From contig MCFE01000171.1 of NCBI GenBank assembly GCA_002104905.1, positions 62,001-126,000 on the forward strand: a DNA stretch of 64,000 nt, read 5' to 3'. Below are positions 1 through 64,000 of the stretch, piece after piece. Source of the DNA: Basidiobolus meristosporus CBS 931.73 (taxonomy: Eukaryota; Fungi; Basidiobolomycota). How positions within the stretch are numbered: the first letter of the stretch is position 1; each line of letters starts with the position of its first letter. Position numbers and translations under genes: made by a program. The notes beneath the pieces are model-generated. The model was given only the letters and a program-made list of their open reading frames with translations. It was not told where the DNA came from and made no database searches.

Positions 1-233
1 ATTTGACCATTTTGGATCAAAAAAATAAAACGAATGTTTACTAAAATACGATTGCCATTCAGTGGAGAAAACAAATAGTAAGTATCAATCAATCGATCAA
101 CAACGTTGAACTTACTATATTGTGAGCTAGACCACTGCCTGTAACCGCTATTTCGAACACTCCTGACACACTTTGAAATAAAAGTTTGTCTCTTGGCCGC
201 CTTTGTATTTACTTATTTCGTACAAAAACATCA

Positions 234-2171
234 ATGGGGTATTGTGCCAGTTGTGGAGAGCTTCAGTTTACTAACAGATGTAATAAATGCGGCGGTAGAG
301 TTGCTGGTATCTTGATTTTTCCTATTCTTCCTCTTCAGATTACGTTTACTGAGCACTTCCTCTTCCCTTTCCTTTCTCGATGATGTAGTTTCTTCGGCTT
401 TCGGGAGAAATGAAGATTCGCACGATCGTTGGTCCGAAAAGTACTGGAGCAAGAGATATTTCCCATTCCTAACCATTTCCACTCATGCATTGCTGTTTTA
501 TCTAGATACCTAAATAGAGGCTTAGAGCGTTCTGGCTCTAAACGAATCTTCAACAACAGTCAAAGAATAAGAACCGGCTCTCCTAGTGTTGATAGGCAGG
601 GCGCGCTCTCACCTACTCTTGAGACTGCTCCCAAGCCCCTACCTCCTAGACCTGGATCAGCTGGAGCCGGTTCTAGAAACACTACTCCCTCCCCAAATCC
701 GGACAGTTCGCTTGAGACCACCAGTACCGAACCAGATGCCACTGAAACTAGCGCCCAAGATAAACGTCGATCCTTCAACACTACCTTCTTGTCTAGACAC
801 ACCCCTTCTCCTACACCGGGTAGTCGCCCACCTAGTGTAATTTTCAACTTCTCCAAAAAGGCCCCTAGCGATTTGTCCAGAAGCAAAACCTTAATGTCGG
901 CAACCTACAAAGATGGGGCCAATATAAGACGAAGCCAGACATCGGCCGCCTCCACAGAGCCTAATATCGAAAAACTTAGAAGCGATAAAAGGAGCAGCTA
1001 TAATCCCCCTTCTTCTCCCGGTCTAAATAGAAATGCCACTATTGCCAGTAGACCCGCTTCTGCTATATATGGGTCATCCTCGAAAGGATCCTCCTTGAGT
1101 GTGAAACCTCCGTATATTCCCTCCACCCCGAAGGCCTTTTCTCAAACGGCAGAACCCAATAGTGATGTAGCCGATATACCAGTGCCGGCTCCTGTCTCTG
1201 AAATCACAAAGAGTGAACCACCGGCCGAAGAATTGAAGGCGGAGCCAGACGCCGAAGCGGCACCAAGTAAGACGGGCCTGCCTATCGCAGAGGTGCCAGC
1301 TTCAAAGCCGCAGTCCTCAACATCGACTCAACCGCAGGTAGATACACTCAAGAGTGAACTCAAGTACCAAACTGGTGCCAGTGGTGTTCCCGAAAGCAAT
1401 GACGTTGAGCGTCGTAAACCGTTGCCTCAACCTCCTGCCAAAGGACCTGGCAAGGGAAGAATCTGCTTCAAGTGCAACAATCTCCTGGGGACTTCATGGT
1501 ATACACTTCCTGATGGTAGAAGCATACACCCCGACTGTTGCGTTTGTGAAGGATGCTCTAAACCATTCGAGGACGGCATTTACATCAGCGTAAATGGGAA
1601 ATTGTACCACGAGGCTTGCATACCAAGGAAAGCCTCCACCAAATCGACCAGTGAATACAGTTGCAAGAGGTGCGAACAAGATATTCATGGCTCTTGGATC
1701 ACCCTATCTGACGGCTCGAAGTATCATCCACACTGTTTCCGTTGCGAAGGCTGCGATCTAGTCATTGATGACGGAGTTTTCATCAGCAGAAATGGCAAGC
1801 CTTACCATGAGCAGGTAGGGATGTGGTGTGATCTACAGAAAGGGTACAACTTCTAACGGTATTATGAATCTAGTGTGTTCAACGACCCAAGTGTGTTTCA
1901 TGCGGGCTAGACATCCGAGGTGGCTATATCACTTATCGTGAGCAGAGGTATCATACACAGGTAAGTGCCAAGAACAAATGGCCGGATCCACGATGGTTGC
2001 ACTAACATACGTAAATCACAGTGTTTCAAGTGTACAGGCTGTCAGAAGGTGATTGGAGAGACTCCATTTGGTCAAATCAAATCGGAGCCTTATTGCGAAC
2101 CGTGCCTGACAGACTTCATGTCACGACGTACGAAGGAGCTGAACCTGCGAACACAGAATTTGAACTTGTAA
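234..2171 (+). CDS. LIM-domain protein (four C-terminal LIM domains, Pro/Ser-rich linker, N-terminal CxxC..CxxC motif); 5 exons
   Basis: ATG 234 (MGYCASCGELQFTNRCNKCGG). Inferred GT-AG introns 307-388, 441-505, 1815-1873, 1961-2021. LIM patterns CFKC..HPDCCVCEGC, CKRC..HPHCFRCEGC, CVSC..HTQCFKCTGC..YCEPC; stop at 2171. Confidence 0.85.
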
Positions 2172-2656
2172 CGAACCTGCACCGCGCTAACCACTCCCCA
2201 TCGCATCACTTCTACCCCCTCCACCCGCCATTCTCAGACCTACAGCATTGGAATGTTAGATTTGACTCGGACGCAAGCGACCCAACCCACCCTCTCCTTA
2301 TAAATAACCCTTCAGCCTTCACTTGGGTTATATGTATACCCGCTACTTCGAAGCAATAAATCATTGAAATAAGTAACCCTAAGCCTAATCAGGGAGCAGT
2401 AGAAATCCCCACGCGTGCAGAGTCTATCCCTAAATATGGGAATATGGCTGACGCTATACCGTGATACAAGAAGATGCTTGTTTTCTTTTAGCTTTTCTTA
2501 GAAATCTTTTAATATCCCCGCATAGCATAGAATAAGCACAGTTAACCTGATTCTGCTTCCGGAATTTCCATGTCTGACTGACACGGGATGTGCAGGCCTA
2601 TATAACGCGAGGACGGATTCGCCTCAGCCAAGAGCTCACTCCTCTTTTTACACCTA

Positions 2657-3460
2657 ATGGGTCAAAAATCCAGCAAGCTAAGCGCCTCACAACTGGCGGG
2701 TCTAGCCAGCACCACCTACTGTAAGTATTTGTTGGCTCCCTCGCATCGATTGTCACTCACCCCACCTTACATCCAGTCAACAAACGGGAACTGCAGCGCT
2801 GGTAAGAACGGCATCCATCATTTTTCTCCCACTTGGCTAATCTTGGTTCCTCCACCCTCAAGGCACAAAGATTTCCTCAAGAGCTATCCATCCGGGGGCT
2901 TGGACGAGGATTCCTTCAAGCAGATATACAAGCAATACTTCCCCTTCGGGGACCCGACCCTCTTTGCGGAGTACATCTTCAAGGTATACGACACAAACCG
3001 GAATGGGATCATTGATTTCGAGGAATATATCTACGCACTATCCATCACCTCCCGCGGAAAAACGGATGAGCGGCTAGATTGTAAGTTGCACATGATCAGC
3101 CCATTCTCACCGATTGTTCCTAATGTGCCGACGTAGGGGCATTCCAGCTCTACGACATTAACAAGGACGGAGTGGTCACCTACGAAGAGATGCTGGGCAT
3201 CGTCCACGCCATCTACAAGATGGTGGGTAAGTTGGTCAGGCTCCCCGACGATGTCAACACCCCGGAGAAACGGGTGGATAAGATCTTCGCGACGATGGAT
3301 CTGGTTTGTGGTTGACCTGTATTCGTTCCCCACGCATGCACCTAACCAATTCCCACCTCAGGATCACGACGGCGTGTTGACCATGGAGGAGTTCAAGAAT
3401 GGCTCCAAAATGGATCCTTCCATCATGCACGCCTTATCCTTGTACGAAGGAGTGGTGTAA
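2657..3460 (+). CDS. NCS1: Neuronal calcium sensor 1 / frequenin (EF-hand, N-myristoylated)
   Basis: MGQKSSKL myristoylation motif. The spliced product gives [24 protein letters not shown]-hands [24 protein letters not shown] and [12 protein letters not shown], and ends ALSLYEGVV. Includes a 25-nt exon at 2777-2801. Confidence 0.93.
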
Positions 3461-3722
3461 TCGACCCATCGACCTTAATCTAATAAACTGGTGGCATCAT
3501 GTCATTTATTTAAGGATATCTGGGTGGAATATTAATACAGGGAGCTCGCGGGGTGTGGTTGCGATCTGATGAGCGTCTGTTTCTTCTTATTTATTGAAAG
3601 AGCAAATGAGAGGAGAAAGTATTATATAAAGAGAAGATGGGAAAATGTCAGAGATACAAGTATCGAAACGCTAGAAATGGACAGAAATATGGAGAAAAGG
3701 AAGTCTAAAAGTAGCGACACTT

Positions 3723-4976
3723 TTACATGGCAGGTGCCTCCTCACCGTTGGGGGCCACAGAGTTGATACGCTTTTCCTTTTCAGCTTCTAATTGACTGTA
3801 CAGCAAAAACAAGGCCTTCTCGTTGGATTCTGGCGTGCCGATAATGGTAAACATCCTTTCGCCTGTCTCGTTGTGAGGAACCTTGGCAATGCTAATTCTG
3901 GAGCCAGAGAGACGGCGGATTTCGGAGATCTTCGACCCGCCTTTGCCAATGATGCAGCCAACCATATCACTGGGAATGGAGATTTGTTGGGTGGTCAGGT
4001 TGACATTGTTGGGGAAGGATGGGTGGCTGTTGGGCATGTGGGTATCATTGGTATTACGGCCATCGGCTAAGGGGTGGCTGAAGTCGGTACCATTCCCAGT
4101 TCTAGTATATTCACGTCTAGCGCCATGATCGGGATGGCGGCCGTAGCTGGTGTTTAGTCTAACGGCAGGGTTATATAGCACAGTGCCAACACCGCGCTCC
4201 CAGTCCTCAATCAAGCACTTGCCGATTTCCCAGACGGCAACCTTGATGGCTTCCACGGATCCCTGTACCTCCACAATTCTCTCAGTACTCTGTGGGAGCA
4301 TCTCCTTGGAGGCCACCATGCGAACCCCAGAGATGTCTTGGATTTGCTTGATCTTGATACCTTGGCGGCCGATAATGGTGCCCATCAGGTTGTGAGATAT
4401 CAACAGACGAATGGATGCCGAGCCTGTCGCGGTGGGCTTGACGGGAGACACGGGGGTGGTTGGAGGGCTGGTGGTGATTGGGTTTTCCAACATGGTTTGG
4501 GCGATCATGGAGTATGCTTGAGCAACACCGTCAAGAGAACCAGTGACAGACAAAACTCTGTCGTGAACACCTTGAACAACTTTGGAGACACCGGCCTTGA
4601 CTCCAGTAATCTCTCTCAACTCGGCTACATTCTTACCAGCTTTGCCGATGATAACTCCGGCCTCTTTGGTTGAGACCAAAGCTCTGAGGGTAAGTTGGGA
4701 ATCAACCACCTTGACGCCATTTTCCTCGGTGCCAGGGTTTTCGGAAGAAGTGGCTGAGACTGGTTTTTCAGGAAGGTTGAAAGGGGTATGCTTCTCAAAG
4801 AGAGATTGGGAGGCACCACTGCTGGAGAGTGGGCTGCCTTCAGGTTTGGGTTCCTCGTTCGAAGAATACTGATGACGGTTCAAAGGGTCAATGCTGAGTC
4901 TGGCAAAGCGAGCGACTGCTTCATTAGGGTTGAAGTTTTCGTGATAAGACATTACGTTGGTAGGATTGGACATCAA
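3723..4976 (-). CDS. Triple KH-domain RNA-binding protein (hnRNP K / Hek2 / Rnc1-like)
   Basis: 417-aa ORF with three KH GxxG loops: IIGKAG, IIGRQG, IIGKGG. Confidence 0.9.
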   Translation of the reverse strand: MMSNPTNVMSYHENFNPNEAVARFARLSIDPLNRHQYSSNEEPKPEGSPLSSSGASQSLFEKHTPFNLPEKPVSATSSENPGTEENGVKVVDSQLTLRALVSTKEAGVIIGKAGKNVAELREITGVKAGVSKVVQGVHDRVLSVTGSLDGVAQAYSMIAQTMLENPITTSPPTTPVSPVKPTATGSASIRLLISHNLMGTIIGRQGIKIKQIQDISGVRMVASKEMLPQSTERIVEVQGSVEAIKVAVWEIGKCLIEDWERGVGTVLYNPAVRLNTSYGRHPDHGARREYTRTGNGTDFSHPLADGRNTNDTHMPNSHPSFPNNVNLTTQQISIPSDMVGCIIGKGGSKISEIRRLSGSRISIAKVPHNETGERMFTIIGTPESNEKALFLLYSQLEAEKEKRINSVAPNGEEAPAM

Positions 4977-5474
4977 GAAACAATGGAAAGGTTAAATAAG
5001 ACAGCTGAATTAGGGGAGTTGTCGTTAAATTTGAGAGGGCAGCGTGTCTAATTTCGGGAAGAGGGGAGGAGATGAGAAACGAAGACTCGAATGCAAATAG
5101 TAGACTATTCGTCGAGGAGGTGTTCTGTAACGAGGAATAGAAGAGTGGAACTCAACCAGGTTCGAAAAAAAGGGGAAGAGAGACTAAATTAAACGACTTC
5201 CATAGAAAAGAAAATGATTCTCCATCATTTTCACTTTTTTTTCTTTTTTTTTTCCTGATTTTACGTTTTCCTAGCAGCGGGCAATCTGCTCTATTCCATC
5301 ACTATAATGACTCATAGTCATTGGTCTGAATGCGGGTCATACTTGAGCTATTGGATGAATATCATCGCATTATTGCGGCTTGCTTGCATGTAGTCAATGG
5401 AATTTACTTGATGATTCAGATGACAAATCTGGTGGCGACAATACGAAGCAGGCTCTTATACTTAAGTGAACATC

Positions 5475-6773
5475 ATGAATAAATTCAAGGCCGTAGAAAA
5501 GAAGCCGTTACAGTACGGTCTAAATATCCAGTCCAAGAAGCCGAAAAACCCCATCAAAACTTCCATATTCAACAACGACGAGGATGACGAGGAGGTCCCC
5601 GCCTCGAGCGTATCGGTCACAAACAAAGAATTGGCTAGAAATTTTTCCTTCGAAAGTAAGAAGACGAAGAAGCAACAAGAGGAGGCATTAGAGATAGACT
5701 CGTCTGTATTCGACTATGACGGTGTATATGACGAGATGAAGGGTGTAGAGCGCAGACGACAGGAGCAAATTCGGGGGAAACAAGGAAATGATGCTAAGAA
5801 GGTACATCTTTACATGCAGAGTTCTAGACTCCTGAATTTAAGCTGACGTGTTGTCCTCAAGCCAAGGTACATCGAGGGTCTTTTACGTAGTGCGGAGATC
5901 CGGAAGAAAGATCTCCTTCGTGCAGAGGAACGTATGATTCAGCACGAGCGTGAAACCGAGGGTGATGAATTTGCAGACAAGGAAAAATTCGTGACAAGCG
6001 CGTACGTGCTCGATTCTTCGTGACGTGTTGTATTTCAGGTGACTGACCCCAGGTTTTGATTTTATAGTTACAAGCAGCAGCAAGAAGAGATGAGGAAATG
6101 GGAGGAAGAGGAGCGGAGGCGTGCCGGTAAGTGAAAACCAGTGGAACATCTATTTCGGCAAACATCACTCATTTATATATCGATAGCTGAAGAAGACATC
6201 ACAGCGAAGAAAGACCTCACTGGATTCTATCGGAATCTATTAAACAAGACCACGGCTAGTCGCGAAGAGGCCATTAAGGCGAGTTTGGACCATAATGAAA
6301 AGCCCAAATCGTCAAGCAAAGAAAATGTCGAGGAGGAAGGCGCCGATGAAGCCTCGAAGGAGATAGCCGAGGCAATTGCTAGCGGAAAAAACATCACACT
6401 CAACGATGACAATCAAATCGTCGATAAACGTCAACTTCTATCCGCTGGCTTAAATGTAAATCCCAAAGTCAAGAAGGCATCGAGAGAGGAGCATGCTCGC
6501 GACCGGAGATACAGTGATAGACGTGGGGATGAGCGCCATCGTAACTCGAAGGGCCATCGTAGTGGACGTCACGAGGATGAGAGATCGCGTCTTTCTAGAG
6601 AAATCGAGGAACAAATTCGACAATCGGAGCTTAGAAAGAAGGAGCAAGAGCAGGCTAAGGTGGAGGCAATCACCGCTAAAATGGCGCGATCCTCATCGGA
6701 ACAGACCATCTCTGATGCCAAAGCCAGATACCTGGCTCGTAAGGCGGCAGCAAAGAACAAGCGTGAGGACTAG
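5475..6773 (+). CDS. NSRP1: Nuclear speckle splicing regulatory protein 1-like (DUF2040 / CCDC55)
   Basis: Spliced motifs LQYGLN, FDYDGVYDEMK, KPRYIEGLL, EFADKEKFVTSAYK, DLTGFYRNLL and C-terminal DAKARYLARK. Introns near 5802-5860, 6003-6067 and 6128-6187. Confidence 0.85.
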
Positions 6774-7012
6774 TATCTTGGTGTAGAGCTACTATAATAA
6801 ATAATAGAATTCTGGTTACCACGTGTGGCATTCCTTTGTTTCGCAACATCAATCCGCAACATCGTACCTACCATCAAGTGGCTCGTCATTTGTACGCCGT
6901 TTCACAGAATTTTTTGTTGTCTTAGACCCTATCCTGAAATAGCTACTATTTCCCACTCAAATTTTGTTGAAGAGGCCAATCTCCTGTTGTGACCAAGTTG
7001 ACAAGCTACAAC

Positions 7013-7732
7013 ATGACCGACAACAGCGCCAAGATACCTGCTGATTTAACTTTAACTTCTCCACGCCTTATACTCCGTATGCCTCTGGAGAAGGATGAAG
7101 AGGCGATTCGCGAGATAATATCCCATCCCCGTACCATGAAATACCTCCGTTTTATGTCTCATGAGCCTGATGGTTGGACCATCCCCGAGGTACGTGAACG
7201 CCTTAGAAACCAGATAGAAGAGCAATCCCGTTCCGTGCGAGCTACTTTTCACCTCCTTGAGCGCAGCCAGCCCATCGAGCCCGAGACCGACCCCGCTGAC
7301 ACGGATGGGCTTAAAGTACTGAAGGTGTTCGAAAATCTGGAAGATACTCGAGACAACCAGAACCTCATTGGATTCGGTGGCTTGAACTTTGTGAATTACA
7401 AGGACATGGAGACATGTATGGGCATTATCCTTCACTACCCTTTTCAGGGTAAAGGATACGCGACCGAAGTGCTCTACTTGACGTTGTGGTATGCCTTCGA
7501 GGTGCTGCACATGCACCGAATGCTCGTTCAAACCACTGAGCCGAACGAAGGTATGCGGGGCTGGATGGAGAAGCTCTGTGGGGTGTCGGTGGAAAGTGTA
7601 CGCCGAGAATGCATCCGGTTGAACGAAAGCACCTGGGTGAACTCTTGGGACTACTCGATACTGGAAAACGAATGGAGGGATTTGGTGAAGCCTCGCATTG
7701 AGAAGAAACTGGGTTGGAAAGCATCAGCATGA
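7013..7732 (+). CDS. GNAT acetyltransferase, RimJ/RimL-like family
   Basis: Intronless ORF with LTSPRLILR at the N-terminus, the acetyl-CoA loop YPFQGKGYATE and the FEVLHMHRM motif. Confidence 0.8.
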   Translation: MTDNSAKIPADLTLTSPRLILRMPLEKDEEAIREIISHPRTMKYLRFMSHEPDGWTIPEVRERLRNQIEEQSRSVRATFHLLERSQPIEPETDPADTDGLKVLKVFENLEDTRDNQNLIGFGGLNFVNYKDMETCMGIILHYPFQGKGYATEVLYLTLWYAFEVLHMHRMLVQTTEPNEGMRGWMEKLCGVSVESVRRECIRLNESTWVNSWDYSILENEWRDLVKPRIEKKLGWKASA

Positions 7733-7974
7733 AACCATTTTAATGTTAATTCAAAAGAATAAAAGAATACATGTAGGTAATTAATTACAATGTGGGGCAT
7801 TTCGGGAGAGTTTAGGGTCGTAGCAAATTGATGATGTGCAGCAAGATTCGTACAGTGATGCGTCCAAGTGGTTTAGCAGATACTTGCTGAATTGCAACCA
7901 GAGTGGCAAAAATAATGTAAAATTACAATTCGACGGACGGGGATAGCATTTGGTTGTGTGGGTTCGTCGTTGCA

Positions 7975-10033
7975 TTATGCGGATTTTCCACCGAGACGAA
8001 TGGCTTCCAATCTAGCCTGAAGCTTCTCCATAAGGTCCGAGGAGTCTTCGTCGTCAATGGGTTGCTTGGCACTTGCGGCGCTTTGTACATGTGGTTTGGA
8101 GTTCTCGTTACCAGTAGCTTTGAGCTTTTGAATGATCATATCAACCAACTTGAAGTGGCTGGCCTTCTTTTGATCAGCTGCCGACAGCTTCTGGTTGCGA
8201 GGAATCGACTCTGCTCTATCTTTGTTGGCCACGCTTTGCGAACGGCTTTCGTGGATAGTGGCGCTGCGTTGATCGCTGCCGGAATTGACTGGTGGTACGC
8301 GAGTGGTTTGCTCTTCCTCAGGTGTCTTCGATGGCGCTTTGCTGGCTTTGGAGTCCGATGGTCGGCGTTTTTCTCCAGGTGCACTCATTTGCGAAAGCAT
8401 TGAGATCGCGGTGTAGTTAGGCAAGTTGGAATCAAGTCTAGGCACACTTGCTTCAAACTGGCGATTAACACTACTCTTCCGGGCGTGCGACATTGCTGGA
8501 TGGACATATGGTTGCTCCAGCGATGACACCTGCTCTAGTGTTGAGCTATAGAGTGGCTGAGAGCTTGGATCAAGATAAGGATAAAGCATATTGGAGGCGT
8601 TGTCCACGGAAACGGCGTTGATGTTGTTGCAAGCCTGCATGTTGAAAATAAGCTCGCTCTGTTGGGAGACTTGCATGTCAGTAAAGTAGGCGTTGGATGG
8701 ACCAAGCTCCTCAGGTAGCTGCATGATATTGAAATCAGCACATGCGCCCATATTTTGGCCAAAGGCATCGGTGGATGGATAGAGAGGGGCTGGGTAGAGA
8801 TTGTCTACATATGGAACAGAGAATTGTCCGTCGAGAGGCGATTGATCAAAGGTGAAATCAACGGGTGCTTGTTGCGCGGGAGAAACATCAGGGAGATTGA
8901 TGTTCGTCACACTATTCATGGGCTCTGGGTTCAGGAAATCCAACGAAAAGTCATTGGCCTGGAATTCTGGGTTAAGCGGGGGATTGGCGCCAAGATCAAT
9001 TTGGCCCTTAAGTGCCTCGAAGAAGTCCAGCAGCTGCTCTTTGTCTTGGTCGTTCTGGTGGTTCAGTAGCTCTGTGTTATCATCAAATATAAACCTCCCA
9101 ATGTTGTCCAACATATTTGCCATCCCTAGATAAGAAGGATGAGTTCGAGCTCACAGTCGACACCACCGGACGCCCAACTTACCAGTGTTATATTCAACAG
9201 GAAGCTTTTGCTTTTTCACGTCGTTGAAAAAGTTGTGTACGGCGTGCTCCTCGTGACTTCTCTTCTTGCCAGAGACGGAGATATCTTCGGTGAGCTTGGA
9301 TGGATCCACATAGCCGCTATCTTCAAAGTTAAAGTCATTCCCGGTATTGCTGCTGACGTTTACAAAATCATCCGAAGCTAGCTTCATGATAGGGGTGGTG
9401 AGGTCGAAATTATCGGAGAGTTCCGAATTGGGTGAGAATGCTGTATAAAATAGGCTGGTTAGTGGACAGCAGACAAGCTTAACAGAAAAGTTCAAAGCAT
9501 ACCTGGGACAAGTCCATCACTAGACTCGGGGCCGGTGCTACCTGGCGAGACAGGGACATATCCTGGAGAAGAGCCCATGGAGGAGGCAGAGCTAGTTCTG
9601 CGATGACGAGTGGGCGTTGACTCGGGAAGTTGAAGAGACTGCTTTCGTTCCTCGGGAGACTCGTGGGTTTTCTCGTGCTTTTTCAAGTCCTGGCGGCGCT
9701 TGAAAGCTTTGTCACAGTCCTGGGGAAGTCGAGTTAGCTAAAGATGGACAAAATCACAGGCAGGTGAGAATCTAGGCATACCTTGCAAGGGAAGGGCTTA
9801 AGGGGAACATGAACTCGAATGTGAGAGGTGATGTGATCTCTTTTGACGGTTTTAATGGTGCATTCGCCCCAGTGACACTCTAAACATAGATTGTTTGTGG
9901 ATTTGCGGCCTACGTGCTCCTCGGTTAAATGAGCATATAGGGCTTCTGGATCAGGGTATGTTTTGGAACAATCCTTCCATTTACAGGAAAGGACTTCGGC
10001 GGGTTTTGACTCGGTAGAGTTGGAGTCAGACAT
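7975..10033 (-). CDS. pacC: pH-response zinc-finger transcription factor PacC/Rim101
   Basis: Three fingers [64 protein letters not shown], the PacC signature. A YPxL-type motif (YPYL) lies in the last exon. Four exons inferred. Confidence 0.9.
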
Positions 10034-10193
10034 GGTGTGGGAAAGGACAGACGTATTCAGAAGGAGAGAACAAGCAAGGTCTTTCTGGCTAAGTCAAGAA
10101 GATATCAATCGCGGGTTAAGAACGGAAATAAGGGAACAAAATGTTTTAGGATATTTAAGTTATACTACTTGTACACAATAAAATCGCTTTCAA

Positions 10194-10596
10194 GCCAAGA
10201 CCTCACCAATTCCTTGGAAACTTCTGGGAATTATTACTGGTCTTGGCATACAGCCCTAAGTTCAACACAATCCAGTGAGCCAATGGTGTTCGCTAATTCG
10301 ATATCTATTGGTGGATCCAATTAGAAGTCACTCCGCGGATATTATCACAAAGTCTTGGTATGATTCGCCAGATAACGATGTGTGATGGAGGTTGAATAGG
10401 GCCGACTTCAGTGCACCAGCTTCAATTTATTCACCAATTCGATTAAATATATCTTGCCAAGCACAGCATTGCCGTGGCCTGGGACCAGTAGCAAAATTGG
10501 AAAATGAGAGTTGCGTGCGTGCAGCTCATTTCAATCTAATTATAGTTTTAATGACTCATAGGATTCAACTGATTGTTATGCTTATGGGATGCCAAG
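10194..10596. promoter_or_regulatory. Cluster of four GCCAAG (PacC consensus GCCARG) sites upstream of pacC
   Basis: GCCAAG at 10194-10199, 10456-10461 and 10591-10596 (+); CTTGGC at 10242-10247. Confidence 0.6.
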
Positions 10597-10634
10597 GAAT
10601 ACAGATACACTAATGCATTGTTGCAGGGTGAGGT

Positions 10635-12875
10635 TCATTTGGGTGGCTCACTGGAGTCGATGGAGGACGAGATGTTGGGCATGACGAAATCTTCATACTG
10701 TGTCTTTTCGGTGAATGGTCTCTTGCCCAGTAGTTCCACCATGTCTTCTCGGTTTAATACTTCCTTTTTCAGTAGCAATTGCGCCACCTTCTCAACCGCC
10801 TCTCGCTTCTCGGTAAGAAGGTTGAGTGTTCGGTCGTAAGCGTGGGCAATCATCTTTCGGGCTTCATGATCTATGATGCGTCCAGTCTCTTCCGAGTATG
10901 GCTTTTGGAACTGCTGCTCGTCATTGGGTGAATGGTAGCTGATGTTCCCGACGACATCATTCATACCATAAGTGGTAATCTGCGCATAGGCCATTTTGGT
11001 CACTTTCTGAAGATCGTCCTGGGCACCCGTGGTGATGGTATTGAAGAAGATCTGCTCCGAGACTCGCCCGCCAAGTGTCATGCACATTCGGTCAAGGAGC
11101 TGGTCGACTGAGTACAAGTATTGGTCCTTTGGTAGATACTGAGCATAGCCGAGAGCACCGGCACCACGAGGGATGATGGACACCTTGAGGAGTGGGTCAG
11201 CGTGCTGCAAGAACCAGCCAGCGACAGCATGGCCAGCTTCGTGATAGGCAACTGTCTTCTTCTCCTCAGGGGAGAGGACCCGTGACTTCTTTTCCAATCC
11301 GGCGATAACTCTTTCGGTGGCGGCCTCGAAATCCTCCTCAGTCACCTCGGACTTGAGACGACGTGCTGCGATCAATGCCGCCTCGTTACAGACATTGGAG
11401 ATATCGGCGCCAGAGAATCCTGGAGTAAGGGCGGCCATCTTGTTGGCAAGTTTGTCGATGTCCAACGAGGTTTTGATGGGTCTCAGATGAACCTTGAAGA
11501 TGGCGCTTCGGCCCTGAATATCTGGGTTATCTATGGAGATGTGACGATCAAAACGACCAGGTCTCATCAAAGCAGGATCCAGAATGTCAGGTCTGTTGGT
11601 ACCAGCAAGGACGACGACATGCTCGTGCGAGTTGAATCCGTCCATTTCCACGAGAAGCTGGTTGAGGGTGCTCTCACGCTCATCATTGCCACCAAACTGC
11701 CCGCCTTTACCACGGGCCTTACCGATGGCATCGATTTCGTCCACAAAGATGATGCAGGGTGCGTTCTTCTTGGCGTTGGCAAAGAGATCACGCACACGTG
11801 AGGGGCCAACACCAACGAACATCTCGACGAACTCTGAGCCAGAAACACTCAGGAATGGCACTTCGGCCTCACCTGCGGTGGCCTTTGCAAGAAGGGTTTT
11901 ACCCGTACCAGGTGGTCCACTGAGAATGGCTCCCTTCGGAATTTTGGCGCCCAATCGTTCATAGGCCTTCGGATCCTTGAGGAACTTGACAAACTCCATG
12001 ATCTCCTCCTTGGCTTCGTCCATACCTGCGACATCCTTGAATTTGACCTTGATATCGGTCTCGTGATTGAAAAGCTTGGCCTTGGATTTACCGATCCCGA
12101 AGATTCCTTGAGGGCCACCACCAGCCCCACCAGCACGGCGAGTCATATAGTAGATCATGCCGATCAACAGGAGAGTGGGTGCAAAGTGCAGAACGGTTCC
12201 AAAAACGTTCACCTCGTCATGGTAGGCAACAGGAATTCTCTCGTTAGAGGGGATAGATAGCTCGTTTTGCGCGTCTTCTAATTTCTTTTCAAAAGAATCG
12301 ACCGATCCAATATTAAATATGATTACACTCCCGGGACGAGCGCCCTCGCCACCCATCTGACTATCAGTATGTACAAGTTGGACGCGGACATGGTTCTTGT
12401 TGACTACGGTCAATTTGTCAACCAACCCACGATCCAAGTAGTTGTTTCGGAATTCTTGCCAAGTGATCTCTTTGACGTTGCTCTTTGGTGAAGTGAGCGA
12501 GTAAACCAGATATGCTGAAACAGCAAGTGGAACGATGTTGCTGGCGTTTAAGAAATTTTGTGGGCCTTCCGGGGGCTTGGGGGCGCCTTTAGGGCCGCCG
12601 CTTGGTCCTTCTTTACTATGCTTGGCCTCGGCTATTGGCTTGCCGGATTTTCCAAAGAAGCCTTCGAAGCCTCTGGGTATAAAGCCTGGCTCCTCAGGTT
12701 TGGTTTCCTTTCCGGGTTTATCCGAGTTGAACCGTTTTTGGCGGAGATTAGAAGAGAGGCGCAAGTCGTTGAGCAGGAGTTTCGAATTCACAGGCCCCAA
12801 AGAGTGCTTGCTGAGGGGATGTGTGCGCAAGAAAGAGCGCATGTTGGCCGTGGAGCGATGGAGAAAGGCGCTCAT
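10635..12875 (-). CDS. AFG3: Mitochondrial m-AAA protease subunit AFG3/YTA12 (FtsH family)
   Basis: 746-aa intronless ORF. Mitochondrial presequence, two TM segments, Walker A GPPGTGKT, Walker B IFVDEID, and the HEAGH zinc-metalloprotease motif. Confidence 0.95.
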
Positions 12876-13730
12876 GATGGTCTATTTTTGGCGAATATAT
12901 ATCTATACTAATAAAGAAGCAAGAGGTTATTTATGGGAAACAGATAACCTCAGTGGAAGAGAACTAAGGAAAAGCAAACCAACAATTAGAGAGGTGTATT
13001 TATGACTTGGAGTACCTTCAAACAACAGCGATTAAATGATTTGTAAGAGGATTTAGCGAGGCCGAGCAACTCCCTTTGTGAGCAGACTCAATGCAAGATA
13101 TAACTTTTCGAGAAACTTGCCAGCACCAAATTTTGTTCAATCGAAGCCAGTCATGACCAATCAACGCTACACGTATTATATTGGCCTTCCAACTAGTGGA
13201 TTGATATTATAAATGGAATCGAGTCTGAGTACTGCGGAGTGGATTCGTATTGCTGCTTCCCAAACTTGATTGAGCCGATGCGCTATTCATCTTGTAATTC
13301 AATGTTTAGAAACGTTCGCTTGTATAACGTATTTCACATTGCGGTAGAAAAAGGGCTTTATTTCCATTTTTGTGATGGCTGTGGAGATATCGATCATCAT
13401 CGACAGCAAGGCATATGGAACGAAGGATATAAAAGGTGTTCGAGAAAACGGAACAAGGGATATGGGAATCACGAGCTTGACCTAAAGGCATGCTCCACGT
13501 CCGATACGTGATGTTTCGCGGAGATGGCATTACTTACTTTGGTCTAGTGATATGATCGTTGCCGACCTATTCCACCTCACGTGTATAATACAGACACTCG
13601 ATCCCTTCTCAGGGGAAAGAACAGATTAACTGGTAATGGAGAGTGAATTTTTTTATGAAGAGCTTTATTTAATGCGTCGGTAGATACACCGGTAAATTTG
13701 CCGAGTGAATGAGGTGAGTTTGGTTCGTGT

Positions 13731-14045
13731 TTAAGGAGACATATCAGAGGGGTTGATACCGTCTTCTCTTTGTTGATCCCAACGTTCGATCTGAAAAGGA
13801 AAGGTTTAGTGATGAGAAGCAGCTTGACAACAGGTTCCACTTTTACTTACCCAGTCATCAGGGCAAAGGCTTCTGAAAGCGCGGTAGAATTGCTTGCAGG
13901 GAGCGAAATCTTCACCACGAGCGGTAATGCACTTGTGGTAATCTACATAGTTTTGCCAGCAGTGCTTGGTTTGGTTTTGGTTAGGGAAACGGGCATCGAA
14001 AGCGACGGTTTCGAGCTTGACGGTGAAATCAGATTCTTCGGACAT
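13731..14045 (-). CDS. COX12: Cytochrome c oxidase subunit 6B
   Basis: FDARFPNQNQTKHCWQNYVDYHKC..CKQFYRAFRSLCPDDW, then one intron ending at 13791, then IERWDQQREDG; stop at 13731. Confidence 0.95.
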
Positions 14046-14642
14046 ATCGGTGGAGTAGAGAGTGGAAACCTGGGGTGTAAGGCTGGTGAAGTCGAGAAAA
14101 ACCTGCGCTCTTGATGGATTCTTTGAACTGCTCTTCCAGCGTCGTCCCAATCCTGTGTTACAGACGGTTGGGGATGGAATCTAAGCAGGGGTGCGGGATC
14201 GCTGGGGTCAGTATTTAGGATATATTCAATGATTGAGCATTCACCCTATCCATTCACCCAATGCATGGTGTTTTATTTTCATATGGTACCCCACATCCCA
14301 GATGAATTTCCGCCGTTGGGGTAACTGAAGCCAACTGGTGAGCAAAATACGCTTTCCCGACCGGCCTCGGCAATGTCATGTGTGGGGGTGGGTGGTTTTT
14401 CTGGTTCATGTGGAAATAGCGTATTTTCATGGAGGCCAAATTATCCGCCAAATTATCTGCCAAATTATCGGGAAACACTGGTAACACTTCTGACCTATTT
14501 CCTCTAGAGGAGGGTCGAGGCCCCAAGTTTATTTACTGTCGTGGATCATTTGTTAGTAAAGTTAGGCTATGGGTACTTATGTATGATTCAAGTTAAATGT
14601 TTCGTTTTTTAAATAGTTGTTTGTACTTCTATTAATGTGCAT

Positions 14643-16091
14643 TCAAGTCACTTGACGGGAGATCACTCGGTAGTTGGCAGTATTCCTTCGAATGATATCA
14701 ACCACCGGCCCGAGAAGTCGCACAAATGCTCGCTTTCCTAGCGTGACTACCTTCAGCTTGCCCGAGGCAACGATGGTGGCGGCACGAGGCTTGTTATTCA
14801 ATAGGGCGAGCTCTATCAGGTGGAGCAAATGATCAGATACGCCATTCTTGGCTGACAAATTTAGCCATCGACTTTACCTCCAAAATAGTCGCCTTTTGTC
14901 AGGACAGATATCTGCGAAGCAAAGTTACTAGCATCTGCTTTGGTAACAATGGCCTCACCAGCTTCAATGATGTAGAAGTTCTGGCCAATATCCCCTTGGC
15001 GAATTACCACCTCTCCGTCCTCAAAGACCAGTGTTTCAAGGGCATCGGCGATTTTATGCTTTTCGTATGATTCCAGGGATGCTAGCAGCGGCACCTCTTC
15101 TAGGAAATGCTCGTACATTTTTCTCTTCGAGTTGGTACGTTCCATGAGCATTCGACGGAATGTGACCCTGTCAAGGGCCCACAATACACAGTCCGAAGTG
15201 GCCACAATGGTGGCAGCACGGGGGGCATTGTACATCAATGCTAGCTCACCAAAGCTGGCCCCAGGTTCAAAGTCGGTCACTTTTAGAGGCTCAACATCTC
15301 CTTCCTTCTCGACATAACAATCCAACGAGCCAGATTCTACAATATAGAAGTAGTCACCGATCCCGCCTTGCTTGATAACCTCCTCCCCCTGAAAGATCTT
15401 TTTCTCAGCCATTGCATCTACCGCATCTTTTTTCTGCTCTTCATCAAGGTTTTTGAATAGGAAGTTATTGGAGATGGAGGATTCAATGCGTTCCCTTTGC
15501 GCCGCGGTTTTCTCAACGACCATTTTCAAATACTCTCCATTATCCGTAGGTTCCATAGATTCTGCGCTTACCGAGGTGCGTCTGACCCGATTCAAAGCCG
15601 GGGGAATATGCTGCAGTTCCCCAACTATATCCTCTTCTTCAGAGTCATCTCCGAGAGTGGACAAAGTGTGCTGTGAAGAGGTCGCATAATCCTCAGCCCC
15701 AGAAGTGTATACCTCTTCGTCACTTACTTCAAGCATTTCTTCTAAGGCGGCGGTCATACTAAGCTTGCCCTTTGTGTCAGGTAGAAGCTCCGACTCTGAC
15801 TGGTTGGATAAGTCTATATGCAGCTCATCAAAGAGGCTTTTACTAAAGGGTACCCGGGTGGCTAAGGAAAAAAGTTGTGGAGTGAATGGGTGAGCTCGTA
15901 TCATGCTGGTTCCATCCAAACATACCTAAGCAGAGTAGCTCGGCTCTCTGCTCTTCTAATTTATGATTAAAGTAATCTCCACAAAACTGATACAGGTCCT
16001 TGGGCTGGGCTTGAACTACCTTGGTGTGCAAGTCCCGAATGATATCAGGAAAGCCACTTGGAGTTTGGTCGAAAGGGTCATTGGAAGCCAT
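14643..16091 (-). CDS. PKAR: cAMP-dependent protein kinase regulatory subunit
   Basis: N-terminal docking domain (QPKDLYQFCGDYF), inhibitory site RRTSVSAES, and two cNMP domains (FGELALMYNAPRAAT; GELALLNNKPRAAT). Two introns inferred. Confidence 0.93.
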
Positions 16092-16930
16092 GCTTTTCTC
16101 TATAGTTTCTAAGCAACCCAAAACCGTATGATCCCTTGTGTGACTAACGCAACCTGAACGTATGCTTATGAAGTCAAAGTAATGCTGGCTCAGTGAAGTT
16201 CGTCCAGGGGCCGTTAAATCTTGAGAATAAATGTCTAAAAGCACTGTGGGTCACGGCATTCTATATAAACGTATATTTTAGGAGGCCCTCCTTGAAGGTT
16301 GTGCCGAGTAGGGCCTCAGTTTAAGCAGGAGAGCAGAAGAACCGCTTCCATGCGTCTATCAGCCAAGAGATTTTGCAAAGTAACCTTGCTAGTGCAGATG
16401 TTTTGCCCAATTCTGAAGCACGCATCCAACCAATGCTAACTGCGATATCATGGATATTCTCCTAATCTACATCCATCGTCTACATTCACCGTATACCATT
16501 CATCGGTCAATATTCTCAGGATGATCTCACTCGTTCAACCAGGCAGCACTGTGTTTGCACTAATTAATGCAATCTGACGCTTTATAGGAAGATCGACACC
16601 GCTTTCGTACTGATCCATCCACTACGCTTCAACCCCATTGGATCGACACCACTTGAGAAGTCACCATGTTGACGAGCGTTGAGAATTTCGCGCAATGAAC
16701 GAATGGATACACTCATCTGTACTTCATATCGGGAAATTCCCTCAGTTTATGCATCGCTCTTCGCACCATCTTCATGGATGGAAAGGAAAATCTCCGGTTG
16801 TGGGAAGCATGCTCGGTACACGCAAGAAAGTCCGGTGGGGGCTGGACATGCCAAGGACCTCATCGTCCAAGCACTATATATAACTCCCACGGAATCGGCT
16901 CCTCTACGACTGAGTACTGCTTTTTGTACA

Positions 16931-17827
16931 ATGAGAAACCTGACCTACCTGCTATTACCACTTTTCAGCCTGCTTGGGCGAATTCAGGCGGACATCTACC
17001 TCACTGACCCGATCCGTGGAACGGTCTGGAACAAAGGGGATGTGGTCAATATCAAATGGGTCAATTTCAGCAACATGACCACTGTGGATATTGGCTTAGC
17101 CCAAGGCTCTGCACAGTCTTTGAATTTGGTTGGACCCATTGCCTCTGGAGTGGACCCCAAAGTGGGTACGTATCCATGGCAAGTACCGACCACGCTTCCT
17201 CCCGGAATCAACTACTCCGTTCGCATTGGGTCCAACGGTTTGTACTATTGGAGTCACTTCTTTTCCATCCGAGACAACCCTGACCCTCAACAGCCACCCC
17301 GACCTCTACTTGACCTTGGCCGCGGTGACTCAACAAACGGAAGCCCCAACCCCAGCCCCAGCTCCGGCCCAAACGAACCAGTGGCAACAAACGCACCATT
17401 GACCATCACGCATCCGGTGGAATCCACTATATGGAAGACCGGGGAGCAGGTGAACATCACCTGGACCAACCAACCGAACAACCTTAACCCAATGGAGATT
17501 TCCTTATCAATCGGCCCATTGAATGACCCTCGCCTGGTCACCAAGATTGCCCTCTCCGTGGATCCACGCACCCAGAGTCTGATATGGATCGTTCCGGATA
17601 CACTGACCCCCGATAGCAGCTACTCCATCCGGATGGGAAACCCACCTAATCTTATCGCCAGCAGCCTATTCATAATCCAGAGAAATTCCAGGATCTCTCC
17701 GGACGACAATGTAGATGCAAGCCATTCACAGAGTGCAGGTCAGCCACCTAATAGGGGAGCTGATTCAGGAGCTGATGCAGACGAGGAGGAGGACGCTGAT
17801 GCTGATGCTGACGATAGTGACGAATGA
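16931..17827 (+). CDS. Secreted protein with two Kre9/Knh1-like (Ser-Thr-rich GPI-anchored family) domains and an acidic tail
   Basis: Signal peptide MRNLTYLLLPLFSLLGRIQA. Two repeats of pattern ITxP..W..G..V.I.W..I.L..G...W.VP..L..YSIR. C-terminus DADEEEDADADADDSDE. Confidence 0.75.
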   Translation: MRNLTYLLLPLFSLLGRIQADIYLTDPIRGTVWNKGDVVNIKWVNFSNMTTVDIGLAQGSAQSLNLVGPIASGVDPKVGTYPWQVPTTLPPGINYSVRIGSNGLYYWSHFFSIRDNPDPQQPPRPLLDLGRGDSTNGSPNPSPSSGPNEPVATNAPLTITHPVESTIWKTGEQVNITWTNQPNNLNPMEISLSIGPLNDPRLVTKIALSVDPRTQSLIWIVPDTLTPDSSYSIRMGNPPNLIASSLFIIQRNSRISPDDNVDASHSQSAGQPPNRGADSGADADEEEDADADADDSDE

Positions 17828-18131
17828 TGGCCAGAATATAAACAATAAATAGACAGATATGTAGTATATACAAAGTGGTTTTATTTTATGTAGTCTATGG
17901 GAAAGAAAGGGTACGCATTGTTTAAACAATTAAGTATTTTGTGGGTATTCTAAGAGATGGATATCTAGGGAGAGGGTTAGGTTGGGTTGGGTTGGGTATT
18001 CTATCAAATTGTCCGAAATCCGTATCAATTTGTTCATTTCTATTTTGGTGGTCGTTATATACATAATGAACCTGCTCTTGAACAGAGAACAACGTTTCGC
18101 AACATAGACCCGATACACGCCGATTCACCCT

Positions 18132-19007
18132 TTACAAGGTGAGTCCAACGGACAACACGGAGAGCTGTCGACGGTCCTCACTATGGAGTACTCGGTTGAT
18201 CTGAACATCCAAGCAAGGGATGTTGAGAGGTGGGAGTGGGCCCCATTGTGGTGGGCTGGGCGATCTCAGGCTCGGAAGCTCATACTCTCGCTGGAGGACA
18301 GGACTTGTGGAGCTCAGCGGGCTCAATGAGCGAGGCTTTTCACTGGAGGAGGCGGATCTTGATGGAGCTTGGGAGTGAGTTTGCGAAAGCGGAGTACGCA
18401 TGTAAGAGGGCTTCTTGGAAAGACTGGGTGGGGTGAAGCTATCTTCGGCGGGCATGGCAAATCCTCCGTTGGGAGAAAACTCTTGAGTCATATCTGGGTA
18501 CAGCCCCTTGGGGATGGTGATGTGAGCAAACAATGGCTCTCTTGAGGGAGTGCGGAGGTTGCCGGAGGCAACATGGTGCTTGTTGTGGTAAGAAATAAGA
18601 TGCAAGCGGTGGCCATCAGCAGTAGTATAGCATAAGGATTGCTTGATCAAACCATCAGATTTGTATTGGAAGTGATCAGAGGACTGTTCCGGGTCAGAGC
18701 AGTAGCCATACATGGTAGGGGACTCGCTGACTTTGCCGGATTTGCGCTTGTTCTCTAATTCACGATAGGTAAGGAAGCAACCATGTACACGAGATGGGGA
18801 CCAAGTACGACCATCAGTCCATCTCTTCATACTGGCTTCTTCTTCCTCCCATACATACACCGATCCGGAGCGTAGGCTTCTGCGTTCTTTATCGCTCAAT
18901 CGTCTTTGTACCCGACGAAGTTGGCCCAGTCTGCAGGCTTCAAATATTAGAAGTGCATCATGGACATTTTCGATATATCCATAGTAGGTTTCCATCGCTG
19001 TCATCAT
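18132..19007 (-). CDS. pac2: Gti1/Pac2 (WOPR) family transcription factor, Pac2-like
   Basis: METYYGYIENVHDALLIFEACRLG..RRLSDKER..SGSVYVW..KRWTDGRTWSPSR..GLIKQS, and C-terminal EDRRQL. Confidence 0.9.
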   Translation of the reverse strand: MMTAMETYYGYIENVHDALLIFEACRLGQLRRVQRRLSDKERRSLRSGSVYVWEEEEASMKRWTDGRTWSPSRVHGCFLTYRELENKRKSGKVSESPTMYGYCSDPEQSSDHFQYKSDGLIKQSLCYTTADGHRLHLISYHNKHHVASGNLRTPSREPLFAHITIPKGLYPDMTQEFSPNGGFAMPAEDSFTPPSLSKKPSYMRTPLSQTHSQAPSRSASSSEKPRSLSPLSSTSPVLQREYELPSLRSPSPPQWGPLPPLNIPCLDVQINRVLHSEDRRQLSVLSVGLTL

Positions 19008-21458
19008 CTATATAATATGTGTTGGTGAAAGAAGGACAGAAGCAATGAAGGTAAGTCGAGGGGAGTAAATGCTTCTATAATAAATAGGCGGGTTCTTCTT
19101 GTACGACCATCGAGAAAGGTGGCTTTTATATAGCCACCAAGGAACGGTGAAACAATTCTACCTTCGATTTCAGTGTTGTCTGAGACCTACCAATAACATG
19201 CGCTCTTCCGAGTCATCCTGGAAATTGGATTTTCCTGAGAACTTGATTCGAAGCTTTAAGGACCAATTCCAGCGGCAATATATTGCTAAAAAGGTAAATC
19301 AGCATGTGGATTCTTGGCGGCTGTTGGTTACACGCTGCAAGGATTTCTAAGCTTAATTTTATTTGGTTACCCTGGATTTCAGGCTTTGTGCCTTCCTGTG
19401 GTAACGAATCAAATCTTGTTCGTTCATCCAATGGTCTTATCCCGAGCTGAATCGCATTATTATATAACCGCAATTGATCTCAATCGGGCTGTTTATTGAC
19501 CAATAGTTTCGATGATAATTGTGGTTACTCGCGCAGAAGTACCACGGAGAAACCGAAGATATATCAGTACCAGTTTGGCAGCACCTGTGAAACTTTTCTT
19601 ACTAAATCTAGAACCTTTTCACCTCTCACTCTAGAAAGGAATTTTCACCTGTGACCATCAATGGTCAGTAAGCTTATATGTGCACCTAAACAAGTATAGA
19701 TGGAAGCGTGCTGAGTATACATGATCAGGTTCCCCGACCAAAGAAATGAAAACAGAAGATCAATCAGTACAGATCAAGGTGGTTGCTGCTTAGGTTGCTG
19801 CTTCCTACTATATTTATCATATCAAAGGGTGCCCTCCCGCCCTAGATGTATCCTTTTTCCCAGATCATTAGATTCCTTAGCTAGTATCTCTACCGAGTTT
19901 CCATCCGATTCCCCTCCAGTCGGAGAAACGGATGCTTATCTGCGCATTTTTAAATCCATGCCCAGAATGGAAATTTATTCCTATGACAAGATTCAATGTT
20001 TCTTCAATAATCTCCGCTGCCACATGTTTCACACTGTCCATCCAACATACTGTCATTTGCACTTGAACTTCATATTTCCACCACCTGTTTAATATCAACC
20101 CGGCTGCCAATGTGACCAACATGATCCGGAAAGCTCGCGTTTCGATTAAGCACGCTCAGCTTTATCATCCAGAGAACTTGCTCTTACCTAGGAGCAGCTT
20201 GGAATACTGAACTTTAAATCGGTTAGACCGGGCATGGCTCGCGTCGGATTGTAAGTTATCGTTTATTCAAATGCTGATAAACTCGCATCAATCTCTATCT
20301 AAACATCCTTATATGTCTTGGTGCGTTCGCACCATAGCCCTAAGGAATCGAGATACCCGCTTGATTCCGTGGAAATACCTTTACCAGGAAGATAAGATTT
20401 GTTTGGTGTTACACAAGTTACATAGGTTGAATGTTGACCATATCATGGGGCCTTGATATGTCCTAATTAGGTGATTTTGTCATGAGTTTACAAGCTTAAT
20501 ATTCTCAAATCTCTACTGTAAGACGGATGTGAGAAGAATCATCTGTCTTTTTGGTCGTAACAAGCTTTTCTTTCAGGTACGTAGAGCAATACCTTACCGC
20601 GGTGTCAAAATTCCCACCGATTGTTGTATCTTCTCTCTCAACCCCCGGAATTACAAATCTTCTCTCGGGAAGAAGAGCTCCAAACCACACTAACCTCTTA
20701 TGGGCCCTTTCCTTCGCCAATAACTTGGGTTGAAACCGAATTTTTGGCCATCCCTGATTGGTGTAAATAATCTTCAGCGGAAGGTCATCACTACTCGGCT
20801 CGGGACAGAAAATTTTTATCATAGCACTTCTAGATGATAAGATATGGCCAACTGGGGGATATCTTGACTTTACTAAGCCTAGACTTTGGCTTTTATTTTC
20901 ACCCCGATCCCGGTATGGCAATTGGTACCGAGGCCGACTTTACCCAAGGATTGCGGCGGGATGATTCCTACTCGTAATGGAAGTTCCCCCTGTTTACGGT
21001 TAGCTCGAAGCGGGAGAGGATATTTTTAAAAGATGTGGCTTGGTGGCTTGGTTAAATATAGACCAAAATAACCATTGATCCAAACAAACTTTGTTAAAAG
21101 TAAGCTCAAGCTGACGATATAACCAGTTGGTGGGCCGCCAAAATCCCTCACTCGCTTTTAAGAAATAATGCTTATTATGAACAAAGTGCTTCGATTTTAA
21201 TGATCCTTTGGATGGGTTCGTAAATGTGTGCTCGTCACCACCACAGGTGTATTGCGAGTTAAGGAAACGTGATTAAACTTAAGCTGGATCATTACGACGC
21301 TACGGATAGCAACGGTGACTCATGGTCCCATTTTGTAGATGGATCCTTCTAAATTATATTCCACGAGTGTCACCCAGGATGGCCTACCAGCATGTTCTGA
21401 ACACTCGCAAGGTATACTTGACCACAAATTTCTCTGTCAGCCTGGTTAGCTAAAATAG

Positions 21459-22424
21459 ATGCGGGAGGTAAACTGCATCTACATTTATGACACCTCGGAC
21501 GAGGGAAGAATTCTGTATTGCTCCGAAAGCTCTGTGGACGTAACCGGATACGCCCTGGAGGAGGTCAGGGGGCAATCCGGGTACTCCTTCGTGGAGAGTG
21601 CGACCTCTCAAGTAATCCGAGAGGCTGGCTCAATCATTCGAGACGAGGATAATATGGCAACCGTTATGTACACCAATGTCAAACATAAAGATGGGGGCCT
21701 CGTTCCGATCGAGGCGGTTACCGGTCGGTGTTACGATATCGTGGTGTCGGTGTTAACAAGGGCCGATAAGGGCGAGCCACAACTGCGAGGTAAGGTTGGT
21801 AAAAAATCAGGTGAAGTGCGCCGTTTAACCTCGCCCCCTATTTGGACAACTAGCGCGACATGCCACTTTGCAAAGAACGTTCACCCAGCAGTGCGATGGC
21901 ACGATCACCACCCAGGTACAGAGTGCGGTTTTCTACCTTTCTTCGTTAAAGCTGGCGGTAACGTACTCATCTTCAAGGAGAGTCCCATCGGGTATCCAAG
22001 TGAGAAAGTCTATGCCAAGCAACCCACGAAACCATCGCCCAATATCAAGCCTATCTATCCAGAGCCAGCGGCATGCATGATCGTAGATCGGTTCACCCGT
22101 CGACTGACCATACAGTTCGCTACAAAATCCTGCGAATCTTTGCTCGGGGTGAATGCAAAGAAGTGTATTGGGCTGCCTTTTTTGAGCTACATCGATCTCG
22201 AGGAGGTTGACTCGGTGGTGAGCGATCTGGAGACGGCCAAAACCAACAATTCCGTGGCCCAAATCCATTTTTCCTTTCTGTCCCCACAATATCGGCAATC
22301 CCTACCTGTCCGGGCGGCCGTCTTTTGCGCCAACGATGGCATCATCATCAACGTTCGGCTGGCCAAGGATTGCCTGGAGAGGAACGAGAATCTGGTGTTT
22401 TTGAAATACCTCCAGAAAAATTGA
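21459..22424 (+). CDS. PAS-PAS domain protein (fungal, no output domain seen)
   Basis: N-terminal PAS (RILYCSESSVDVTGYALEEVRG) and C-terminal PAS (IQFATKSCESLLGV..IGLPFLSYI). Probable introns 21790-21853 and 21916-21977. Confidence 0.8.
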   Translation: MREVNCIYIYDTSDEGRILYCSESSVDVTGYALEEVRGQSGYSFVESATSQVIREAGSIIRDEDNMATVMYTNVKHKDGGLVPIEAVTGRCYDIVVSVLTRADKGEPQLRGKVGKKSGEVRRLTSPPIWTTSATCHFAKNVHPAVRWHDHHPGTECGFLPFFVKAGGNVLIFKESPIGYPSEKVYAKQPTKPSPNIKPIYPEPAACMIVDRFTRRLTIQFATKSCESLLGVNAKKCIGLPFLSYIDLEEVDSVVSDLETAKTNNSVAQIHFSFLSPQYRQSLPVRAAVFCANDGIIINVRLAKDCLERNENLVFLKYLQKN

Positions 22425-22477
22425 TGCGTATGTGAATGGTGGGGCAAACTCGGGTTTATTCGATGGGTTGGGGAATA

Positions 22478-23387
22478 TTACAATGTATAAGCATCAAAGT
22501 AGCCAATGGCTCCGTTAGTAAACTTTCTTCTTCTCTCACTCTTCAAGTAGGCAGCAATGCGTGGGCGAAGTTTGAATGCGTGATAGAATTGGTGAAGGTT
22601 GGGGTAAAGCTCCTCCGACAAGGCGTTGGGATCCAACAGTAGGTTGTTGTCGACCATATCGAAGGCGCAGACGTCCGCGTAGGTGAAATCACTTCCGGCG
22701 AAGTATCCGGTGTTTCCGTTTTCTACAAGGAAGTACTCGAGAACCTTCATGTAATGAGGAATGGTCTCTTTGATATATTGATCCTTGAGGCTCTCCTAAA
22801 CCGGGCATGAGTGATGGGATCTTGGTGATTATATCTTTAGGCACTTACGAAATCGGGATTGTAGCAGAGGAAACTGAACTTTTGACGCCATTCATTCTAC
22901 GTGGAGGGACGAAAATGTGAGCGGTTGGCTAAGCCTGAGATGTACTTCGATGGTACTTACGGTGCTTTCGGCGACGATGTCTGCTTGGAGTATCTCCCTT
23001 TCGTTCTTACCTTCCCCACCTGGAGGCCAGAGTTGGTTAATATGATGGCGCGTGGTTGACCCGACCAGATGCGCTTACCATGCTTGCGAGCCATGTATCT
23101 CAGGATGGCTTTGCTCTGTCTTATTTTGAGGTCTCCATGCCACACGATTGGCAGCTGCTCGAGGGGCTGCAAGGTGGGCTTTAGGGTCCACCAGACCTTT
23201 AAAGGATCTTCGAAGGTTTCGTCGGTATATGTGACTTCCTTCTCTTCTAGGAAGAGACGGAACTCTTCGGCGAGACCTCTGTAGAGAGGGCACGTAAGTA
23301 AGAAGGCTAGTATACCCAACAGAGAGAAGCGGTGACCTACCTGATGGGAAAATACAAGATGCGGTATTCGGCGGACGTGTTAGTCAT
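22478..23387 (-). CDS. Glutathione S-transferase (Tyr-type; Pi/Sigma-like)
   Basis: Spliced N-terminus ILYFPIR|GLAEEFRLFL, G-site QLP..QSKAILRYMARKHG, and C-terminal GSDFTYADVCAFD..YPNL. Several introns. Confidence 0.85.
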
Positions 23388-24150
23388 GCGGGCGGGTGGG
23401 TTGTAAGGTTAAGGAGTGGAAGTCGTCACCAAACTGTGAAGCTAAAAATGGTCGTGGTGGAGCTATTTGTATTTGGCCAAGTCGGTCCAGGAACTTCCAA
23501 ATCCATGATTTGATCCAGAATGTCCGGGTCGCCGTGGTCCGGTGATATTGGTTAGTTATTCTAAAACCAATGGTGACTTACACCAATGCTGTTTGCTATC
23601 ACACTGTATACCCAGTGATTCCCCACTATCACCCCCTCTGTTGCGTTCCCACTCTGCAGGCAGCTGGAATTCAAAATTTTCGTCGTTGAAAAATTTGATT
23701 TCCACTGAGCACGGATGCACTTCCCACTTTCGGCGTTCGTGCGCATTTCTCAGGCTAAATAAGTCAAGTTCCACGTGACACCGAGTGCAGGACTCAAGTA
23801 GGAGTGGCGTATGATACGCTAATATTGAATCATTTAGTGGCACAGAGCATTCATGTAAACAGATAATCTTGCTTTTGGTAACAGGAGCCGAATTCCATTC
23901 AAACCTTTATTCAAGTGCATGGATGATGTCAAAGTTGAGTGGATTCGATGAAATTGTGGCGGGTGTATTACGTGCGGGGGAGGAGGATGTAAGGAATGCT
24001 ATGATAGTGAGGTGTATCTAAATGGTAAGGTACCAGCACCTGACACACTTCTTGCCTCAATATTCTATTTGATGCAAGCTGTGATGGTTTGTGAGTGGGC
24101 GGAGTTCAGAAAGTATTAACAGTAGGTCGATCAAATGTACAGATGTTGGA

Positions 24151-26579
24151 TTATTGTAGGTTTGGGTTGAGCTTGCAGCTACATTGGCTCATTTGGGCCT
24201 CAAGGGCGGCAAGTCGTGCGCGTAGTGCATCATTCTCGTCTTGCAACCGACAAACTTCTTGCTCCAGCTGTGAGTAACGTGGGTCGCTCTGTTGAGAGCA
24301 GGAGTAGGTAGGGGGGAGGAACATGTCGAACTCCAATATTTCGTGTGCAGTGGGCCTCTTGGTGGGGTCTTCCGCCATTAACCAGAGAATCAGTGCTGAT
24401 TCTTTGGGCCACTTGGCAAGAAAATCATCGGGGAGCACGCCAATTCGAAGATTTTGCAGCAGTTCAGCTCGTTCCATCAGGGTGGTGAATGGATGATATA
24501 GCTCAAACAAGATGATTCCCAAGCTGTAAATATCTGCCTTTTGATCATACATCTGCGGAGGATCGGCAAGTTGCTCAGGAGAGGCATAGGTGATGGTGCC
24601 AACCTTCGATGTGCGAGAGGAGCTGAAGTCACCATAGGAGCCAGGTTTGCGGAAGCTGGGTCGGGAGTCAAGGGCAACGAAGTCCTCCCTTCCCGTGACA
24701 AGTCCGAAATCCCCAATTCTTGGAATCAGCATGTCTACATTGTGGATTAGAAAATCTGGATCCTCCGATGCATTGCTACAATCCAAGAAGATATTCATTG
24801 GCTTGAGATCCCGATGAATCATATTCTGATCGTGGATATAGGCAACACCTTGGACGATTCCTCTGAACAGCTGTAGAATTGCCGCGGAGTCGATCACCAC
24901 TGGAGTCGCATTCTGTGGATTGCCCATGGCTCGGTTGCGCGCTTCAATGTAATCGTGGAGCGTGCAATGGCATAGCTGCATTTGAATAAATAGGGTCAAA
25001 TCGGAGCCTTGCAAGGACGGGGTGCTACCGGTGTTATGTTCCGTTACGATCTCGGGTTCACACACAGAATGCTCAACCGACGGAACAACTTGGGTTTCTT
25101 TGCCTAGCTGTGTGAGACTGTCGCTTGAGCTGTTTGACGTGGAGTTCTCGTCGTGGACAAACTCAACGTAGAGGCTCTGGCTTTCCTCGTCTGGAACCGT
25201 CTCCAGAGTGGAGTCAAACGTATCACTTTGATGGGACAGCGAGTCCGAATTTAGGGATGATCCGTCATCACATTCCTCCTCAAAATCCTCGTCACTTTCG
25301 ATATCGTATATGCCATTGCCGTTCTCGAGCCAAGATCCATAGTATCTAACTACATTTGGATGATCCAGTTTCGAGAGATATTTAATTTCTCGGAACGCTT
25401 TCTCGTGTCTTGTCTTGTCGGACTTGAGTCGGATCTTCTTGATGGCGTATACTGAACCATCCAACTTATTTTGGACCTGATTTTTGTCAGTATTAATGCA
25501 CTACTCTGTAGCCCGAAAAGCCTAGTTTTCTTACCTTGAAAACCGTTCCAAAACCTCCTTTGCCCAGTTTGCACACCTCAATGAAGTCAGTTTCATATCG
25601 AGAGTTGTACAACTCAAGGATATCGGTAAAGCTCATCTTTGCCAGTTTCGAGATCGTTCTTCTAACCGAAGGTGTGTGGTTGCTACTACGAAGAAAATGC
25701 CCCATTTAGCATGGCTGAATCAAGCATGTTCAGCTTATATCTGATACGTACTAGTTGCCAAGTTTCTCATGGAATCCACTGAAGTAGTCACCATTGTCGG
25801 TGTTTTTTTGATTGTTTAAATAGTCTATAGACATCACCCTCCGCAGCTGCTTGGGTTTCAACTCTTGCTGGAAATGCGAAAAAGCACCTTTAGTACTTAC
25901 TTCCCGATAACGCTTTGGGCATGCAAGGTTACCTTCATGGTGGCCATAGCCTGAACTACCAATTGCTTGAAAGTAGTCATGTAAGACGACCGTACGCCGG
26001 CCATTTTGTCAATATATTCTTCGTCGATAAGCTAAAGAAGACGACGATTAAACATTCGATACAATTTCTTGGATAAGATTCTATGGAATACATACGCCCA
26101 TGCTACTCAAAGTCTTACATATCATAAAGAAGAGTTTCTGGTTATGCTGAGGTGATTGATCGTAGAGGGTACAAAAGTTCTCCAACAGAGAGACCAGCAA
26201 GAGTCTTGCTTGGCGTCGCTTACTCTCCTCCAGGCGTTTGGAATCCAACACTGCCTCGGGAGAGTAGCTAAAGGCACGACGAACGCCGTTTGTTTTAAGT
26301 TTGGGCTCTAGTGGGGTTGTGGTTTTAGTAAAACGACTAGACAGAGGAGTAGTGACAAGAAATAGGAGAATAGAAGGCACCTGAGGAATTTAAGAGTCTG
26401 CTCAGTAGCTTGCTCTTTGTGTTGGGCTTTATGTGAGGTTTTGGGGGATTATGACAGTTATTTTCTACAAAGTCGGTAAGCATGCTGTCCGAGTCCCAAA
26501 CGGAATCTGACCAGTTCATGCTTGCTTCAAAACTGGCGGACTCAACAATGACTTCGGGATTGCTTGAAGACCAGTTCAT
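24151..26579 (-). CDS. hri: eIF2-alpha kinase, HRI (Hri1/Hri2)-like
   Basis: N-terminal LLVSLLENFC..LFFMICKTLSSMG block. Kinase motifs SRYETDF..LGKGGFG, YAIKKI, acidic insert, LFIQMQLC, HRDLKPMN, GDFGL, GTITYASPEQ. Start codon and exon limits approximate. Confidence 0.85.
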
Positions 26580-28424
26580 AGTTGTCGGTACTGCGGAATA
26601 GGTAAGGGGTGGAGGAAAGGAGAATTTACAAGAGTTGATTAACGAGCGGATGGTATTGAATAATTTACAGTTGGCTGAGATGGTATATTTGATATTTTTA
26701 CTACTTCAGTTCACCTAGCTAGACCAATGTTTTTTATACAAATATGGCTTGATCATTTGTGACAAGCAATAGTTGCATGGATAGATAATAGACTGGATTG
26801 GATATACATGAAGTAACACATGACTACCAGATCAATGCTGACTGCGGTCAGAGAATTTCGGTCCCTTCATCAGCAGACCAGATACTCCAACCCAGAACGC
26901 AAGATTGGTGAGAAACCTGCGAAACAATTATCCCAATTTCTCCAATTTCGAGAAAATCACTCAATCCAATTACCCTGAACTTTCAAATCTGGTTGCTCAG
27001 TGTGGACCAGAACAACCTGTGACTGAAATATGCTGAGACCTCCAATCAGCATCCTCATCACGCCTTCACTTGGCAAATCATTCGCCAGTAGGTTTAAGCA
27101 ATCGACTTCAGCATTTAGGCAATAATTTATATATATCCAGCGCATAAAAGGAATCCCATCTCGTCGAATCAGCATGTTGGAACTAAGCCTTCGCTAATGC
27201 CCACCTTCGATCTCTTTATTTAGTGAGGCTCCGACTCTGGATCTAATGTTTATGCCAGCAAACGCGAAAGCTCAACAATGCTCAGTTTCTACCTTCTGCT
27301 ACATACATTGTTTCCTTGTACATGGCCTATGTGCTGGTGCCGGTGCTGATGCTGGCCAAGGGCTGATCTAGCCTGGGTGCAATTTTAATTGGCTTCACCC
27401 ACGTGTAGATACAATATAGATATGCCACGACGTCGGTTGGCCAGCGAGAATGGCTATATTTGAGTACATCAGTTGTGTTCATCATTGATTCGTATATAAT
27501 CGTAAAATCCCATTACCTGTTATGTACAGTCCCAAAATACCTCGGTTATGCTGAGCTTGGTGATTGATGCTTTCATAAAACGCCATTTAATATAGGCAGC
27601 GAAGTTTACCAAACAATTGAATCCACGCGTGAGCCGGCCAGATGCATTCCAACAGTGGCTCACTGCATGTATCAATCCTCCTTGTTGAGGCCGAAATGAA
27701 GCGATGTGAGCATTGTTGCTAATTATAGAAGCATCAATCAGGGGCTTAGTCGCACGGTCCAACATTGGTGAATGCTAGTGTACAATACAGTGTCAGATGA
27801 GTGCATCAATGATGTGTCCACTAGGGTTAAGAACGAGTTGGTATCAAGCAGATGGGCAACCCAGCAAAGGCGATTCCCACCACCTTGCCAAACGAGTCCA
27901 TTTCAGAGTAGTGCTGGTGTGAGTATGCAAGCAATGAAAATCTAGGCTGGATTTGCCACCAGCCGAGTCCTGTACCATCTCTGCCCAATTAGCAAATTTG
28001 CCATAGATTAAATCCTCGGGTGGCCTTAGTCCATTGAGAGATTGATTTGACTGGGACCTCACTGTGCACTTGACCTCTACCACGTTGATAGCCTGAATAA
28101 TTCAAACGATGCAGTCCTTTCCTTTACGCGAGAAATGACCTTTCCCAAAATAATCTGAGCAGATTTGCCACTTTGTTATGTTTTGTATTTGACAAAGGCT
28201 GTGGGGGCTCTCAGATTTCACATTTGCATTTGAATAGTTGGGCCTCATGCTCAGTGTTGGAACAAATCGGTAACACTATGTCCCATATGATTGTGCACTC
28301 ACCAGCCTTTAAAATTCTCTTTGATCTATCACTTTTGCTATAAATGATTTTGCATGTATCAATACCATAAATCCCTGGACCTGGAGCAAGTTGACTACAG
28401 AGCCTGTAGGTACCATGAGAATAC

Positions 28425-29116
28425 TGTTGTAAGCGTTTTGGAGATATTGGAAGTGAATGGAAGAACGAGTAGATTATGTGGTTTTTACTAAATGATTTAT
28501 TGAATGTCAAAGTAGTATGTATAATTTTACATAGTCTTAGCAAAACAATCAGATAAAATAGGTTCAGGAGGGTCCCATGAGCCTGTGTGCAAAGTCCGGA
28601 GCTGTTTAGATAACTTTGAGAAATTTTGTGCTCTGAGTACTTGATACTTCAATGAAAATATTTTAAGTAAATCCCAGCAAGGAATTTGGCCAGAAATCTC
28701 TGAGATATGTAGACAAACATTCAAGTGACCAAGTTAGGTAGATAGTGAGGCATTATTACAAAACCTACAACACTCCCATTTAACTCAGTGCTCATATCAA
28801 CTATTCCTGATTGTAATCTAAAATAAACAAATCTGTCTCTGGCTAATGGTTTGTGAATATGCTGGCAATCATTTCATCTGTTGGACAGTACGTTAAGTTT
28901 ACTAGGCTATTCCCTAAAGCTTCCCAGATCAAATGATTTCCAATATTGATGTGCGTAGTTCTAGCATGAAAAGAAGGATTTCTACCTATTTGTTTGCATC
29001 CTTGATTGTCTTAAAATGATATGGTATTGGTTCTTTGACATAGGCATCAATCTTGAAAGAGCTTTCTTAGCCACACTAATTCTTTTGTAACCTCACAGGC
29101 TGCCATTTACTCTACC
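28425..29116 (-). mobile_element. Degenerate copia remnant: 3' LTR (28425-28772), PPT and RNase H fragment
   Basis: 348-bp TG..CA repeat similar to the copia LTR at 30907. Adjacent minus-strand PPT AATGGGAG. Decayed RNase H sequence (MAACEVTKE; HIDIG). Confidence 0.7.
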
Positions 29117-29637
29117 TATTGTGCATCTACATTTAAAACTTAGCCAATTTTACTCCATTAGAAAATCTGGTACCCTAACTGATTTTACCCAACCCAAACA
29201 TAACTAATCCCAGTTATGGTTTATTTTGTCACTTCTCAGAATCTATCATTAGCTGTTGCACCTGACCAATTCTTATGTGGTCATTATGTTATCAACTTAT
29301 TTGCCAAGCCTTCCCAGGTGATTAGTCATCTGAGATCTATCCAACAACTTAGCAGTTACCATGACATCAGCTGATTGATGATGCAATTTTCATTTATCTT
29401 ATGCACATATGATCACCCCAACAAATTTCAATTAGTCCAGTCTCTTGGCACTTACTAATTCAACTTGATCAGAAAAGTATAAATAAAATTTACTAAGCCT
29501 TTTGATTTAGTGTGTGTCTCAACAAAATCAGTATGGTGTCTCAGCAAAGATTAAGAATGCAACAATTCTGTTCTAGTTTCAACCCAAGCCTAGCATATCT
29601 AGCACTCTCAAGAACACCAAGCCTAGCCTGTATAGCA
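29117..29637. repeat. Dispersed LTR-like repeat, second copy at about 51976-52470
   Basis: About 520 bp collinear with 51976-52470; TATA-like AGTATAAATA. Truncated at 29637 by the next LTR. Confidence 0.7.
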
Positions 29638-30830
29638 TGTTGTGAGAGTCTTGGACATATTGCAAGTGATTAGGAGGACAAGTGGATTGTGTGGTTTTTA
29701 CTTAATGATTTATTGAATGTAAATGTAGTACTTATACTTTTACATGGTCATGAAATAGCAAGCACATACAATAGGCTTGAGAAGGTCCCAAGAACATGTG
29801 TGCAGTGTTTGGGGCTGTTTGGACAACTTTGAGAATTTTCATGTTCTGGGTACCTGGTATTTTGGTGAAGATATTCCAAGTAAATCCCAACAAGGAATTT
29901 GGTCAGCATTCTCTAGGATCTTAAGGTAATGATCTAAGTGACCAAGTTAGGTAAGTATTTAGGTGGAATTACAAATTTTTACAACACTCCTGCTCAGCTA
30001 AATGTTCATACTGACTAGTCCTAATTTTGACCTAAGATAATCAAGCTTGTCTCTAGCTAATGGTTTGGTAAATATGTCTGCAATCATTTCATCTGTAGGA
30101 CAGTAAACTAAGCTAACTAAGTTATTCTCTATAGCTTTGCATATGAAATGATGCCTAATATCTAAGTGCTTAGTTCTAGCATGAAAAGTTGGATTTCTAT
30201 CTAATTGTATACATCCTTAATTATCTTGAAATAATGTAATAGGCATATTTTGACATAAGCCTAAATCTTTAAAAAGCTTTCTTAGCCACATTGCTTCTTT
30301 TGTAGCTTCACCAGCTGACATATACTCTGCCTCTGTGGTGGAAAGTGCTATGGTTGGTTGCTTTCTTGAATTCCATGAAACTGCTTCATTGCAGTAAAGA
30401 AAGGTGTATCCTGTGGTGGATCTTGTGTCTTCCAAATTTTGTCCCCAGTCAGCATCAGAGTATCCCACAACATGCTGTTCTGGATCCTTATAAGTGTATC
30501 TCAAGCAGATATCAGCAGTTCCTTTCAGGTATCTAAAAACCTGCTCAACTGCTGCAATACAATCAGATCCATAGTTCTGATTATGCTGGCTGACAACTCC
30601 CACTGAGTATGAGATATCTGGATGTGTTCCAAGCATGATATACATCAGACTGCCAACCATAGATTGATTAGGAAAGTCAGGGCTTTGAGATGGCACTAAG
30701 CTCTCTTGACTTGGTTGAGTTTTGACAAAGTTAAAGCTTGTCTCCGTCAAGGTAGCTGCTGGTTTACAGTCTTCCATTTGATACTTCTTTAGTGTATCAA
30801 AAGCCAAATAAAGAAATGAGTGCAATATTG
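29638..30830 (-). mobile_element. Truncated copia (family A): 3' LTR plus RT/RNase H end
   Basis: LTR about 29638-29986. The ORF at 30217-30825 is nearly identical to the RT-RNase H of the full copies (YSDADWG, STTEAEY). Confidence 0.85.
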
Positions 30831-30906
30831 GTTCTGAGATATTGTAGTAATGGAATACTTTCCACTACCACACTTCTTTACAGCAAAGATACTACACCCT
30901 CTACCT

Positions 30907-33900
30907 TGTTGTAAAAATTTGTATTTCCACCTAAATATTTACCTAACTTAGTCACTTAGATCATTACCTTCAAATCCTAGAAAATACTGAACAAATTCCT
31001 TGTTGGGATTTACTTGGAATATTTTCACCAAAATACCAGGTACCCAGAACATGAAAATTCTCAAAGTTGTCCATACAGCCCCAAACTTTGCACACATGTT
31101 CTTGGGACCTTCCTTAACCTATTCTACATGTTTGTTATGCCAAGACCAGGTAAAAGTATAAATACTACTTTTACAACCAATAAATCATTAAGTGAAAACC
31201 ACATAATCTACTTGTTCTCCCAATCACTTCCAATATGTCCAAGACTCTTACAACAGGTTATGAGCCCCAAGCTGTCACTCTCTGCAATGTCTACTACTGC
31301 TATTACTGGAATTTTTCCCTCTGCTGAAAAGTTGGATGGCTCTAACTACCAAGTGTGGAAGGTGAAGATGAAGATGCTGCTACAAGAAAGAGGCCTTTGG
31401 GATATTGTCATGGGAGAAGAATCCCCTCCTAAAAACGTGGGAGAGGAAGCCTTAAAGTACCAGAAGAAAGAACAAAGTGCCTTTAACTGCATTTGCCTTA
31501 ATGTCAAGGACAAATTGCTAATTCAATGCTCAAGAGCAAAAACGGCAAAGAATGCCTGGAAGGCATTAGAAGACACATACCAGTCATGTTCAGCTGCCAA
31601 GAAAATGTATCTGAGAAGAAAATTCTTTACTACAAAGATGCTGCCAGGAGAAGAAATGAAAAATCTAATTAACAGAATTACCCTGCTGGTAGATGAGATG
31701 GAATCTGTGGGCGTACCAACTACTGATGAGGATGTGATAGTTACCATCCTGAATAGCCTGACAGACGGGTTTCAGGGCCCTGTATCAGCCCTAGAGTCCA
31801 GAACTGAAGATTTGACCTTAAATTACGTATATGGAAGGCTCCTGGATGAAGAATTAAGAAAATCAAGCACCAATAAGAAGGAAGAAGAAAATGCTTTAAT
31901 AAGCAATGATAACCAACAAAGGAGGTACCCAAGACCCTACAAAGACAACAGCAACCTATTTTGCAACTACTGCAAAAGGAAAGGACACACATCAGACTGC
32001 TGTCTCAAAAAGAGAGATTATCAGCAAAAGAAGCCTGAATATGGAAATGCTGCAACAACTGAGGATAGACTATTCATATCTGCACTAAATATGACCACAA
32101 ACAAGGATTCTCAGACGTGGTATATTGACTCTGGAGCTTCTCAACACTTTACACACCAAAAAGAAATTTTTACCCAATATCAAGAAATTCCAATTAAGAA
32201 GGTTTTCATGGGTGACAATAGAACACTTGATGCAGTGGGAGAAGGAACTATCCAAGTAAACCTTAGAAGCAGTGAAGGAAGCCATACACTGACCTTTAAA
32301 GAAGTACTCTATGTACCAGAAATAGCCAAGAACCTACTCTCTGTAAGCAAGGCCACAGCAGAAGGACTCAGTTTCAGTTTTGACAATTCTGGATGCAGGA
32401 TCACTGATCAAAATGGTGCTCATATTGCTTTGGGCATCAGAGATCAGAATCTATACAAGTTGACTTATATTCCATCATATCTGGAAGCCAATATAAGTAA
32501 CTTAAATGAAGAAACACCAATGCTTTGGCACAGGAGATTTGAACACATCAATTTTGATTATTTGCGTAAAATGATCAAAGATCAGCTAATTTCTGGAGTG
32601 AAAATTGATCTCCCAGCTAATTTGGAGCACTGTGAAGCCTGCATATATGGGAAACAAGCCAGACAACCGTTCAAGAGCTCTGGGTTAATCAAAACTAAGA
32701 AAAAATTAGATCTAATTCACTCAGATCTGTGTGGACCTATGCAAAATTTATCCTTAGGCAGGATGAAGCATTTAATCACTTTTATTGATGATTATACAAG
32801 ATACACATGGGTCTACTTCATGGAGAGAAAGGAAGAAGCTCTGTCTAAGCTCAGGGAGTTTAAAGCCATGGTGGAGAGAGAAACTGGTGAAAAAATCAAG
32901 AAAATATGCTCTGGCAATGGTGGAGAATATACCTCAAAACTCTTCATCCACTTCTGCAAAACTCATGGGATAAAGCAAGAGACTACTGTACCATACTCCC
33001 CACAGCAAAATGGAGTAGCAGAACAAGCTAACAGATCAATAATTGATATGGCAAGATCTATGATCCATGATCAAAAATTATCCTATGATTTTTGGGTGGA
33101 ATCAGTTGCCACTGCTGTATATCTTAAAAATAGGAGTTATAACAGAATACTTTGTGATTCTACTCCACTTGAAGCATGGTATGGGTACAGACCAAGTGCA
33201 GAACATCTAAGAATATTTGGGTGTACAGCATATGCCAAAAAACTGGCCAGAAATCAGTCAATATTTGAGCCAAAAAGTGTAAAATGCATATTTTTGGGCT
33301 ACTGCAATGAGAGTAAGGCATACAGACTCTACAATACCAAAGCAAAGAAGCTTATCAAGTCCAGGGATGTGTTGTTTGATGAAAATTCAAAATTTTCACA
33401 AAAAATGACATCAGATGATGACAAAAATTTGATCTCAAGTCCACCAATTGTCAGGATTGAATCAGAGCAAAACAATGAAAATTTTTTCACTCCAGAGGAC
33501 TCTACAACCGTGGTTCAGCCAGAATCAGTGCCCAGGAATATCCCAGAAGTGATCATTCCAGTATCAAATGCCCGGAGATCAAATGGGACAAGAAATAGCC
33601 CAAATTACTATATCAATGAGGGTACAAACTTAGCCTATGCCTACTCAGTCCATATTGATGAACCCCAGACTGTAAAAGAGGCCCTAAATAGCACTCAGAC
33701 AAAGTTTTGGAGATCTGCAATGACTGAGGAATATCAGGCCCTGATGGAAAATCAAACTTGGGACTCAGTCAAATTACCAATCAACCAAAAATCAATTGGA
33801 TGCAGATGGGTCTTCAAGACAAAATACAAGGCTGATGGTACAATTGAAAGATACAAAGCAAGACTTGTAGCCAATGGATACTCTCAAACAAAAGGACTTG

Positions 33901-35591
33901 ACTATACTGAGACCTTTGCACCAGTAGCCAAGTTTAATTCCATCAGATTAATATTGGCTATTGCAGCCAAATATAAGTTTTTTATTCATCAAATGGATGT
34001 AAAAACTGCATTTTTGAATGGAGAACTTGATGAGGATGTGTATATGGACCAGCCTGATGGGTTTGCTGACCAAGATAACCCCCATTTGGTCTGCAAGCTT
34101 AAAAAGTCACTATATGGTCTCAAACAATCACCAAGAGCCTGGAATTGCAAGATAGATTCATATTTGGAATCTTTGAGTTTCAAAAGGAGTAATGCTGACT
34201 ATAGTATATACTATAAGCCAGATAGAGCAAATCCAGTTCTATTAGCTCTATATGTGGATGATCTTATTATAGCCGCCAATAACCTAGAAACATTGGAAGA
34301 GACTAAATCCAGCCTTTCTAAGGAGTTCAAGATGTCTGATTTGGGAGAACTTAGTTACCACTTAGGGATTAAGTTCTCCATAGACAGAAGTACCCAGACT
34401 ATTACCCTAAGCCAATCCAAGTATATTCAAGATATACTAAAGAAGTACAAAATGGAAGACTGTAAACCGGCAGCTACCCCAATGGAGACAAACCTTAACT
34501 TGGTCAAAACTCAACCAAATCAAGAGAGCTTGGTGCCATCTGAAAGCCCTGACTTTCCTTATCAATCTATGGTCGGCAGTCTGATGTATATCATGCTTGG
34601 AACACGTCCAGATATCTCATATTCAGTGGGAGCTGTCAGCCAACATAATCAGAACTATGGATCTGATCATATTGCAGCAGTTAAGCGGATTTTTAAATAC
34701 CTAAAAGGAACTGCTGATATTTGCTTAAGATACACTTATAAGGACTCAGAATAAGATCTTGTGGGATACTCTGATGCAGATTGGGGACAAAATTTGGAAG
34801 ACAGAAGATCCACCACAGGATACACCTTTCTTTACTGTAAAGGAGCAATTTCATGGAATTCAAGAAAGCAACCAACTGTAGCACTTTCTACTACAGAGGC
34901 AGAGTATATGGCAGCCTGTGAAGCTACAAAAGAAGCAATGTGGTTAAGAAAGCTCTTTACAGATTTAGGCCTATGTCAAAAAATGCCTATTACTTTATTT
35001 CAAGATAATCAAGGATGTATACAATTAGGTAGAAATCCAACTTTTCATGCTAGAACCAAGCACATAGATATTAGACATCATTTCATACGTGAAGCTATAG
35101 AGAATAACTTAGTTAGCTTAGTTTACTGTCCTACAGATGAAATGATTGCAGACATATTTACCAAACCATTAGCTAGAGACAAGTTTGAATATCTTAGGTC
35201 AAAATTAGGACTAGTCAGTATGAACATTTAGCTGTGTGGGAGTGTTGTAAAAATTCGTATTTCCACCTAAATATTCACCTAACTTAGTCACTTATATCAT
35301 TACCTTCAAATCCTAGAAAATACTGACCAAATTCCTTGTCGGGATTTACTTGGAATATTTTCACCAAAATACCAGGTACCCAAAACATGAAAATTCTCAA
35401 AGTTGTCCAAACAGCCCCAAACTTTGCACTCATGTTCTTGGGACCTTCCTTAATCTATTCTATGTGTTTGTTATGCCAAGACCAGGTAAAAGTATAAATA
35501 CTACTTTTACAATCAATAAATCATTTAGTGAAAACCACATAATCTACTTGTTCTCCCAATCACTTCCAATATTGCCAAGACTCTTAAAACA
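30907..35591 (+). mobile_element. Full-length Ty1/copia retrotransposon, copy A1 (4685 bp)
   Basis: 349-bp LTRs 30907-31255 and 35243-35591. TSD TACCT at 30902-30906 and 35592-35596. PBS GGTTATGAGCCC at 31256. PPT GTGTGGGAG. Confidence 0.97.
31260..35231 (+). pseudogene. copia gag-PR-IN-RT-RNaseH with one premature stop and a mutated integrase catalytic Asp
   Basis: Zinc knuckle CNYCKRKGHTSDC, protease WYIDSGAS, integrase HSDLCGP..CSGNGGEY (D to G), RT LYVDDL. TAA at 34752-34754 precedes RNase H YSDADW. Confidence 0.92.
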
Positions 35592-36239
35592 TACCTGGGA
35601 TATTGATTGCTTTACATATATTATTGGCTCATCCTGTCTCATGACTAATTTGTGATATCTCTTGCCTATTGCATCTATCCTATCAGCCACTGAACCTAAC
35701 TGCTCATTAATGCTTTGGTATGAGCCTGAGGAGTCCACATTACTACCTTCAGTGGGCACACTGTCAACATGGCCTTTTTTGGATGTAGCCCTGCTTGGTG
35801 CACTGAATGTCAATGCAAGCTGTGGTCCAACCATTCTTCTACTGCTGTCAGCAGTGAGGCTTGATTGGGAGCCAGACAACTTTGCTGTATGTTTTGGCAG
35901 TATATATATTGAAGTGAGTCAAACCAAAGTGCAGATAGTGTTACATATATGTGGGTATGTGGTGTCACAAGTTTTTTTATAATGCTTACTACAGCAGGTC
36001 ATCATTGAATCTTACATTCATATAGGTGCAATGTCTGAGATACATGACTGTCTTAAAGTCACATGAGTATCAACAAAGAAGTGATATAATAATGTTACAT
36101 TCTTGAGTGTCAAGCTTTTTGCCCCATGGACAAGACTACCATGATTCAATGCTGTAAGAGAAGAGAAAAAAGACCATGTGGCTGTTGTAATAGGCCTCTC
36201 AGCCATGAAGCAGATAGACAGCATAGGCAGAATTACAAG

Positions 36240-37750
36240 GATCACAGCTAGTGTTTTCCCACACAAGTCATATTTGGCCATTCATCAGTCACCACTGTAG
36301 TAACTTTATCTTTCTGGCCACTTGATACTTCTAAAATGGCACCTAGTTACACTTGACACCTTGTAGCAACTAAGTCTGGTGAGTTTGTGATGCCTTTAAG
36401 CTCAGCTCAGCCATTTGGATATGGCACACAAAGTGATAGCTTGCAAGAAGTAGGCTTACTGATAGATTGTAAGCCTATATCCCCTAGCAATAGTACCCTC
36501 CATTAGCCTGGCAAAATCCCAATATGCAATGAGATAACACCCATGGAAAAAATGCTGTCATGCAGCAGGCAACATATGACCAAGAGACTGTCCTGATAGC
36601 AGCATGTGTTAACAGTTGGCTTTCACATCAGAAAATGCCACCATTGCAAGGTGGCCAACCTGTGAGGAATCCACCACCATGGGAGAAAAACATTGGTAAC
36701 ACTCAGGATAAATTCCAGTAATACTCCATCTAAAGAATCTCATGCAGTTCAACAAATATTGTAAAGCTATAAAGTACTGCACTCAGTATCAATCAAGTGC
36801 AAGAATTTCCCATATATTTGATGGCAAACACTACAAACAGCTTAGAAGCAATGGTGTCTTTGAAGGTATGAATGAACATGCCTTTGCCATTGCACTTGAA
36901 AGATTTTGATTGTACAAGTGCTCTACCAACATGCAGCAATATAAATGCAAGGACTGGATGAACTGGACTTGTCTCTATTCATGTGGCTTTCTGAAGCCAC
37001 TCCTACCAAGAGTACATTGGAAGCATTGGGAGTTATATGTGGACATTGTAGGCATATTGATCCAGTAGCAGATCACCAATCACAATTTGGCACATCTACA
37101 GCTTTTATGCAAGGAGTTTGTGACAAGATTTGAGTGGCTATATTACAAGAATAAAGGTGAATGCGTAGATCTCTGCTGTTACTGTATCCATTCTCTACTT
37201 GATCTTGCTTGGTGTGTGGAGAATATTGAGTCTTGCTTCACCTTTTGGGAGTTTCCTCTAGAGCAGATGTGTGGGGACATAGGAAGACAAGTCAAGTTGC
37301 AAGAACTACAAAATGCCAATCTCATCAAGAATTTGACCTTCAAGGCTGTCATGGATGTGATGAGTTGGTACACAGAGGACAGCCAGGAAGAGTTGGAAAA
37401 TACTGAGGACAGATGTGCACATGGAGACACCTTTACCTTTGGCATTAAGAAGTTAAGCAGCCCTAATGTGTAGGTAATCAGTTAAGTCATGTATGGTTGG
37501 GTTGGACACAACAAGCAACTAACTTCTATTAAGACAACTTTACCAAAGTATGATGGGTTTCTCTTGGTCACAAGGCAATTTCTACACCATTCAATGAGTG
37601 AAATCACAAAATCTACTACAAGGCTCAGAAGTATGAGTTCATTTGGACATCTCTGCATATTTGCTCACTTCCAGGACTTCAAACAGATACACTACAAGAT
37701 GATTCATTATCAAGCAATAAACAAATTTGATAAGCATATATACTGGGAGT
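36240..37750 (+). mobile_element. Degenerate CACTA / En-Spm (Tnp2-type) transposase remnant
   Basis: Decayed motifs YDQETVLIAACVN, IFDGKHYKQL..FAIALEDF, FEWLYY..CIHSLL..WEFPLEQMCG. Collinear with 56040-57280 on the minus strand. Limits approximate. Confidence 0.65.
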
Positions 37751-40700
37751 GAACTAAGCAGTTACAACACATTGCACATCATGCAAGTGAAGACAATTGG
37801 AAGTGGTTAGTGCATATTATAGGTAATGATTGTAAGAGTCTTGGCCAAGCCAGCCAGCCTTGTCCTGTGCTGAGACTCTATTAGCAGCTTTGTAGAAAAT
37901 GTAATGCACCCTGGTATTGGGGAACTCCCTGGGGTATACAAAGGACTTGGGGATGAAGTTGAAATTTGCGATGCCAGTATATTTTCCCTGTTTTATGGAC
38001 CTTTACAACCCAAAGATTATGAATTATTGTAATGGCTCATATCCACCTCAGTAAGCAGCATCAAAAATCAAGGTGGTTATGGAATCACATTGTTTTGTTA
38101 ATCAATACATGGAGTAATCTGCCGAATTTATAGACACATTGACTACACCAGGAGGCGGTGGGAGTCTACAACTGTAAAAGGCTAGTTTATTTGTATTAGA
38201 ATTATTAATGGACTAGAGCTAGATCAACATCCGGATTGATTAATATACCTCCATGAATTAAAAACTCCTATTGGGCGATCAACTGGATCGCACTTGTCCG
38301 CCACAATTCTTGGAACACCATACCGGTACTCTACTTTCTACCACGGAAATATCAAAAACGTATCTTTCTTAACTTGTGATCGGTATTTGACGTTAACATG
38401 CTGTCACTTGCCGCAATTCCAAGAAATACGTAATAAAGCTACGATGATATCTTGAAATAGATTCGCACTTCTCGAAATCAGTTTCACAGTAAATTAATAC
38501 CAACCATACCTAATGCTTGCCGGATTTAAGGCTTGGTATTGAAAGTGGCATACCTCCTTGTATTTTGTTGTCACCTAGGACTTGCCATTTCCAACTTTAA
38601 TGATGGCAAGCGTCTCCATATCTACAGAACAATATTAGTGGCCATCTTACTTTAGATATTCTAGGGTAAATATCCTTTACATAGGAATAAGAAATACCGA
38701 AGTATAGTTTGGCGGTCAGAAAAAACTTGGGCCACACTACTCTACAATTGTACAAAAGGCATGCAGGAACATAATACCCAATCCTGCGCTTCCCTTATCG
38801 GCAGTAGAGCCTGGCTTGGCTTAGAGTATGTGAGTAAGAGAACGGGATTCAGAGATGGAAAGAAATCCGAATTCAAAGGTGCTAAAATGATACCAATACG
38901 ACCAAAATAACTCCATTTCATGCTACTCTAATTCCGGACTGACCAACTTGTTGGCAAACCAGGAGCACTTCACTAGGTGTACCAGGCTTGTTGGAATCGC
39001 TGGATTAGCACCTGGTTATTCTTATATCGTGCCTTTAAAAACTGCCGGCTTCAGGTAAAATATGCCATTATCAATATATGTATGTCGTGGAGACAACCAC
39101 GTTTCGGACATGGCCTTCCACAAATTATTTATGTAGCATTACCAAGTACAAAAAACGCCTCTGCTTAAGAAGCCAAGCGAGAACACACTCTTAACAATTT
39201 CAGAACACTTTCACGCCCCTACTCAATCGCCAGTAAACCAGCATTTATTGCATTACGTGCTTGAATAAACATTAGCCAATTTGTGCTGTGCAATATCTTT
39301 CTAAGCTTAGCCAGTCAAATACGTCGAATCAATTGCCTCTAGCCGGATGATTACAAAGCAGCAAAGAATACTAGCCAAGAATATGCGGATGTGGCCATCT
39401 GTTGCATCGATATGCGTTATAGAATCGCCAAGCAGAATGTCGTCTAGTAGTACAGGTGCTACCCAGCTGGATCCTCTCCTCATGTAGCAATGGGTGAAGA
39501 TCAGGATTCATCCTCCATGTGCCCCATGCCCGATGGGCAGTGTTCATATCGATGATGCCATCCATATGCAAGCACCTGGTTTGAAGCTTGAATGTCTGGT
39601 ATGTTGGTATGCTTGTAAAGCACCCAGCTGATTCTTCAGGAAATCCGACCGTGCTCCAGATTGAATGGTCGCAAAGCCCAGTGTGCTACTGTCTCTGGAT
39701 TCTGGCTGTCCCGTCTTGATTGCGAGTACTTTGCCAGTCAATGGTGTGCCCAGTCCAAACCTTGCACATAGCTATAGGCAGTACATCTCCTGTGTTGTAG
39801 GAACCAGTAACGGCCCAAGCAAAGTTTCGGCTAGGCCGGAGTGAGAGACACTCAGGCCACACTAATATACGTGGCCACCGGATTCAACACGAATTACAGC
39901 CAGCCTATGTGCTATTATATCCCATTTACGGTGTCCATCAGAGCACCATCCCGATGTCACAGGTGCTCCAAATTAGCTGTCCTGCACTCAAAACTAATCC
40001 AGACACGTGACAATGATTGCCGTGGCCCGACCACATTGGCTTGGCTCTTTGTCGCAGCACCAACCCCAAGAGTAATCCATCCCCTCACCACCTAGGGGCA
40101 CCAGGGTGGTCAGCAACGGCAATTGATACAGACTTTCTTATGGCTCAGGTTGGATATGTATGGTTCGTTCTATGTTGTCGAGGGTCTGAGGCTGGGTTGT
40201 CATGCAGGTTGATTGTAGTAGAGCTGTGCGTACTCGGACTCTACGTAGCCACCGGCTTCTGGACTAGGCTTGCACCATTCAACAAGTACGCATGCACAAA
40301 AAATCCGTTAGGAGTGACACATTGGCTTCAGCCATTCTTCTCAGGTCCTTTTGCACCCCCGTCGCAGCCGGTTTCATCCAATGTCACTCTCTGATCATCA
40401 CAAACATCGGTAAGTTTGTTCTAGATTTGGGCTGAGCATCGCCGATACCGCACATGGTGATCTTGGACTGCCTTTACTGGATACAGTCCCAATGTGAGGG
40501 CGTTGGCCAACTTGCTTCGGAATTATTCAGGAGACTCGGCTGTTTGATGGTGATTGACCATCCGTGAAGTAGTCGGGCTAGTCTTGGGGTCAGAGACATT
40601 AGTTATAATTAATGAGTGAAGGCTCGGAGCATCTCATTGACACGCCACTGTCCCCAGTTGGCAAATGGAGTGGGTGAGGTGGTCATTCATGGAAATGGTG

Positions 40701-41448
40701 CGTGCACTTGATGTGAGCCTCTGGTTATTGATGTAGCTTTATTTGGCTAGGCACCTGCTAAATCAATCATAGTACGGTCAACGGACATATTGCAGTGTCA
40801 TCCTTGTGCAGGGACCATGGTAATCCTCATCCGGACAAGAATCAGAGGTTCCATGGCGTTTGACTGGTTGGCGAGCACATGGTGGAGTATTCTGCTCTGA
40901 AACTCTGCCATTTACTGCTCCAAGCTGTCTCGGAAGGCCTGAGATCAGACCGCCTAGCTTCATCAGCAACCTTGGAGAGTTTGGATCGTGTCTCAAGCAA
41001 TGATGGGCAACTGAATGGGTTGAGAGCAAAGGGGCCTCCGAGGTGACTGATTGGCTGGACGGCTTATCTACATCAGGAATGGATCTTTGTTTGCATGATA
41101 CGCTATCAGGTTTCCAGCAAACAAACCGGATCGTGCATTTGGGGATCCATTATCGACTGTCAAGGAGGCCGGTCCCGATTGAAACCACAATCAAGACGAA
41201 AAAAGGGATATTGACCATAGGCACATCATGGATAGGTGATACTGGTGACACCCAAGTAGACGTTTTATTCTTTAGGGAGTGGACGGATGAATACAGATGG
41301 TTCGAGCACGATTTATAAGCATGTCATCGCTATCGGTGCCGTCATTCATCACACATTTACTAGCAACTCTGCGATCATTTGGGTCCCGAGAGTCTACCTT
41401 CCTCTGGCATTCTCTCTACACCACCAACAAAGCCTATCGACCCCACAC

Positions 41449-42135
41449 ATGGATATTCTGGATTTGATCAACCCTGTACAAGCAGCGGAGGAGCGGGTGT
41501 ACTCGTGCCCCTGGGTTGGCTGCAAGAAGGCCTTCAAGAGAAGGGCGGATCTGCTAAGACATCACAGAATTCACACAAACGAGAGGTAATGCCGTCAAGC
41601 AGGGCAGTTCCGTTTCCAGCAGCTGATCCTGAGCTTTCTTCGTTTTGCAGGCCGTTCGTTTGTACCGAGTCTGGTTGCGGTCAAAGTTTTATACAGGTAG
41701 GTGAGCTATAGGCCTGCATCAATCCATTGTACAACGACTGAGCTACCTTGCCATCAGAAATCCTCGCTGACCATCCACATGCGCACCCATTCTGGCGAGC
41801 GACCATTCCACTGCTCATGGGAGTGCTGTTCAAAATCGTTTAGTGACAGCAGCTCGCTCAGCCGTCATCGGCGAATCCATACAGGAGACCGTCCATACCA
41901 GTGCCACTACTCTAGCTGCAGTAAGAGGTAATGTCTTTTTGGGAAGATCTAATCAATGTTCTGCATCTAATTCAAATCCGGTTGCGTATACAGTTTCCGC
42001 AAGAAATCCACCCTCTTGAAGCACTTCAGCATGGCCCACAAATCGGATGAGCCCGCTCTTGATAAATGTAACTCTTCCAGTGTGTTGAACTCAACAGGCT
42101 ATCGCTTCGCCCCATTTTGCCGCACTTTCTGCTGA
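41449..42135 (+). CDS. Four-finger C2H2 zinc-finger transcription factor
   Basis: Spliced fingers [55 protein letters not shown] with TNERP/SGERP/TGDRP linkers. Three GT-AG introns restore the frame; stop at 42135. Confidence 0.88.
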
Positions 42136-42238
42136 ATGCCGACGATTTGCTGAACCTTGTAGTATATATCCAATTGTTACTTGGATCTCAAATAATTTTA
42201 TCATGGTACATATTTCAATGTATTAAGCATTTGCCAAG

Positions 42239-42587
42239 TGTTGTTAAAATTTGGTATTCCACCTAAATATTCAACTAGCTTAGTCACTTAGATCATTACC
42301 TACAAATCTCAGAAAATACTGTTCAAATTCCTTGCTGGGACTTACTTTGAATATTTTCACTAAAACATTGGGTACTCAGAACATGAAAATTCTCAGATTT
42401 GTACAAATTGCCCCAAAGCCTGCACACATATTCTTGGGACCTTCCTTAACTTAGTCTACATGTTTGTTATGGCAAGACCATGTAAAAGTATAAATACTAC
42501 TTTTACATTCAATAAATCATTGATTAAACACCACATAATCCACTTGTTCTCCCAATCATTTCCAATATCTCCATGGCTCTTACAAAA
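42239..42587 (+). mobile_element. copia family A LTR (isolated, followed by a short gag-like fragment)
   Basis: 349-bp match to the LTR at 30907-31255. The next bases resemble gag CAAGACCCTACAAAGACAACAGCAACC. Confidence 0.85.
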
Positions 42588-43185
42588 TAAAAAAGGCACT
42601 CAAGACCCTTTAAAGACAACAGCAACCTTTCTTGAAGCTACTGTAGAATGAATGGATGCATATTGAACCTGTACTTCCTATGGGTGATTAGAAACAGAAA
42701 ATGACTGAATACTGAAATGTGGTACAATCTAGATGCAGTTGTTTGCAGTCTCTGTTCTTCCTCTTGCAGTTCACTTTCTAATTCCTCAAGGTACTCAGTT
42801 ACCTACTATCTGATACTTTAGAACTGTTGCCTTGATGAGTCCTATGTATAGTGCTCTTGGAAGCAACTTGGTCTGCATATACATAGCATAATATGTTAGT
42901 CATTTCAGGCAAAAACTCATTCAAAATCTCTTTTGTTCCCAAAGATGAGGCACAATTAGATCTGTCCAGCCCATACTATGCATATTGCATGCAGAAATGG
43001 TCTTGTATGGCTTCTTCATCAAATCCCCTCACTCTCAGCTCATTGTTAATTTCTATACTTATCCTGTTGTATATCTTCTTACCTACATCTGCTGGCATCT
43101 TGATGTGGAACTCATACCACAGCTTTTTACTCAAATTCTTCTATCTCTGTCAGCTCTCTGAGATATCCAGTTCTGCTAGATTAAT

Positions 43186-43861
43186 CCCTAAGAAAAAAAA
43201 CTGAAAAAAGGCCAGCAAAATACCATCATAGTATAGGCTGATTTCCAGGTTTCTCAAAATTGACAACTCTCAATACCTCTGTTCTGTTGTAATTATTGAA
43301 TTGTCACCTAAATATTCATGCTAACTTAGTCACATAGATCTTATTCTGTGATTAGCATTCTGTCCTGACTAGATTTCTTGTCGGGATTTACTTAGAATAT
43401 TTTCACCAAATTGTCAGGTACCCAGATTATTATTTTTCTCAAAGTCGTCCAAAAGACCCCAAACTTTGCACACATATTCTTGGGACCTTCCTTAACAAAC
43501 TCTACACGTTTGTTTTCCTCTACTTTATCAAAAGTATAAATACCATACTTTTGATCAATAAATCTACAAGTGAATAACATGTAAATCTTCTAGTTCTCCA
43601 CATCACTTCCAATACTCCTCAGAATATTGCAACATGTTCTAGGCTGATGTGCAGGCAAGCAAACAAGTTCTCCAGGAGGAGACTAGGCCCACTGGCATCC
43701 ATCCCAAATTTGGTAATTAGCTGCCCATTACTTCCATCAAAAAATGCATTTGAAATTTTGAATCCAAAACACCAGCTGAATACCAGCAAAATACCATTAT
43801 AATACCAGCAGAATATTAGCTAAAAATCAGATGAATCTCAAGTTTGTGATTTTTCATAGGG
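43186..43861. mobile_element. CCCTA-ended MITE (CACTA-like), containing a solo LTR
   Basis: Ends CCCTAAGAAAAA and TTTTTCATAGGG; 3-bp TSD AAT. About 321 bp once the nested LTR is removed. Inverted sister copy at 56452-56769. Confidence 0.8.
43285..43634 (+). mobile_element. Solo LTR, family B
   Basis: 350 bp TGTTG..CAACA, matches the LTRs at 49412 and 53049; TSD TGTTC on both sides. Confidence 0.93.
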
Positions 43862-44700
43862 AATGAATAGTGCCTAAATATCTCTATGAAGGCTCATCAT
43901 AGATGCCTGGGCCATACTGAAATCATTTGGCAAGAACTTGAATGGATCCAACATCAAATTTTCTGGTCAAGACCATGCTTGTAAGCTGGGGGATGGGCTT
44001 ATCTGGATTGTATTAAAGATGAGTTACAAATTGGTACAGGGACCATAGTGATGGATTTGGGATACTTATACACTAGTATATTGGCATCTACCTGGTCTTA
44101 TATGAGATATAGATGAAAACATATGTGATTATGGAGTTTTCCATATATTATGCATGATTCATCTTGGACTGCTTTGACACAGATCATGTTGCATCAGTTG
44201 CAGATTTCCCATTTGCTTATATGCTTGTGAATAAATCATCAGTAAAAGCACCAAGGCATTGCTTGAGGATGATTCTTGTAACATAATGATGGTGTACATT
44301 GCAATTGATAGAGATTTAATCACAATGCATGGAAGAGCAGATAAATTAAGCTGATTGTGCCAGACCAATATATATCATATGCCAACAACCACCTACCAGT
44401 CTTGAAATGCCTACTCATCAGAATGGTCTTTTCTTATCAATCCCATCACTACCACAGAAGTCCCTTTTGATGTGTTAGAGTAGATATATACTAAGTACTG
44501 TGGATCATCTACATCAATCTACTCAAGGGGATCCCTTGTTAAGCTTTTTGGCTATTGCTAGAACTATTGCCCTACAAGGTTTCATCCCACCATATCAAGG
44601 TGTTGTTCCACCATCCATGGCAACAAAGGTCCTATAAGCTTTCATTCCCAGCAGACAGCAATGGAGAACCACCTTGCAGCAGATATGAATGACTTAGTAC

Positions 44701-47700
44701 TGTTGTAAGAGTCTTGGAGATATTGGAAGTGATTTGGAGAACAAGTAGATTATGTGGTTTTCACTTAATGATTTATTGAATGTAAAAGTGGTATTTATAC
44801 TTTTACCTGGTCTTGGCATTACAAACACATAGAAGAGGTTAAGGAAGGTCCCAAGAACATGTGTGCAAAGTTTGGGGCTGTTTGGACAACTTTGAGAATT
44901 TTCATGTTCTGGGTACCTGGTATTTTGGTGAAAATATTCTAAGTAAATCCTGACAAGGAATTTGGTCAGTATTTTCTAGGATTTGAAGGTAATGATATAA
45001 GTGACTAAGTTAGGTGAATATTTAGGTGGAAATACAAATTTTTACAACACTCCCACTCAGCTAAATGTTCATACTGACTAGTCCTAATTTTGACCTAAGA
45101 TATTCAAACTTGTCTCTAGCTAATGGTTTGGTAAATATGTCTGCAATCATTTCATCTGTAGGACAGTAAACTAAGCTAACTAAGTTATTCTCTATAGCTT
45201 CACGTATGAAATGATGTCTAATATCTATGTGCTTGGTTCTAGCATGAAAAGTTGGATTTCTACCTAATTGTATACATCCTTGATTATCTTGAAATAAAGT
45301 AATAGGCGTTTTTTGACATAGGCCTAAATCTGTAAAGAGCTTTCTTAGCCACATTGCTTCTTTTGTAGCTTCACAGGCTGCCATATACTCTGCCTCTGTA
45401 GTAGAAAGTGCTATGGTTGGTTGCTTTCTTGAATTCCATGAAATTGCTCCTTTACAGTAAAGAAAGGTGTATCCTGTGGTGGATCTTCTGTCTTCTAAAT
45501 TTTGTCCCCAATCAGCATCAGAGTATCCCACAAGATCCTGTTCTGAATCCTTATAAGTGTATCTTAAGCAGATATCAGCAGTTCCTTTTAGGTATCTAAA
45601 AATCCGCTTAACTGCTACAATATGATCAGATCCATAATTCTGATTATGTTGGCTGACAACTCCCACTGAATATGAGATATCTGGACGTGTTCCAAGCATG
45701 ATATACATCAGACTGCCGACCATAGATTGATAAGGAAAGTCAGGGCTTTCAGATGGCACCAAGCTCTCTTGATTTGGTTGAGTTTTGACCAAGTTAAGGT
45801 TTGTCTCCATTGGGGTAGCTGCCGGTTTACAGTCTTCCATTTTGTACTTCTTTAGTATATCTTGAATATACTTGGATTGGCTTAGGGTAATAGTCTGGGT
45901 ACTTCTGTCTATGGAGAACTTAATCCCTAAGTAGTAACTAAGTTCTCCTAGATCGGACATCTTGAACTCCTTAGATAGGCTGGATTTAGTCTCTTCCAAT
46001 GTTTCTAGGTTATTGGCGGCTATAATAAGATCATCCACATATAGAGCTAATAGAACTGGACTTGCTCTATCTGGCTTATAGTATATACTATAGTCAGCAT
46101 TACTCCTTTTGAAACTCATAGATTCCAAATAAGAATCTATCTTGCAATTGCAGGCTCTTGGTGATTGTTTGAGACCATATAGTGACTTTTTAAGCTTGCA
46201 GACCAAATGGGGGTTATTTTGGTCAACAAACCCATCAGGCTGGTCCATATACACGTCCTCATCAAGTTCTCCATTCAAAAATGCAGTTTTTACATCCATT
46301 TGATGAATAAAAAACTTATATTTGGCTGCAATAGCCAATATTAATCTGATGGAATTAAACTTGGCTACCGGTGCAAAGGTCTCAGTATAGTCAAGTCCTT
46401 TTGTTTGAGAGTATCCTTTGGCTACAAGTCTTGCTTTGTATCTTTCAATTGTGCCATCAGCCTTGTATTTTGTCTTGAAGACCCATCAGCATCCAATTGA
46501 TTTTTGGTTGATTGGTAATTTGACTAAGTCCCAAGTTTGATTTTCCATCAGGGCCTGATATTCCTCAGTCATTGCAGATCTCCAAAACTTCGTCTGAGGG
46601 CTATTTAGGGCCTCTTTTACAGTCTGGGGTTCATCAATATGGACTGAATAGGCATAGGCTAAGTTTGTACCCTCATTGATATAGTAATTTGGGCTATTTC
46701 TTGTCCGATTTGATCTCCGGGCATTTGATACTGGAATGATCACTTCTGGGATATTCCTGGGCACTGATTCTGGCTGAACCATGGTTGTAGAGTCCTCTGG
46801 AGTGAAAAAATTCTCATTGTTTTGCTCTGATTCAATCCTGACAATTGGTGGACTTGAGATCAAATTTTTGTCATCATCTGATGTCATTTTTTGTGAAAAT
46901 TTTGAATTTTCATCAAACAACACATCCCTGGACTTGATCAGCTTTTTTGCTTTGGTATTGTAGAGTCTGTATGCCTTACTCTCATTGCAGTAGCCCAAAA
47001 ATATGCATTTTACACTTTTTGGCTCAAATTTTGACTGATTTCCGGCCAGTTTTTTGGCATATGCTGTACACCCAAATATTCTTAGATGTTCTGCACTTGG
47101 TCTGTATCCATACCATGCTTCAAATGGAGTAGAAACACGAAGTATTCTGTTATAACTCCTATTTTTAAGATATACAGCAGTGGCAACTGATTCCGCCCAA
47201 AAATCATAGGATAATTTTTGATCATGGATTATAGATCTTGCCATATCAATTATTGATCTGTTAGCTCGTTCTGGTACTCCATTTTGCTGTGGGGAGTATG
47301 GTACAGTAGTCTCTTGCTTTATCCCATGAATTTTGCAGAAGTGGATGAAGAGTTTTGAGGTATATTCTCCACCATTGTCAGAGCGTATTTTCTTGATTTT
47401 TTCACCAGTTTCTCTCTCCACCATGGCTTTAAACTCCCTGAACTTAGACAGAGCTTCTTCCTTTCTCTCCGTGAAGTAGACCCATGTGTATCTTGTATGA
47501 TCATCAATAAAAGTGATTAAATACTTCATCCCACCTAAGGATAAATTTTGCATAGGTCCACACAGATCTGAGTGAATTAGATCTAATTTTTTCTTAGTTT
47601 TGATTAACCCAGAGCTCTTGAACGGTTGTCTAGCTTGTTTCCCATATATGCAGGCTTCACAGTGCTCCAAAATAGCTGGTGGATCAATTTTCACTCCAGA

Positions 47701-49384
47701 AATTAGCTGATCTTTGATCATTTTACGCAAATAATCAAAATTGATGTGTCCAAATCTCCTGTGCCAAAGCATTGGTGTTTCTTCATTTAAGTTACTTATA
47801 TTGGCTTCCAAATATGATGGAATATAAGTCAACTTGTATAGGTTCTGATCTCTGATGCCCGAAGCAATATGGGCACCATTTTGATCACTGATCCTGCATC
47901 CAGAATTGTCAAAACTGAAACTGAGTCCTTCTGCTGTGGCCTTGCTTACAGAGAGTAGGTTCTTGGCTATTTCTGGTACATAGAGTACTTCTTTAAAGGT
48001 CAGTGTATGGCTTCCTTCACTGCTTCTTAGGTTTACTTGGATAGTTCCTTCTCCCACTGCATCAAGTGTTCTATTGTCACCCATGAAAACCTTCTTAATT
48101 GGAATTTCTTGATATTGGGTAAAAAGTTCTTTTTGGTGTGTAAAGTGTTGAGAAGCTCCAGAGTCAATATACCACGTCTGAGAATCCTTGTTTGTGGTCA
48201 TATTTAGTGCAGATATGAATAGTCTATCTTCAGTTGTTGCAGCATTTCCATATTCAGGCTTCTTTTTCTGATAATCTCTCTTTTTGAAACACCGGTCTGA
48301 TGTGTGTCCTTTCCTTTTGCAGTAGTTGCAAAATAGGTTGCTGTTGCCTTTGTAGGGTCTTGGGTACCTCCTTTGTTGGTTATCATTGCTTATTAAAGCA
48401 TTTTCTTCTTCCTTCTTATTGGTGCTTGATTTTCTTAATTCTTCATCCAGGAGCCTTCCATATACGTAATTTAAGGTCAAATCTTCAGTTCTGGACTCTA
48501 GGGCTGATACAAGGCCCTGAAACTCGTCTGTCAGGCTATTCAGGATGGTAACTATCACATCCTCATCAGTAGTTGGTACGCCCACAGATTCCATCTCATC
48601 TACCAGCAGGGTAATTCTGTTAATTAGATTTTTCATTTCTTCTCCTGGCAGCATCTTTGTAGTAAAGAATTTTCTTCTCAGATACATTTTCTTGGCAGCT
48701 GAACATGACTGGTAGGTGTCTTCTAATGCCTTCCAGGCATTCTTTGCCGTTTTTGCTCTTGAGCATTGAATTAGCAATTTGTCCTTGACATTAAGGCAAA
48801 TGCAGTTAAAGGCACTTTGTTCTTTCTTCTGGTACTTTAAGGCTTCCTCTCCCACGTTTTTAGGAGGGCATTCTTCTCCCATGACAATATCCCAAAGGCC
48901 TCTTTCTTGTAGCAGCATCTTCATCTTCACCTTCCACACTTGGTAGTTAGAGCCATCCAACTTTTCAGCAGAGGGAAAAATTCCAGTAATAGCAGTAGTA
49001 GACATTGCAGAGAGTGGCAGCTTGGGGCTCATAATCTGTTGTAAGAGTCTTGGAGATATTGGAAGTGATTTGGAGAACAAGTAGATTATGTGGTTTTCAC
49101 TTAATGATTTATTGAATGTAAAAGTGGTATTTATACTTTTACCTGGTCTTAGCATTACAAACACGTAGAATAGATTAAGGAAGGTCCCAAGAACATGTGT
49201 GCAAAGTTTGGGGCTGTTTGGACAACTTTGAGAATATTCATGTTCTGGGTACCTGGTATTTTGGTGAAAATATTCTAAGTAAATCCTGACAAGGAATTTG
49301 GTCAGTATTCTCTAGGTTTGAAGGTGATGATCTAAGTGACTAAGTTAGGTGAATATTTAGGTGGAAATACGAATTTTCACAACA
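44701..49384 (-). mobile_element. Full-length Ty1/copia retrotransposon, copy A2
   Basis: LTRs 44701-45049 and 49037-49384; TSD AGTAC. PBS GATTATGAGCCC (one mismatch). gag-pol broken by a single TGA at 46486-46488; integrase RSDNGGEY..ERANR intact. Confidence 0.97.
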
Positions 49385-49411
49385 AGTACAAGATTCAAGT
49401 AGAGCATTTTG

Positions 49412-52400
49412 TGTTGTAATTATTGAGTTGTCACCTAAATATTCATGCTAACTTAGTCACATAGATCTTATACTGTGATTAGCATTCTGTCCTGACCAGA
49501 TTTCTTGTCAGGATTTACTTAAAATATTTTCACCAAATTGTCAGGTACCCAGATTATTATTTTTCTCAAAGTTGTCCAAAAGACCCCAAACTTTGCACAT
49601 ATATTCTTGGGACCTTCCTTAACAAACTCTACATGCTTGCTTTCTCTACTCTATCAAAAGTATATATACTATACTTTTGATCAATAAATCTACAAGTGAA
49701 CAACATGTAAATCCTTGTGTTCTCCACATCACTTCCAATACTCCTCAGAATATTTCAACAGGTTATGAGCCCCAAGCTTGCTGTCCTCTTGGTGTCTACT
49801 TTGCCTTGGATCCTTTTCTGCTAGTCAGGAGAAAGACTTTCTGCACTATTGTCCTGCCAAAGTTAAAGATGACTACTGCTGCTATAAGGACTATGTTCAT
49901 GAGGATATTGCTGTAGAGAAGAAGGCCATGACTTCAAAAGGCTCATTTGGTAACTACTCAAGCTGGTTATGAAGGAAAGTCTATCAAGTTGACATGTTAA
50001 CATGTCAAGAAATATAGTATATTGGTGCTCTACCAATACTGAAGAAAATTGCATAATTCCAGCAATTGAGGGTCCAGATCTACAATGAAATATATTGCTA
50101 TATGTATTCATAAGACCTCAATTGACTGCTAGAAAAGCTTTTGGATAGGATATTATCCTGAATTGCAAAAAAAAATAGATCATCATTGAATGATTGCTGG
50201 AGGAGGATTTTACCAAATCTGTTGCTGCTCAAGACAAGGCTGAGAGTGCAAATACTGGAGCTGTTAACTGCCATTTTGGACTACCTATTAGTGGGAAAAG
50301 ATCTCAGAAACAAGCCCCTCAGTTGTAAGGATCTTGATGATATACAATACATATATATCTACCTGGAGTACCAATATGTACTACACAATCCAATGGAAGA
50401 ATGCTATATTTGTATCAAGCGTTTTGATACTGAAACTAATGTACAAGGAGCCAAATATGGAGCTGTTAGATGTGCTATCCCTCAGTTTAAGTCTCAAAAC
50501 AGTGGGAGAAAGTTTTATACAAATCTAGCAAAATCAACTCAAGAAGATTCTACCGCCAGCTAAAGGAGTGAAGCATATAATTGAAAGTCTGATTGGAGTA
50601 TACAACTAAGCAACAGTTGGTAAGTACACAGCTAAGAGCCACTTAGAAGATAACATAGTATTTTATACTTGTTACATATATATATTTTATTACAGTGAGA
50701 GAAAACACTTGGTGATATTCAACTTCTCTGAATCAGATCAGAAAAATTTTGATTAATCAAATCACTGCCAAGCTCCACAACTCAAGATGCTAATATATTA
50801 CAGTCTGATACCAAAGTAATGATGAAGCTAACTATTAAATGCAGTTAATTTGATCAAATCTGGTCAACTCTATCAAAAGTTATGACTGTTCTAAGTGGAT
50901 GCTGATTTTGATTATTTCACTCTCAAAAAGTCAGATATTATGGAACAATGCTGTCATGGAGACTCTTGTGCTCAAAAACACCATGGTCCTACCTGCAAGG
51001 AAGTCCAGAACCACCCCACAAAAGGAATTATCCCTGGGCCATCTGCTGAAAAAGAAAAGAAGAAAAAATAGAAAATTTTACTACTGCAAACTATGGTACA
51101 TCCCAAATGGAGCCAAAACATATGTAGGACATATTTGGACTATCTGGCAATGCAAATATGCTCTATGGAGCCTCTTGTAAAAAGTTCTCAAGCCACAAAT
51201 CCCAGAAGAGCCTTGAAACCTCAACAGGATCTGTCAGATTTTGTAGTATATATTGGAACAGATTATTTAATGCAGCAGTCTTGATGTCTGCTGTCTATGG
51301 AGCTGAAAGAAAAAGGTGTAAGGATCAACCAAGATGGTCTTTATGGATTCTGCAGACACTGAGAAGATAAGTTAGCCTTTCAAACCAACCTCAAGGCTGA
51401 AAATAACCATCAGGAGAAAAAGGATAATCAAAGCCCTTGCTAAGCAGAATCTCACTTCTGATAAAACGCCAATCTCTATTCTACAAGCATATTCTGCTAA
51501 GACAAAAGCAGCTGTATCAGTCCAAATAAGTAGAAGCACTCTAAGAATAGCTACCAAACAACCTATGGTGTTGTCCAATACCAAACTGGGTAAATCAAGA
51601 AGCAAATGGACTTTGAATCTACCACAAATGAAGTAATCAGTCCTAAGAAAGTTATTGCTACTTAAAGAAGACAAAGATGACCATTCTAGATCATTTTTGT
51701 GGATCTGAATCACTAAACAGATGTGATTCAAGTGGGAGCAGGCCATCCCAGCTTAGAGTGGAGCAAAAACCTTGTTTTTTTGGCCATGTTGGCATGTGCT
51801 GCTGTGCCAGGAAATGAGGATAATCCAGTTCAGGTGTAAATGACAAAACCTTAACTTGGCCCAATATAGGTCATTTCTTTTACCTCATACAGAGTCTATG
51901 TGTTGGAAGCAACTGTCCCTGAGCCAAATATGGACATACAGTGAAGTTGTGCAATTGAGTTAGACTTTTGCATGGTGTTGTGCCTCAACATTTAAAATTT
52001 GGCCAATTTCACTCCATTAGAAAATTTAGCACCCTAACTGATTTTCCCTAACCCAAACATAACTGATCCCTGTTATGATTTATTTTATCACTTCTCAGAA
52101 TCTATTTTTAGCTGTCACACCTGATTGATTTTCATGTGGTCATTACGTACTCAAATGATCTGCTAAGCCTTTCCAAGTGATTAGTCATCTGAGATTTATC
52201 CAACCACTTAGCATTTGCCAAGACATCAGCTGATTAATGATGCAATTTTTCATTTATCTTATGCACCTATCAACACCCCAACAGATTTCAATTAGTCCAG
52301 TCTCTTGGTGCTTACTAATGCAACTCAATCAGAAAAGTATAAATAAAGTTTACTGAACCTTTTGGTTTAGTGTGTGTCTCAACACAATTAAGAATTCAAC

Positions 52401-53397
52401 AAATCCATTCTAGTTTCTACCCAAGCTTAGCATATCTAGCACTCTCAAGAACACCAAGCCTAGCCTGCATAGCAAACCTACTCTGTTACCTTTGTAGCCC
52501 AACTCAGCTATATATAAGACCAATATTAGACCAGAACCTCTCTGCTAATGTTTCTGACACTCTTGACAATTCTAAGATTCTGCACTTAGTTGTCACTTAG
52601 GTTCAGTTAACTCATTCAAGAGTTTTATTACACTTTTCTCTTGGATACAACACCAAGAAATAAGGAAACTCCAGATTTGTTGTAAATGACTAAACCTTAG
52701 TTTGACCAAAAGTGGGTCAATTTTGCTCAAATAAGAGGCATTAGATAGCCCAGAGGCTATATATTATTATTACAATCTGTCAATTAGACTCAGCGTATCT
52801 ATCAAGTCCGTACAACTGATCAAAGTTGACAATTAGTATTATGATCAGATCATTCCAATCTTTAGGCATACCACCAAGTAGAGATACACATTGAATTCCA
52901 AGTTACTTGTTCAATTAGGTTGAACACAGGTGCATATACTGTTGGATAATATATTAGTCCAGTATGCAACACAGCTAAGTCTTATATGCTTATTACAGAT
53001 TGCACACTCTCAATATGTATTTATTACTAATATTTTGTTGAGTGGGAGTGTTGTAATTGTTGAGTTGTCACCTAAATATTCATGCTAACTTAGTCACATA
53101 GATTTCATACTGTGATTAGCATTCTGTCCTGACCAGATTTCTTGTCAGGATTTACTTAGAATATTTTCACCAAATTGTCAGGTACCCAGATTATTATTTT
53201 TCTCAAAGTTGTCCAAAAGACCCCAAACTTTGCACATATATTCTTGGGACCTTCCTTAACAAACTCTTCACATTTGCTTTCTCTACTCTATCAAAGGTAT
53301 AAATTCTATACTTTTAATTAATAAATCTACAAGTGAATTACATGTAAATTCTTTAGTTCTCCACATCACTTTCAATACTCCTCAGAATATTGCAACA
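49412..53397 (+). mobile_element. Non-autonomous LTR element, family B (3986 bp)
   Basis: LTRs 49412-49760 and 53049-53397; TSD TTTTG. PBS GGTTATGAGCCC; PPT GAGTGGGAG. No gag/pol motif recognised in the 3288-bp interior. Confidence 0.9.
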
Positions 53398-54284
53398 TTT
53401 TGAAGCTCCACTAGACTTCCATATCCCAGAGTGCTCAGCAACTGGTTCCATACCAGGAGTATTTTGGAAACCTTGCCAGTTGGGAATGACAGACCTTCTG
53501 GAAGGCAAAGGCCCTTTTGTTCTGGCAAATACCAGGCACATTGTGTGAAGTTTCAAGCACTATCTGACATTGATGGTAACATTGAATGTTTTAGTGGCCA
53601 TTTGCAGGAGGTGGGCCTGACAATGCACTCTGGGTAAAGAATCATCCAGAATGCAGTAGAGGGGAGAGATATCTGGCAGACTAAGCTTATGTTGGAGAGG
53701 ATTGTTAGAGATTAGGATGTATTATAGCTCTTAGGAAGCCAAGGAATGGAGTGCCTAGCAGGAAGCAGAAGCCCTACAATGAGATATTTAATCATATAAA
53801 AGCAAGAGTAGAGCATACGTTTGGATATCTAGAGAGATTTAGCATATTAGCTGTCAGGAAAGTCATATACAGGAGAAAACAGCAGAATAGGTAAAATAGT
53901 TAGGATACTTATTAATGCATAGTATATTCAAATAAGAATACATTCACTGAGAGAAATGTGTCTGGAGCATTATGAAGAGTAGATAATGCAAGAAAAGCAC
54001 TGTTCTGAGCAGCATAAGTAAGATTGAGTAAAAACACCAGTAACTGTATCCAACACTGTAAGCAATGCATTCTGCATTTCAGTAATATCCCTATACCAAT
54101 GATAAAGTTGAACATGAAGCATTTCAAGCTAATTGAGCCCTTTGATATAGCAGAGAAACTTGAAAAAATTAGCAAGATATTTCAGAGTATCTACTGCCCA
54201 AAGTCCTTCTCACAGGCTCCAATCCCCTATGAAAAATTATTGTGATGATCCTGTCAAAAGGCCATCACGGATTCTAAGTCCCAA

Positions 54285-56039
54285 TAATGCTCATGAGTCA
54301 ATCATAATCTTCACTGGTACTCTATTGACTACTCCTTTCAAGTATAATAGCTTTCCTGAGTTTGAGGTTATTTTAGATAAGTATTCTTCTGTCATATAGA
54401 AGGTAAGTTCATGGTCTTCATGAAGTTCATCCCCCATATTACTATGCTCAAGGGCTTACATGTGGTTGAAGGCTCTTGCTGACTAGTGTCCGTTTCTTCT
54501 CTGAGAGTTGTACTATGAAATATGCCCTTGCTGGTGGCAATTAATGAAAAGTCCTTTCTTCTTACATTCTTCTGAAGTGGAATTCTTCTGTATAGTGTCT
54601 ATTTCCATTTACACTGCTTCTGATTTCTTCTTTCAAAGTGATTATAGCCTCTGTGATAAGTCACATCGCTGAGTCATAGTCAATAGACCCATGATGGCTT
54701 CTTCAGTGATTTGAGGCCTTCAGTAATCAACTTCCTTGCAAGTATGTTCTTTCCACCCATCATCAAAGTATTCATCTTGATAAGGTAGCTGACCTGATCT
54801 GTTATGAAGCCACTGTAAATCTTCATTGGCTAAGTAAGAAACTGCATAATGCTGCTTGCTCTGTGGAGCAATTCCCTCAGCCTTAAAAGCTTCTTCAATC
54901 TAGAAGAGCCAAGTTCCCAGGACTCATTGACTTTATCATGATACTAGTTAACCTTCATGCTAAAGTTGCACTTCACAGGTTTTGCTGGTTCTAGGACTTG
55001 ATAGTAATTCCTTGTTGCAGCTAGCTAAGGATCTGGAGTAACTGCTGCTGTTGGGCCAGGATTTGCTGCATAGTATTCTTCCATTCTTGCATCTCTACAT
55101 CTTGAATGAAGTTTCTTCTTTCTTCAGGGGAGATATTTCTGGTTATTGCTGCTATCTATGTTACCAGTCTTGATACAAGAGTTGTAGAGGTATAGGAAGT
55201 TTAGCTAGTACTGTATTTACTTAAACTTACACCAATGTTTATTGAGGTTCCAGTAGCTCCTGACATACATTCTGCCAGACCAATTGATGACTAATTTTAT
55301 TTCCTGAAGTAGGTAGTGGCAGATGACTCATTTAATTACTTCATTATCCCTCAATTGGATCCTGCTTAATATATCAGTTGCTGTCTGATAAGTGTCATGA
55401 TCACATGACAACCATGAACACCCATGCCAAGTTTCAGCTTCCTAGCTCAGTTTGTAAGAGATTCCTTCTGGAACCTTCTACCACCTTCCAGAAAGTTCCT
55501 GACCATTGCAAACCATTGTTACACAATGGAACATTTCATGGAAGCTTCCCATTATATTTTTCATAGTCTAATGCCATATATGGAAATACCAGGCCACATG
55601 ACTTGGTCACACAATCAGGTGACCCAATCCATTTCCCCATCCTGTCTCAGTGCCTTGCCTTCTATATTATTATCCCCAGCACTGCTGCTGTGCCTCACCC
55701 CACAACCCCATTAGTATTAGCTAATATCTCTTGGCATCAGTATAGCCAAAAAGTATATATAGCCCTGTTCCCCCTTAAGTACTCTTCAGTCTGATAGACA
55801 CAGGTCTTGAATAAGCAGCCTTGCCTTGGAAATCCACCTTGCCTTGTTGATCCACACCTAAGTCCTTTCCTGGTCCTGCCTTGCCTAGCTCTACTCTCCT
55901 GTGTTGTGTCTATTCATAACAATAAGTATTTACCAATGCATCTTCTAATCAATACTACTGACTTGATAGACATCCCTTACTTACTAATGGGCTAATCATA
56001 AAACCAATTGATTTGACTAAGAACTCATGTAACGTAACA
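54285..56039 (-). mobile_element. Degenerate Ty3/gypsy 5' remnant (LTR, gag, start of protease)
   Basis: Minus strand near 54290-54350 reads GKLLYLKGVVNRVPVKIMIDS*A (retropepsin-like). Decayed knuckle NCHQQGHIS near 54500-54540. TG..CA segment 55393-56039 is a likely LTR. Confidence 0.6.
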
Positions 56040-57280
56040 ATTCAAGTGGTAGATCATGACATGTTTGATGAGAATCCATCAAGTACCAAGCAAAGGCATG
56101 GGCATTCATACCTTCAAAGTAGACCTTACTTCTTAGCTGTTTGTAACCTTTGTTATCAAATATATTGAAATATTTGCACTTGATTGATGCTAAGTGTGGT
56201 AATGTATAATTTCACAATATTTGTCAGACTGTATGAGCTTCTTTAGATGGGGTATTATTGGAGTATAACTGGGGTGTGAGGGACATTTTCCTGCTATGGT
56301 GGTGGATTCCTTGCAAGTTGAACTTGTTGAAGTGGTGGCATCTTCTGATGTGAATGCCATGGAGTTATTAATACAGGCAGGGATCAGGATGGTCTCTGGG
56401 TCATATCTTGCTAGCTGCATAACAGTTGTCCATTAGGGCCATGCACATAGTCCCTATGAGAAATCTCAAGCTTGTAATTTATTGGGCTTTCAGCTAGTGT
56501 TCTGCTTGTATTCTATTGGTATTTTGCTGGTATTCAGCTGGTGTTTTTGGCTCAAAATTTCAAATGCAATATTTGAGGGAAGTAATGTGCAGCTAATTAC
56601 CAAACTTGGTATGGATGCTAGTTAGCCTATTCTCCAGTGGAGACTTTGTTTGCTTGCCTGCCCATCAGCTAACAACAGAGATATTAAGAGTTACCAATTT
56701 GAGAAACTAGGAATTCAGCTGATATTATGACGGTATTTTGCTAGCCTTGCCTTAATTTTACTCTTAGGGAGTAAGATGCATCCCAAACAATTTTTGCAAG
56801 TGGTTGTAGTAATTCTTCAAGGCTCCCATTACCAATATTAATGGAAACACACCACTTTTCTAGCCACAACATCACATTACTCACAAACAGATGGATTACT
56901 GGGCTCATTTGGCTCTATAAAGTGTCCTTGGCACTTTTTTCTACAGGTGTTGTCTCATTGCATCTTGCAATTTTGTTGGACTCAAGCAAGGTACTGTTGT
57001 TAGAGGAGATAGGCTCACAATATATTAGTGAGTCTTCTTTTTCAGAGCTATTGCTCTTTCTGCCATATTCAGAAGGCTGAGGTGAGCCCAAAGGCACTAC
57101 AGACTCACATGACTTAGTTTGCACACGGTGACAGGTACAGCTAGGTGCTGTTATATAAGTATCAAGTGGCTGGCAGGATGTAGTTGGTACAGAAGTACCT
57201 GATCAATTGTCAAACATGACTTGTGTGGCAAAACACTGGCTGTGAGCCTTTTAATACTTCCTATGCTGTCTGTGCCCTTC
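56040..57280 (-). mobile_element. Second CACTA (Tnp2-type) transposase remnant
   Basis: YDPETILIPACINNSMAFT..YTPIIPHLKKL..FDNKGYKQL; collinear with 36250-36900. Confidence 0.7.
56452..56769. mobile_element. CCCTA-ended MITE (318 bp)
   Basis: Ends CCCTATGAG and CTCTTAGGG; 3-bp TSD AGT; homologous to 43186-43861. Confidence 0.85.
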
Positions 57281-58703
57281 ATGGCTGGAAGGCTTGTTAC
57301 AATAGCCACAATGTGTCAGCTTGTTCATAGTGCTGGATCAATCTAGCACTCTAAGGCACTATCTGGCACTATCCTTTTTATCACAATGCCAGTGGTAGGA
57401 TATAGTTACTGGTAACTATACTCAATCTTGCTTATGTTGCTCATATTAGTGCTTTCCTTGCTATATCTACTCTTCATATTAGACTTGTTCCATCATACCG
57501 TGCCAGGGCGCGTGGCGCAATCCGCGGTTGCAAAGAACGATCGGGCACGATATTATAGCTACCAGAAGGCAGGATTGTTCTTGGACAATTTTGCACTATG
57601 CGGGACAATCTCGCACACTATGGCACAATCTGACACGATGAGGTTGGCGCGGATGATCGCGCCAACTCGTAATGCTTGCATCACATGCGCGATTGGATAC
57701 CGCTATAATGGCAGGTAAAATCCGGTATTTGGATATGTTTCTTTAATGTAAATGGAAATAAATGTGTATCACACTATAAACTACACTGATACTTACCATT
57801 TTGGTTACCCTCACTCCAATTGGACGGTATCTCAGTGGTTAATTGGTCCAAAAGTATCCTGAAGCTGGCAGCCCCCAATTGGCTCATTGACTACTGAAAA
57901 AGCTACCTGATTTGCCATCAAATATCCCATTTTGCCCATTGAGCAAGTAAATCCCTGATCCTAGTGATTGGGCAAGGTGTCATAGCTAGCATGCAAGCGA
58001 TCGTGTAGGTGCAAAACAGATCCAATAGCTGCACTGGTATTACAGATGACGTATATATATGCAGGGTGTTTATTTATAAGGGTTCTGTCTCAAATGTGAG
58101 ACGACCTTGATATTACTTATATCAAAAATTTGATGATCACTGATTTGCGATGGCTCAATTCGGATCGCAAAAAAAAAGGGTTGTTGGGATCATTACGAAT
58201 GTGAGTGATTCAAAGCAATCGCATTATCTTCTCCTGGGTTTTTTTCTCACAGGGATTACTACTGAAGCATTTGGTAGTGACTCACTTTGCACACCTATAC
58301 TACTTCCTGGCTGACTATCATCTTGGCTACTTGTGTATTTGTAGTCAGTATTTTGCCTCCTAGTTGATGAGTGCGATGCTGCAGCTTGGCCACGCTGAAT
58401 CGCTCCAACTGAACCAACTGAACCAACTGAACCGGCCTGTAGTGCCACGCACTGACGCGTTCTTTTACTTGCCAAGGGCTCCGGTGGTTGAGTCACTTCA
58501 TGTTGGTCATCATCAGTCAGTTCACCAGAAGTAACTCGCTGATGGTCAGGCAAAACAGCACACGCAGGCGCGCCTTGACGCGTTGAGATGGCCCTTGGCT
58601 GAGTTCGATGTGATGCCGCATGTTGACGTGACTTGGTCCGCTCCAATGGACTTGTGTCTAACTGAGCAGTTTGGTGAGTTCTGGTAGTTTTGCTCTGAAG
58701 CGC

Positions 58704-59774
58704 TGTAGTGGGGTGACAGTGACACCCACTGACAAATGTGCTCATTCCCTTATTTTCTACTTCCCTATATCTCTACTACACTTATTTTAGTTTTATCCCA
58801 TTTGTCTTACCCAATCAGTACTATCCCATAAGCCGGTTGACTATCACACCTGCTTACCTTATTGCATAAGTTACCCCTCACTTTATGTAAGATTACTAGC
58901 TATAAGTACTTCTAAATTAGGCAAGTACCCGCGCCAGTGCCCGTGACACATGATCAGCCCGTGTGACCATCCCTACCATTTCCATACCATATATGGTATC
59001 CCCATGTTACACAGGTTTCAGAATACTGATTCCTGATTGGTTGGATGTGCTGTGCCTCTTAGAACCTTCCGGCACCTACTTAGAACATTCTTAGGTCATT
59101 CTGATGTCATTAAGATTTCTATTGATATCCGGAACCTTCTGGAACACCATGATTAGTAATCACTTAGCCAGTAAGAAAAGTATATAAGGGAGGCTATCCC
59201 TCAACAATAAATCATCATCCCTTTTATCAATATACCGACTTGTTGATTAGTGTGATCACTGCTACCTGCTGCTACCTGAACTTCCAACCCCAGACCACAG
59301 GACACTCCCAGGAAACCGCGCTGACAGCCAACTGACCTTGGAGGCACTACTTGTGAGGAATACTCAGAGTAGGTATCTTTTATTATATTTGGTTCTTTCC
59401 CAAGTTTGTTCTTGTACAGGCAAAGATACTTTTCTGTCTTTGTAACTATTGACCACAGCTGCATTCTTATCAAGTCCCTGCTGGTGGAGTTTACAGTTGT
59501 TTTGACTTTGGAAGCTTTAGTACATTGTCATCTCAAAGGACACTGAACCCAGCACATACTTTTGTTAAGACGCCAACTAAGTTGGGGATTGTAGCTCAAT
59601 AGTTTTCCCTTGACAAGCTTGTGGCTTTATTCCCCTTCACATTAGATTAGAGACAGAACCCAAGTATTCCTAGCAAGCTTTTGCCAGAGGTTATCGCACC
59701 CAGTGAACACCCCACACACAAAACACTTGAGAAGTGTTGGACGTATCTCTCCCTTGGACTTATACACCACCACA
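58704..59774 (+). mobile_element. Solo LTR, family E (1071 bp)
   Basis: TGTAGTGG..CCACCACA; flanks GCGC (58700-58703) and GCAC (59775-59778). TATA-like GTATATAA near 59180; AATAAA near 59205. Confidence 0.85.
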
Positions 59775-59926
59775 GCACGCGCGTTGACCCGACGGGCGTT
59801 GACTCAATGCGCGTTGACTTGACGCAGGGCGTTCTGGTAAAGGGTGTTGGCGTGGTCTGGACTGACATGCGCCGGCGAGCTGTGGTTGCAAGAGATGGTA
59901 GGGCATCCAGCGAGGCGTGCTGGCGC

Positions 59927-60998
59927 TGTGGTGGTGTATAGGTCTAAGGGAGAGATATGTCCAACACTTCTCAAGTGTTTTGTGTGTGGGGTGTTCACTG
60001 GGTGCGATAACCTCTGGCAAAAGCTTGCTAGGAATACTTGGGTTCTGTCTCTAATCTAATGTGAAGGGGAATAAAGCCACAAGCTTGTCAAGGGAAAACT
60101 ATTGAGCTACAATTCCCAACTTAGTTGGCGTCTTAACAAAAGTATGTGCTGGGTTCAGCGTCCTTTGAGATGACAATGTACTAAAGCTTCCAAAGTCAAA
60201 ACAACTGTAAACTCCACCAGCAGGGACTTGATAAGAATGCAGCTTTGGTCAATAGTTACAAAGACAGAAAAGTATCTTTGCCTGTACAAGAACAAACTTG
60301 GGAAAGAATCAAATATAATAAAAGATACCTACTCTGAGTATTCCTCACAAGTAGTGCCTCCAAGGTCAGTTGGCTGTCAGCACGGTTTCCTGGGAGTGTC
60401 CTGTGGTCTAGGGTTGGAAGTTCAGGTAGCAGCAGGTAGCAGTGATCACACTAATCAACAAGTTGGTATATTGATAAAAGGGATGATGATTTATTGTTGA
60501 GGGATAGCCTCCCTTATATACTTTTCTTCACTGGCTAAGTGATTACTAATCATGGTGTTCCAGAAGGTTCCGGAGTTCAATAGAAATCTTAATGACATCA
60601 GAATGACCTAAGAATGTTCTAAGTAGGTGCCGGAAGGTTCTAAGAGGCACAGCACATCCAACCAATCAGGAATCAGTATTCTGAAACCTGTGTAACATGG
60701 GGATACCATATATGGTATGGAAATGGTAGGGATGGTCACACGGGTTGATCATGTGTCACGGGTACTGGCGCGGGTACTTGCCTAATATAGAAGCACTTGT
60801 AACTAGTAATCTTACATAAAGTGAGGGGTAACTTATGCAATAAGGTAAGCAGGTGTGATAGTCAACCGGCTTATGGGATAGTACTGATTGGGTAAGACAA
60901 ATGGGATAAAACTAAAATAAGTGTAGTAGAGATATAGGGAAGTAGAAAATAAGGGAATGAGCACATCTGTTAGTGGGTGTCACTGTCACCCCACTACA
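59927..60998 (-). mobile_element. Solo LTR, family E (1072 bp), inverted
   Basis: Reverse complement of 58704-59774 with about 20 differences by hand count. TSD GCGC at 59923-59926 and 60999-61002. Confidence 0.85.
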
Positions 60999-62005
60999 GC
61001 GCAATCTGGACAATGTTGCTCGCGGTCTGTATTCTGCCTCCTGAAGCTCACCATCTGATTCCTCAAGGTATTCACTTACCCTCTGTCTGATACTTTGGAG
61101 CTGTTGCCTGGATGAGTCCTGTGTATATTGCTCTCGGAAGCCACTTAGCTCTACTAATATATCACGTAGTACATTAGTCATTTGAGGCAAAAACTCATTC
61201 AAAATCTCTTTGGTTCCCAAAGTTGAGGCACGAACGGACGCATCCGGCCCGTACTGTGCAAATTGCGCGCAAAATTGTTCCCGCGCGGCTTCCTTGTCAA
61301 ATCCCCTCACTCTCAGCTCATTCTTGATTTCAATACTTGTCTTGTTATATATCTTTTTACATACATTGGCTGGCATCTTGATGTAGAACTCATGCCACAG
61401 CTTTCTACTCAAATTCTTCCATCCTTGTCAACTCTCTGAGGTATCTAGTTCTGCTAGATTAATCAGTAGTGCCCAAATATCTGTATGAAGGCTCATCATA
61501 GACACTTGGGCCATACTAAAATCATTTGGCGAGAACTCGAACGGATCCAACATCGACTTTTCCGGTCCGAACCGCGCTTGTGAGCTGGGGGATGGGTTTT
61601 GTCTGGGTTGTACTAAAGATGAGTTGAGGCTTGGTATGGGGACCATAGCAACGGATTTGGATACTTATACAGCAGTATATTGGCATCAACCTGGTCTTAT
61701 ATGAAATATATATGAAAACTAAAGTGATTGTTGAATTTTCCATATATTATGCATGATGCATCTCGGATTGCATTGACACGGATCAGATCACATCAATTGC
61801 AGATTTCCTATTTGATTATAGACCTATGATTAAAGCATCAATAAAAGTACCAAGGCATTGTTTGCGGATGATTTTTGCAACATAATGATGGGATACATGG
61901 CAATTGATGGAGATTTAACCATAATGTGTTAAAAATCAGATAAATAACGCAGATCGCGCCAAATCAATTCAAACCGCCTCCATACAATCATCCATCAATT
62001 TTAAT

Positions 62006-62890
62006 ATGACTTACTCATCTGAATGGTCTTTTCTCATCAATCCCATCACTACCACTGGATTTCCTTTTGACACACTGGAGGAGATCTATTCCAAGTACTG
62101 TGGACCATCAACCCCAATCTACTCAAGGAGATCCCTTGTTAAGCTTCTCTGCAATTACAAGAACTATTGCCCTACAAGGTTTCATCCCACCATCCATGGC
62201 AACAAAAGTCCTAGAAGCTTTCATTCCCAGCAGACAGCAATGGAGAACCATCTTGCAGAGGGTATGAATGACTTAGAGCAAGCTTGGAATACTAGGTTCA
62301 GAAGCTCCAATAGACTTCCATATCCCAGAGTGTTCAGCAACAGGTTCCATATCAGGAGTATTTTGGATACCTTCCCAGTGAGGATTAACAGACCTTCTAG
62401 AGGGCAGAGGCACTTTTATTCTCGCAAGTACAAGGCACACTGTGTGAAGTTTCAAGCACTGTCTGACATTGAGGGTAACATCATCTGGTTTAGTGGGCCA
62501 TTTGCTGGAAGTAGTCATGACAAAGCACTCTGGGTAGAGAATCATCCTGAATTCAGTAGAGGGGAGAAATGTATGGCAGACTTGGCCTATATAGGAGAGG
62601 ATTGTCAGAGATTAGGATGTATTACAGCTTATAGGAAGCCAAGGAATGTTGTGCTTAGCAGGAAGCAGAAGCTCTACAATGAGATATTTAATCATTTCAG
62701 AGTAAGGGTAGAGCACACATTTGGATATCTGAAGAGATTCAGCATATTGGCAGGTAAATACAGAGGAAAGTCATATATAGGAGAAAACAGCAGAATAGGT
62801 AAAATAGTTAAGATACTTATCAATGCACAGTATGTTCATACAAGAAGACATCCACTGAGAGAAATGTGTCTGGAGCATTATGAAGAGTAA
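62006..62890 (+). CDS. PIF/Harbinger-type DDE transposase (DDE_Tnp_4-like), intact 294 aa
   Basis: Catalytic motifs ILDTFP, GPFAGSSHD, MADLAY, YRKP, RVRVEHTFGYLKRF. Confidence 0.88.
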   Translation: MTYSSEWSFLINPITTTGFPFDTLEEIYSKYCGPSTPIYSRRSLVKLLCNYKNYCPTRFHPTIHGNKSPRSFHSQQTAMENHLAEGMNDLEQAWNTRFRSSNRLPYPRVFSNRFHIRSILDTFPVRINRPSRGQRHFYSRKYKAHCVKFQALSDIEGNIIWFSGPFAGSSHDKALWVENHPEFSRGEKCMADLAYIGEDCQRLGCITAYRKPRNVVLSRKQKLYNEIFNHFRVRVEHTFGYLKRFSILAGKYRGKSYIGENSRIGKIVKILINAQYVHTRRHPLREMCLEHYEE

Positions 62891-63076
62891 ATAAAGCAAG
62901 GAAAGCACTATTCTGAGCAACATAAGTAAGATTGAGTAAAATTACCAGTAACTGTATCATACCACTGGCATCATGGTAGAAATTATAGTGCCAGATAGTG
63001 CCGTAGAGTGCCAGATCGATCCGGCACTATAAACCGGCTGGCACTATGTGGCACTATCCAACGGAACAAGTCTATT

Positions 63077-63945
63077 GCTCCAGACACATTTCTCTGAGTG
63101 GATGTCTTCTTGTATGAATATACTGTGCATTAATAAGTATATTAGCTATTTTACCTATTCTGCTGTTTTCTCCCACATACAACTTTCCTCTGTATTTACC
63201 AGCCAATATGCTGAATCTCTTCAGAAATCCAAATGTATGCTCTACCCTCACTCTGACATGATTAAATATTTCATTGTAGAGTGTCTGCTTCCTGCTATGC
63301 ACACCATTCCTTGGCTTCCTATATGCTGTACTATATCCTAACCTCTGACAATCCTCTTCTATATGAGCTAAGTCTGCCATACATTTCTCCCCTTTGCCAA
63401 GTTCAGGATGATTCTCTACCCAGAGTGCTTTGTCATGCCTACTTCCAGCAAATGGCCCACTAAACCAGATGATGTTACCCTCAATGTCAGACAGTGATTG
63501 AAACTTCACAGTGTGCCTTGTACTTGCCAGAATAAAAGTGCCTCTGCCCTCTAGAAGTTCTGTTAATCCTCACTGGGAAGGTATCCAAAATACTCCTGAT
63601 ATGGAACCTGTTGCTGAACCCTCTGGGATGTGGAAGTCTATTGGAGCATCTGAGCCAAGTATTCCAAGCTTGCTCTAAGTCATTCATTCCTTCTGCAAGG
63701 TGGTTCTCCATTGCTGTCAGCTGGGAATGAAAGCTTCTAGGACTTTTGCTACCATGGATGGTGGGATGAAGCCTTGTGGGGCAATAGTTTCTGTAATAGC
63801 AGAGATGCTCAACAAGGGATCCCCTTATATAGATTGAGGTAGATGGTCCACTGTACTTGGTATAGGTCTCCTCTACTGTGTTGAAAGGAGATCCAGTGGT
63901 GGTGATGGGATTGATGAGAAAAGACCATTCAGATGAGTAAGTCAT
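63077..63945 (-). pseudogene. Frameshifted transposase of copy H3
   Basis: Near-identical to 62006-62890, but a 2-bp loss in CACTGTGTGAAG (about 63505-63515) shifts the frame, and the 3' end is cut by the H2 insertion. Confidence 0.88.
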
Positions 63946-64000
63946 ATCAAAATTGATAGGTGCTTGGGCTGAGGTGAATTCAATTAATTTGGGGCAATCA

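Follow-up and report, generated by a model that had tools for sequence, protein, structure and literature searches.

Two LTR-like insertions at GCGC in a Basidiobolus transposon gene suggest a fungal family with a CG-centred 4-bp target

Two nearly identical 1.07-kb elements interrupt the minus-strand ORF2 of a young Harbinger-type transposon in the 64-kb stretch of Basidiobolus meristosporus DNA analyzed here (the window), and each has a GCGC tetranucleotide at its insertion site. We consider it probable that the two are solo LTRs of a single family with a 4-bp stagger and a preference for CG-centred targets; the breadth of that preference, GCGC itself or NCGN at large, is something that we infer. 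The sequence of the window supports a CG-centred 4-bp target. The case for it as a rule comes from two sites in the window and is thin.

The left element (L; plus strand, positions 58704-59774) is 1071 nt long and runs from TGTAG to CCACA, and the right element (R; minus strand, 59927-60998) is 1072 nt long. When the two were aligned base by base with their 20-nt flanks included, they proved to be about 98% identical: there are 20 substitutions and a single 1-nt indel, with transitions accounting for 16 of the substitutions and several of these transitions lying at CpG. Both have TGT..ACA termini, starting with TGTAGTGG and finishing with CCACCACA, and in both the LTR sequence is CpG-poor (CpG o/e 0.24-0.28). 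The similarity is lost exactly at the flanking tetranucleotides, with none beyond. No third copy, even a degenerate one, was found in the window, either by blastn at word sizes 9 and 7 or by nhmmer --max with a profile built from the two copies. A junction at 42725, within a paralogous fragment of the host transposon, was considered as a related LTR end and rejected; it adjoins an internally deleted copia piece. The 90-aa ORF of the LTR had no homologues in public data, two LTR oligomers had no exact matches in metagenome contigs, and the Rfam and tRNA scans returned no matches.

The original prediction described a pair of 1.07-kb TG..CA elements flanked by GCGC/GCAC on the left and GCGC/GCGC on the right, and the alignment confirms this. 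The copies of the target site duplication (TSD) are GCGC at 58700-58703, where the similarity of L to R stops, and GCAC at 59775-59778 for L, and GCGC at both 59923-59926 and 60999-61002 for R. The L duplication is thus imperfect, GCAC being GCGC after one transition at a CpG, just as had been proposed. Extending the comparison to five bases produces mismatches at both elements (AGCGC/GCACG for L and GGCGC/GCGCA for R), which bears out the claim that 5-bp duplications do not fit; the reading frame of the host gene, described below, also fits 4+4. Likewise, the copia elements do carry 5-bp duplications of unrelated sequence: TACCT for the element at 30907-35591 and AGTAC for that at 44701-49385. 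Since the copia elements here duplicate 5 bp, the 4-bp stagger is a property of the L/R family. Beyond the tetranucleotide itself, site L lies inside a GCGCGCGCG run and site R is without an extended GC-alternating run.

The interrupted transposon provides a further measure of the duplication length. Its transposase, encoded on the plus strand at 62006-62890, belongs to the DDE_Tnp_4 family of PIF/Harbinger type (PF13359, E = 1.3e-23) and has just two matches in public data, both distant. ORF2, on the minus strand, survives in three pieces: a 5' piece at 61003-61412, a segment of 49 open codons between the insertions at 59779-59922, and a 3' piece at 58224-58699 with 157 codons and a stop at 58224. 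The pieces were searched separately and were concatenated solely for the 4-mer counts given below; the outer two match no Pfam family, and a word search with 61003-61412 found no homologues. Read on the minus strand, the interval 61412-60999 ends in ...ATLSRLR, with its final codon on GCGC. An open run of 49 codons follows at 59922-59776 (QHASLD...GSTRV), and the left element then splits a single ORF2 codon, for amino acid L, after which the frame resumes with QSKTTRTH... and continues to the stop at 58224. Excising 1072+4 and 1071+4 nt therefore yields a single open minus-strand frame, ...SRLR / QHASLD...STRV / L / QSKTT.... As the two elements together amount to 2143 nt, the outer pieces are in frame only if the two duplications sum to 2 mod 3, which 4+4 does and 5+5 and 4+5 do not. 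Two independent insertions, each with a 4-bp duplication at GCGC, are supported.

The L/R pair forms a 2.3-kb near-palindrome, its arms in opposite orientations around 148 bases of spacer, and this arrangement could be taken for a single unit, either an inverted-repeat (foldback) element or one insertion that was duplicated in inverted orientation together with its flank. That the spacer is open in two of three minus-strand frames is by itself weak evidence on its origin. However, the spacer is in frame with the outer pieces of ORF2, its composition is like that of the flanks (GC 64%, CpG o/e 1.18), and its GCGTTGA recurs in the left flank at 58580, which together mark it as host DNA and not the interior of a foldback. 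It also carries three GCGTTGAC motifs with a 15-nt period. The CpG-rich character of ORF2 at the point of insertion, noted in the original prediction, holds for the spacer as well. A foldback or inverted-duplication origin is contradicted by the in-frame spacer, by the end of the L/R similarity at the 4-bp flanks and by the separate 4-bp duplication on each arm, and we regard it as exceedingly improbable.

Whether the insertions are LTRs or DNA transposons must be judged from the elements themselves. The window contains no full-length parent, primer binding site (PBS), polypurine tract (PPT), reverse transcriptase (RT) or integrase for the family, and no gypsy-type RT or integrase was found among the ORFs of the surrounding repeat island. 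A TIR DNA transposon with no LTR-flanked parent had been named as the alternative that would overturn the LTR assignment. In neither element does a terminal inverted repeat extend beyond about 8-11 bp: only TGTRGTGG is matched in inverted form, at 7/8 of the first bases, and the match falls to 16/30 over the first 30. On one strand, the plus strand in L, there is a single strong TATA box, TATATAAG, at position 478 of the element, followed by AATAAA at 503, both being consensus matches only; the pair would imply a U5 of about 540 nt, which is unusually long, and the sense strand is uncertain. A solo LTR is favoured over a Ginger1-type element by the absence of long TIRs, and the candidate TATA box followed by AATAAA is in keeping with it. 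L and R look like solo LTRs on these sequence features, and we infer both this status and the integrase type of the family.

The most specific form of the DNA transposon alternative is a non-autonomous, Ginger1-like cut-and-paste element mobilized by a gypsy-like integrase/transposase. The TGTAG/TGTGG ends of L and R do fit the Ginger1 consensus TGTNR, a pattern that is also common to gypsy LTRs, and the 4-bp CG-centred duplication and the lack of an LTR-flanked parent in the 64-kb window would be expected of such an element. In contrast, Ginger1 TIRs span 40-270 bp, a length that the termini of L and R do not approach, and reports of Ginger1 are confined to four animal species (PMC2836005). 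The single candidate TATA and AATAAA would suit an LTR with a promoter. A Ginger1-like origin is, in our judgment, very improbable.

How often two insertions would hit GCGC by chance depends on the sequence that was available to them. Of all 4-mers in the window, 0.12% are GCGC; the share rises to 0.52% for the host transposon as it was before insertion and to 1.06% for its ORF2 part, which has 11 in 1038 nt. Two random insertions would both fall on GCGC with a probability of about 3e-5 to 1e-4, and two CG-centred insertions would occur by chance in the host transposon at about 9e-4; a more cautious figure, the chance that two TSDs agree in any 4-mer whatever, is about 0.005. These values bear on the possibility that the family has no target preference at all and that GCGC is shared by coincidence, or by survival bias within a tolerated, dead transposon gene. 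The GCGC-rich locale, the post hoc choice of the finding and the cautious figure speak for this possibility, but the probabilities for GCGC twice and for two CG-centred sites count against it, and we hold it to be very unlikely.

A different question is whether the integrase recognizes GCGC itself and inserts nowhere else. Both sites are GCGC, and the GCGCGCGCG run at site L recalls the CGCGCg target of the Drosophila element ZAM (PMC2527525). If only the central CG were needed, both sites would be GCGC with a probability of only 0.03-0.05. However, the likelihood ratio of a GCGC rule to an NCGN rule is no more than about 20-30, from 2/2 sites, and GCGC is already the commonest NCGN tetramer here, at 18-22% of CpGs and at 22% in ORF2. 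With n=2, we consider strict GCGC specificity unlikely. The original prediction, a fungal LTR family with a GCGC-specific integrase, accordingly stands in part: the elements are LTR-like and both sites are GCGC, but two sites cannot separate GCGC from NCGN.

The preferred reading, two solo LTRs from a family with a CG-centred preference, would entail the following history. Two full elements would have entered the CpG-rich ORF2 in separate events, one in each orientation and with 148 bp between them, and LTR-LTR recombination would later have collapsed each of them to a solo LTR. The pre-insertion sequence would have been ...CTCTGAA-GCGC-GCGCGTTG... at L and ...GTGCTG-GCGC-AATCTGG... at R. The family integrase would cut its target with a 4-bp stagger, unlike the 5-bp stagger of the nearby copia elements; staggers of 4 bp are made by gypsy-type, MLV and foamy-virus integrases. 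It would prefer a tetranucleotide with a central CG, with GCGC the one used at both sites. To judge from known families, the preference is probably intrinsic to a two-fold symmetric intasome. A 4-bp stagger would require the target to bend sharply at a flexible central pyrimidine-purine step, and base contacts favouring a central C-G, combined with the symmetry, would lead to palindromic targets such as GCGC or CCGG.

Such a preference would have consequences for where the family can insert. GCGC occurs at 0.07/kb in the old CpG-depleted repeats (28001-57480, CpG o/e 0.20), at 1.96/kb in the genic part of the window and at 5.2/kb in the host transposon. A CG-requiring integrase would be kept out of the old repeats because GCGC is so sparse there, and two insertions 148 bp apart in the CpG-rich ORF2 are unsurprising, as such an integrase would find sites in it. 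It had been suggested that the specificity would steer insertions into young or unmethylated DNA. The GCGC densities agree with this, although they do so as arithmetic only, and there is no sign of methylation sensing or of an adaptive preference. The fuller proposal, in which the integrase has a strict, intrinsic need for a palindromic tetramer centred on CG and acts according to the methylation of that CG, with steering to or from unmethylated young DNA, seems to us distinctly unlikely. If the rule is true, new insertions would automatically be limited to genes and young repeats, with consequences for the evolution of this repeat-rich genome. The rule would also tie LTR integrases to a habit seen in Ginger1, and it would supply a naturally occurring integrase, its target short and defined, for work on how intasomes read their targets.

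Short palindromic targets are known from the Drosophila errantiviruses of the Ty3/gypsy group. The original prediction drew a parallel with the 4-bp, sequence-specific targets of some insect gypsy elements, among them ZAM, which duplicates CGCG within CGCGCg and whose integrase directly binds that target (PMC2527525). Like the L/R family, ZAM and Tirant duplicate 4 bp and use a palindromic target of alternating G and C (PMC2527525, PMC5408687). The duplicated tetramer differs: it is CGCG in ZAM and Tirant but GCGC in L and R, a register shifted by one base, and of the two sites only L is embedded in a longer stretch of alternating G and C. Errantivirus targets in general are TATA, CGCG or ATAT, and a review of Drosophila LTR elements holds sequence-specific integration to be exclusive to errantiviruses and their derivatives and ties the specificity to their distinctive LTR ends (PMC5408687). 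In contrast, L and R have canonical TGT..ACA ends, and the host here is a fungus. The errantivirus class also has an env-like third ORF, and no such ORF is known for the L/R family. If true, a fungal family whose LTR ends are ordinary TG/CA and whose 4-bp sites are CG-centred would widen the errantivirus-only picture.

Ginger1 offers a second precedent. It has a gypsy-like integrase, TGTNR ends and highly specific 4-bp duplications that are CCGG in 75% and CCGT in 24% of cases (PMC2836005). The palindromic duplication of L and R is likewise 4 bp and CG-centred but has GCGC in place of CCGG or CCGT. Beyond this likeness, Ginger1 is a cut-and-paste transposon, with reports from animals only, that has TIRs of 40-270 bp, as opposed to LTR-like elements with a promoter match and no long TIRs.

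Among retroviruses, PFV and MLV, like L and R, duplicate 4 bp at a target that is weakly palindromic, and they strongly prefer a flexible pyrimidine-purine step at its centre (PMC4422553); CG is such a step. Enrichment of the central YR step is strongest in retroviruses with 4-bp TSDs, and identified integrase residues also make base contacts with the target (PMC4422553). The retroviral preferences are weak, statistical and not restricted to CG, whereas the preference of the L/R family may be much tighter. Closer to the present host, the fungal Ty3/gypsy element Ylt1 reportedly makes 4-bp duplications, a description credited to Schmid-Berger et al. in 1994. We know of no CG-centred target for Ylt1. 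The Ylt1 lineage has long LTRs, of about 715 bp (PMC5014426), as does the L/R family. The habit of using a 4-base, CG-centred palindromic target is already known from ZAM and Ginger1, and the L/R family would be a fungal variant of that habit.

The CpG content of the window differs sharply between its genic part (1-28000), where the observed/expected ratio is 0.81, and the old repeat island (28001-57480), where it is 0.20. GpC remains near 1 throughout both. Such a contrast in CpG, with GpC near 1, is the expected signature of CpG methylation and deamination that are both limited to repeats.

The young Harbinger-type DNA transposon that hosts the two copies of the 1.07-kb LTR has features of its own. 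Its minus-strand ORF2 includes three copies of GCGTTGAC with a 15-nt period (59781-59826), which encode repeated S-T-R peptides; the left flank has one further GCGTTGA, at 58580. This array may be either a short coding tandem repeat or an array of binding sites. The minus-strand frame running from 61646 to 60999 contains one in-frame stop, at about 61428-61430 (...TSES*QGWKN...), so that either the upstream part of ORF2 is broken or an intron or a later start is needed. The transposase region is present twice in inverted orientation, at 61952-62880 and 63073-63999, with 90-92% identity and 192 nt between the copies, the second of which extends to the end of the window.

Within the LTR itself there are internal GCGC sites, at 58931, 59318 and 60768; the one at 59318, in the left copy, is absent from the right copy through a C-to-T change. 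At 42725-44697 lies a fragment paralogous to the host transposon, about 81% identical to 61002-62276, and its left boundary coincides exactly with the base homologous to the insertion site of the right LTR. The counterpart of GCGC at 60999-61002 is GTAC at 42722-42725, and the two differ by two CpG transitions. We considered the left neighbor of this fragment as a relative of the 1.07-kb LTR and rejected it, as it is an internally deleted copia piece. Two full-length copia elements, each with RVT_2, rve and gag, lie at 30907-35591 and 44701-49385 in opposite orientations; they are 98% identical across 4.6 kb and have their own 5-bp duplications, TACCT and AGTAC, respectively. The boundary shared by the paralogous fragment and the right-LTR site may reflect coincidence or repeated breakage at one site.

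Follow-up and report, generated by a model that had tools for sequence, protein, structure and literature searches.

Host transposon and surroundings

The window, that is, the whole 64-kb stretch of DNA that was analysed, contains towards its end two PIF/Harbinger transposons, one nested within the other. The inner element, copy B (57481-63073, plus strand), is a complete PIF/Harbinger transposon: it is bounded by 11-bp terminal inverted repeats (AGACTTGTTCC), is accompanied on both sides by a duplicated ATT, and encodes a 294-amino-acid transposase with a DDE_Tnp_4 domain (62006-62890, plus strand; PF13359, E 1.3e-23). Copy B lies at an ATT within an older, inverted Harbinger copy, copy C (63077-64000, minus strand, continuing at 57305-57477), and the two copies form a second palindrome in addition to the one that is the subject of this work, with 61952-62880 matching 63073-63999 at 90.6%. 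Basidiobolus genomes are reported to be rich in transposable elements (TEs) and to have undergone large PIF-Harbinger expansions (PMC5751038). The window also carries fungal genes, including ones with Kre9/KNH and Gti1/Pac2 domains, and among named relatives its AFG3 protease comes nearest to proteins of Basidiobolus meristosporus and B. ranarum (89%). On this basis the contig is fungal rather than human.

Divergent from the transposase gene, a second open reading frame of copy B (ORF2) occupies the minus strand between 61646 and 58224 and is interrupted by the arms of a large inverted repeat. Its upstream part (60999-61646, minus strand) comprises 72 codons, an in-frame stop at 61425-61427, and a further 142 codons; its downstream part (58224-58703, minus strand) comprises 159 codons and a stop and is S/T/R/Q/P-rich. 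A second ORF is thus present in copy B, although it is not recognisable as the Myb/SANT-like second ORF of PIF/Harbinger elements, and Pfam contains no family for the pieces 60999-61412 and 58227-58703 or for the segment of ORF2 that lies between the arms. The 142-amino-acid piece, the sole upstream piece searched, had 0 matches among 1.84 billion representative proteins (phmmer), and an Atlas search for relatives of ORF2 yielded sub-threshold leads only.

Inverted arms with the anatomy of solo LTRs

The left arm of the inverted repeat (58704-59774, 1071 nt) is 98.0% identical to the reverse complement of the right arm (59927-60998, 1072 nt), as determined with BLAST and MAFFT. The two differ by 20 mismatches (16 transitions and 4 transversions) and by one 1-nt indel, an additional G at 60529. 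Together with the 152-bp spacer that separates them (59775-59926), the arms make up a near-palindrome of approx. 2.3 kb, which a repeat search recovered as two collinear inverted pairs, 59173-59776/59925-60528 (98%) and 58700-59179/60523-61002 (97%). Such an inverted structure is far beyond chance, and the geometry proposed in the first-pass annotation (arms about 98% reverse-complementary, with about 20 differences around a 152-bp spacer) is confirmed. A BLAST search with the left arm as the query found no third copy of the arm sequence in the 64-kb window. RIP was considered as the origin of the differences between the arms and rejected, as the 16 transitions are distributed across CpG, CpA/TpG, and other contexts without a clear CpA bias.

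Both arms have TG..CA ends and a short terminal inverted repeat. In particular, each arm starts with TGTAGTGG at its 5' end and finishes at its 3' end with the complement of TGTGGTGG, so that 7 of the 8 terminal bases are mirrored. Because each arm carries TG..CA ends and mirrored termini, the arms are bounded units rather than arbitrary halves of a palindrome. The sequences flanking them read as target-site duplications of the kind expected of solo LTRs. The right arm (minus strand) lies between GCGC on its inner side (59923-59926) and GCGC on its outer side (60999-61002), which form a perfect 4-bp duplication, whereas the left arm (plus strand) lies between GCGC on its outer side (58700-58703) and GCAC on its inner side (59775-59778), a 3/4 match in which the one difference is a transition at a CpG. 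The earlier claim that each arm has its own target-site duplication is thus matched by a perfect duplication at the right arm and an imperfect one at the left.

Each arm contains a sole TATAWAWR motif, located at 59181-59188 (plus strand) in the left arm and at 60513-60520 (minus strand) in the right arm, and both motifs point towards the spacer, in agreement with the inward-facing TATA-like motifs noted at first reading at about 59180 and 60515. In each arm, AATAAA follows 25 nt after TATAWAWR (59206-59211 in the left arm; 60490-60495, minus strand, in the right arm), which, judged from the motifs, may mark a putative U3/R boundary; two further AATAAA, again as motifs, lie on the other strand of each arm. 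This order of motifs is compatible with a U3-R-U5 layout in which both LTRs are aimed at the spacer. Internal subrepeats of the arms are minor. The arms can therefore be described as putative solo LTRs of a single retrotransposon family in opposite orientations, the term LTR being applied on anatomical grounds alone. Rfam shows no family match in the 56-64 kb interval, a 90-aa ORF borne by the LTR has no protein relatives, and neither a 27-mer nor a 23-mer that both arms share had an exact match in the JGI metagenome contigs scanned.

Spacer and continuity of ORF2

The core of the spacer (59779-59922, minus strand) is 144 nt long and corresponds to 48 codons that belong to host ORF2, contain no stop, and continue the phase of the sequence on either side. 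It differs from the arms in composition, with a GC content of 64% and a CpG observed/expected ratio (o/e) of 1.18, compared with 0.42 and approx. 0.26, respectively, in the arms. The spacer also contains a 15-bp (5-codon) tandem repeat with the unit ACGCGCGTTGACTCA, present in 2.9 copies (59777-59819), which contributes GCGC sites and shares the octamer CGCGTTGA with the left flank. This octamer occurs just three times in the 64 kb, at 58579 in the left flank and at 59780 and 59810 in the spacer, always in one orientation. As the spacer is open in three of its six frames, its openness by itself is weak evidence; the identification of the spacer as host ORF2 sequence, made at first reading, is borne out by its composition and local repeat motif, which resemble those of the host and not those of the arms, and by its in-phase codons.

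The phase of these codons bears directly on how the near-palindrome arose. The upstream piece of ORF2 has a codon boundary at 60999, and, in the downstream piece, 159 codons without a stop begin exactly at 58703. When each arm is removed together with one 4-bp copy of its flank, 142 + 48 + 160 codons are joined in phase. When the 2.3 kb are removed as one unit, 148 nt more are lost (1 mod 3), reading resumes at 58699, and a stop is reached after 13 codons. The continuity of ORF2 follows from codon-phase arithmetic, and the pieces were searched separately.

Origin of the near-palindrome

Since ORF2 stays in frame only when two insertions are assumed, two independent insertions are well supported, and we consider two separate integrations to be quite probable. 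The same had been concluded in the first-pass annotation, which argued for two insertions and against a fold-back duplication; the arm ends, the terminal inverted repeats belonging to each arm, the phase of ORF2, and the host-like spacer all speak for this conclusion. The flanks alone cannot separate the models, because GCGC is self-complementary and a palindrome running 4 nt further would give the same flanks. We infer the two empty sites, given that an uninterrupted copy of ORF2 is absent among the sequences searched: in the window, blastn and tblastn searches with the spacer and both ORF2 pieces returned only a paralogue at 80%. One observation counts against the two-insertion explanation, namely that homology between the older paralogue and copy B ends precisely at the target of the right arm.

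A single solo LTR might instead have been copied in reverse in situ, by template switching or fold-back repair at GCGC microhomologies. All four junctions are GCGC-like, a switch at the self-complementary GCGC would yield the same junctions, and, without a third copy of the family in the window, the arms could be each other's closest relatives. Such an event would nevertheless require both switch points to coincide with LTR ends and with a second GCGC 148 bp away, and the 144 bp of host sequence would have to come through unaltered, with neither orientation nor frame changed; an ordinary second integration needs fewer assumptions, and we regard inverted duplication in situ as improbable. An assembly artefact, in which a chimeric or fold-back read was collapsed into the contig, is the least probable of the explanations considered. 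Missed adapters or chimeric reads can generate palindromes, but this origin is difficult to reconcile with 21 differences between the arms that show a transition bias, with non-palindromic flanks beyond the arms, and with a spacer that forms, together with both flanks, one continuous frame of a host element possessing intact terminal inverted repeats and a duplication.

The identical outer flanks (GCGC/GCGC) and the long inverted arms would also suit one mobile element with terminal inverted repeats (TIRs) of approx. 1.07 kb, such as a fold-back, long-TIR, or DIRS-like remnant, with the 152 bp as its core. Against this very improbable reading, removal of such an element breaks the ORF2 frame at the stop described above and leaves the 159-codon downstream frame unaccounted for; moreover, the inner ends of the arms are the inverted outer termini, a hallmark of LTR units, and the core has the composition and the repeat motif of the host. 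A fold-back element would be expected to carry extensive subrepeats, which are absent from the arms, and a fold-back or long-TIR transposon was rejected because its removal with one duplication copy does not restore host ORF2. DIRS-like retroelements combine inverted terminal repeats with an internal tyrosine recombinase and reverse transcriptase and an internal complementary region, and they make no target duplication. The 152 bp found here are too small for DIRS-type genes and read as host ORF2, and 4-bp flanks are present; a DIRS-like retroelement was rejected on account of this host-type interior and these flanks.

Target availability and proposed order of events

Two independent insertions of one family only 148 bp apart call for an explanation, which the distribution of GCGC largely provides. 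The window contains 78 GCGC sites, of which 3 fall within the 30-kb transposon sea at 27001-57480 (CpG o/e 0.22) and 18 within the host parts of copy B. In the TE-rich part, 13% of GCGC-site pairs are no more than 150 bp apart, compared with 0.9% for uniform positions. GCGC is thus nearly absent from the CpG-depleted sea and concentrated in the young copy B. If the family prefers GCGC-like targets, a close double hit would be unremarkable, with target availability as its main explanation.

From the structure, the boundaries of its units, the continuity of phase, and the GCGC distribution, we infer the following course, in which the preference of the integrase (judged from two insertions), the sequence of steps, and the existence of full-length precursors remain conditional. 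Copy B would have entered the older, inverted copy C. The 3' part of copy B's ORF2, which is rich in GC and CpG and carries repeats, would next have received two LTR retrotransposons of the same family, one in each orientation, at 4-bp sites of the GCGC type separated by 148 bp; LTR-LTR recombination would later have reduced each of them to a solo LTR. This LTR family presumably makes 4-bp duplications at GCGC-like sites, and its insertions may persist mainly outside genes; a young, CpG-rich Harbinger copy could then offer nearly all tolerated GCGC targets. On balance, we favour, with a probability of roughly three in four, the reading that the near-palindrome arose incidentally as transposons nested in one another in a TE-rich genome.

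Site preference is well known among LTR retrotransposons: Ty1 and Ty3 integrate near tRNA genes, and Tf1 integrates at promoters. The locus described here resembles these systems in that a small target region has been hit repeatedly and independently by one family, in either orientation, with the elements reduced to solo LTRs. In contrast to Ty1, Ty3, and Tf1, the apparent target is a 4-bp, CpG-centred palindrome (GCGC) inside another transposon, as seen in n = 2 insertions.

Potential for hairpin RNA and silencing

The minimum free energy (MFE) predicted for RNA spanning 58650-61050 is -2169 kcal/mol (plus strand) or -2123 kcal/mol (minus strand), compared with -674 for a shuffled sequence. 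The predicted fold is one extended stem, as is characteristic of a hairpin locus, with approx. 1,070 in-register pairs between the arms. Whether such a hairpin would form depends on how far transcripts extend. A transcript of ORF2 would pass through the right arm in the sense direction of the LTR, where it would meet AATAAA at 60490-60495 (minus strand) approx. 510 nt into the arm and ahead of the second arm, and further AATAAA motifs lie on its path at 59626 and 59379. The proposal in the first-pass annotation that any ORF2 transcript folds into a hairpin of approx. 1 kb is thus too strong, as the right LTR's own AATAAA precedes the second arm. A transcript that reads through both arms would be expected to fold into a long hairpin, which could enter RNA interference (RNAi); this would be a consequence of the structure and not an established function. 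In addition, a transcript started at an LTR TATA motif that skips its own AATAAA could continue across the spacer and run antisense into the other arm, where the next AATAAA lies at 60070 or 60317; pairing would then give a stem of approx. 160-390 bp.

These considerations raise the question, already posed in the first-pass annotation, of whether the locus is a source of small RNAs, with a read-through hairpin or double-stranded RNA (dsRNA) from convergent promoters giving rise to siRNAs that silence the LTR family in trans and, by spreading, the Harbinger family as well. The strong predicted fold, with its approx. 1,070 in-register pairs, agrees with such a role, as do the sole TATAWAWR of each arm, which face inward, and the prospect that an LTR-started transcript could pair with the other arm before reaching AATAAA at 60070 or 60317. 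Allied fungi of the entomophthoralean group are reported to possess core RNAi genes (10.1101/2023.09.13.557621), the richest siRNA sources of Naumovozyma castellii are inverted-repeat loci (10.1101/2019.12.12.873604), and trans-silencing by a comparable hairpin is known from Mu killer (PMC3440606). On the other hand, the promoter motifs are consensus matches and nothing more, ORF2 transcripts reach the sense-LTR AATAAA at 60490 (minus strand) ahead of the second arm, and no active member of the LTR family was seen. Moreover, CpG is depleted both in the arms (o/e approx. 0.26) and in the transposon sea around them, and silencing at the level of DNA or chromatin may therefore already be in place. 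Taken together, a role as a small-RNA source appears unlikely. A broader version of the same idea holds that integration is directed by GCGC into young, CpG-rich (unmethylated) TEs and that pairs in opposite orientations act as generators of hairpin siRNAs that silence the family in trans; we consider it unlikely as well.

Comparison with known systems

As an idea, a small-RNA trap is plausible by analogy and is already a known concept, exemplified by Mu killer and by the palindromic siRNA loci of budding yeast. Mu killer of maize is an inverted partial duplication of MuDR whose hairpin RNA silences MuDR in trans; its transcription comes from a flanking gene, and both siRNAs and heritable silencing have been demonstrated (PMC3440606). 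The Basidiobolus locus shares with it the character of a natural, TE-derived long inverted repeat from which read-through could give a hairpin matching a TE family. Unlike Mu killer, in which one element was rearranged and duplicated, it consists of two separate LTR insertions, contains LTR sequence only, and is known from DNA. In N. castellii, hairpin transcripts of palindromic loci are Dicer substrates, and convergent transcription provides a second route to dsRNA (10.1101/2019.12.12.873604; PMC7528652). These loci resemble the present one in being genomic inverted repeats of a fungus, but they were delimited by siRNA sequencing and require a non-canonical Dicer, whereas the Basidiobolus locus, from a distant lineage, is defined by its DNA sequence.

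Traps for TEs are also familiar from animals, in which piRNA clusters such as flamenco are large, PIWI-dependent, and single- or dual-stranded, with demonstrated small RNAs. The likeness lies in the idea that a TE inserted into a transcribed, repeat-rich locus could yield small RNAs against its own family. In contrast to piRNA clusters, the structure described here is a single hairpin-capable unit of 2.3 kb, and fungi, to our knowledge, have no piRNAs.

Significance

On present evidence, the near-palindrome is what nested insertion ordinarily produces, and any part that it might play in silencing would be an instance of a known concept. We know of hardly any studies of RNAi-based TE control in early-diverging fungi. 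If the near-palindrome were transcribed and diced, it would represent a simple natural case in which chance nesting of TEs gives an early-diverging fungus a silencer that acts in trans. If, in addition, integration directed by GCGC did generate hairpins of this kind, the family would limit its own spread in a loop, and the locus would be the first natural hairpin TE trap to be described in a zoopagomycete fungus. A more robust implication is that, where old repeats are depleted in CpG, a preference for a 4-bp, CpG-centred site can steer new LTR insertions towards young transposons, an idea that can be tested genome-wide from sequence alone.

CpG depletion and host genes

The transposon sea (27001-57480) is strongly depleted in CpG (CpG o/e 0.22 at a GC content of 0.39, with only three GCGC sites), whereas the gene-bearing part (1-27000) shows no such depletion (CpG o/e 0.82 and 54 GCGC sites). 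Such a contrast in base composition points to repeats having undergone cytosine methylation and deamination. Depletion is far milder in copy B (CpG o/e 0.41-1.18), the PIF/Harbinger element at 57481-63073, which is therefore probably young. An AFG3/FtsH-type protease is encoded on the minus strand at 10635-12875; because it is only 89% identical to named proteins of B. meristosporus CBS 931.73 and B. ranarum, the window may hold a paralogue or homeologue of the gene or may derive from a related strain. Between transposon nests, adjoining the junction of truncated copia and Harbinger sequence, are pieces of a C2H2 zinc-finger gene (41300-42100, plus strand, GC approx. 0.50).

Copia-type elements and the older Harbinger paralogue

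Two copia-type elements carrying gag, integrase, and RVT_2 lie in inverted orientation at 30973-35591 and 44701-49319; they are 98% complementary across 4.6 kb and 9.1 kb apart, and the first contains an ORF of 1246 amino acids (31014-34754). This inverted repeat is much larger than the LTR hairpin, the inverted pair of solo LTRs inserted in ORF2 of copy B.

Paralogue D is an older Harbinger paralogue with approx. 80% identity to copy B (42725-43186, 43862-44697, and 53402-54058), and a truncated copia fragment (42237-42719) adjoins it. It is interrupted by a 675-bp insertion (43187-43861) whose terminal inverted repeats (CCTAAGAAAAA... / ...complement of CCCTATGAAAAA) are imperfect. The insertion resembles a small non-autonomous DNA transposon; within it, one stretch is approx. 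70% similar to the copia-family LTR. Homology between paralogue D and copy B ends exactly at copy B position 61002, the GCGC target of the right arm of the hairpin, and the composition of copy B shifts there as well. This common break is either a coincidence or a recurrent site of breakage or insertion.

Harbinger ORF2 and the second palindrome

By database comparison, ORF2 (58224-61646, minus strand) is an orphan. The scanned pieces, all downstream of a 72-codon upstream stretch, gave no Pfam match, a 142-amino-acid piece had no relatives among 1.84 billion representative proteins, and no Myb/SANT signature was found in ORF2. Its 3' part is rich in S, T, R, Q, and P and contains a five-codon tandem repeat.

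Copy B is nested in an older inverted Harbinger copy, copy C, having inserted at an ATT at the position homologous to its own 62877-62879. The nest forms a second palindrome (61952-62880 versus 63073-63999, the latter arm continuing past the window end), with further matching segments at 57305-57478 and 62879-63052. The two transposase genes are arranged tail-to-tail, 192 bp apart, and are 90.6% complementary over 929 nt. For any dsRNA directed against the Harbinger family, this second palindrome is more directly relevant than the LTR hairpin.
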